Assembly: GCA_009103225.1 (NCBI GenBank)
Contig: RHPI01003009.1
Span: 539,354-603,353, forward strand
Origin: Chlorokybus atmophyticus
Taxonomy: Eukaryota; Plantae; Mesostigma and Chlorokybus algae
Direction of reading: 5' to 3'
Length of the DNA stretch: 64,000 nt
A model generated the notes under the pieces. That model saw nothing but the letters and a program-made list of their open reading frames with translations, had not been told where the DNA came from and ran no database searches. The position numbers and the translations under genes are program-made. Below, one piece after another: positions 1-64,000 of this stretch; within the stretch, counting starts at the first letter, position 1; each line of letters opens with the position of its first letter.

Positions 1-411
1 CCTACATACGATCAGCATCGACCCTCCACACAGGAGTAGAAGGTCGTAAGGACGAGCACTAGGTCCGGACTTAGCAAGATGGCATCGTCGGACCAGACTC
101 CGGACTCCAGACTGGAGCCTTACTAACTGCTTCGTATCTCCACGTATACTTACTCATACTAGGCGTATGAGAGCTTGTTGAAAAGCTCTGGTTGTAAGGA
201 AGACAACACAGCTTAGAGCGCGTCAAAAGGCTAAGTATAGCTTACGCAGTGCTTGCAAACGTAGACGTGTGTGTAACTGGCTGGTATAAGAACCAGCGGA
301 CAACTTGTAATAGATGAATGTGATGTGACTTGTGTATGCTCTGGTGGCGGTAGCTCTGTCCGTGTGTATCCATGCTTGCCTCAACTACATGTGCATGCTA
401 GTCCTTCAACA
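1..411 (+). repeat. 5' LTR of the copia element (truncated by window edge)
   Basis: Matches 4483-4893 except for 4 substitutions; ends ...TTCAACA. Confidence 0.97.
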
Positions 412-425
412 GGTTATGGGCCCAC
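412..425 (+). promoter_or_regulatory. Primer-binding site complementary to the anticodon arm of initiator tRNA-Met (half-tRNA priming)
   Basis: GGTTATGGGCCCAC directly abuts the LTR-terminal CA, as in Drosophila copia/Osser-type (hemivirus-like) elements. Confidence 0.9.
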
Positions 426-538
426 ACTACGCTTGAGGAGTGTGAGACTAGCTTGTGTGCATAGTAGTTCTACACTACGGTAGCTTGTTGGTAGCAGAGC
501 CTTGGGTGTCAACTGCAAGAAAGGCAGGCTCGACAGAA

Positions 539-3500
539 ATGGAGGCGACCTACGACAAGGGGCAGATTGCAAAGCTGGACACCGACAACTACAACACATG
601 GTGCGTGGAGATGAAGGCCTTGCTCATCCACAAGAAGGTGTGGAAGTACGTTGATCCGAAGGCACCACCACCAACACCAGGAGCGAACACTGTGTGGTCA
701 GAGCATTCAGCAGAAGCACACTCTTTGCTTGTGTTGAACAGCAAACCGCATCACTTTCCCATGCTCACTGCATGTGAAGATGGTAGACAAGCTTGGGAAA
801 AGCTATCAGCCGTTTTCAGAGCCAAGAACAATGCCAGAAAGTTGCATCTACGCAAGCAGCTCAGCGCACTCAGGAAGGAGGCAGCAGAACCCATCACAAA
901 GTATGTTGCGCGCGCGAGAGAGCTGTGGGCGGACCTCATCAACGTCGGCCACAACATGGGGGAGACGGAGGTAGTGCTGGCCATTGTTGCAGGGCTACCA
1001 GCAGAGTACGAGGTCGTCGCAACCCTGCTGGAGACGTCATCATCGGAGTTGACGTTGGACGATGTGCTACCGAAGCTGCTCACCGTGGAGCAGAGGGTTG
1101 TGAAGAAGGACGAGCAAGCGGATGCCGTCGCCTTCTACACCGGCAAGCACGCAAAGAAGAGCAACCATGAAGAGAAGTACAAGGGCAACAAGCCAGGCAA
1201 TCCTCGTCACAAAGACCTCACATGCCACTGGTGTGGTTGGAAGGGGCACATTGTGAAGGACTGTAGGAAGAAACAACAGGGGCAACCTAGAGCAAGCACC
1301 AGCAACAGCGGCAACGAGCACCAACACAAGGAGAAACATGTCGCCTTCACTGCATCCAGTTCGAGGGCGGGCACAGCTTTCTGGGTGGTGGACTCTGGCT
1401 GCGATCGTCATCTCACACCAAACAAGGAGGTGATGGAGGGCTACAGGAAGCTGACGTCCACAATCAAGGTGGCGGGCTTCGGTGGCGAAGTACTGGTGGC
1501 TGAGGGAGTTGGCAACGTACGACTCCAGTGCAAGGTTGGTAACACACTACGCGAGGTGTTGTTACGCAACGTCCTGCATGTTCCTAAGGCTATTGCGAGT
1601 CTATTCTCTGTGAGGGTTGCGGAGCGCTTAGGCGCGGAGATCCTATTTCGGAAGGGTGGCTGCTCAGTCATCCTTGATGGGGTCGTGCACATGGTTGGAA
1701 TCGCTGATCCGGGAGGGCTCTACCACGTGGAGCAGCCTCAAGACAGAGACATTCAAGCCATGGTGGTGAAGGACAAGGAGTCGCCAACATTGTGGCATCG
1801 AAGGTTCGGGCATCTCAGCTACGTCAACCTCACTCGCCTTGTCGCTGAGAAGATGGTCAAGGGCATCCATCTCAGCACAGAAGAACTCAAGAATGCATCA
1901 GGTGCACTTTGTGAACCATGCCTGGTTGCAAAGCAGCATGCTATGCCATTCCCATCATCCTCTTCTAGCAGTCAGCATCCTTGCGAGCTTGTGCACATGG
2001 ATGTCTGTGGCCCTATGCGCATTGTGGCGAAGGGAGGGGCCAGGTACTTTGCTACATTCCTCGACGACTACAGCAAGCTGTCCATCATCTTTCCATTGAC
2101 GCTGAAGTCAGAAGTTGCTGGAGCTGTGCGCACAGTTGTGGCCTTGTTGGAGACCCAGTCTGGCAACAAGATGAAGGCAATGAGGAGTGATCGAGGAGGG
2201 GAGTACATCAACAAGGAGTTGAAGGAGTTCTTCGCCAGCAAGGGCATACGCCACGAGACAACGGCACCCTACACCCCGCAGCAGAATGGAGCAGCTGAAC
2301 GCCTCAACAGGACACTCTTGGAGCGTGTTCGAGCCATGCTCAACGACACAAAGATGGAAGACAGTTTGTGGAAGGAGGCGGTACTCACTGCCAACTACAT
2401 CCGCAACAGGTCTCCGGTGAGCTCAGAGCAGAAGACTCCGTGGGAGCACTTCTATGGAGCCACACCAGATGTGAGTGGTATGCGTGTGTTTGGATGCACG
2501 GCATATGCACTAGTGCCTAAACAGCTCAGGCACAAGCTGGAGCCGGTCAGCAAGAAGGGCATCTTCGTTGGCTATGAACCGGGTTCCAAGGCTTACAGGA
2601 TCTTGCTCGAGGACACTCAGAAGATCATCGTGAGCAGAGAGGTGGTTTTCCACGAGGGATTATCACAACCAGAAGCAGGCTTCTTTCCTGAAGATGAAGC
2701 ACAGCCGGAGCATCCTGAAACAGTGGAGGCTACAGGCAAGGCCATCATCGACGATAAGGGTGAGCAGGACTCCACTGTAGCAGACAAGAAGCCGCACCTA
2801 CAGCAGGAGCACGCAGCTCGGAGATACCCAGTGAGGGAGAGAAAGGCACCTGACTTCCTACACAAGGCACACGTCGCCAGTGTGCAGAATGAGGAGCCAA
2901 GCACCTACGAGGAGGCATTGTTAGCACCAGATGCGGAGCAATGGCAGCGTGCTATGGACGAGGAGATTGCGTCACTCCATGCCAACAACACTTGGTCACT
3001 GGAGCAGTTACCGCAAGGAGTGAAGACCATTCCAGTGAAATGGGTCTTCAAGGTGAAGCGTGATGGTCAGGGCAACATTGAGCGCTACAAGGCAAGACTG
3101 GTGGCAAAGGGCTTCTTGCAGCAGGAAGGTGTGGACTTCAACGAAGTGTTTGCACCTGCAAGTAAGCATACCACCTTCCGTGCACTGCTAGCTATGGTTG
3201 CTGCTGAAGACCTAGAGCTGCATCACCTGGATGTGAAGACTGCCTTCCTCTACGGAGAGCTGGAGGAGGAGATCTTCATCGAGCAACCACCTGGATATGA
3301 AGAAGGGGAGAGAGGCACAGCGTGCAAGCTGATCAAGGCACTGTACGGGCTGCGACAGGCACCGCGTATGTGGCACATCAAGCTCACCAAGGAGCTGGAG
3401 GCACTTGGCTTCACCGCATCCTCTGCAGACCCTGGGCTCTTCATCCATGCAGACAACAAGGTCTGGCTGCTCGTGTATGTTGATGATATCATCATCACCG

Positions 3501-4426
3501 CCAGGCAGGTGCACCACCTGCAGGAGACGAAACTTGCTCTACAGCAAGCATTCTCAGTTCGTGATCTTGGAGAGGCCAAGTGGTTCCTTGGCATGGTGAT
3601 TGAGCGCGACAGGGCGGCTCGCACAATCAAGATCAGTCAGGAGCAGATGGTGAGAAGACTCGTCACCAAGTTTGGGCTCACTGAAGCGAAGACCAAGACC
3701 ACACCGTTGGCACTTGGCACTGCCCTCATCAAGGCAAAGGATGAGGAGGTACTCGACAAGGCTCAGTATCCATATGGTGAGCTGGTAGGCAGCATGCTCT
3801 ATCTGGCAGTGTGCACACGTCCCGATGTTGCACATGCTGTGGGAGTACTTGCTCGCTACATGTCTGCACCGAGCATGGAGCACTGGAGAGCAGCAAAGGG
3901 AGTACTACGCTATGTTGCTGGGAGCGCAACAGTTGGCATCAAGTTTGGGAGCGGGAGCACTGAGTTGGAGGGCTACTGCGACTCGGACTTTGCTGGTGAC
4001 CTCAACAGCAGGAGGTCCACTACAGGCTACGTCTTCAAGCTGAACGGAGGCGTGGTGAGCTGGAACAGCAGGCTGCAGCCAACAACAGCAGCATCTACAT
4101 CAGAGGCTGAGTACATGGCAGCGGCAGCAGCAGTGAAGGAGGCACTCTGGCTTCGCAAGCTCATGGCAGACTTGGAGCACCCCATGGCGTGCATCGTCAT
4201 CAACTGTGACAACCAAGGAGCCATCAAGTTGTTGAAGCACCCTATCGCCTCGGCAAGGACGAAGCACATTGATGTCATGCATCACTATGTGCGTGACAGA
4301 GTTACAAGGAAGGAGGTGGAGTTCCAGTACTGCAACACTGAGGGCATGCTGGCGGACTACATGACAAAGCCATTGTCACCGCTCAAGTTCAAGACTTGTT
4401 GCGCAGGACTTGGCATCTGTATTTGA
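539..4426 (+). CDS. Copia gag-pol polyprotein
   Basis: Uninterrupted ORF from the first ATG at 539: KLDTDNYNTW (gag N-term), CHWCGWKGHIVKDC knuckle, WVVDSGC protease, WHRRFGH..CEPC and HMDVCGP/DRGGEY/ERLNRTL integrase, KARLVAKG/LDVKTAFL/YVDD RT, YCDSDFAG/EYMA/DNQGA/ADYMTK RNase H. Confidence 0.98.
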   Translation: MEATYDKGQIAKLDTDNYNTWCVEMKALLIHKKVWKYVDPKAPPPTPGANTVWSEHSAEAHSLLVLNSKPHHFPMLTACEDGRQAWEKLSAVFRAKNNARKLHLRKQLSALRKEAAEPITKYVARARELWADLINVGHNMGETEVVLAIVAGLPAEYEVVATLLETSSSELTLDDVLPKLLTVEQRVVKKDEQADAVAFYTGKHAKKSNHEEKYKGNKPGNPRHKDLTCHWCGWKGHIVKDCRKKQQGQPRASTSNSGNEHQHKEKHVAFTASSSRAGTAFWVVDSGCDRHLTPNKEVMEGYRKLTSTIKVAGFGGEVLVAEGVGNVRLQCKVGNTLREVLLRNVLHVPKAIASLFSVRVAERLGAEILFRKGGCSVILDGVVHMVGIADPGGLYHVEQPQDRDIQAMVVKDKESPTLWHRRFGHLSYVNLTRLVAEKMVKGIHLSTEELKNASGALCEPCLVAKQHAMPFPSSSSSSQHPCELVHMDVCGPMRIVAKGGARYFATFLDDYSKLSIIFPLTLKSEVAGAVRTVVALLETQSGNKMKAMRSDRGGEYINKELKEFFASKGIRHETTAPYTPQQNGAAERLNRTLLERVRAMLNDTKMEDSLWKEAVLTANYIRNRSPVSSEQKTPWEHFYGATPDVSGMRVFGCTAYALVPKQLRHKLEPVSKKGIFVGYEPGSKAYRILLEDTQKIIVSREVVFHEGLSQPEAGFFPEDEAQPEHPETVEATGKAIIDDKGEQDSTVADKKPHLQQEHAARRYPVRERKAPDFLHKAHVASVQNEEPSTYEEALLAPDAEQWQRAMDEEIASLHANNTWSLEQLPQGVKTIPVKWVFKVKRDGQGNIERYKARLVAKGFLQQEGVDFNEVFAPASKHTTFRALLAMVAAEDLELHHLDVKTAFLYGELEEEIFIEQPPGYEEGERGTACKLIKALYGLRQAPRMWHIKLTKELEALGFTASSADPGLFIHADNKVWLLVYVDDIIITARQVHHLQETKLALQQAFSVRDLGEAKWFLGMVIERDRAARTIKISQEQMVRRLVTKFGLTEAKTKTTPLALGTALIKAKDEEVLDKAQYPYGELVGSMLYLAVCTRPDVAHAVGVLARYMSAPSMEHWRAAKGVLRYVAGSATVGIKFGSGSTELEGYCDSDFAGDLNSRRSTTGYVFKLNGGVVSWNSRLQPTTAASTSEAEYMAAAAAVKEALWLRKLMADLEHPMACIVINCDNQGAIKLLKHPIASARTKHIDVMHHYVRDRVTRKEVEFQYCNTEGMLADYMTKPLSPLKFKTCCAGLGICI

Positions 4427-4468
4427 CTACAGGAGCAAGCGTTGGAGGTTAAGCTCCTCGCGTGGGAG

Positions 4469-4893
4469 TGTTGAGAGTCATTCCTACATACAATCAGCAT
4501 CGACCCTCCACACAGGAGTAGAAGGTCGTAAGGACGAGCACTAGGTCCGGACTTAGCAAGATGGCGTCGTCGGACCAGACTCCGGACTCCAGACTGGAGC
4601 CTTACTAACTGCTTCGTATCTCCACGTATACTTACTCATACTAGGCGTATGAGAGCTTGTTGAAAAGCTCTGGTTGTAAGGAAGACAACACAGCTTAGAG
4701 CGCGTCAAAAGGCTAAGTATAGCTTACGCAGTGCTTGCAAACGTAGACGTGTGTGTAACTGGCTGGTATAAGAACCAGCGGACAACTTGTAACAGATGAA
4801 TGTGATGTGACTTGTGTATGCTCTGGTGGCGGTAGCTCTGTCCGTGTGTATCCATGCTTGCCTCAGCTACATGTGCATGCTAGTCCTTCAACA
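4469..4893 (+). repeat. 3' LTR of the copia element (425 bp)
   Basis: TGTTGAGAG...CCTTCAACA, near-identical to the 5' LTR. Confidence 0.97.
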
Positions 4894-5308
4894 AAGACCC
4901 TCCACTTCGACTGGTGCAACGGCTTGAAGCTTGCCATTAATCGCCACGCTGAGGAAGCTCGTGCTGACGCCTTCGGTCGTGTGCTTCCGGACATTATCTG
5001 CGTGGAACAATCGGTGCATGGCAAGCCTCAGGCCCGTGCATGCTTCCAGATGGGTCCTGACCCTGGTGTAGGTATGTGCTAGGGCTTTGGCAATTGTGCC
5101 AAATTGAAGTGTTGCTGGGTTAGTGGTTATGTCTAATCTTCTGCGTTTCTTGCCCTGTGCAGGCAAGCGGCTTGTATGGCTGGACTTGGCTGGTAGTGCT
5201 TCCGGCTACACCAAACCTGGCATGCTTTTTTCGCCGCCTATGCCACAGACCGACTGTAACTGCAACTACCACGGGAGCCACGACTTTGTGCAGCTGCCAG
5301 ATAAGTAG
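4894..5308 (+). pseudogene. 3' part of a spliced ORF of unknown product, interrupted by the copia insertion
   Basis: Open frame from the LTR end to 5071, GTATGT...TGTGCAG intron 5072-5162, in-frame continuation GKRLVWLDLAGSASG...CNCNYHGSHDFVQLPDK* ending at 5308. Confidence 0.5.
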
Positions 5309-5554
5309 GCAGGCAGCACCTTATGTGTCTGGGCTTGTGTCGGCAGACTAATCGTGTTTGCAGCTTGCATGTGCAGTGCATGTGTTGTACATAATGTGTG
5401 GTGTCTGCAGGGTTAATAGATGTAGTCGTTTGTGTGTTTAAACTCAGTGCAAATGTCATGTGGCTGTGCTTTGTGGCATTGGATGCATCTTGGAGCATGC
5501 AGTATGCATTGTGTGTGTATTCAATGCAAACCTCGGACTGCGCTGTATGTCACC

Positions 5555-8500
5555 AAGCTATGTCTGAGTCTTGCACGCTGTCTAAGCATGCATGCACGTT
5601 GAGAGTGTTGTCCTCTTCTGGGTCGGATGAGTTCTCGCCCTCTTCTGCATACTCGTTTGGGTGTGTGGTGATGTTGCGGTCTTCTTCGTCTTCGTCTGCT
5701 TCGGAACTGCTGGTGTCGTCATCATCTGACTGCTCATGCCGCGGTGTGGCTTGTGTACAGTCTTAGCTTGGCGCCGCTATATCTTGCAGGTTCTGGCATC
5801 CAACGCAACCGCAGCTGGGGCCACACTTGCTGCCATTCTTCTTGCACTTGCACTGTCTGGTCTTGCTTTGACTCTTCTTGCAGTTGCATCCGTGCAACAA
5901 CAGTTGCGCTCCGGGTTTGGCAGCTTGTATTGTCTCTTCTGTGTCCATCCGTGCCTTGTACAAACCGTCTACTAGGACATATCCTGCCTTGGACAGTGGT
6001 GGCATTTGCATTCTAGAAGCACAGCATTGCAACCACATGGTAAGAACCCACAGGCTCCTTTTCGCGTGTAGCTCCAGCGCAGAAGGTGATAGCTTGTCTT
6101 CTTTGCTGTCCGTAGTCTTTTTTCAAATGCCTTGTGCTATTGTGTGGAGCCACTGACGCAGGGCTTGTTGGTCTCCTGTGGAGGCTGCGACACCGTTGGT
6201 GTCGTAGAATATGTTGGCTGCGCTGTTGCAGTTAGGGAAGACTACCTTGTGCTTCGCGAAGTAGGCAATGAGCCGGAGCAGTACAGCAGTCTCTCCCACT
6301 CATTTAGGTCAGAGCTCTTGATGATACACTCTATCTCTTGCCCTAATACTTCTGTCCATAGGAAGTTCTTGCTGATGCCTGCAAAGTAACTCCTGTAGTC
6401 GCTTCCAGTTCCTGCGAAGAACAGCAGCAGAAACTTGGCTCGCACTGATGGTGTGATGTCTCTGAGTTGGGGAACGCTTGCAAGGTGGTTGTACAGTGCA
6501 CTCAGGTCCAAGAAGGGAGCCCGTGCTGTGCACTGTGAGTTGCTTGCTAGCTGGATGTAAATTCGACCTTCCGGCGATTGCCACTGTTCCAGGACAGCTA
6601 TCCCAATCATCGACACATCTATGTCAAATGAGTAGATGAGGACGCTTTGGTATGCACACCTTAGGGCATGCAGCCAAACCCTGCTGTCTGCTTCGGCATG
6701 GTTGCACGCATGCGCATCCGTTTCGAAGAGCTGTAGACCATAGTCAGTATATGCTGCCACTCGAGCTCTGTCTATGATTGCAGGTAAGTTAGAGCCTCCA
6801 GCAACGATGAAGGTCTGGCCAGGACGCAGGCAGGTTCAACCATCAAGTTGACACCAGCTCTGGCAAATGTGAGGTCATTAGACTGCACAAGATGCGCTTC
6901 ATACTTCTATCAGCAAGCAGATTCCTCCAAGATCGGGGCACCTCGCTCTCAAGGGTCAGCTAACTGCATGACCTGCTGGCACCACCATCTCTATTTGCTT
7001 ACAGGCTACTTTTTACACCCGTGGCATGTGCAGGGTCGTCGAACACAACGTGGAGTGTCTGCACGCTCGGGTTGAACAGCCTTAGCAGCAAGCAAGTGCG
7101 GACTATCTGCTGCAGATAGTCCCTCATGGTCATCACGCCAGTGCTGGATCCAGCGTTGATGATGAACATGCCTTCAGCAATCACAGAACCCTCGTAGGAT
7201 GTCGGGGCAACTGAGATGCAGGGCAGGATGAATCAAGCAGGTTCAAGAACTTGGCCTTGTCGCCCTTCCGCATCTCTCCCTCTTCTATGAAGATGGCCAT
7301 TTGGATCTTCTGGTAGGAGGCCATGCCTGCCTCAATGGCGCGCCTGACTTCGCCAACTCTTTCAAGATGAGTGTTTTTGTCTTTTGCATGCGATGTAGTG
7401 CCCGGCCTTTGTTCACAACTTGCTTCTTGACTTGCATTGTCTTAAGGCCAAACCTTCTGCCCACATTGATTCCAGCCATCTCATTGCAGTGCACAGCCTT
7501 CACGAGTAGGCTGAATTGGTCCTGCCCCACCGCATAGTGCTTGCCCAAGTCTGTTGCAGCTGAAGGCGTCGCTTCCCTGCCGGTCACCAGGTGCACCAGA
7601 CGCTCATCTCTTGCCACCTTCAAGACACCAGCCGTCTCCAACACATCCACCATTGCAGCGACATTGACTGCGGTTTTGTCACTGGGCACGATGATGGAGG
7701 CATTAGGTGCAGCGTCATCATCCTTGATACGCAACACATGCAGCAGCCTCTTCAACCCGAGGGCTCGGTGAGAGACATGGGCAGTTTAGCGGGTGATGTA
7801 GTCTGGGTTGGGCCTGGTAAGTGTACTTTTGAGGTCTTTGTTGATCAAGGTTTTGTGAGCTTCATCTAGCGCAACATTGCAGTTGCTCTTGCCCGCGATG
7901 CTGATTGTAAAGGCACCTTCCTGCAGCTTCTGAAGAATGTCAGGAGGCATGCTGAATGTCCACCAAGTGCTGACTAATAAGGCGCTGGTAGTGTGGTCTG
8001 TCCCAGGCGAAGGACAATGGTGAGAGCGTCTTGTAAGCCGCCACGCGCAAATCCCACTTACTGGTGCGTAGTGCAAAATATAGTGCGAGGTAAGCAGCCG
8101 CATGACGGGTAGTGAAGTTCCACCACAATGCCCATGTCGCGTCCTCCTCTGCTATGCGTGCTCCATTTGAGAAGAACTCAACACAGTGGCGTAGGTCGTT
8201 GAGATCTATGTCATTAACGCTGAAAATGCCAAGTCTGGCCAGGACGTCAGGGTGAGCCCCCATAAAGATGCGTATTTGGTACCTGTAGATAGCCTCCCAG
8301 CATTGTAACATGTAGGCATGCATGCGCTTCCATCTAGTACCGTCAGCCAGCATGTTTCGTGCTGTGCTGGCTGAGATGCCAGCGCATACACACATCTTGT
8401 CCAGCCCAGCATCCCATTATATCTTGAACAGCACTGGCCACAAGTTGTACAACACATGCCAGTCGCCTGGAAGCGGGAGTAGCCAATCCCAGTAGCCAGG

Positions 8501-9760
8501 CTCTGTGTGCTTAAAGGTCTGCATGAGACTGAAGGTTTTATGGTCTCGCGCTACTATCACTTTGCAGCCTGACAGGTCTACACGCAGTTGCTCATGTAAC
8601 TTCAGTGGTGCCAGCTTCAGGTGGTCTGGCTTGTCCGGATTGAAAGGGAGCAGTGGCATGTAGTACACTTGACTGGCACCTGTGGACTCTGGCGCCCCAA
8701 CGAGATACGCCCACACATTCTTCAGCTTGTCCCGATTCAGATTAGGCAGTTCCGTCCGCTGCCATACAGTATTGTGCAGCGATATCGGGAAGTGTGCAAA
8801 GCTGTCTGTCTCAGCCTCAGACTGTTGAGTAATGAGTTCGCTGGTAGGTGGGGACTCGTTTTTGCGGGGCCTTGGGAGCTGTAGAGGGAGCTCCACAGTA
8901 CATGGGGGTGACATGCCAGCCTGTGACAGTATCCTGAACCTCTGCACAGGCACCTCCTGCATGTGCACTGGTTCTGAACTTGTAGGCTTGGGTATTGCCA
9001 CCTGAGTTGTCGTGCAGTGGAGATCCTTGTCCGCCCCTCCGTTGTATCTTACTTGTCCTTGGCATTTGAAGTCCCAGTTGTCAACGGTTGCAATAAGAAA
9101 CTGCTCTCCGCCAGCTTGCACAGGGCAAGGGCTGCTACTGGCCGCCAGGTTGCGCGACATGATGTGCATATCTAATGTAGCCTTGTTGATACACGCCCAA
9201 TTGGTTGAGGATGAGCTGCAACGTGGGAGAGCCGGAGAAAGCCTGTACAGCCTCCCCCACAGCGACGTGCAAGCGTGGGTACGCATGTGAATCTCTGGTC
9301 TAAATGACTCCACTCAGTAGGTATACTGTCCTTAAGTGCTTCACACGCTCCCATTGCTTCATGTTGTCGGGAAAAGTTGTTGTGCCAGTTAGTGCTTCAA
9401 ATAGACGCAGCAAATCTGGATGGCAGTCTTGCAACTCCTTCTATTTATCAAGAAACCTCACGTCCGGGCATGTGTTACTGTTGGCATTGCTCCTCTTCTT
9501 TGATTCCACCTTGATCAGTTGCCTGATGTAAGCTAGTGTCTTGTCACTTAGCTCTAGCTTCTCAACCATCTGCTCCTGTACTTGCTGCTGCACAACACTA
9601 AGCATGCATGCAGCTGGATCCACCCAGCTCCTCAGGAGCAACGTCCCATGACGTCTTGATCTCGTGATGACAAATAAAGCGCTCTGCAGTACACGCCTTG
9701 CATTTAACCAGGTTGTCGCGCTGACACTGGCTAAGTCTATACAGCGTCCCCACCTCACTC
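5555..9760 (-). pseudogene. AcademX-like transposase: DDE domain + XPG/FEN1-like PIN nuclease + Cys8 finger, with several stops and frameshifts
   Basis: IATVDNWDF (~9080), VIVARDHKTF, LPLPGDWH (DxxH, ~8460), DEAHKTLINKD; nuclease motifs AEGMFIIN..HVVFDDP, NHAEADSRVWLH..SFDIDV, FFAGTGSDY..FAGISK; C-terminal CNCKKSQSKTRQCKCKKNGSKCGPSCGCVGC (~5790-5890); acidic tail. Confidence 0.8.
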
Positions 9761-9804
9761 ATCTCGAGTGAGGTGGGGACGCTGTACAGACTTAGCCAGT
9801 GTCA
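9722..9804. repeat. 83-bp near-perfect palindrome (39-bp arms, 5-nt loop)
   Basis: TGACACTGGCTAAGTCTATACAGCGTCCCCACCTCACTC-atctc-GAGTGAGGTGGGGACGCTGTACAGACTTAGCCAGTGTCA; one mismatch. Confidence 0.95.
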
Positions 9805-12800
9805 CTGGAGCACTACCTCAGCAGCAACTGCATTGCAATGTATCTCAATGGTTCCACAAAACCTCACTGGAAGCAGCAGCGCCCGCCACTTGCTGCAGAA
9901 GCAGCATATGTTCTGCCTCTCTCCCAAGTTGCTGTTGCCAGGCCTGGTCGCTAGGTCCCAATGAGGCCTTCAATGCCTCCAATGCATCTAAAGGTCTTGT
10001 GACTTCACTGTGCTAGTCATGCACTTGACCAGCGCTTTCAGAGTCCTGCACTTCAGCGACTCTCACATGTGCGTGCAACTCCAGGGCTTCCTCTTTGGCG
10101 TCTGTGAGATCCACATGGAGACCCTGCCACCACGCCAGTAAATCAACAACCTCAGACGGGACTGCTATTTGCACTTGTTGCAAAAGCGCCCTAGTAAGCT
10201 CTCACCTCTATCTCATATCGCATATCACATGCCTCCTGCTGAAGACTCAGCACATGTGCCTTCGCAAGTGTGTCTTGACGCTCCAGCTCAATTAGCCTGC
10301 CTTCCAGATACTTGGCACGCTCATTGGCAGCATACAAAGCCTGGCGAGTCTGTCTCTCACTGTTGTGCTGCTCCCTAAGTTCTGCGGCTAAGATGTTGGC
10401 ACGCGTTATGGCGTCCTCTTTGGTGACCCTCAGCAGCTGAGAGCACGACAAACAAAGCAATGAGTATTGCACACATGAGAGCATGTTGAGCCATCAACAA
10501 CACTCACCTCCGCGTCTCTTATACAGAACTCCAGCTCCGTCTGCATCCCTTGCAGCGAACCTTCACGCGCGGCCACAAGGCCTACAATTGACACATCAGC
10601 TCCTGTCTGCTCCCTGGCCAACAAATGCTGCCTCGCCGCCTTCTCCACACTGCAACTATCTGCAACTCTCACTTTGCGCAGCTCAGCATCCAGGGTGGCA
10701 CCATAAGCTTGCAAGCGTTTGCGCTCACTGACTGCCTCCTCAAAATCCCTAACACGGTTGAGACCCTCCCGCTCTCGTCTCAGTTTAAGAGCTGCAACAC
10801 TAGCTAATAGCTCCGTATTCTGATCAGCACAACTAGATACCCCTTGACTGCGCTGAGTGTGCTGTGGTTCTAGACCCTCCCCACTATTGCGCATCTGACA
10901 CTCACTCAACAACTACTATGCATGCTCATTGGCTTCTTCAGCAACAGCCAATGCACTCGCCATTCCATCTAGTTGCTGCAATAGCCCCACTCTCTCAGCT
11001 TCCCAAGCTGCCAAGACATCCTGCATATCACATAAGTCTCACAAACATGACCGGCTGCAATGCACATCGTGTATGCAATTGTCCTTGTGCGCACACTTTC
11101 TCCTATCCATTCGCTTCAACATCACATATCGCTCACTCTGGTGGCATGCGCTGAGTTGCATCGGCACACATGCATGCACATGTCACACCGCGCATACAAT
11201 AAACTAACCTGCACTGATGACAAGTTGTCCGCACAAGTTCACATTAAACACGGGCACACTCCCATCAGCCACATGAGAAGCTCCATAACCTCAGGCATAA
11301 CAGCCAATTTGGTTAAGTGTCTCAACAACACTACACAAAGGATAAGTGTAAGGGCGCACGTATTGCGCTCGCGGACCTCCGACATAGTTGACACTGCAAG
11401 GCACACCATTGTGTTGCGATCCGTAGAGCCCACTGGTGTCACCACTCTGGCTAGGCTGCGAGGGCTGGGAGGGTTGAACATTGCCATCATATGAGCGGGG
11501 CTGGTGACCACTAGGGAACCGACTGCCGAGTGGGACAGGACGACATCCACTACCGCCCATTCCAGCAAGGTTGACATTCTCTTGGTTGTCACTGCGCCCA
11601 TTCTGCACAACAGCCAGCGGTTCACCACCAGCTCACACCAAATGCTTGCCATGAAGTACTTATCCATGCCGACCAAACATAACACACACCACATATGCAC
11701 TGCCGATAGGAGGAGAGATGTATGAAACTGACGCACATCTCGCAGCCTCCTCCTGCAGTCCAACCGACCCTGGTAGACGCCACTCGGGGTGTATACCCTG
11801 CAGGACCACCACTTGCATGAATACCACACTCTAGAACACCACAAAGCACAGCCGCCTTGTGTACAGGTAATGAGCAAATGCATGCATGAATGTTAGATGG
11901 GGGTTGAAGGCAGTAGTTACAATAGTTACGTGTGGCTAGTATAGGTAGACCCCAGTGGTAAATAATCATTGCATAATAATGAGCTTGGTGAACAAGGCAT
12001 GTGTCATGCATGTTGCATGTATCATGATCACCTGCATTTTCTGTACACATACCGACTTAGACAACCCACACACACTCACCTGCAGCATATAAAGCGTGCG
12101 CCTGTCAGAACCAAGCCTTCAACACCGACCAGAGGTGGCCACAGCTATGAGAACCTCAATATCATTCAGACCATCCGATAGATTGAGGTCCACGCGCAGG
12201 GCTTGAATCACATCCTTCCGCTTAGCACGATACTGTTTGGCCGACGCAGCCTGCGCAACCCTTCGCTTCTTCTTAGCAGCCTCGTCACCAGGCGAGGAAG
12301 CCCTTTGCTCAGCATTGCGCGGTCTCCTGCCCCGCGCAGCATTGGCCTGCGAAGCATCACCCCCCCGGGCACCAAGCCCCTCACCTTCACCAGCCTACTC
12401 CTCAGGCTGACTTCCCGGAAAGTCACCATCAAAATCTCCCCCCCCCACTACCCATCACCCGGCACGATGTCGCCGCTCACAGCAGCCTCCACGCGAACCA
12501 CACCACAGCCGCCCTCAATACCACGCCCAAGTTGCACGTGCAACAGCTACCTCCATATTGTCAAATATTCAAACTTCGCGCCTCTCCACACACACACACC
12601 GCTCAAAACGTCACCAACCACCGACACAAGCAATCATCAACGATCCATGTCAGCCCACAATGACGCCGACAGTAGTCGACCCATGCGTACCATCAACCTG
12701 CTCTGACCACTTGCAATGACGGCAACAGCAGCTGACACAACTCACCGCAGTTAGCGCAACATCATGAAAATTGAAACAATCGAAACCCCTCGGGACCCTT

Positions 12801-14105
12801 GACTGAGCTGGGAAAGCGCCGCGCGCACACACCGGACAACCTGGGTTCAAGTTCGGCTGCACGCCACAAGTGTTGCTTGACTAAGCTTTTCGAAATGCCG
12901 CGCGCCGAGCGTGCGAGTTAATGGAACTCGCATACCTTGAAAAGTGCGCCATCAGCAATTTCACTTAAAATCCGGCGATTTTTTCATGATATCAAGCCCG
13001 TCAAATCAGTCCCAATTCTCTTTAAAAAGTGTCCCCCCGGATGGTGCAACACGCCAGGAGTTCTCTCAGCATCTTTTATGCGAAATATGGGTTTGCTATT
13101 GATCTTGACTGCCATGCTGATTAGGATTTGTACTGCATACCAAACACACGGTTGCCTGCATGCACGCAAAATGATACTTGCATATGCAATAATATGAACT
13201 ATCCAAGTGCATGCAAAGCGCACCACAGACAATGACACTCAGCATAGGCAAGCAAAACAGCGTAGGCCAACATACAAGGCAAGCTAGGCAAGGCGGGGAA
13301 TGAAATTAAGACAGGGGCAATGCAATTCATGTGCCGTAGTCAAGTGAATGGTAAGGGCGGGGATGAGGGCGGAGTAGGGAGCAGGGCAGGGCAAGCAAAG
13401 TAGCGGCAATGGTGAACCACCTGTGGCCATGCGCCAGGCGTTAGAGGACCCCAGAAGAGCTTGTACAGCAGCAATAGCATCAGCAAGGCGAGGGCGAGGG
13501 CGAGGGGGAGGGTGAGGGCGTGGGTGCAACATCCAAGTCCATGCACTTGCACAAGTTAATAGTCTGAAGACCGTACACGGTCGCTCGCTGTGATGGTCCC
13601 ACCTTCGTATGGTGGTTAACATTAGGTGAGCTATTTGTGTATGCTTCTAAGATGAATGCGACACGCCTCACCCTTTACTGTTGCATGTCAGAATACAAGA
13701 ATGGAGCATTCAAGTCGCCTGCATGGATCAGCCTTTTGCATTTTTGTCAACGCGTACACGCACATGCACAAGCACTCTTGCACACATATGCATCATATTG
13801 CCAATAGGGTGAAGCGTGTCAAAGAGACAGACTGCGTGCCGGTGAAGAGGCTTGTGTGTAGCCTCTTCTACATTCACAAACTATAGGCGCTTGTCACTTG
13901 CAGTCACACCGCTCCTTCTCAGGCTCCTCGTCCTCCTCCACGGCCACCACCGCCGCCGCCCACGACACACTAACATACAGGTTGAGGGCAACAATAACCA
14001 ATCTCGCGGAGGCATGTGCAGGCGGTGGGTGCCATGGAGCCGGCGGCGCAGGGGGACGGCGGCGGCGGGGGAGTGAGCAATGCGCCTCCGTCTGTGACAG
14101 CCACG

Positions 14106-15063
14106 ATGGAAAAGCAGCTGCGCTCAGAGTTGGAGGACTGCTTCCTCAAGAAGTAAGCGCCGCTGACTGGCTGGCTGACCAGGCGGGCCGGCTGGACCTT
14201 TCGTAATCGCTATTGTTGCTGCTACTGTGGTCGTAATTATTGGTGCTGCTGTTGTCGATGCTCATTGTGCTGGCGGCGTCTTGCGATTGTTGTCAGCACT
14301 CCCATGGTTCTGTTTGTCGCCGTTGTTGCTCAAGTAGCTGCATGAAGGCTAGGCATTGCCACAGAGTACACAACCAGTCACACATACCTTGATTGCCGTT
14401 CTACTTCCGGTTCCTCAATGTATGCTTAATTGCATGCGTTTGTGTAAAGAAAGCACCCTTAAGCAACAGTCAGCTGGAGGAAGAAAGACAGCCCAAACTT
14501 TCAAATCGCCTGGATGGTTGTTCCCATCTGTGGTCATCCGTACTTGTTGCTGACTACAAACTGCATTTGTGCTGCAGCAGCTCATGGGCGTGTTGTGCTA
14601 TCGGCGTGTTGCTCGCGGTGCCGATAGGCATTCGCCAGCGCTCACTGCTTCCGCTTGTGTTTCTGGGCGGTGGCGGCACTCTCCTTGACTTGGCTGTCGG
14701 TAAGCCCAAGGCTCTGCTGCACTCTGTTGAGATTGTTTCACCCACAGGCTGGAGCAGCGCATGCAAGTGCACCTCTTGGAAATTGTGCAATCACAAGTTA
14801 CCATATTAGTTGTAAAGCATGCCTCCGTTGCTACTCTGCGCAGAAGGGTTCCTACAACGCTCTCAGACTGTGCAGTAAATGTGGGCTAATCTTAGCTACA
14901 AGATTGCATGTGCAAGTACACAAAACATCATTAGAGCGACATATTCGCAGGTTACAAGCGCTGCTCTACTCAGCGTGAAGCCCTGAACGCATTCCTTGAG
15001 GCACAAAAACAGGGCACAGCACAAAGTGGTGTGGCGACGACAGAAGAAAATCTGCAAGACTAG
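14106..15063 (+). CDS. Small (92 aa) two-TM protein of unknown function, Mic10-like topology
   Basis: Exons 14106-14152, 14581-14699, 14951-15063 join in frame via GT-AG introns: MEKQLRSELEDCFLKNSWACCAIGVLLAVPIGIRQRSLLPLVFLGGGGTLLDLAVGYKRCSTQREAL... Confidence 0.75.
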
Positions 15064-15712
15064 ATTCCATCAAGCTTCAATGATACAAGTTTGCAACTGG
15101 TCTGCATCGCGCAGACTGCATGGCAAGATGCCTGAGAACAAGGTGCAACACAGTTTGATCCAAGCAGCGTTTGGCTCAATGTTCAATGTGCTTTTCGCAT
15201 GCTGTTTGGACTGATGACAGGCTTGCATTGAGCAGGCTTTACCTTGACTGAAGGGTTTTATGCCTGATGCAGTTCTGAGACATGCCGCAGCGGGAGTGGC
15301 TGCGTGTGGTTGAAATCTTTCTAGGCCCATGTGCAAGATGGGGTGCCACCAACCTTAACTGATGCTAGCAACACTTCACACAGTGTCCAAGTGCCACTAA
15401 CTGCTGCAAGAATTGCTGCAAGCATGGTAACCACAGCAAGCTGTCAACTGTATGGAACATATACTAAGTATACATACAACGTGGCGTATGTATATTATCT
15501 GCGTGTGCAAGCACTCATGCGCATGCAGTCCACACGCACAGCGGCACAGCGAGGCAGCAGGCAGCAGTTTGTTACCAGAGGCGCAGGGGTGTGATGCTGC
15601 AAAAGTTGAGTTCACCGTTTGTGGTAGCCTTGCACTACACAACGCCCATGCATGGTGAAGCAATGCAGCTTCAATGTGCACACCTGTGGAAGTGACACCT
15701 CAAACTGAGCGG

Positions 15713-16618
15713 TTAGCTGTGCCTGGGCGTCGATGTTCTCATCTCCGCATCCTCACCGTCATCCTCATAATCATCTTCGTCGTCCTCTCCGTCTTCATCG
15801 CTCACATCCGAATCACCATCCGCAGCTGTCCAACTGTTTCCTTCTGCATGTACTAGTCTGCCAGGTGGCAGAGGAGGCCTGCCGATACTTGGCATGCCTT
15901 CTGCAACTTCCTGTGCTCTATCGACTTGCTCTTGACGCAAACGTGCAGACTCCGCCACGGTTATGCTGGCCACCATACGCGGAACAGAGCCTGCTGCCCG
16001 CACCGCAGCGTTGGCAGTAGACATTGCATGATGGACACCAATTTCCTGCATAGAGCTCATATTGCGTGAGACAAGGGGTAAATTATTGTGCATGTGGCTC
16101 ACAAGACAATGTTCTGCACCCCACGTTGCAAGTCTGCCCACCTGAGCTTGTTGCATGACTGCATCTGCTGGACCTTGTCGACTGCGTTGCACTGGGTCCA
16201 ATGGCTCCAACGTGCCGTGTCGCAACCGAATGCCCTGTTTTGCAAAGTGACGCTCGCGTGCCGATTGTATGGGCAGTTCCACCAGAGCTCTTTGTCGCAG
16301 CTGCACTGAGGCTGCTGTGCTGCTTATTGTGACTTCCTGCAACGCTGATGCCAGGCTGCTTGTCGCTGAAGCCTCAACAGCACGGCGCAGCTCAGCAATC
16401 CTTTGCTCGATCTACCATGCCCCATGCAACTTAGCAAACACACTACCAGCCATGCAACATGGCACGACTAGGAGTGGCCAACTGACCTTCCTGCCATCAT
16501 CAGGAACGCGTAGCTGCCCTGACCTTACTTGCTCTAACAGTTTCAGCTGTTGTGAGAGCAGTGACTCGGCGCTGGCGGAAGCACGTCTGCTCGATGCGAG
16601 TTCTTTGGCGGCCGCCAT
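15713..16618 (-). CDS. 244-aa protein with Gdown1/POLR2M (GCOM2)-like motifs
   Basis: Exons 16618-16487, 16411-16142, 16045-15713 join in frame; motifs LLSQQLKLLEQ..RVPDDGRKIEQRIAELRRA, LASALQEVTIS, SITVAESARLRQEQ, acidic C-terminus. The CDS is well supported; the family call is tentative. Confidence 0.7.
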
Positions 16619-16651
16619 GCATGCAGTCAATGTGGGTAGCTCGTTGCAGTA

Positions 16652-17030
16652 TCACAAGTCGTCATATGACACATGCTTTTTTACTTTGCACCCTGGTGAG
16701 TTCGGATCTTCCGCACCACAACAGTCGAAGAACTTTGCAGGCCAGCCTTCAGCGTCCTCGCACTCGTAATACTTCTTGCCTTCAGGATGGTACCGGCAAA
16801 CGTACATTCCAGGATGAATTCTGCATACCATGAGACCAGATATAGGTGACCAACATTGTTTTCTTACGCCCCGCAACAGATGGCCTTAAAGCGCAGCTAT
16901 TTCGATCACTCCCGCTTGCTGAACGTTACAGACTTGCATGTTACCTGCAAACGCCGTTAGAGTTGCTGCTATCAGAGTAGTGGGTCTTGCATTGACGACA
17001 AATCTTAGTGTCAGCGCCAGTGCTTGCCAT
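16652..17030 (-). CDS. 84-aa Cys/His-rich (BTK/CHORD-like) putative zinc-binding protein resembling a conserved uncharacterised plant family
   Basis: Exons 17030-16945 and 16820-16652: MASTGADTKICRQCKTHYSDSSNSNGVCRIHPGMYVCRYHPEGKKYYE..AKFFDCCGAEDPNSPGCKVKKHVSYDDL*. Confidence 0.85.
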
Positions 17031-18001
17031 GTCTGCATTGCCCACGCGACTTGTATGTCGACAACAGAAAAACGCCAGGCAAGTGATTATTTGCAGCCCA
17101 GCTGGTCGCACAAAGGCATGCAGTTTGGGGTTTGAGGGTGGCAGGCTAAAGTAGGGAAAGAGGATGGCAAACAACAGGCATTTGCAGTGAGCGACGAAAC
17201 AGACTGATTCTGCGGAAGAAAGTTTACAACATTACAAGAATTGAACAATAAATGTTGTAATCAACGCACAGCTGACTACGTGTGTATAGATGAGCTTGCT
17301 GCACATGCACAATCGCTAAACGGCAAAACACGTTACCCGTTAGCCAGCCCTCATGTTAGCTGAATTTCCCATAGCGTGCGGAAACGCTTGCTCAAGCACA
17401 CAGCGCACCCTACGAGACTACCTCCTCGACGTAGACGCTACCACCAACGCCACCACCAACACTGCCGCCGCTGCCGCCACCACCAGTCAGGCCTTCCGCC
17501 GGCCAAGGGAATTATTCAACGCTGCCGTCCTTGAAACCCCGGTAGCCACTTGTTTAGAGGATTCGAGGCAAACCACGTTACATTGTAAGGAACTCGTCGC
17601 TTTCGGGGCGTTCTGTCGGGGCGCGGCTTTCCCGCCAATTTGCTGGCTTCTTGGGGATGAACCCCAGTCCTCAATATTTCTCCAGGACTGAGTGCCCCAG
17701 TGGCTTGGCTTTGCTGCCTGCTTTGCCTGCCGTCTCTGCTGTTTGCTCCGCTCGCTGCTCTTCTCTGCGGTTGCCTTGCCTTTTGGGCAGGCTTGGCCTG
17801 GTTGTTTTGGGGGTCAAAACCCTAGCTGGGAGGCGTGGTGCGTTGTCAGCGGCGGTAGGCGGCGCTGGTCTGGCCTTGCAAGGCGTTGCTAGGGGTGCTG
17901 TTGGTTGGATCGGTCTGTCTTTGCTCATGTGGCGTGGTTGGTGAGGAGTGAGGCGGCCTTACGCACTGATCTCTCTTGACGCTAGAACTGGGTTGGTCAG
18001 G

Positions 18002-22862
<4,861 letters not shown>

Positions 22863-23193
22863 GTTCAAACCAAGATCATCCAAGTCAACTTGGCTCAACT
22901 CACTCTTGGCTTTCTGCCCGCTTGGTCACTAGCGACACATCGCTCTTGCAAATGCCATGTACCATCATGATGTTTGCAAACAATCCCCATCATCCCAGAT
23001 TATTCAGCCACTGGAACACTGGACAGCTTGATGGCAAGTGAGCAATTGTGCGCAATTAAACACAATGCAAGGTGCATGGCATTAGAGAACTGCCTTTGAG
23101 TCCAGTGTCAGTGCAAGCTGACACCTGGCATGCTTCTTCTTTCTTTGCATCAAACATACCATCTCACTAGCATACAACGCATGCAGGATATAT

Positions 23194-26149
23194 CTAATCT
23201 CGTTTGTGCAAAGTTTTTGCATAATTTAGTGCGTGCCGTAAGAACCGTTGCCGGCTTCTGTCGCCAAAAGCACGGTAAAGCGCAAGCAAGCGAGCGTCGG
23301 CAGCAAGCGCCAGGCTCACAAGCTGGTCTTCTTCTGTGTCTGACATCCAGTGTGCGTCCTTGGCTTCTGGGGGCGGTGCCAGGGCTGTGCTTGACAATAC
23401 TGCTGTTGCGGTAGCGTTAAGGAGGGTGTCGAACGCCTTTTCAGCACCATTGACGTCCCTCCGCGCGGGCTGTGTGTGGTTCGCATCAAGCATCTCTTGC
23501 TCCACATGCAGCTCTGCTAGTAAGGTAAGTAAGCCCTCAACTTGTAGTTGATCTTGACCTGCACATACACATTGATGAGGTGGTGTCCGTGCTACAACTT
23601 TGTAACAACAACAGGGCTTTGGCGAACAGAGTGTTTGCTGCGTGCTGAGAAGGGGCAAGGACTTCGCTGCCAGGGACATGCTTGCACGACCAGCACAGCA
23701 ACTCACCAACTGCCGTTTTGGAGCTGGACTGCTGCTTTGAGTTGCTGGACCGGCGCGGGATAGGTGTGATACTTTCTGACACGCGCGCGAACACCAACCA
23801 GGCATTGTCAGGCAGCGTGTTCACCTCTTTGGCAGTGGTGAGGGGCTCCTACAACAAGCAGCATATCACTCACATGCCTCAACAGAATGACATGACTACA
23901 ACACGCCATCTGCTTTGTTCAACTATAACCAGCCTACTGCTACTGCATCTACACAGATGGCCACCATCATGACTGCGCGACACATAAGAATGATCACAAC
24001 ACGCAAAACTGTATGCCTTGACTTTGCAGAACTTACATAGAAGGTTGTTCCTCCAAAGGACACCCAATGAGAAAGCTGCACCACTTCTGAAGCGCGTCGC
24101 AATTTAAACTCCGTAGCAACTGCATTCTTCAATGCTGCCTGTGTGCACATGCAGCGTTATGATCTTCAGATCATAACACATGCATGGACGCAGAAACATA
24201 TGGACGCTCCTTAAATGTGTGCGCGCACGCACTCCCACATGCATACAGACTCGCATTCACACTTGTGCTTGATGCATGTGTCATGCTTGTGGCATACAGC
24301 ACTTGCATTTCCTGCACACACGTGCACGCACATGCAGGACCCATGCTTACCAGGCCAGGGCGCCTGATGGTGACGCTTTTCATCTTGCCGTCAGGAACAT
24401 CGGACACGCCTTTCTCATTGTCACCAAGCTGCCATTCCACAATGCGAAAAGTCTTCCCAAACACAAACGTGCGCCAATAAAGCGCCGCAACACTCGCGCC
24501 GCCCAATGTCCGCCATGTCGTGTCCACGCTCTGCCCAATTGTGCCAGCAAGCCCAGCCACACCCACCGCACTCGACACAGCACCTAAGCAAACAAGCGGT
24601 TGTCGAACTAAAACAACTGCAAGGAACTGCGTCATAACATCACAACCACTGCGGTAAGTAAACCAAAGCATACTCAATCAACCAGCTAAGCAAGCAACGC
24701 CACAGGCTGTTTGAGGAGAAAGTTGTACCATAACAGCAGAGCTTTTGTGTACCTGATGAAGCGGCTCCAAAGCCAATGGAGCCCCCGAGCTTGGCGGCGA
24801 GGCCGAGAGTGCCCGCAGCGCCGGCAGTGCCAGCAAGATAAGAGTAGAAGGGGCTCATTGGGCTCTGGCTGAGGTGTTGCGCGACGGCTGCGGACACGGG
24901 GTTGTTGTTCACTGAGCTTGGAGATGGGCTGGCACTTGGCATGGAAAAGGTGGAGGGGGAGGAGTGGGGCGTCAGAAACAAGTGGATAACAACCCAGGCA
25001 ATGGCCAGCGGAGACACTGTAATGAGCAGCTGCAGCACAACAGCTCGCAGCCGCCTTCGCTGCTCCTTCGCAGCAGCTTCCTGCCCAAACAACTTACTCA
25101 ACGCAAACCTTGAAGCACGTAAGGTTGGTACAGCTTTACTGCTGCACTAGTGTATGTATACATGGAGAGGGCTTTTAGTACAAAATGTTACTGGTTCAAT
25201 TCAGCAGCTAAGCCAGTACGAGTGCAACACTGTGGTGCACGTCAAGCGCATGCCATCATTTCATGTGACATGTCAACACTCTAACACCGACAAGCAGATC
25301 GCTGCTGCCATGCAGGCAAAAAGCTCAGTGCAAATTGTACATTTGTTCACTGCATGAACATCCGGCTGCTTGGCCTTGGCCAGCTGGCATACCTGTGACG
25401 CCTCAGGTTCATCAGGGGGCACAAAGGTGGTTTCCAGCAGGCCGCCTTTGGGCAGACCAAGAGCACGCTTCCACCACCATCGGCTCTCTTCCACTGTACA
25501 CTCCTCATCGACACAGTTCATAAACGTGGATTCATCATCCACATCCCCGGAATCGCCACTGGTAGTTAGCAACTGTGATCTGTACTCCTAAAAGAGGATA
25601 GCTGTGATAAGTACGCACTGTACTACCAACAGTGATGGACTTGCCATGTAGCTTGTACAATAACAGTAATGTTGCACTCATACGTGTATTTGCGCGCATG
25701 CAGCACACCACAACAAGCAGTACCTCGCTGGACATATTGTGTATAGCATGTTCGATTGCAGCATGCCGGCGCTCGCGTGCATTTGTAACCTGCGTAGCCG
25801 CTCCCTTATGTCCGTCATGACCACTGGTGCTTGTGCCGTTGCTGCTGCTTTGAACATGGGTGTTACTTGTTGATGGTGATGCTATGTTTGCTGAGTTGTC
25901 CGCATGCGAGTCCACCAACATATCCTCCTCCACCTCGATATGTACGTGCGTGCCATTGCTGCTGCCATGCGCATTGCACACTCGCAACCTCAACCTTTGC
26001 CTTTGCGTGTTTGTCCTGTGCCTGCTCTTCCAGCTTGGATGCCGAAGCGAGCGATGCTCACTCACAGACCGCGCAAACCCTCGAGGATGGACTACGCATG
26101 CTCGTCCCAGCCACTGGCTGTGGCTGATGCTTAGCGCATCCAATGCCAT
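23194..26149 (-). CDS. Multi-exon putative plastid-targeted membrane protein, unknown function
   Basis: Ser/Arg-rich N-terminus ending RLRLRVCNAH; in-frame exons 26149-25724 and 25587-25393; later exons carry hydrophobic segments (LRAVVLQLLITVSPLAIAWVVIHLFL; LVCLGAVSSAVGVAGLAG); last exon ends at 23194. Some junctions are ambiguous. Confidence 0.65.
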
Positions 26150-29100
26150 CAGCTGGCAAGCTAGCAAGCATAGACTCCGCGACCCCAGCAGCAGGAGAAG
26201 GTACCATCAAACTGGGGGCGTCAAACTGCATCGCTTTCCTTGTGAACCATCAGCATCTTGTGGGGAGGGACTCACCAGCTCCCTATGCAGTGCACTACCT
26301 GCACATCCGGTGTGTCACTTGCTGATGTTAGGTACAACAAGTACCTTGCAGCATTGGCCATTGAAAAGCACAGCTGCTACTACTTGGATCCCATCATCTG
26401 ATGGACCAAATGTACTGGCAGTGCTAATCAGCGCTACAAGTTGTCCAACAAACAATGGACTCACTACAGGGTAATATGGTGCTTGCAAGTGGACTGGCTT
26501 GCGCTGTAATCATGGCGAATTGAGCTGAACGAGGGAACACAGCTACCAAGAAGGCATTACAGTTCAAAAACAAACAATCGCGAGAACAAACCAGCTCAAC
26601 GGCAGCGCCATTGCCACCCGACAGCTGACAAGCTGACAATGCCAAAGTCATACCTGCCACTGCCACAGCCAAGGCCCCAACGAGCAGCTGAAGATCCGAG
26701 GTAAACTGCTTATCCACCGTTGCACAAGAAAGCAGCTGTGTACGGCTACGCCCTTGATTCGCCTTACTGCCTGTGCGCCTTGACAGGGTTCTCCTCCGCC
26801 ACCGCCGCTCTGCAGTGTGTGCCGTTCGCCACTGGACACGTCAGACCGACCCTTGGAGGCAAGCCGCGGTCAGACACGCAACGCGGTTACGTCACATGCG
26901 CTGCAGACCTGCCCCACGCGTGTTACGCTCGTGTGGAGAAAGAAAACATCTCGGGTGACAGTGGGGCGTTCATGACCATGGCATAAATGGAATTGCCGAG
27001 TTAGCAATACCGGTATACAACTAGTGCATGGCAGCTTCCATGACATCAAGTTGCACATCACATACCACAAAGGGACACCGCAAACAGATACCATATTGAG
27101 TATGGAAATTTAAGCAATTTTATCATTGCTTGCTGGTACTGTGATGTTTTTATTATTGCAAATGAGAGGGTTGACCCCGCCGTTTCTCTATCTCAACATG
27201 CGTCGTGCGCATTTTATAGAGGCCGTGTGGCATGGCCTTGACCATGAAAGGGAGTGGATTGAATATGTTGAAGTCGCTGTTGATAATTTTGATGCGTTAA
27301 CCCGAATGCAAGTGGGAGAATGGGGTTGAACTCCAGACGACAGTTGCAAAATCGGAATCGATGGTCATACTTGTAAACTCGTGTACACAATGACTCTTGC
27401 TCACTCACCTGCCACTGGTGGCACCTAGTGAGTAGGCATGGGCTACCGAGTCATGCATGCATGTAGGCATAATATACATAACTCTGCGTCTCTGCAGGTG
27501 GGGATACATCCTTTGCTTGCATCAGTCTCACATCCTGCCTGCTGTTGCGACGTCCATCCTGCATTGCACATAGGTAGTCCCCGGGGCTATTGGTAATAGC
27601 CGGCCCGGCTATAACGACAGGGGTCCTTTGGGTAGGTGTTGATATAGCGTACTATATTCAGTATCAAATGCAATTATGCAATAATTGAGCATGGCTTGTC
27701 CTATTTTGCGTGTATGTGCAATAGTGCATGTGTGTGTATGTGCGCGCGTATATGTGTGTATGCAAGTGCCCGCATGCGCGTTCGTGTACTACACGTGTAC
27801 TACACGTAGTACGTGCTAGTGTATGTGAGTCGTATGTACGATTGTCTATTGTGCCTCACAATAGACACTCGCTGGGCTGAGCACGACCATTGTTATACCT
27901 TATAGAGTAATTATAGCTGGGCACTGAATGGAAATTCAACCTACAATTTTACTCAGTGGCCAGCTGAATGCTCCATTGCATGAAGCAACGTAGATGCAAG
28001 GCTTTAAAGGTATAGCCCCGACAGACACTCCATCTTTATAAGACACGTGAGTACACGTGAATGTGTAGTCTGCGAGCAACATGCACAGCAACCCAACTTA
28101 TATACCTTGAGAATTTCGTACACTTGATGTAACCAGCAAGCATGCAGCGGCTGTTATTACAAGCCGTTGCACCTATGGCATTGCAACAGTATTAGTTGCA
28201 CCGCATGATGCATGCATGCACTACTAGCAGTGTGCTACTTTACATATTCTCAACATGCATAGAACTCAAGCCATGTCAAGGTCGGTCACAGCATTGCAGT
28301 GAAGTGCAGACACTCAATCCACACGCACGTGCGCACGCCGGTCACATGCGTACCCAACTCCTATACATATGTACATGGGTGTGCAACGCGCTGTGCTACA
28401 CTCCCTTACACATATAGGCTGATCTGAGTAGCAGATGCAAGGCAAACCAAACAGATGCCAGGCACAGCAGCAATGGCAGAGGCAAGATAGAGCTCTATCT
28501 CAACAGTGGAGTACACACTAAGTATGTGCTTGTCTAAGTGCGTGCATGTGGGGCGGAGGGGTACGGTTGGGCAGGGCAACAAGGCAAGGCAGCAACACCA
28601 ACCTTTAGCAACAGATGAGTACACAACACCCACCTGCATGCGCGCGCCCATCACACATTGCACCCACCCACATCACACACACTCCCATACCCATCACCAA
28701 CCACACCCGCACATGCAATGCATATGGTAGGGCAATCGGGGCCATTAGCAAACATGGCATGACACTACACACAACAAGACTTAGTAACAACGGCCACAAG
28801 CCAAACACAAGCAAGGACAAACCAAGCACAGCTATACAATTACACTATGGGGGACTGGACCCTATGTGCGTGCAAAGGTGGATGGCGCGGGCAAGGAGCA
28901 TTGGCAGCAGCCGCAGCAGTGGCCCAGGTACCTGCGGTGCCAAGGATGCATGCCCATGCTACCCATGTCGCCCACACCGCTGCACCCATGCAGTCCACGC
29001 CACTTCACCCACGCTGCTGCGCCACCCGCGCCACCCCTCACTCCATGGCCTGCACTGCATCGGCCTCCGCAGCTGGAGGGCCAAAGGTCACGCATTGGGT

Positions 29101-29512
29101 TTGGACGCCGTGCATGGGACCATCGAAGCGTGCCATCCCTTGTACACACACAGGGCGTGTGTGCACAGACGATCTTGCACACGCACAGGCGCACTTACAC
29201 ATATCATGCTACTGGTCTGTCCCTGCTATGGCTACCACTGCTGCTGCTGTACATCATTGCGCCGGCCTCTAACCAAACGTCCGTGGCAGCGAGGTAGAGT
29301 GTGGGAGGGATAAAGTACCAAAATGAAAAATGTAATGCGCGCATGCATGGATGTGTTACAAGCTTGGTTCCTTGGTGCTGTTGGTTTTCTTGACTGTGCC
29401 TCGCGCACCACGCACACATACATATGTACACCTGCACTTGTTGAATGCCCCAACTTGACCGACGCAGTTTCTGTTACCACATATGTACAGATATAATCGT
29501 GCTGTTGAGACA

Positions 29513-32500
29513 CTACAAAGTTTCAACCAAGTTGTAATGATGCCTCATGACGGAGTCGTAGTTCTCACGATAGAGCTTTGTGGCTTTCGGCATGTGCTCA
29601 AGGATGTCTTTGGCGGTCATCCCGTCTTGCCCCAACTCCTGAGCTGCCAGATCCCCAGCCAACCCATGCAGAAACACCCCCGTCCGTGCTGCATCAACTG
29701 TTGACAAGTGGGCACCATGCATTGCAGCAATGCAACCTGCAAGAGTTACCAACAGTCTGTCAGCGTTGTATCCACCACGTGCTTCTTGTGTTTCAGCCTT
29801 TCAGTTTTCTGCTTGATCGCGGGAAAGGGGCTATGCAGAGCCAATGTGACAAGGGCAAGTGACCATGCGCGTATGTGAAGTGCATTATGCCCTGACGTGA
29901 TGCATCCTCTGGCAGCCGGCTGCAGCGCCATCGTGTAACATGACAGACATACCTGTTAAGACATCGCCTGATCCAGCAGTGCCCATGCCGGAGTTCCCGG
30001 ACATGTTGATCCAGATGTGGCCATCTGGTGTTCCAATGAGCGTGTGAGCGCCTTTGCATACGACCACAGCACCGAGGTCTGCGGCTAGCTGGCGAGTGTA
30101 TTTGATGAGATCGGACTTCACATCTTTCGTGGAGATGCCGAGCACGCGAGCCAGCTCGCCGAGGTGCGGGGTCAACACGGTGGGATGCTTGCGGCGCTTC
30201 ACAACTGCCGTGTCCTTGCTGATGGCAGTCAGTCCATCGCCATCTAGAAGCAAAGGGGTTTCAATTCGCTCAGTGAGATCTCGAATGAGCTGCTGAGTCT
30301 CCTCATCAAGTGACAGGCCTGCCAGTGCATCAAACACGCAAGTAAATCAACTTTTCAAACACAGCAGACAACACTGTCTGTGATACACTGCAACAGAAAA
30401 GTCGCGCGCCAACCACCAGGCAGCACCTTGTCATTGATCCTCAATTGAATACGCATGGCGCTTGCAGCTGGCAAGTGCAGGGTGAACGATTGAACATGCA
30501 CATAGTCATCGTGTCTCCTGACCTGGGCCCATGACAACAAAGTCAACCTTCTCCGCCATCTGCAGCAGCTGATCCATGTTGTCTTGTGTCATGCTGCCTC
30601 GTTCGTTCTCTTTCTGGGGCAAGAACACCAGCTCGGAGGCAAGCGTAGCAGAGTAGGGAACCACAGACTTTGGGGCTGCAAGTCTGGCATACCCTGCACC
30701 AGATTTGAGGGCAGACAAAGCAGCGAACGTTGGCGCACCAAAGTAGCTGCCAGAACCAGCTATGAAAAGTGCGTCTCCGAATGTTCCCTTATGACCAGCA
30801 GTATCACGCGGCGGCAGCAGCGGTGGGTCGTTGACTGCAGATCCATGTGATACAGAACTGCATGAGTGCGGTGCTTCCAAAATGAATGTGTGGACTTCAA
30901 ATACTCATACTACAAGTTGTCAAGCAGCACACAGTGCAGCAATACCTTCAACTTTAATGTCTGCTGAGAGCGTCAACTCTGGCGGGTAGGAGATGTGGCT
31001 GACGTACAGTCTGCCACAGTGCTCGAAGCCAGGGAACAGCAGGTTGCCCAGCTTGGGCAGGCCGAACGTGACAGTGTGCGTAGCTCTGACAGCGGCGCCA
31101 TGCGGCTGTGCGTCGTCTCCATCAATGCCAGATGGAATGTCAAGACTTATGACCGTTTTGTTGGATGCGTTCACCAGTTCAATAACCTCCTTGAACTGGC
31201 CCTCAACGTCTCTTGTGACTCCAGTGCCCAGCAGGCCATCAACTACCGCATCGCAGTTCTGAACTGCAACCTTTATCTCCTCAGTTGCTGGCTGCACAAC
31301 GATAGGACAGCCACTCTTTCTGAGTATGTTTAGATGTGTTGTTGCTCCCTCTTTATACCTGCAGCCCGTGCAAGAGCAGAAACCTCGCTATCGGCTAAAG
31401 AATATTAAGCAGTCCTAGATAGCTATATTGCTGCCTTGCCATTGCATGCAGAACGTGACACAGACACTTTCCCACATGAGGTGTTGCCAAAAACTTACGT
31501 GCTGATGCAGCACAAACGCACCTTGAAGGGTCTGCTAGCACAAATGTTGTTACGTGGGCTCCGCTCGAGTGCAACTTGCGCGCAACAACAAGGGCATCTC
31601 CGCCATTGTTTCCAACCCCAGCAATGACGCAAAACGTCTTGCCCCATACTCCGTTGCTGAGCACACGTTGCGCAAGATAGTAAACAGACTCCCCAGCATT
31701 TTCCATGAGTAGTGTCTCTGATATGCCGAATTCATCCATGGCGCGCCCGTCCAGGGCGCCCATCTCTTGTTTGGTGCAGACCTGTTAACGAGGTTGTCAG
31801 TATTTGCAACCATCCACGAAAGGGTGTAGCCAACAGATGATTCGCAATCACCTTCAAAGGCCACATATGGGCAGGTTGGCTAGCCATGGAATGGAGTTGC
31901 CTTGAACTGTCAGAGTGCACTGCAGCAGAGGGCGTTGCAAGCACGGCGACAGGCTGCACCTGCAAAGTAATGTATGCAGTGGAATGCGTTCAACACTTGC
32001 TGCCTATGTGTGTGACATGGCACTTGACGTGCCTAGCATGCAGCCGCATTGCATGACTGCGGAGAAATGTGATCCACTAGCAGCATCAACCAGCATCTGC
32101 TTGAGCTGGGGACATTGCTGAGCAACTGCAGCTAGTGCTTCCATGTAGCGCTGTGGAATTTTCCGTGGTAGCACACTTCTTCAGCAGAGTCATGGGTGCT
32201 CGCTGAGTAGCTCTAGTATGTTGCTCATGCAGTACCAAACTGCTAGGTTGCAGTTTGGTACTGCATGTGCCTTGGGTATGAAAATTTGTCAAAGCAGCTG
32301 TTGTGTGTTGCAGACTACACCACTACCATACTGCAAGAGTGAAGTGAAGCTGTCTTATTCGCATGCTTGCAATGTGGGTGTGCGGCGTGACCCAGCTGCA
32401 CAACCGCCAAGTGGGTTGTCGTGGTCGGCATGCTGGCATGCGGGCATGCCGACCACGACGTCCGAGCATCAAGCTTCCGCAGAGGCACGGCTACAATAGT

Positions 32501-32747
32501 CGAGACATCACACTTCAACTTGTGCTGCTGTTTGTGGTGCATTGCGTGCGATTGGCAGAGTGCATTGCGCGCGATTGGCAGAACCACTGCACCACTGCCT
32601 CACCCTAAGTGGATGACCTTGCGGCCACTGGTGCCAAGAAGCGCTCCTCCAAGCACCGGCAGCTCCGCGAGGTACGCGACAGCGACGCAACAGCACAAAG
32701 CTGTGAAGCAACACGGGCCTCGCAGCGCCCGCTGCGCCGGCAGACAT
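29513..32747 (-). CDS. nnr: Bifunctional NAD(P)H-hydrate epimerase/dehydratase (bacterial-type YjeF/Nnr fusion) with N-terminal targeting extension
   Basis: [51 protein letters not shown] (epimerase); [49 protein letters not shown] (dehydratase); at least 6 GT-AG introns. The 5'-most exon (ATG 32747) is less certain. Confidence 0.93.
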
Positions 32748-34068
32748 CCGCCACCGCCAGCGTCTGTCCCGCCTTGCAACACGCGGAAAGCTACAGCAAC
32801 CCCCCGCCAAGCATGTGAGATCTTGCCGCCTTTCCAACGTGGCAGGCCTAGGGTTGCAGCACGGAAGCTTTTCCGCCCATCACTCCTTCCTATCCGACCA
32901 CCAATCTCGGAAGTGGGTCACATTGAGACGGAAGGTGATTTGACCAGCCAGCTGCGGCGCACTGGTAGTTAGAGGGGTCAGCCTGTTGGACTTCCGGAAA
33001 AGGTTGTGACAAGTGGAATGGAAGTTTGGGGTGGCGCTGCTTACCATCAGCAGGTGCTGATGTGTAAAGGCAGTGGATCTGTCAGACTGCCAGCTGGACA
33101 GAGCACGGGGCAAGCTGGCAGCCTGCCCGCCTCTGAGAGAAGAAAGGCGAGGCAACCATGGGTACAGAAGCAAGTTTAGGACTGCTTGTGTCTGGTCACT
33201 GGCAAGTGGTGGGGCCAGCAGGCTGCTTCAGCGGGCGAAGGCGGTGTCACAGCAGCTCGCTTGCAAGGTCGGTGAGCGGCTTGCTGGAGTTGCCTGATAT
33301 AGAACACAACTGATGTTCGTGATTGCCTCGCGCCATGCATTGCGACAAGCAAAGCAACTGTAGCACCCTTCGTGCGTGCGAGGGCTTGTGGCTTGCCTTT
33401 GAGCATTGTGAGACGCTGATCAGCACCGGGGCTACCGAATTCGAGAGCATAACGGTCTTCGCGACCTAGGTCATGCTACATGCAACTAGAGACGTGTTAA
33501 GCAGGTCTCACAAAATACACTATCAATCTTGAGCAAAGGTTTGCACAGTAGTGTTCATGGTAGCATAACTTTCGTTGCACAGTTGGAACGAGCAACAACA
33601 ACCACCGTGCTGCAGGTTGTGGCAGGATGGTGATGACGGGCGGAAGTGCAGTTTCCAGCATCGTTCCATTGGCTGCAAGAGGCTGTGCACAGCCCCTTGC
33701 AGTCGCTCGGTCTCTGTGTTCGCTCAGCCTGCAGCCTCGTAGCAAGCAACCCACCAATGCTAATACTGACTATCGGCAGTCTGCTGTACTGCGTGTCGCT
33801 CGTGTGCATGCATGCTCGTCTGCACGCACATCACCCTCGCGCCCAACCAGCAGCCGGCGGCAGTTAGGTGTGACTCATGGCGGAGAGCTTGTTAGCAACA
33901 GTCAGCGTGCTTGCCTCGCAATGTTCAACGATAGCAACGCTGCATGTTGCGAGCGTGTCGACAGCATGCTCTTGAACAATCCAGTGCTTGGGCTGCGTGC
34001 GAGGCTCAACCCATATGTGTGCAGGCTTGGCTTTCCGGTGTTTTGCAGTCCAAGGACAGAGCAGCGCC

Positions 34069-35602
34069 ATGGCGACCTCTGCAACTTCAGGCTCAAAGGG
34101 CAAGGTATCGACTGCCAGCCTTGTGACAATCTTTCCGTGGTTGGTAGCAATTATCAGTACTAAGCATGGCCTTACATGCCTGGTTTGCAGGTTCTGGTCA
34201 TTGTCCCCAGTGAAAGCTTGTTGAGGCTTGCAAACAACAAGGAGGTGACAACTGGGTTCTTTCTGAAGGAGCTTGGGCAGCCCCTGATCCGAATCCTTGA
34301 AGCTGGCTACAGTGTTGAGGTGTGATTGGCATAAGTCCCAACAACTAAGGGTTGGCAAGTCTCAACAGCTACTCGCATACATGGTCGGTAGATGGCTGAT
34401 GACCGTTGTGCAACCGCAGTTTGCCAACCCTTCCGGCAATGCTCCGCCCATGGACCCGCTGTCAGACAACCAGATCTGGTAGGCTGTCAATATGCGATGC
34501 TGTGATCAGTTGAGTGCCGTCGGATTTGACCTTGGCAGCAAATCAGGTTCGGCCTGTACTTCCGTGAGAAGGCAAAGGAGAAGCAGCTGCTAGAACAAAT
34601 GAAGGTAAGAGCTTGTTAGCTCCCATGCTTGCACATGCTGCCAGGACCAGTCACAAGTGATGGGCAACTTCTGATCATGCAGGTGGACAGCAACTTTGCA
34701 AACCCAAAGAAGTTTGCTGATCTCACGGAAGAAGATCTGAACCAGTATGTTGGTATCTTCCTGCCAGGGGGTAATGATTCCTGCTGTCTGTGCATACGGT
34801 GGCTATGGCTGATTTGGAGACCTTGTGGCTGTAGATAGCCATCACAGCACTGAGTTGGTACCTATCACAGGGCACGCACCCATGATCAACATGTGGAACG
34901 ACGCCGAGCTTGGCCGTATCCTGCTGCACTTCCACAACAAGCAGAAGCCCACAGGTATGTTCCCCTGACTAGCTACCACATTCTTGAAACAAACTTATGA
35001 GCTCGCAATCGTTGGCATTACATCAACACACCTGTGCAGCAATGATATGCCACGCACCCGTGGCGCTGTTGTCAACGAAGATGGTGGAGAAGGACTCACC
35101 CTGGGCGTACCAAAACTATCACGTCACATGCTACTCTGACCTTGAAGAGAAGTCAAACGAGTTGCTTTTTGGTGGCAAACTGCCGGTAAGTTGGTGGGCA
35201 GTGCTTTACTTGCAACTGACATGTTGCGTTAATGGCATGACGTGGCAGTGACCAGCAACAGATTGGTTTGACCATCACGCCTTGCCTAAGCAAGAAAGCT
35301 AATATCTTGTGCTGGTTAATTTGCAGTTCAAGGTAGAGACTGTGTTGCGGGAGAATGGTGCCATCCTTGAGGAGGCTATGCCCATGATGCCCAAGGTCAC
35401 TGTTGATCGTGAGCTCATCAGCGGTCAGGTGAGTATGCACCTTACTGCGTAGAAGTAAATACACTGCATAGCTGCGTTTGATAGCTTGACAAACCGGAAG
35501 GACTCAGTCTGACTTCTTCTGCATTGCGTTTGTGTGCAGGGCCCAACTTCAGCTGATCAGCTGGGCAAGACTTTCGTGGAGAAGCTGCAGATTGTAGCCT
35601 GA
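34069..35602 (+). CDS. DJ-1/PfpI family, Hsp31/glyoxalase III-like (class I GATase-like domain)
   Basis: 9 exons: KVLVIVPSE..TGFFLKELGQP..AGY, FANPSGNAP, IFLPGGHAPM, ICHAP (catalytic Cys), ELISGQGPTSA. An in-frame acceptor upstream of the ATG suggests a possible further 5' exon. Confidence 0.9.
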
Positions 35603-36524
35603 ATGGGTAAAGGAGCACACTTCGGAGATGTACAGTTGGTTGTGATGTAGAGTGTAGGGAACCGGCCAAACTCGTGCTTGTACAATGTTTTGAATGGGCT
35701 TGCCCAATCTAGAACATGTTGGAAGTGTTTACCACTCTGTTTGACGTTTCTCACCCACTGCTAGCTGATAGACATGTGCACCAATGGCAAAGAGTATTGA
35801 ATTGCATCTTGCAGCTAGTAGGCAGTGACTGCGGGTAGTTGGCTGCTGGTGTCAGTGTAACATATAGTTGCGAAACTATTTGTACACAAAATGCTTATCC
35901 ACTGCCCATGTAGAGTATATGCAGTCACCATGATCACAACAGCACACACAAACATTAGCAAGCACCGTTCACAATGATCACCGGACTCAAACACTAAGTT
36001 ACGCCCGTTATCAACACTTCCGCTAGCGCTAGCACCCCATTTATCATGCAAGTATGTTTACACAGTAGTAATCACCATCTGACAGCAGCTGTGGTTAGAA
36101 ACGTGCACGTGCAGCAATGCTTTTGTGTAACAGTTGTTCTGTTGTGTTGTGCGTTGCGAACCTTGCCGCTTGTGGTGAAATGCAAGTCGTTGTGTGAGTA
36201 CAGCACACAATGTGTGGTGCCATTCATTGCAGCAAGTTCTTCCTGGTGTTATCAGGCAGCCCAACAGCAGATACTTTGCACCTTGCCTACCTTGCGAACC
36301 TTAAGGATTGAATTTGAGGTGTAGGTTGAGCTGCCATATGGTGGTGCAGCTGCGGCGTTGAGTAGTATGTTCACCGTCATTGCATTGTGTACCATGGTGG
36401 GGAAGGGATGTGGGAAGAGGAGGGGGCGAATGAGTGAGAGGGATGGGGAGAGAGGGAGACAGCGAGGTTGGCAGTAATGGAGCAAACATCGAAGAGTAAC
36501 TGCGTTTAGTGATTAAGCGAGAAG

Positions 36525-37098
36525 NNNNNNNNNNNNNNNNNNNNNNNNNNNNNNNNNNNNNNNNNNNNNNNNNNNNNNNNNNNNNNNNNNNNNNNNNNNN
36601 NNNNNNNNNNNNNNNNNNNNNNNNNNNNNNNNNNNNNNNNNNNNNNNNNNNNNNNNNNNNNNNNNNNNNNNNNNNNNNNNNNNNNNNNNNNNNNNNNNNN
36701 NNNNNNNNNNNNNNNNNNNNNNNNNNNNNNNNNNNNNNNNNNNNNNNNNNNNNNNNNNNNNNNNNNNNNNNNNNNNNNNNNNNNNNNNNNNNNNNNNNNN
36801 NNNNNNNNNNNNNNNNNNNNNNNNNNNNNNNNNNNNNNNNNNNNNNNNNNNNNNNNNNNNNNNNNNNNNNNNNNNNNNNNNNNNNNNNNNNNNNNNNNNN
36901 NNNNNNNNNNNNNNNNNNNNNNNNNNNNNNNNNNNNNNNNNNNNNNNNNNNNNNNNNNNNNNNNNNNNNNNNNNNNNNNNNNNNNNNNNNNNNNNNNNNN
37001 NNNNNNNNNNNNNNNNNNNNNNNNNNNNNNNNNNNNNNNNNNNNNNNNNNNNNNNNNNNNNNNNNNNNNNNNNNNNNNNNNNNNNNNNNNNNNNNNNN
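36525..37098. other. Assembly gap (574 N)
   Basis: Run of N. Confidence 1.
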
Positions 37099-37643
37099 GG
37101 CGGGGGGGCTACGCGTGCACATAAGTCCGGAAGGCCAATGTAGCATACTCTGAGTGCGCTACACATGTTGCAACATACGTGTACAATAGGTACAGCTTCA
37201 CGAGCAAAATCATCTGTAAACGAGGCATCAACCTTGTGGACTTTGATCCATCACTTACTCAATGCATCACGGCATTGCTCACTTCAGCCCACCATAGCAC
37301 TGTGCTGCGGTCAACTGCGATATGCATAATGGCGATTTTCGACTGCGCCCGACAAGGACTAGCAGCGAGACTAACATGTGACCCGCCCCAATGTCAAGTG
37401 CCTGAAGATTGGTTGCGTGCACGTGCGTTTGTCACTGCGCAGAGATGCCAGTGGCCATGCAGCTCCATGCAAGTGCCAGTCTGGGCGTTATGAAACGCAT
37501 CATGGTGCCATGATAAACGAGCGCAATAATAACCACGTCTGTACAGGACATCCGGTTATGACTATGTACACGGAGTAAAGTACACGTGCTAAGGGATTCC
37601 CTTTCAATGGGTCAGCAGCGCACTGTTCAAAAGCAGCAACAAA

Positions 37644-39503
37644 TCAAGCAGCTGTAATGGCATCAAAGTCGCGTATTGCAATGCCGTTCCCCTTCGCATA
37701 CAGGCCCTGTTCTTTGTGCCAAGTTGTGCGCGACGCCTCGCCCTCCTCTGGAAACACTCGTATCTCGAAGTCCTCGCGGTACTTTCCGTAGAGAGGAGAC
37801 TCCTCCTGGAACTGAGGACAGAAAACAGCTTCATATCCAGTAGTAGTATACTTGATTGAAAAAGTTGAGCAACGTAAGAGTCAACAAACAGCATGACTTG
37901 CAACACAGATGAGATACTTGCAGCGTGCAAGGCTGTTGATGCATCGCTACATGAGGTGCATTACCTTCCTGATCCCAGTGGGGAGGTGAAGGAAGTGTGG
38001 CTTGTACTTTGTCATCACATGGTGCTCCTCAGGCGCCTCTGGCAATGGCATGTCCAGCGAGCTTGCAAAAGGGTAGATCTTGTTTGGGTAGCGCCTATCG
38101 TGGCCCCACAGCATTGAGCCGCACTGCAACAACACACATTGCTGTGTTAGCTGGTATGGCCCATGCCAGCTAATACAAGCATGCTTGTTACGGGTCTGTT
38201 ACCTCCCCGCAGAAGTGGCGTTCCATCATAGAGACACCTTCACCAGACTGGCACGCCTCGCACTCTCGACACTCCCCGCATACCACTCGCAGGGGTGCTC
38301 TGGGCGGCAAAGAACAGGTTTGACAAAGCTGAGACAGAACGTCCAATCCAGGTAAGAAAAGCCTGCCTGTCGTTGCATTGCTACTGTGCCAAGCAGCTGT
38401 CACACCATTGCAAACATGCCATGTACCACCGCCGCCTTCAACATTAGTTTCTCAATTGAGTTACTTGATAACCGCTGCCCTCACCCTCTCGCCACATAAC
38501 CATTATGACCTTTATTCACACCGAATGTCTGTGTGTTCAGACGCCTGAGTCCAACAGGATTCCGCAGCAGCAGCAGCACCAACATGCACACTATACCTGT
38601 ACACCTTCTTGGCAGAAGGATTACTTCCCGAGACTTGCAAAGAGGTGGCTTCGGAAGACAGGTTGATGCAGTAGAAGCCAGCCGTCTTGCGATCTGACGG
38701 GCAATGGCACACCATGAACGGGTATGGCATGGTTGTCGCACAAGTGAAGCTCACGGCACCACAGTGGCAGGAGCCTTTCAGGGGTGTAGTAAGCTTAGGA
38801 GACTGCGCACATACGTTGCTGCTGAGCGTACTAGCAGCCCATACGTGCTGCAGTGCACAAGCCAGAAGATCACAGCAGCGTTCATAGTGTCTGGGCACGG
38901 CTGGTGATAGCCAAGCTGTACGTGCTGAACCAACTTATATGCAAGTCACAACGCGCAGCTAGCTGCACCGCGTACTTTGAAAGGAGCGTCTTCATCAAGG
39001 TTGTTGCCATGCTGGTCATGGTCATGATGCGCATGATGGTGTGCGTTCCCGTAAGGGTGCACATGAGCGGCGCGGTAGTGACGCTCTCTTGTCCGACCAC
39101 TCGGGCTGCGAAAGCCCTGTTTGCAGCACAGCATGTAAGCCTTGCGTGCTGCGCTGATTCTGTTGCAGCTGAGTGACGCAGCTGCGACGGATCAGCATGA
39201 TGATTGATCGTGACTTGTAAGCAGAAACGCACTCTACTATCAGGCAAACTCGGAGTGCTTTCTATTAGAGCAACAGTGCCCATGACAGTGCATGCAGCTG
39301 ACCCAGACGCCGCAGCATAACAACAGTGCTATGCACGGCGGCAGCAGTGTTTGCAAAGGTGGCTCTATGATTCAGCTCGTCACAAGCAGCAAAGCAGCTA
39401 CTGTTCCACTTACCGGTGACACAGGCCCTTCAGTGCTGGTGTTGACGTTTGGTGGCCTGGTCTGCACCTCCGTGGGCGTGTCCATGGGCGCTGAGTCACC
39501 CAT
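37644..39503 (-). CDS. GFA/CENP-V (Mss4-like) family protein with His-rich N-terminal exon
   Basis: LKGSCHCGAVSF..PYPFMVCHCPSDRKTAG, ERHFCGE|CGSMLW..YPNKIYPFASSLDMPLP, WHKEQGLY; upstream exon HVHPYGNAHHHAHHDHDQH. The start codon is uncertain and may lie nearer 40000. Confidence 0.82.
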
Positions 39504-40095
39504 GCTTGCGGGCACCTCTGACTGAAGCAGCCTCAACTGTCGAGCTGCATCAACCGCAGTGCACAAGTCACAATAGAAACAAGTTCAGCAAGTTGCAAGC
39601 GAACGAGAGGCTAGCGAGCAAAGCAACTCAAGTAGCCTGAAGCCATGCTGCAAGTGCACACTTGCACATCAATTTTGCACTGGAAAGGACGCCGGACAAC
39701 ATCTAACCACATGCTACAGAAGACATGCTGCAGTTTTGGCTACTTGTATCAGAACCAAGCAAGTTGCACACACCAGCTGCCAACAACGCCAGTAACAGCC
39801 GCTTGTCCTGGCAAGCAGAGGCTGTTAACTAGCTTCCGCTGGTTCTTGACCTAAGCACTGGACACAACAACCAAGCATACACAGAGATACGCATCAAAGG
39901 AGGTGACAAGTTCCACCGCCCTGCAGCCACCGCCGGCACCAACTACAACGGCGAGGACAACGACAGCGACGGCGATGGCAAGCAGCTGCAGCTCTGAATG
40001 CAGGCATTGTGGGCAGGCAGCACGTGTTACACTACTGTGTTCAGAGAAGGCGTCATCGGGTTGAATACGGTCGAGTCACGTCATTGATATCGTAA

Positions 40096-40190
40096 CCTGA
40101 TGTCAGGCAACCTGACTGTGCGCTGACGTCAGCGCCGCCCTTCCGATCAGCATTCATGAGTCATGCTGCTGCCGTCATGAGTGATGACGT
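40096..40190. promoter_or_regulatory. Cluster of bZIP-type motifs (TGATGTCA, TGACGTCA, TGAGTCA, TGACGT) upstream of the GFA gene
   Basis: CCTGATGTCAGG 40096-40107; perfect palindrome GCGCTGACGTCAGCGC 40120-40135; CATGAGTCATG 40155-40165; TGACGT 40185-40190. Confidence 0.5.
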
Positions 40191-40242
40191 TTGAGCATGG
40201 TCTATGAGTCATTGAACAAAATGTTTGCTTTGGGTTGTACAA

Positions 40243-40839
40243 AAACCGATGTTATTCATGGACTATAATCTATACCATATCACAATTGATGCTTTTCGCA
40301 TATGCATTGGTAAAAGGTAGGTTACATTACTCATTGTGTGTACTTTATAAGAAGGGTAATGAAATGTAAATTCGTGGGTCATCATATATAGTATATGTGT
40401 AGACCCCGTACTGTTATTAAGGATGGGCTACTAACTAGATTCTGGCTCCAACTAACAAACAAATAACCAACATTATATCAATAACGTTATTTTCATTTGT
40501 TAAAATAATGATATTTTGTGATGACGAATAAAAACAACTTATCCACAATCAAGCTTGGTACGAACAAACATATAATAAATGAAAACATGAATACAATGAA
40601 GTTGTATCAATTGTCGCCCTTTTGGCCACGGAAAGCAATATGTTTGTATTATTATGCATCTCATAATGATATATGTATATGTATATATGTATATATACAC
40701 AAATGCACTATTTATACATTTGTATGAAGGAAGAGCGCGTATATATGCTGTTTTTATCTATCTATAGTAAAGATTCGTGCATTGCATAATGACATAATAC
40801 AATATATATGCATGATGTCCACATGTAAACCGATGTTAT
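40243..40839. other. AT-rich island bounded by a 13-bp direct repeat
   Basis: AAACCGATGTTAT at 40243-40255 and 40827-40839; the interior is visibly much more AT-rich than its flanks. Confidence 0.6.
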
Positions 40840-41881
40840 ATTTGTGCTACACACACAGCGACTGCCTGGCTAGTGTGATGTCATGCTGACGCATGCATGT
40901 GAAGCCCTAACGACTAAGCGACTGCCGAGTGATGGCAGTGCGTTAAGTGAGCTGGCGGCGGCAAGGGGGAGAGACGGGGGAGTTCGTTGAGACTGCTGCT
41001 GTTGTGGACGCTACAAGGCTGACCACAGCCGTGCCGCAGGTGATAATGGAACATACATGCATGCATGACTAACGGGGTAGCCAAGTAGTGGCAGTTGAGT
41101 GCGTTGAAAGTACCTAGTGTGGTGAAATAGCACTGTGACTGCTGCTGACTGTTTGCTTGCGGCGTGTGCATGACTACATGCATGTCTCATGCTTATGACC
41201 CTTGCATGCGGTCTTATCAGCACTCCATCTTTTGTACACACACATATATGTGTATATGTGTGTGTGCAATATATGCTGCGAATAGCATTTGGTGCAGGTT
41301 GGTCATTATTGAAGCTCGGTTGACTCGACCAAAAAAAGGTCAATCTTCCCATATTGCCGGAACGGCGTGGAGCGAGGAAGACGTCAAACCTCCCCATCAC
41401 GAAGCAATGGCTCTCGTGTGAGTGAAGCACTTGAGCACAAGTAATACACAGTCGACCACAATTGGGGTCCCCAATGCGTCGTCACCAGCAATGGCGTCCT
41501 ATCTGTTGCATGGCGCACGCACACACGCGCGTGCGCACACTCAACAGGCATGTACAAACAACCTCGTGGTATGCAGTTAGTATTAGACTCAACAACTGTT
41601 GTGTTAGGTACCGCCTTTGAACAACCTTGCATGCACAAGCATGCAGCATGACGCACATGTACATAAGTGCGGACAAAAATGCAAATTACGCCATGTGCAT
41701 GTCAAGCATGACAGAGGTGCAATGTAGAAGTACCAGCCATATTCATGACCAACAAGATGTGCAACAACGAGTGTGAGCTACTGCGTGTGTAAGTGCCGCA
41801 TATATCACTCTAATAGCAACCTGTGGCATGCGCATTCTAGTGCCAGAATGTCAGCTGCCTTTACCTACAGTACGCATGTGC

Positions 41882-43865
41882 TTAGAAGATGGCTGGGAAA
41901 CACGATTTCTGTGTTTGCAGCCTTTTGACAATCCAGAACGTGACCATTTCGGCTGTGAAAACGCGCTCGTCAATCATGAATGGCTCCACGTTGCTGGGTG
42001 GGTAGCCATGTGAAGCCAGTGAAAAACCTCTGGCGCCTGAATGGAGAAACAAACTCGGATGTGCTATGCATACATCCTGATGACAGCAAACCAAGCGATC
42101 CACAAACCAACAGCCAACAGATGCTCACACCTCCGCCAACCCCAACCCCAACCCCAATCTCAAGTCTCACCTGTGATGATGCCATCAGGAAACAAAACCC
42201 AGAAGTTGAACGGCACCTCGCCATTGAAGAATGAGCCACGAATCTGGGTAGCACACCAATTGTCACAAACTGAATGCTGTGCAGTGGCATTCATGCGTTG
42301 CTTACGGCAGCCAGCCAGCCAATTGTGATTGCAGTGTATGTCATGCAAGTGCGTACATGACATAGCCAACTGCATGTACCTCGTTGTTCTCAAAGATGAG
42401 CTGAACATCTGTAACGTTCTGCTTGTCCAAATCTTTGCTCAGCAAAGGGAACACATCCTCTGTAATGAACTCCTTGAGCGGCTTTGCGTCGGGCTTTTTG
42501 GGTTTGGCTGCAGCTGCACCTGCTGCAGGTTTGGCTGCAGCAGGTGCTGCCTTGCCCTCCGCCGCCGGTGCCGCACTCTTCGCAGCAGCGGGTTTTGCCG
42601 CCGGCTTAGCTGCCTTGGCTGCCTTAGCTGCGGGGGCTTTTTTGGCTGCCTTAGGTGCCGCCGGAACTGCGAGAGTTAAAAACTGACTTTTTGGACCGGT
42701 GGTTGATACATTGCATGGGCATAACAAGTCGAGCAACATACCTTCCACTACAATCTGGTTGTTTGCGATGCCATCGCTGTCCGTGGCAGTGGGTTGATTT
42801 TCAGCTGTGACCCACTGGCCATCCACCACATACTTGTACTGGTAGGTGCCAGCTGGCAATTTCTGCACAACGCCAGACACGCTCAGAAATACCAAGCGTT
42901 ATAACTGCACACCCTTGCGTAGACTGCAACAGAGTGCGCCATGTCTTACAACGATTGGTAGCCATGCAACATCAAATTACGCATATGGCACAATAACAGT
43001 GCAACAACAACAGTGCAACAGCCATCTCTTACCGTTGTAACAGTGAAGACGCCCTTGTCATCCTTTGCAAGTGGGATGCGGTCGCTCCAGTCATTGAAAG
43101 AACCCGTCACCTGAACCTCCGCACCTCCCAAGGACCACTCAAACCGAACATCCACTAACGCTGGACCTGTCATACACAAGGCATTCACTCCCTTCGACCC
43201 AAAAATCTAAAGACACGTTGCGATTATGCTGTAGCTTGCAGGGGAATGAACTTGCACATGGTGGGGTCCTTAAACACTTGACCAGCATCTCAGACAGCTG
43301 CTCTCATGCCTTAGATTCAATGACAATGAGGTTGAGGCATGTTATAATGCCATGGCGCCGGCATACGCGTAATGTGGAACGAACGCTGTTGTGCGGGTTT
43401 GTTGCATTGCACCCAACTGGCGCAGGGGCATACATAGCACCAAGAATGTACCGCTTCACGTCATCCCCGTTGCAAAACATTGTAAGCAGGCCATAACGCG
43501 AATGCGTCTGTAAACTAGTGCATGTGTGAGCATCAATGCCTTAGACAAACGCATGGCAGCATGCCGGCAACGGCGCAAGCCACACCCGCGGAGGTGGTCA
43601 CTGTGGGTTCAGCTGTCACCGCGGCATCGCCAGCCGCCCGCGCGACCAGCTGAAGCCCTCGCCTGGCTGGCAAGGTAGACGACGTCCGCGACGACACCCC
43701 CGCCGCCGAGGCAGGCGGGGCTTGCCGCAGCCGCAGGACGCTTCTGCCAGAGCTGTCAGAATGCGGTGGAGACCTTCTATTACCAAATGTCTCCACCGAA
43801 CTCCGCTGCAGCGACAGCGACACCGTCGCTGACCCCGCGCTCGTCGCCGCCGCCGCCGCCGCCAT
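41882..43865 (-). CDS. NdhV: Plastid protein: transit peptide + CBM48 starch-binding domain + Ala/Lys/Pro linker + NdhV (DUF2996) domain, 349 aa
   Basis: Exons 43865-43586, 43166-43033, 42862-42742, 42666-42380, 42243-42171, 42036-41882; all junctions GT-AG and in frame (1050 nt). CBM48: VRFEW..GG..V.VTGSFNDW..IPL..LPAGTYQYKYVVDGQW..DSDGIANN. NdhV: KPLKEFITEDVFPLL..FENNEIRGSF..FNFWVLFPDG.ITGARGFSL....PPSNVEPFMIDE..FWIVKRL. Confidence 0.9.
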
Positions 43866-44184
43866 CCCCGCAGACGCCGCCTCCTGCTGCCACGTGGCGT
43901 GACAGGTACACGTGTAATGTTTATCGCCTTCGTGCGGTATTATCCACAAGTTCTCTGCGCCGACACAACAGCTCGATGTGCAGCACAGCATGCGCCGACC
44001 TTCCTGGTGGGTATCCGTCAACGAGACGACACGCAGTACGCCGACATTCGTATCTTGGATACGTTTCGTATCTAGGGTTTCAGCTGGTGCGGCGAAATAC
44101 CGTTGTGTTGGCGGGCAAGTAGGCGGCGGCCGTGCGGGCGGCGGCGGTGGAGGACGAGGAGAAGGCAGTGCTGGTGGCCAGGAG

Positions 44185-45802
44185 ATGGCCGTGCGCCGTG
44201 CGGTGTTGACCTCACTGCGTAGTGCTGCGGTGAGGCAAGGTAGCTTTGGCTCAGATCCCGGTTCAGTACGGTACTACTTTGGGAGGGCGGCGGCGGCGGC
44301 GGCGGCGGAAGGCAGAGACGCCTCGCAGAGGCAGCCGCAAGCTTCGTGGCAACAGGCTGCGGCGGCTGCCGTTGCAGCCGCCGCCTTTGCACCTGCGTGC
44401 TTGGGTCAAACTTCTGAAGCGAAGTGTTGGTTCTGGTCGAAATCGACACAGACAGAGGAGCATGCTGCTGATGAGGTGAGTGCCGCGAGCGGAGTTGATG
44501 GTATCAACGTCCGTATTTAGATGCGACCAGTTCAAGTGCACGCTGCATTGTTCTGGCTTTCAGCTTGCAATTTCAAGCGTCCGCACATTGCCAGCATTCC
44601 CTGACAGGGAGTCCCTGTTTGCTAGCTAAAATTACTAGGATGAGCCATCGCCAATAGAAACAACTCTACATGCAACTAACCCTCATCCTCACCCTAGCTC
44701 TGCAGCGACAATCCCTATGCCGCGTTGTAATTGCACATGCACTTCACATACGCTTGTCCAGCACATGGCTGCAGGCTACACAGCTTGTGCTGTGTAGTCT
44801 TTACGTGCCAGGAACGTTACCTGCGTTACATGCGTGCTTATCTGTGTACTGTTTGCCTGTCTTTCGTCTATGTTGCTCAGGAGATGCAGTGCGTACCATT
44901 GCTGGCAGTGAGTTACAGCAACACAAGCATCTAGTTAAGCGTGCTCTACTCGGTGTCCTGAATGCGCGGCTGAGCATGGCTGAGCATGTGCAAGCAGGTG
45001 CAAGCGTCGCCTCCACCTCCAAGTTGGCGTCCCAAAGAAGTAGTGCTGTACCAATATGACTCCTGCCCATTCTGCAACAAAGTAAAAGGTATCTTGCACC
45101 TGGAATGATGTGCAAGTATCCATGTGTTGTGCATGCATGCAGCATCCAACAAGCGTTGTACATTATGCAGCCTACTTGGACTACAGCAAGATACCATACA
45201 AGGTGGTGGAAGTCAACCCTGTAGGCAAGAAGGAGCTTGCCTGGTCACAGTACAAGAAGGTGCCAGTGCTAGTCGTTGACGGTGAACAGTTCAACGACTC
45301 CACGGCTATTATTACAGAGTTGGAAAAGAGGCTGACGAATGATACTAGAGAAGAGCGAGAAGAAGAGGCAAAGTGGCGAAACTGGGTTGACACGCACCTG
45401 GTGCACCTCCTGTCCCCCAACATATACCGGACGCCCAGCGAAGCCATTGAGGCATTTGACTACATCAGCACGCATGGGAACTTCACTGGCATGCAGAGGT
45501 TTGTCGCAAAGTACCTAGGCGCCGCATCCATGTACATCATCTCCAAGCGATTGAAGAAGCGCCATCACATCGAGGACGAGCGGCAAAGTTTGTACGATGC
45601 TGCGAATGAGTGGGTGGGTGCTCTGGGTGACAGGCAGTTCATGGGTGGAGACAAGCCAAATTTAGCTGATGTGTCCGTGTTTGGCGTGTTGCGTGCGATA
45701 CTTGAGCTTCAGGCTGGCAGGGAGCTGCTTGAGAACACTAAGATCGGGCCCTGGTTGCAACGCATGACCGAAGCTGTAGGGGAGTCACTAAGGCTAGACT
45801 AA
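44185..45802 (+). CDS. PTGES2: Prostaglandin E synthase 2-like glutaredoxin/GST protein with organellar presequence
   Basis: VVLYQYDSCPFCNKVK|AYLDY..IPYKVVEVNP..KKVPVL..NDSTAII, WRNWVDTHLVHLLSPNIYRT..EA..AFDY, FMGGDKPNLADVSVFG; 2 introns. Confidence 0.95.
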
Positions 45803-48101
45803 GTTTGCGGCATGTTAGGTTGCTAGGTAGTTTCGAGTTTGATCATTCTTTTACTGGGGCAAGACTCTGTCACTGTACAGTGCAGTCTGACCAGTACGTT
45901 GTTTGCTGCCATGTTGATAGCAGCTTTGTTGACAGTGTATGGTTCTGGGTAACCAGCTACTGTAGTAGTGTGCCCCATGCGTACAGGATATGCGCAAAGT
46001 AGTTGTACGGTATAAGTGTTCTGCTTCCGGCGTTGTGGTATCCGCTGCATTGCATGATGTTCGGTGCAAGGTGGCATGTAGCATATGGACCTTGCATGCG
46101 TGGTGGGATCGGTGCTAGGCGACATGCACACTATGGAATGTTGCACTTGCCCTACAATAGCTCCACAATTTAGCGCTTGGGCATGACCTAGTGTTCCGCA
46201 GGCAACATGCGACGCGAACCTGGGATGGCATGATGAGACCAATACGGATGTCCGCTTCTCCTTTGTCAACACCACAGCCAATCCCTTTTCATACAACACT
46301 TTGTAGCCGGTCTGGGCAGACTTTGGGGACATGAGCCTGACCTTGGTATATCCTAACGTAGCAGCAGTCAGCAACCAAGCCTGAAGTACAGTGCCCCTCT
46401 CCTTCCCTCCCTCTCCCCTTCCCCCCCTCCAACGTTCACGTTCCCAGCTCTTCTGCTCCTGCCTCAACCCAGGCAACTGAATCTCTCTCAGCGTGAATCG
46501 TAGTACGCAATGATTTACCACTCACCACTCGTCAACCAACGACGACGCTTCCCAGCACCTTGGATTCTTACAGCGACCAAGTCCTCAACTTCCCTTGTCT
46601 CTGTGTCAGACAGAGAGAGGGGTGGCGGAGATTGGGGCAAGCAGCGGCACGAAGCTGCGGACAAGCAGACGTTTTGTCATCGCCGGCGTGAGTGGCGCCT
46701 GTGAGCGAGCGGGGCGGCGGTGGCGGCGACCTTCGGGCGGGTGATGTCGTCGCCGGCGGAGCTGTCGGGGGTGAGGAGGGCACTTGGCGCACGGGCTGAG
46801 TGGTGGTCGTAAAGCCTCCCCCTTTCCGACGCTCTCCCCTTCTGCACAACACCTTGCTGGCAGGTGAGCGTTTGGCTGGGTTCTCCCCCTGTCTCTGTGT
46901 GCGGCATGGGTGGGAGCGGTTGGTTATCCCGCTGCCCCCTCCCCCCCTCTCCTCAAGCTGGTAGTGGTCGCTACCAGACCGCCCGGCCTAGTGGCATAGG
47001 CTTATCTGGCCTGGTATATCGACTGGATCTACCATGCGCTGCACTGCGGTTGCAGGGTAGATCTGACGTGCGCAGCATGATTTCTGGCTCATCAGGCAGC
47101 CGCAGGCGAAACTGCCCTCAAAGTAGAGCTCAGTGTGCGTCTCAGCAGCACTGTTGTGGTGCAAAGTGCACAACTGTGTCTCCAGCCCCCTTGCGGTGGA
47201 TGCCAGCATGCCAGCCGTTGGGGGGCATTGCCCCCCCGGCCATGTTTGTCCTGGCTCAAGCTTGCTTTGCGAAGTAACGCTGCTATGCAAATTACGCTGC
47301 CCATGCATGCGGAGTGAGCATGTGGCAAAAGCTGGGAGGGAATCGCAAGTTTTGGTTGAGAGTGGCAGGCCGCTCAGTGTGGCGGGCTGGAGGGGTTGGT
47401 TGCAGCGCACTGAATTGGGGTTGTGGAGAGCAGCGGGATGGTTAATGATCTGTGACTGTTATCCCCCCTTCCCCCTCCCTTCTTTCCCGTTTAGAGGGGG
47501 ATTCGCATTGACACAGCCTGTGATGCAGTTTGAGTATGCCTTCATGGCCGTAAGTAGCTTGCGTCCGCGCTGCGTCATTGTGCAATGCAGAGGTCATTGC
47601 AGTGCTGCAAAAACATTGGGTTGCCATGCAATTGCACACGCACATCTGTTGCACTTGGCTAGTAAGCGTCTCCCATGCAACTGAAATGCTTACCCCGTTT
47701 GTTTTGCATGGCTGCGCTCGGTCTTGCCATGCTGCAACTCGAGCATTGTGAGCAACGCAGGCGTAAGCTGTAAGCTCAGTACTGATCAACATTCAGTAAG
47801 CATAGCAGTGAGGCTAATTGCGGTATGCATGTTGTCTGTACTGCAAGTCTTCGTGTGTTGTCACAGTCCTTCATGCAGTCATCAACTCAGTGTCTAGGTT
47901 GTGGGTGCATCTGCAGCTCATTGCATGCAAAGCGCACCTGCACGCATGGGTGTGTGGCCCTGTATTGGCTTGAGCAATGGCTGTAACGCTTTGCCGGTTA
48001 CCAGGTCACATGGGCTTCATCGCAGTGCGTTCAATCTCTAACACCCCCCCGTTGGTTGGTTTGCAGTATGACACATACAGGCTGATGCCATTTGTTCAGA
48101 G

Positions 48102-51100
48102 ATGGCAGCCTCCGGCAATCCAGCGTTAGCTGGACCTGCAGCAAGCGCAATAGCAAAGCGTGATCGGAAGCCATCATGGAGGCAGTTAGCTGCGCGCAAG
48201 TCAATCGCGAAGCCCACGCACAACACCAGAGCTGCAAAACCTAGTTTGCCGCAACTTCTAACCAAGCGAGCTCGCAAAGCCCCTGAGAGATGGTTGCTGG
48301 CATCAGAGGGCGGCGCTGATGGTGATGCAGCGACTCAGCAGCAATTGGCACCCAATCGTGACACACCAAGCAAAGAAAAGGGGGCTTCTGCAAAGTCACC
48401 TGCCAAACCAGCAGCAAAAGCACCCGCCAAGCCAGTAGCAAACGCACCTGTCAAGCCAGCAGCGAAGGCATCCGCGAAGCCAGTCACCAATGGCGCGACA
48501 TCGCCAGCCGCCAAACAGGGCATCTCCCCACAAAACAAAGGGCCATCACAGAAACAAGAGTCCCACAAGTCCGCAAGCTCTCCGTTGCCCAAAGGTTGGT
48601 TTGCCAGCATTACTGTGGCTTTGGTGCCTTTGCATATTGGTCTGGTTGGCTCTCTAGAAAGCTGAAGCTGCAAGGTAAAGGGGCTACACTTGTGCAGGGG
48701 CGAAGGCTCCAAATGCAGGGAGCAAGCGACCCGCCACAGCTTCGCAGGCCTTTCGCAAGCAGATAGCAAAACGAGCAGCTGTCCAGGTTGCAGATGGAGC
48801 AAAGAAGAAGTCTTCCGCATCTCAAGTCAAGGCAAAGCCGAAGCAAGGAGCAAGCCCAGCAATGAAAGCCGTGAAGAAGGTTGCTACAGCAGTTGTCAAA
48901 CAGAAGCGGCATGCCAAGGTCACAGGCAAGAAGGGTGCAGGCAAGGCAGACGTAAAACAGGCGTCTCCTCGAAAACCCAAAACAGCCACAAAGGCTGCAG
49001 CACATGGAGTGAAGCACGAGCGCGCCCCGAAGCCAACCAAAATGAAGCGGCAATCAATGGCAGAGATCAAGCGCCTGCAGCACTACTGGAAGAACGTAGC
49101 CAGGTTCAAGACCCACGTGCGGTCACAGTTGACCAGGGTGCGGAGGGAGAAGGCGTTGATTGAAGCGTACGCAGGAGAAGGGTGGAAGGGCGCAAAGTAA
49201 GTTTTATGTGCTTCATGCATGCTTCCACAGTGGTGTTTGAGTGGTGTCAGTGTGCCGCGAGCAACTTGTGTCGCATCGTTAACAAGTTGATCCTGGTGTC
49301 ACTTGCAGTCGTGACAAGCCACGTCCAGAGAGCGAGCTGCAGAGAGCGCAGTTGCAGATCCTCAAGTCCAAAGTTAAGTTGCGGGAGGCAATACACAGTC
49401 TGGATAAGTTAAGCGCTGTTGGACGCCTCCCGCCTGAGGCTTTCGATGAGCACGGTGAAGTTGATGCTCAAAATGTAAGTGCATTACTATCGCATTCTGG
49501 TGGGTAGCAGGTTGCGCGACGCTGCTAGCCGTCCTTGTCTTGTCTTCGCAGTTGGAGTCAACTATTGGCTCATGCTCCAAGTAATTGGCCTGGTTGTTGC
49601 TAAGATGCATACACACAACCATAATCTACGCATGATGGAGAAATTTTGCCAACCCTCAAGCTGGCTGACTGCCGTCATATGTCGTGCAGATGAGTTGCTG
49701 CATGTGTGATGTGCAAGAGTCCTGGGACGATAACGACTTGGTGCTCTGTGATGGCGAGTGCGACCGCGGCTACCACCAGCATTGCATCTGGCCTCCTTTG
49801 TCAATAAATGATTGTAAGCACGCTCTTAGCTTAGCTTGAATGGCTGTGACTGGTGCTGACGCAGCGACAGGAAGTGATGAGAGCGTGCTGAAGTCTGATA
49901 TCCTGTACTATGTGCAGTGCCGGATGGTGATGAAGGGTGGTTGTGCCCTTTATGTGATATCAAAGTGGACTGCTTGACGTCTATCAATGAAGAGTTTGGC
50001 ACCGAGCTGCACATAGGGTCTAGCTGGGAGGTACTGCCGCCCTCATGGCCTGCATGCAGTCCTGCCTGGCTTCCTTGTTGATGCATGGCTGTTGGCATCA
50101 GCTCCGGTTGCGTGTAGGCGGTGTTGTCCTTTCAATGTTTGTTTATGATGCACTCATGCAGACGTATGTCTCAGGATGTGTTCCCGGAGGAAGCCACAAA
50201 GCTTGCAGAAGCTGGTGATGCGGCCATCATGGCTGATGATGGCCATGTTTCTGAAGAGGACGAAGAGGACGATGACTTTGACCCGGACAAGCCTGAGGAG
50301 GTGAGCGTGATTCAACTTTCTGATCATGCTATTGCGTACCAGCCCAGTCTGCAGTTAGTATCCCTAAGAGCAAATCATATATTCGTTCCATATGGGTTTT
50401 ATACCCAATTGGCATTTTGTCCTTCACATGATGGCCTGTATCCAGTCTGTGCTGCACACATTGGTAAACACGTTTACAATAATCTGGTACCTACAGTCCG
50501 AAGATGATGGTGAGGTGGAGGATGGGGGTGACATTGAAGCGGATGGTGAGGGAGACAGCGATGAAGAAGATGAGAATGAAGAAAACGAAGAGGATGAAGA
50601 GGAGCAAAGCGAACCAGAGGCTGGTGAGCAGGACGAGGACCTGGACGGCGTTGAAGATAGTGAGCTCGCGGACCTCATGGCAGATCAACAAGAAGATGAG
50701 AAGCCTTCAACTTCTGGACAGCAGGAAGAGCCGCAGAGCGTCATTCTAAACCGCCGGCGAGAGCGTCCGAGGGTGGACTATCACGCTTTGAATGAGGTAT
50801 GCATCCTATGGTGCAAGAAGCAACAACTTGTTTCTTGCATGTTACAAAACATGCACAGCGAGAGTGATTTCATTTGGAGCGACCAACATATGTCTCAATG
50901 TCTTAGGCAATGTTTGGCAACAAGGAGTCCTTTGAAGGGGAGTTTGCAGAAGAGGAGGTCGACTGGAAAACAGCCAACACGCGCAGGTCCAAGCGCAAGG
51001 CGGACAGGCCTGCCAGGGCCGCTGATGCAGACGCGCCTGGTCCGGTCGAAAAGAAGCCCAGACGGCAGCCAACAGCAAAGAAGCAATCCGCACGCAAGGA

Positions 51101-53117
51101 GGCTGCACATAAAGAAGACGGCCCGACAACTCGCGCCAAGCGACTGCGCATGTCAAGTGATGCAAACAACAGCGTCGCTGCAAAGCGCCGGCGCATAGCA
51201 AAGCGGCGCAGCGACAGTCGAAGCGGAGGCTCGAGAAAAGCTACTGTCAGCATCCGATCACTGTCTGATGAAGCGACCGAGGCGAGTTCATTTCAATGTC
51301 TTGCATGCTTTGTGAGGTTCCCATTCAAGTTAATAAGCTGTGTGTATGTTGTCATCACCCGATTGTTGGCCTCTGCAGGCTCTGCAGAACTTGTTTGAGA
51401 AAACATGGTTCCCAACGCGGGAAGAGCAGGATGCAACGACCAAAAGCCTATCCATATCTCGTGAGTTGGTGAGTGCATGGGCATTGGTAGCATATGTGGT
51501 ACCGCGTGACATGTGTAACCACATGTGTGATGTCCTGTTGCACTTGTTGAGTGGGTGTGGTATGTGTGCAGATGATTAACTGGTTTAAGAATGCGCGAAG
51601 AAAGGCCAAGTATCACAACACCGCAAAGCAGCCGCCAGCTGAGGTGGAGACACCTGAACCAGCATCACCTCCTCAGACACGCACAACGGCTTTGAGCATA
51701 CGCTCCCTGTCAGAGGAGGCAACTGCGGTATGCAGTGTTCATGCAACTGGCTGCCTGTTGCAGCTGGCTGCTGCAACGTTCAGTGTCATACCATATGCAG
51801 CACTCGCACATTATGCACGCCTCAACACAAGTTGGTTACGATGACATCATGCAGGGTATGAAAGAAGTGTTTGAGAGTAAGTGGTTTCCAACCCGAGAAG
51901 AACAGGATGACATGGCCGACAAGTACTCCATTCCTCGTGAGCTGGTAAGCCACTCTTCTGCAAACAATATCTTGCACGAGCCTCTGTCTGCGACATAAGA
52001 CTGCAATTTGATGTCATTTCTGTGTCACCTTGACACTCAGCACATCAGCGGTTGTATGGCTTTCGTGGCCAATGCTGTATCTGATGGTTCGCTTGTCAAA
52101 AGCATAAGCACTCTTCCGCATGTTGTACTTGTTTCAGCGATGCATTCCCGTCCATCCCATGTAACTTGTTGTTGTTTGCTGTCGCAGGTGATCAACTGGT
52201 TCAAGAATGCACGGCGCAAAGCCAAAGACCTGGAGCAGAAGTTGCGCAAAAAGCATCGCAGCTCCAACCCGCCGACGCCCAGGTCAAAAAGCGAGCACAG
52301 CACAGAGCGGAAGCCCACAGCTGCACCAGAGAGTCTGCAGCCACCACAAATGTCTCCCGGGCGCATTGCGAGCATGCAACCACGCACACGAGGCGCTGTA
52401 CGCAAGGAGTCAGAGGAGCTGGAGGCCATAGAGAAGAGTGAGTTAGTCGCCAGTCCCAAGGCGCCCAAACGCAAGCGATCCCCGCAGAAGCCAGGAGCTA
52501 CCGCCCGCGCACTTGGCAAACGCCAGATAAAGGTCAAGGCGCCTTGGTCGCCGAATGAGAGCAGCGAGCAGCCTGTGAAGACAGATGATGCATTGGAGCA
52601 GCTATTGTCAGCCGCTAAGGCTGTTGCCACGGGCAAAGGCAGCAAGAAGCAGCTGACATTCTCCTCCGAGGAAGAGAAGGGAGCATCGCGCAAGCGGTCT
52701 GCAAGCAAGCAGCCTGATGTTGAAGCAGTGGCCAAACAGGGAAGGACTTCTTCCTCCACAGCCACACGCTCGGACTCTGAAGTAGAGGCAACAGAGGACC
52801 AGGCCCATGATGACAGCGATGTTCCTGAGGGAAGCGCAGCAACCCGAGAACCAAGCGGGAGCGTGCTTGATAAAGCAACTGCTGTCGACGATGCACCCAA
52901 GCGGGAGATTGAGGGACGCTTGCATGCTGCACCCGCGGACTTCAAAAGGCCTCAACAGCAGCCATCAGTGCTGAAAATGGAGGATGACAAGGCGACTGCA
53001 GACATGGTGGTCTCCCAGCAGACTGATTCAAGCGCAGTTGATAGTGCACATGACGCACCTGCGGGCCCAGCCAAGGAAAGCAGTATGCCGCCAGCTGAAC
53101 GTGCTATAGAAGGGTAG
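48102..53117 (+). CDS. PRH: PHD-finger homeodomain protein (PRH/HAT3.1 family) with two homeodomains
   Basis: [82 protein letters not shown]; acidic tract; two ..WFPTREEQ..REL|.INWFKNARRK homeodomains. Confidence 0.93.
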
Positions 53118-53929
53118 TTTTTGAGTTTATTGTATAGAGGCTGCTTTGCTGTGTTTTGCTGGCTATTGTAGAGCACGCTAGCCAGCCACTTGCGCAGCCA
53201 ACGAACTTGCACTGCATAGGTAAGCCATGCACATGTCATGTTTGCACCTAAGCATATACTTCACCTTGCAGTCTTGTCGACCGTGGCTGTCCTATGCAGC
53301 GATGCACTTGCTGCATTTGCTTACAAAAGCCATTTGAGCTTTGTTATACATTTGCTGCAGCGTGAGACGAAGATCTTCTGGTAAGGACTCAGCGAGTTCG
53401 TCGTAGCAGGTAAGTTCCCGAACATACACATGCCCTTGTTGCCCCTCGACCTCCATGATGAAGTGTGTTTTCAATCGTTGTCCGATGGTGAGCGTGTGAG
53501 GTCCACGGCAACACACATGTATATACGCACAAGAAGCAAGGCAGTAGAAGCACCAAAAATTACATTACGTTTACATATTGTAGTTGTTTTAGTCCAGGCC
53601 CATGGGGCTTTTTAATAAGAAGGCTTGTACTTCTTATTAAACTTTGGCGACTAAGAGTCTTTGAATGACGCAATCTTGCATAAATGGTGTAAAAATGGTG
53701 GTACAAATCTTGAGTGCAATACATATACGTACCGGTAGATAGATGCCATGATTGCATTGTGGTTTTGAACTTGAACCTAATGCATATGTCAATTGCTTGC
53801 AAATGTAAATGGTGCATGGTTACATGAAGATATGTACGCATTTGCAATGCAATCTTAAACTATGCTACAGCGTATTACTGTGATTGTAAGAGGGATTATG
53901 TTAGCGCTGCTTTATATCATAACATCGGT

Positions 53930-54417
53930 TGTGTCATGGTGATGACCCTCGGCACGCACTCCTTCCTCACACCCCTTGTGCGCTCACACCAGCATTATGA
54001 GTGGTTAAACCAGATCACCAGGAGTCGGACATCGTGACAAGACCCATCGACACCGCTCTTCGGTGTCAGCCAATAAGGACAAGAGTAGTGGCGGCCGCCG
54101 ACATCGACAGCTTCCTTAAGCAACCTTTAGAGAATTAGTCGGTAGTAAGTTGCAAGTAAGCGGACTAGCGTAGAAGCGGCGGCGTTCCTTCTAAGACTTT
54201 GGAAAGTCACCATTAGATAAGGTGAACCGCGTGCATGCACGCTGCCTTATGTAAGAGTTGAACTTGTAAGAGCTGTTGCCCAAACTCCTTGCTATATACC
54301 TTTTGCTCCGCTACTGCCTTGCCCTGGGTGCTCTATCTCTCTCTTGCATTGTTGTATTAAACTCGTGGCGATGCCACCGCCCCGTTGCCTGCGGACTGCA
54401 TCCTCCTCTGCCTAACA
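53930..54417. mobile_element. Probable solo LTR (488 bp) with 4-bp TSD
   Basis: TGT...ACA termini flanked by CGGT (53926-53929, 54418-54421); internal TATATA and ATTAAA; no tRNA PBS follows. Confidence 0.7.
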
Positions 54418-54928
54418 CGGTACTCTGCATGCCTTGCACACCCACAATCGCGGTTGTAGGCATCCACTAGCTTGCTGTTTGGTGAGTGCTTGCAGCACGT
54501 AAACTCGCCTTAGCAAACTTGAGTCACTCAAATTTCATGTGTGACGGTCACACATGAACATACTTGCATGACTGATGAGCGCTTGTCCATATTCATCCTG
54601 ATCTAAGAAGCTTGATCTAAGAAGCTTGTTGACTTGCAACTTACTCCACAGCACATAGTCATCACTTAAGGTGTTTGTGTGTGTTTTGCCTTGTTCGTGT
54701 TTGTTGCGTGCGTGTGCATGCGTCTTTGAAGCCAAGGGCTCAGCTGGGGAACCCGGTAAGCAAGAACACAGAGGGTGGAGGCGAGCTGATCCTGCTACCA
54801 CGCTAGCGGTTTTCACTCCAGCACCTCCCTCCTCGACAGACGAAGGAGTGGGTGACCACAACCCACCAGTCACTGCAGCCTTCCTACCTCCTTCTCATTG
54901 CGACCCCAATTTCGGAAGTGAAGAAGAC

Positions 54929-56020
54929 ATGGCTGCCCCCAGCGGCAACCGAGGCAGCAATGGAAGCAGCGGCAGCGGAAGGAAGCTGGTGTTCACGGAA
55001 GCAGTCGGCTCCATCTCATTGAAGGGCTGGCTCAGCCGCTTCAACTCCATTATCTTAGCGGTGAAGGTATGAGCCCGAAATAGCTGGATGACAAGCAGAA
55101 GTTCATCCACGCTGCAGAGTATTTAGATGACGTCGTGATAGCTGTGTGGCACAAGGTTGCCTCTGTTCATGAGCTTTTGGAAGACGAGATACCGCTGCGC
55201 TCCGGCTCCTCCCAGAGTCCCACTGTCTCTGCTGTGGAACGACTGGGTGCCCCGCGCGCATTGCCCCAAGCTGATGTACGCGTTACTCGAGCGCCACCAT
55301 CCACCCGCACGGAAGCCACTGCTACCAGCAGCAGTGCCTCGGGCACCACCTCCACTGCCACCATTGCACCTTGCGTGCCTCCGATAATGCAGGAAGATGA
55401 GACCACTGAGGCTTATGGCCAGCAATACAGTGCTGCAGTCGCCGCTTACGCCCTCACATTGGCAGCAGCTTCTCCTGCCATAGCACCTCCTGCAGCTTGT
55501 CTTTCACCAGCTGAGAAGGACGTCTCCACCTTGGCAGCACTCTCACCATGGGCAAGCTTGGTTCTTCGCCTGAGCCAATGCGTTCCCGCTTACACCATTG
55601 AGAATGCACAAGACCTCATCAAGTTGAGGAGGAGACGCAAATCCAGTTCTACGAGCGCATTGCTAATCTGGTTGAGGACACCACCCTTAACGAGATGCCT
55701 TTCCTCAATCCTTATCATTTGGCACGTGTGTATGTGGAGAACCTTGATCCACCCCTGCAAGCCTTTGAAGGCTGACCGTGTGGCGAAGCCAACTACACCA
55801 GTGCGGGGCTTACATGCGCGCTGGCGGGAAGATTTGGTTCCAGAGCAGGCTCTTTTTGAAAGCTTAGCGGCCTGGCGCATCGCACTAGCAGCCCTGGCCC
55901 AGCCTCCGCCTCTGCGCCTCCCAAGCACACTCGCTCTGCCCATGCGGTTGAGTAGAGGACAGCTCCTCTCGACCCTATCACAGGTGCGGCAAAAAGGGCA
56001 CTTCATCTGAGTATGTACGA
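54929..56020 (+). pseudogene. Decayed Ty3/gypsy-type gag with a broken CCHC knuckle
   Basis: SLKGWLSRF..LDDKQKFIHAAEYL..VIAVW; EEETQIQFYERIANL..LARVYVENLDPPLQ; RCG.KGHFI*VC at about 55980-56016; several frameshifts and stops. Confidence 0.6.
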
Positions 56021-56499
56021 TGCCACGCGCTAATGCCCTTTGCGGTTGCTCCGGCGTGGAGAGACATCTCGAGGTCGGTTTTTACACGCTGCATCCAGTG
56101 TTGAGAGAAAGTCTGAAGGCAAAAACCTCTTCAGTCGGCACTGACGCCGACTACAAATGAAACAACAACAACAACAAGTGGAAGGGCAAGGGCAAGCCCG
56201 GCCCCTTCAACAGCGGTAAAGCCGTGGGCAAGCATAAACGCAAAATTGCCTCTGTCGTCCGAGGCACCACCAGCCTTCACAGTGAGCGCAATGGGCTTCT
56301 CGCAGAAATCGTGGATGTACGCAACCGAAGAGATGAGCTAAAGGACCTCCTATATTGCGATCGGTACACCGCCTGCACTGCCACCCGCTTCACACGATTG
56401 ATGGGTGCCACGCGCCGCTCTCCTCCTCGCTCTCCTCTTAGCTTACCACCTTACCCACCCCCTAGCCAGTCTCCTTCACCACCGTCGCAACGGCCACGG

Positions 56500-57474
56500 G
56501 CTGGTCCACCACCGCTGTAACCACTCCAGCTCCCACAGCTGAAACCACACCAGCTCCTTCACCGAAGCAGCTGCAGGAGTAACGACAAGCTAAATGGCAT
56601 ATGGCCATGTTCACTATCCGCCCATTGCGGGCCCCTGCAGTCACACCTCCCGATCTGCAGGAGTTTCGCCAAGCTGCATGGCAAAACGCATTACAAGCTG
56701 TTCGCCACCAACCCCGTTAGTTGACACATTTACCTCCCTCCCACACGGACTTTATTGCCAGTGTTGAGGCATCCGAATCGATGGGGCCAGTTGCAAGTGG
56801 AATGGCGCAACCTTGTTAGAGGCTGCGCCCCACATCAAGACTTACCGAAAAATGATGAGGAATTTTTTGATTGGTCCCATAAGTTTGCCAAGCAGTTGGC
56901 CCTGGCCTACTGCCCCGCACCCCTCACCCCAGCGGACGAGGCAGCCCTCAACGCCTAGGTCGAACGGTCGGATTTATTCACAACCAGTACTACCGAACCA
57001 GGTTTAAGGACCCTCGTGATGATTTCGAGGACGTGCTCGAAAGCTTCCTCATCTCGCAAGTTGCGAGATGAGGACGCGCGCAGTTTGAAGCACGCCATCG
57101 CGGGACGGGTGTGCGAGCTGTGCAGCCTTGTGCACCTAGTTGCAGCTGGTCAGGTGTCCGCTCAACAGCAGATACAGTTAAATGGCCACTTAGACTTGCG
57201 CGACTGGATGATATATTGGGTGCTTAACGGTTTGCGAATGCATGCGGATCGCGACTACGAGCCGCCCAATGAGCTGTCAGCATTAACGGAGCAATGGCTG
57301 ATTGTCTTGGCCATACGGCCGCACATGTACCATCCCAGTCTCCCTGACCCACCACAATCGGCATTCAATTTTACAGCACCCATTATGCTGCACCACACCA
57401 TGGCACAGTTCGAGGATCATGCACGTGAGTTAACATTTGATTCAGAGTACGTAAGCAGGCACCCAATGCGATAA
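56500..57474 (+). pseudogene. Degenerate ORF of unknown, probably TE-associated, origin
   Basis: Protein-like segments (DLPKNDEEFFDWSHKFAKQLALAY; LKHAIAGRVCELC..DWMIYWVLNGL..LTEQWL) interrupted by stops. Confidence 0.35.
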
Positions 57475-58038
57475 CCTCCACCACCGCCAACACCATTGTG
57501 TATGCCTACACCAGCAGCGGCCAATGCCTTGCAGCAGCTGCTTGTCAACGCGCCAGCCACCCTGCACGATCTGCAAATGTATACACGAGCAACTGCGCAA
57601 TCCAAGCTGCGCAACACACTGCCTGACGTTTTTTTACCATGAATGGTCCATACCTCTAGACTAGGATTTTCCTCAGTTAATTCAAATCGACGAACCATAG
57701 ACGGTCAACACATTCTTCGTCGACAATCGCACCATGTTGCGCCATTTATAGCCGGCGGCACCGGCCACGCCTGACCTGCGGTGCATGAGGCCGCAGCAAT
57801 CCCCGCGGTGGTACTGAAACGATTAGTCATGAACAAGCATATGGTGGGCAATACCCGTCGGCGACAACTATTGGCCGGCGAGTTGCTTATAACAGTTAAC
57901 ATAAGTCGTTAATGTTAATAGTTAGGGTCGAAGTAGCACACGTGTCAAGCAATGAATGTAGTTGCGGCCGTCACCTCAACGGCAGCGTTGCTAGCGACGC
58001 CGCCGAAAGTTTGCGGAAAGTTTGGGAGAGCAAGAACG

Positions 58039-59650
58039 ATGCCGCAAAAGACATTGAAGAATCGGCCTGCGGCTGCTGGCGGGCAGCGCGGCCGGAAGGA
58101 AGCGGCCGCTGGAGCCGCGCAGCCTGAGAAGGCCGCAGAGCAGGCCACTGGAGGTACGGCCGATGAGGGGCAAAACAGCGCGGCCGACAAGAGGCGTGCT
58201 CTGAAGGCTAGGCCTACGCAGCCTGCCCCTATAGCTACGCAGCAGGTGCCGCTGCCGAAGTCACGTGCAGCTGGCGCAGGGCGTGACGCCGTGACGCGGG
58301 AGCAGGGCGTGACTTTGGAAGACAGCCCTCAGAGCTCGTTGTGAAGCTGCCCAAGGTGCCGCCGTCGCCGCAGCAGAGGGGAGGCATTATCATCTGAGGA
58401 GGAAGAGGAGGTGATGAAGAAGAAGCACAAGAACAAGAAGAACAAGAAGAAGAAGGCTTTCACACACAAAAAGAAACACACGTCCTCTTCATCATCGACT
58501 TCATCATTGTCATCGAGCTCATCTCTAAATGATGACAGCTCCGACTCTTCTGCCCAGCATTCAACATGCTTCAAGAAGACTGGCTTCACCAAGCGCCTGT
58601 CGAGAAATACGGAGACGTATGCATTGTGGGAAGAGCACCGCTCGCGCAAACTCTCACTTGGCGTGCAAGCTTGCTTGAGGCAATCGGTCGCACCCTTTTC
58701 ACAGGTCCGCCAGTGTCGCAGATGGTAGCATTTCTCTATCAGATGCTGCTCACGCATGTGCACGGTAGCTTGGACTTCGCAACAACCTTTGCGTCGGGGG
58801 CGCGTGGTATCATCAATGATGCCCGCATCAACCGCGACAAGGAAGACAAGATCATCCGCCGTCTCACCAAGCTTGCCAACACCTTTCAAGGCAAACCGGC
58901 TTTGCAGAAGGCAAAGAAATCCGCTCCTCTATAAGTTCACTTGTTGTTTGCAAGCTGATGTTGTTAACTTGGTCAATCACCACATTCGTTGCAAGTGTTG
59001 GCACTGTCGTAAGTGCACAGTAAGCACCGCGATGCGCAGCGACTACAGGCCATGTGCAATGCACACAAGATACAGAGAGTGCACAATGTGCAATCATCAA
59101 GTTGCACAATGTGCGCATCACCTGTTCTCATGGCTGCACACAATGTGCATGCATCCCTTGGTTAGTCATAAAGCCGCACAATGTGCGCATGCATCGCACA
59201 TAGCGTCTGCTCGCAAGGCTGCACACAATGTGCACGCAGCCCTTGGTTGGTTTAGCTACAAGTCACGCACGGCCAAACGCAATGTGCATGCAGCCCTTTG
59301 TTGGTTAAGCTACAAGTTACGCATGCAGTGCTCATTGTTGGCAATTCTTAACTTGTTGCAACATGAAAGGGCGGAGTGCGCATCCGTGCCTCTGCAAGCT
59401 ACACACAATGTGCATGCAGCACTGCAGCATCGATGTTGCACACGACACATTGTGCGCGTGCAGGCGCTCAGTCGCCGAAGAGGGCAATACCCAATCTCAG
59501 CGTGGCCGCGGTCGTGGTGGCTATGGCCGCGGTGGTCGTGGTGGTTACGGTCGCGGAGGTGGCTATTACCATCAGCAGGCTGCACCCGCTCCACAGGAAG
59601 CATACTATGTCCCCGTGCAAGAGCAGCCACACCTAGCATTGCAGCAGTGA
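58039..59650 (+). pseudogene. DIRS gag-like ORF1 remnant
   Basis: Low-complexity N-terminus, KKKHKNKKNKKKK basic tract, helical core (FLYQML..DFATTFASG..RINRDKEDK), RGG-rich C-terminal piece 59460-59650; frameshifts. Confidence 0.55.
59082..59413. repeat. Degenerate tandem array built on CACAATGTGC
   Basis: Exact copies at 59082, 59105, 59139, 59177, 59224 and 59404, plus a variant at 59279; a longer unit (..GCCCTT(T)GTTGGTT..GCTACAAGT.ACGCA) recurs. Confidence 0.8.
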
Positions 59651-59799
59651 GTGATGCTGTCAGTACAGCTGCGAGTACTTATAGTCCTGTAGTAGTGCAT
59701 GCCGAGAGATGCAGGTGATGGTGTGTATCATGGTAATGCGCAAGCGCGCGTGTATGCATGTATGCGCGCAGCTGCGCATGTCTGAAGCATGTACTGTAG

Positions 59800-62082
59800 T
59801 GTGCCATAAGTGCAGCTCGCAGATGACGTTATGCTATGTGCATGATGCACAGCTGTATGTAACCAGACGGGCACATTTCGCATAGCTGAAGCTAACGGTG
59901 AATTTAAGCATGGTATCATTGACCTGCATGTGCGCAGATATGGCACATCTACAGAACTGGTCGCTATTAGTGACATATGTGACGATGACTTCAGGCAAGC
60001 AGAGTGGGAACCTGCAATGCCAACGTTGGCAGTGGACCCTTAATTCCCACCAGAGCACATTGATGTGATTTTACAAGTGCAACACTGTGCTGCGAGCGTA
60101 CCTGCTGCCCAGCAACAAAACGACAGTTGTTCCACATATGCGGAGTTGTCGCAAGCGTCAAATTTTCTTAGAAGAATGTCCTGACTCTGCAAGCCAATGG
60201 GCAGAGCAGCTGCGCAGTGAAACTCTGGATGCGGAGAACTTTATGGCATCCTATTTGCAGCAACGGCTTACAGCATGGACCACTTGATTTCAATTGACGA
60301 TGCAAAGCAAGAAGACATTTGTGCGTGATTGGTTGCGTTACGGGTATCGCCTTTAATGGGTGGGCACTCAAGCATCGGATCGACGCAAATGGGAAGAAGT
60401 ACGTGCGCTGTTGAATGCCAAAGGCTTCGGTGTTAATGATATTACAACTATGCTGTCACGCAATACCCCAACACCAGTTGTGTTCCGAAATCGCAAGTCC
60501 GCCACAACACATCGCGATTACGTGATAGACAAATTGGCAAATTTGATGAAAATAGAAGCAATCTCTGTTGTGGAAGCGCATGGCGTGGCGGTAGTCACTG
60601 GCATAGGTGTGGTCGAGCGGAAAAAAGGTTTGAGGCGCATTATGGATTTGAGGTATGTCAACCTCTTTTGCACCACATTCCCTTGCGGTATGAGCGATTG
60701 CGAGATGTTTTATTGTAGACCAAGCGCCATTTTTAGCAAGTGACAGCAGATATAAAGTTGGGTTATCATTATGTGCCCATTCATGAGGACAGCAAGCCTT
60801 ATTTGGCTTTGCGAGTTGTTAGAGTTACATACAGATGGAATGTACTGCCATTCAACCTGAATCAAGCATGCTGGTAGTTTACGCCCTTAATGTCAACTGT
60901 CTTCACGCCTTTGCGGGCAATGGGATTTTCTTGCCTTGCCTACATTGACATGCACTTTAGCCATTCCAATCGTTGGCATTTATGGTGGCGCATTTGCTGC
61001 GTACTGCATCTGTTCCAGACGCTTGGCATATATATTTCTGTGAAAAAAAGCCAATTGTGGCTGGAGCAAATGGTGCAGTTGTTGGGTCTGCTGGTAGACA
61101 CAGTGACCGGCTCTTTTGCCATACCTTCAAGCAAGCTGGTCAAGCTATTGCAGCTGATGAAAGAATTGGCAAAGGCTCCTACATTGAAGAAGCGTTACCT
61201 GGCACGCATTGCTGGCAAATTGATCGCATTGAAGCTAGCATTTGCACCTGCAAGCATTTATGCTTGCCAGTTGATGCGTCTCGCGTTGGCCACGAATGCA
61301 TGGGACGACACTGTGAGTGATATGAACGCCTTATGGCAATTTATGATTCGACTGCTGCTGGCTTGCAAACCTGTAATGGCAATGCTTGGTGGAAGCCCCC
61401 AGTGCGGCTTGAGCTGCATGTGGATGCTTCAGGTACAATTGGTTGGGGGGCGACAGGGCCTTGGCCTCGCATGGCAGGCAACTTCAAGCCTGAGCATATG
61501 TCACTGTCTTCGGCCGTGAAGGAGGCACTAGCTTATGTGCAAGCGTTCACTGAAGTGGCGTGCACGCAGATTTCTAGCATTGTACAGTGCGCATTGTTGG
61601 CAATTGTCAACCGGCGATTCAAGTATGCTAAACAAGCTGTCTGCTTTGGAGCCTCACATGCTGCAGGCTTTACATCGGTTATGGTCTCTGTGCTAGGAGC
61701 GCGATATTGCTGACTTGTGTGTGGCGCTCGTGTGATGCGCTGCGCGATGCGGACGCATTGTCCAAGTTCATTGATAGAGGGGATGGCACTGACCGCGGAC
61801 GCAACTGCGCTGTTACAGCAGCATGTTGGACGCTTTACATTGGATTGTTTTGCGGCTGATTGGAACAGCAAAGCCTCTGCTTATTTCAGCTACATGCACA
61901 TGCCTGGAAGCTTGAGAAATGCTCTAACTACCAACTGGCGTGATGTTGTTAAACGCTTGGGAGGTGGCTTTGTTTGGTGTCATCCGCCATTGGCTCTCCT
62001 GCATGAAGCCATAGCGTTACTGCTGTATTACCAGATGCCAGCTGTGGTGTTGGTGCTTGAATGGCACTCTGCTGCGTGGTGA
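59800..62082 (+). pseudogene. DIRS RT-RNaseH followed by a DAM-like methyltransferase domain, disrupted
   Basis: KGLRRIMDLRYVN, DIKLGYHYVPIH, YRWNVLPFNL, LRAMGFSCLAYID (YIDD broken), VQLLGLLVDT, LARIAGKLIA, LHVDASGTIGWG, SSAVKEALA; MT-like FTLDCFAADWNSK..YFS..NW..WCHPP. Confidence 0.88.
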
Positions 62083-62108
62083 CCAGTGTTCCGCAACTGG
62101 CAGTTTGC

Positions 62109-63260
62109 TTAGTGAGTGCCTGTGTTGCTTTGGGGCATTGGGTAAGCGTACCTTTCGTGTAAATAACGGTGCATGATGGCAGATCTTCTCCATGTGCTTT
62201 GAGCATGTATTTCTTCTAGAGTAACACCAGCATGGAAGGCGCTTTGAGCGGCACCACGCCTGAAAGAGTGCAACCCCAGGTGAGGCCTATATATGCCACA
62301 TGCCTTGCAACAGCGCACAACCGCATGGTATGCATAATTGCTAGACATGTTATGCTCTTCCCACTTTGACCTATTCTTGGCAACAGGCCGAAATAGAGGA
62401 CCAGCCGTGATGGCGAAGCAGCTTCCGCGACAGTAGGTTAGATAGGCATATAGCACTTCAGGGAACTTTACAGGCAGACTACTGCTGCACACTTGTATGC
62501 TAGGTGCACCTCCGGTGCTGCAGTTCTAGAGATGTGTGACAGTGGCCATCAGCCTGGAACCTGCCACATGTATCTAGTGCATCTGTAAGCGCGCACCTTC
62601 ACCACCCCGTTGCCATGTGCACCATAGGTATACACAAAGTGCATAGTCGCGGCAGAGCACCGCCTTGTCACATGTGACCATCAATGGCGGAGGTATGGTA
62701 CACAGCTGCTGCTGGAAGTATTGGATCAGCACGCGCATGTCGTTAATTGCCGATGGCACAGCAGCAATAGGTTGAACGTCTTGCCGAGCAGCAAACTTGG
62801 CATACCCTTGACGGAACTCGCGCACGTCCATGGACAGAATCGGGTTCCCTGTAGACATGTTGCTATCCCAAGGGCTGATGCGTCCTAGCATTCTGAACGA
62901 GCATGTGAGATGTGAGATCACATTGTTCAGTGTAGTGCTGGAGATCATGTGATGGCCTTGGCGGTCAAGCCTGCCAGCCTTGCCAATGTGTGTGTTGGTG
63001 CAATGCCAGCAAGGTAGCTTGTGACGACAGCTGGGGTGACATTGGCAACGGCAATGTAGAGCTCGGGATGTTGCAGGTAGTTGGCAAACTCTTGCTAGGC
63101 GCGATCGTGTTGATTGCGAGTGTCATCAGATACAGATTCACGGCTGATGCGCTCCACTTCCAACAGCGCTGCCGCTGCTCGCTGTCGCAGATTGCAACTG
63201 ACTACTCGTTGAGGACGAACCGTTGCGCGTGCGGTGCGTTGAGCATCAGCAGAGTGTTGC
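62109..63260 (-). pseudogene. Tyrosine recombinase of the DIRS element, antisense to RT
   Basis: TRNQHDRA*QEFANYL (SAM-like N-terminus), GNPILS..FRQGY..AVP, LWCTWQRGGE (catalytic R), GPLFRP, LHSFRRGAA..TWRRSAIMHRY (HxxR..W..Y). Confidence 0.88.
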
Positions 63261-64000
63261 AAGCGTTATGCGACGTCCATCTGCAAAAGGACCAAACATT
63301 GTCAAACAATATAACACAACCATTGTGATTTGCAACTTTCTCGATACAGTGCACCAGGCTCTACATCTACAACTCTTCCCTACCAATATATGTTTGGGAG
63401 GGTGAGGTAGAATGTTCTATGCATTTACAATCGTTCATCGTGTAAACCATAGTTATAACGATGAACGCGTTGCATCGTAGGGCTTAGATGTTTTTGCCAA
63501 ATTTGGACTTGAGGTAGAAATATTGTTTGTGAAAAAAAAGAAATGTAGATCGCTCATCGTGTGTAAAGTAGTAGTAGTATAATCGGAATCGATTCAAGAA
63601 CATTGAGCATGCGACAACGCCTTAACCATTAAGCTACAAGTGCATGTACCAGTAGGGACAAATGAGTCCTTCGTAATTATAGTTTACAACAATGTGCTGC
63701 TTGGCGACTGTCGAGTTGGCGGCGGTAATTGCTGATGGACAGTTGGCGATTGTCCCTTTGATAAACCTATAGGCTGTGCCTATGCATGTATAAGCAGTTA
63801 TAGACTTTACCAATATTATAAACAGATGATCATTAGACAGCCGCAACTCGGCGGCTGCCAGTACGCCAGTATATGTATGGCTGTTCATAAGTTTGTAACC
63901 TTGCTAGGAATTGTCGTTGTCGTAATGCCTGGTATTGAGGCGTGATATGTAGCAGCCAAATTGCGGCTGTCATCGAAACCAGTGTACATGGTTGGGCTGT

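Follow-up and report, generated by a model that had tools for sequence, protein, structure and literature searches.

A candidate divergent Gdown1/POLR2M-like protein encoded by a nuclear gene of Chlorokybus, a streptophyte alga

Here we report a three-exon nuclear gene of Chlorokybus, a streptophyte alga, located at positions 16618-15713 (minus strand) of the window, by which we mean the entire stretch of 64,000 nucleotides analysed (contig RHPI01003009.1, positions 539,354 to 603,353 of the forward strand). The protein encoded by this gene, ORF B, is probably a very divergent relative of Gdown1/POLR2M (GCOM2), or at least a protein that is functionally alike. An earlier note on this DNA, made from its letters alone, had proposed a Gdown1 homolog. 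That proposal gains from a blind feature search of the ESM Atlas and from weak but collinear profile matches of an N-terminal region, a C-terminal region and the tail, but Pfam was negative and sequence searches found no relative.

The translations of the three exons agree, residue for residue, with the JGI Chlat1 model Chrsp51S06542 of 244 amino acids, hereafter P0001 (Table 1). The searches described below were carried out with ORF B as the database protein P0001, and with ORF A, a short ORF located upstream on the same strand, exon by exon. The four motifs that had been quoted from this DNA are real, all of them lying on the minus strand at the places given, and the interval assigned to them is the coding sequence. 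LLSQQLKLLEQ corresponds to P0001 residues 20-30, RVPDDGRK/IEQRIAELRRA is interrupted by intron 1 at the position of the slash, and VASITVAESARLRQEQ represents residues 159-174, reading from 15973 on the minus strand. The C terminus of P0001 is acidic, with D or E at 19 of the last 54 positions.

Table 1. Positions of ORF A, ORF B (P0001) and their parts in the window
Feature	Position	Strand	Description
ORF A exon 1	16945..17030	-	ATG at 17030; CxxC
ORF A intron	16944-16821	-	124 nt, GT..AG; ORF A total 84 aa
ORF A exon 2	16652..16820	-	Cys/His-rich; stop TGA 16654-16652
Spacer, ORF A stop to ORF B start	16619..16651	-	33 nt (11 codons); the ORFs share a frame
ORF B exon 1	16487..16618	-	Codons 1-44, ATG at 16618; ends ...RVPDDGRK; P0001 1-44
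ORF B intron 1	16412..16486	-	75 nt, GT..AG; ends with a stop in frame
ORF B exon 2	16142..16411	-	Codons 45-134; P0001 45-134
ORF B intron 2	16046..16141	-	96 nt, GT..AG; free of stops and in frame; removed in the JGI model (predicted)
ORF B exon 3	15713..16045	-	Codons 135-244 and stop TAA 15715-15713
Residues 15-60 (across intron 1)	16364..16576	-	Helix, VPDDG turn, helix; candidate RPB10-binding region
LASALQEVTIS, residues 64-74	16322..16354	-	Aligned to the GCOM2 segment after the second helix
Residues 159-181	15905..15973	-	Predicted helix; candidate RPB2-protrusion-binding helix
Acidic disordered tail, residues 205-235	15743..15835	-	Contains W and Y

Most of P0001 is predicted to be disordered. 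AF2 single-sequence models, which are of low confidence (pLDDT 62 and 73), contain helices at residues 2-32 and 41-79 that are separated by a loop at 33-40, and a C-terminal helix at 164-184. This predicted secondary structure fits the description of GDOWN1, in which helices surround the LPDKG motif and a further helix is present toward the C terminus (PMC13443923). In human GDOWN1, residues 19-73 constitute the RPB10-binding region and residues 303-344 the protrusion-binding helix, for which L303 and L304 are critical (PMC13443923). The LPDKG motif is identical in all sampled animals except Xenopus, where it reads LPDRG (PMC4007455).

As a source of non-human family members for comparison, metagenome contigs were scanned with a degenerate nucleotide pattern encoding [KR][LF]PDKGxKI, modelled on the LPDKG motif known from the literature (PMC4007455). 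Of the 118 loci recovered, 14 encode GCOM2 proteins. Pfam GCOM2 was applied to eight of these 14 proteins (non-human), with E values from 1.4e-37 to 3.3e-4. Seven were above threshold, namely L081 (1.4e-37), L022 (1.7e-34), L066 (6.6e-32), L006 (1e-15), L090 (8.7e-13), L112 (8.5e-9) and L041 (8.2e-8), and L065 (3.3e-4) fell slightly under it. Four loci from human-gut metagenomes (L049, L097, L105 and L118) are chance matches that do not belong to the GCOM2 set, and those with sufficiently long flanks were used only as negatives in the controls. The comparison between P0001 and the human protein is indirect, by way of non-human GCOM2 profiles that match the PDB chain of human GDOWN1; entries 28jc, 9t5h and 6drd are human structures of Gdown1/POLR2M/GRINL1A. 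These profiles match human GDOWN1 (28jc_M, 9t5h) at residues 13-69 (E 6.8e-13) and also at residues 38-75, and the C-terminal profile matches residues 303-339 (E 4.5e-6). The matched segments 13-69 and 303-339 correspond to the regions that PMC13443923 describes as binding RPB10 and the protrusion, respectively.

Some features of these metagenomic proteins deserve mention in their own right. Two of them, L041:140-1585 (+) and L065:23-895 (-), are of metagenomic or metatranscriptomic origin and have an unusual base composition, with GC3 values of 0.71 and 0.17, respectively. L065 possesses a clear C-terminal IISIEESLEIQ helix followed by a poly-D tail. If non-metazoan, L041 and L065 would by themselves broaden the range of the GCOM2 family. 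In the insect-type GCOM2 proteins L022, L066, L006, L012 and L013, a WEVTAATPP segment is strongly conserved some 10 residues ahead of the C-terminal helix. At this position P0001 has a loose look-alike, AVRAAGSVP (147-155), and a non-collinear SWTAA occurs further on.

An N-domain HMM that retains the upstream helix scored P0001 at 15.0 bits (i-E 1.6e-6), in an alignment of residues 15-60 that accommodates one additional residue in the loop. P0001 ranked first of 20,001 shuffles in this comparison, where the best decoy reached 8.0 bits; an earlier N-domain HMM without the upstream helix had scored P0001 at 7.7 bits. Alignment of the same region by hhalign gave P values of 0.0013, 0.004 and 0.01. 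For the C-terminal motif, which the earlier note had likened to human Gdown1, an hhalign alignment of residues 161-181 with the C-domain profile gives weak support (P 0.031), and the C-domain HMM alone gave p 0.004-0.06. The hhalign probabilities for P0001 are low throughout (1.6-18%).

The matches are arranged along P0001 as they are along GCOM2 proteins. BLASTP against L022 produced two collinear HSPs, at residues 18-69 (E 0.005) and 162-181 (E 0.009), and BLASTP against L041 produced an N-terminal HSP (E 0.003). A full-length HMM built from four GCOM2 proteins aligned residues 11-76, 159-181 and 212-231 of P0001 in order, and P0001 had rank 0 of 20,001 global shuffles and rank 5 of 20,001 region-preserving shuffles. 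Neither this HMM nor BLASTP found a collinear match in P0001 77-158 to the central external-binding region (human 224-255).

In the N-terminal region, the profile mapping pairs V38 of P0001 with human L44, K26 with R33 and Q23 with R30; in the C-terminal region, it pairs I162 with L304, S161 with L303 and E166-S167 with E308-S309. Judged from these alignments, some contact positions named in PMC13443923 appear to be conservatively kept in P0001, with R30 and L303 as exceptions. The segment LASALQEVTIS had been equated with human FIDRLQRITIA, which is probably wrong: LASALQEVTIS aligns to the helix directly after the LPDKG helix, in a segment reading LLSRLNI (human ~70-82), and this alignment is not significant alone. 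In L081, a vertebrate-like GCOM2 exon, the equivalent of FIDRLQRITIA is located far downstream of LPDKG.

A separate line of evidence comes from the ESM Atlas, in which a protein-language-model feature search with P0001 was run blind to the Gdown1 hypothesis. The first-ranked match is a cluster from Euglenozoa that has no Pfam family. It is followed by a Mucoromycota cluster, 11% of whose members carry PF15328 (score 0.89, 189/256 features), and by an arthropod GCOM2 cluster (score 0.86, 177/256 features). Among the 10 best family-bearing matches, six have one family or clan in common. By the tool's own calibration this result is a lead only, because the scores are below 0.9 and the recognition value is 2024 against a threshold of 2300. 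Still, it is unlikely that an unrelated protein would land on the same rare family that had been named beforehand from the letters of the DNA.

The stronger of two rival explanations is that P0001 is an orphan helical and acidic protein specific to its lineage, and that a short PDxGxKI pattern within L/Q/E/R-rich helices, together with an acidic tail of a common type, resembles Gdown1 by chance. We consider this unlikely, and several results speak for it. HMMER with Pfam GCOM2 (PF15328), the check proposed in the earlier note, was negative for whole P0001, its exons and six sub-ranges at E<=10, which in view of the HMMER filters means just that E exceeds roughly 0.1-0.25; the gathering score of this model is 27 bits, and the metagenomic GCOM2 proteins score 21-130 bits in the same scan. 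Since this test was run and failed, P0001 is not classifiable as a member of PF15328. Direct searches for relatives recovered only P0001 itself, whether by word search of the main exon against 5.8 billion proteins, by word search of residues 12-80 or by phmmer against 1.84 billion representative proteins, and no related loci were found in metagenomes. A phmmer search of the PDB with the whole protein and its two halves yielded weak unrelated matches and missed the human GDOWN1 chain, even though it is present there. The AF2 models likewise retrieved only generic helical hairpins in Foldseek searches of the PDB and in the Atlas shape search.

Controls on the motif bear on the same explanation. 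The pattern [LIVM]PD.G.K[LIVM] occurs once in the six frames of the window, in ORF B, and arose in 2 of 300,000 shuffles of P0001. By our estimate, a couple of chance occurrences of so short a pattern are still to be expected in a proteome. When the nine columns of the motif are left out, the flanks of P0001 are not significant by themselves. When the motif is instead kept constant, they add to the match at p 0.001 in global shuffles and at a marginal p 0.011 in shuffles that preserve local composition; over all controls, the contribution of the flanks given the motif lies between p 0.001 and 0.05. We also compared P0001 with 36 natural ORFs that bear the motif by chance, each of which was given the P0001 version of the motif, and one unrelated natural family among them (two ORFs) scored level with P0001. 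L097 and L105, from human-gut metagenomes, form a helical family outside the GCOM2 set with a chance exact KLPDKGRKI; with the GCOM2 N-domain HMMs this family scores 24-26 bits, which warns how far a motif and helices can reach. The candidate was, moreover, selected out of a whole-genome scan, and at proteome scale (by our estimate ~1e4 proteins) the sequence statistics of P0001 alone would not be significant.

What argues against a chance likeness is the agreement between lines of evidence. The blind Atlas search and the guess made in the earlier note converge on the same rare family. Three separate stretches of P0001 align to GCOM2 profiles, collinearly and at similar places along the protein, and the N- and C-domain HMMs each put the ORF B gene at the top among the six-frame ORFs of the window (848 ORFs for the C-domain HMM). 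If the likeness is nevertheless a matter of chance, ORF B would be just an orphan acidic protein.

It is very unlikely that P0001 is instead a different Pol II-associated protein, not descended from Gdown1, with a convergent RPB10 docking motif of the LPDKG type: Gdown1 and TTF2 have a conserved LPDKG in common, through which they compete for Pol II (PMC4007455), and the N-domain score derives mostly from the motif and the helix directly preceding it, but neither a SNF2-type helicase nor any other Pfam domain was found in whole P0001 or its sub-ranges, the C-terminal helix and the tail are also collinear with GCOM2 proteins, and the Atlas features indicate GCOM2, not TTF2.

Taking P0001 as a divergent Gdown1 relative, we infer homology, Pol II binding and a function as follows. 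P0001 would be disordered over most of its length and would contact RNA polymerase II with two short helical modules. If the human cryo-EM structures are taken as a guide, residues ~15-60 would dock on RPB10/RPB3 and residues ~159-184 would lie along the RPB2 protrusion, leaving the acidic tail free. In this position P0001 would block TFIIF/TFIIB sites, and it could also stabilise a cytoplasmic RPB3-RPB10-RPB11-RPB12 subassembly.

Gdown1 is termed metazoan-specific or metazoan-restricted in the literature, cryo-EM studies of 2025-2026 among it (PMC13443923, PMC8887472, bioRxiv 10.64898/2025.12.10.692585), a view repeated in the earlier note, but PF15328-positive proteins are present in the Mucoromycota cluster retrieved from the Atlas. 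Our literature search found no paper on non-animal Gdown1 members. At5g59460 was rejected as a Gdown1-like protein, because it is MPP6. Because PF15328 already occurs in a fungal cluster, only the plant-lineage part of the present result would be new. We tentatively advance the broader view, which we regard as possible, that Gdown1 is an ancient eukaryotic factor for Pol II assembly and repression, not an invention of animals, and that it survives in strongly diverged form in an early-branching streptophyte alga. According to this proposal, the modules that dock on RPB10 and on the protrusion would have been kept and the central module would not. A Gdown1-like protein on the plant side, especially together with the fungal GCOM2 cluster, would then date this layer of control to early eukaryotes and would provide plant biologists with a candidate Pol II assembly/repression factor to seek. 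It would also imply that the indispensable core of Gdown1 consists of the two docking helices.

The same proposal addresses the arrangement of ORF A and ORF B. ORF A may be a zinc-finger microprotein, and ORF B may be translated from an mRNA containing both ORFs or by read-through of the in-frame TGA. Exon 2 of ORF A has a weak, sub-threshold match to the BTK motif (Pfam E 0.0032); a word search with this exon gave no candidate relative and no JGI model, and phmmer gave nothing in the PDB. The start codon of ORF A lies in a strong context (A at -3, G at +4), and there are five ATGs ahead of the ORF B start. If there is one mRNA, reinitiation or read-through is for these reasons likelier than leaky scanning, and the sequence context likewise favours a separate transcript start for ORF B over leaky scanning. 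As the TGA of ORF A is in the frame of ORF B, read-through would fuse the two.

The neighbouring DNA contains a divergent gene with a DDT domain on the plus strand (20106-20375, Pfam E 3.6e-10), which probably starts near 17950. Its first exon looks WAC-like by eye, without confirmation of WAC by Pfam. At about 21100-22000 of the window there is a very long (CT/GA)n dinucleotide repeat, whose translation is poly-(LS)/(SL)/(RE) in every frame. It holds an ambiguous base and may be in the neighbourhood of an assembly gap.

Among known systems, P0001 is most usefully compared with Gdown1 itself. Like Gdown1, P0001 has a predicted N-terminal helix, a (L/V)PDxGxKI turn near residue 40, a helix and a second short helix, and then a predicted C-terminal helix of the form hydrophobic-x-hydrophobic-x-E-S-x-x-L-x-x-E/Q-Q that is followed by an acidic tail; large-scale disorder is a further similarity. 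The order of these parts and their approximate positions agree with insect-type GCOM2 proteins (280-330 aa). Unlike Gdown1, P0001 has VPDDG in place of LPDKG (L to V, K to D), preceded by a loop that is longer by one residue, has Q and S as the equivalents of R30 and L303, and has no recognised external-binding region, NES or CAS. Moreover, P0001 comes from a streptophyte alga, with no relatives detected in other plants or algae, whereas the family described in the literature is restricted to metazoans. With TTF2 (lodestar), P0001 has in common a short putative Pol II docking motif; TTF2, however, is a large SNF2 ATPase, whereas P0001 consists of 244 amino acids and has no enzymatic domain. 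Finally, the location of an 84-amino-acid ORF that ends 33 nt before ORF B on the same strand resembles the arrangement in the polycistronic nuclear mRNAs of green algae.
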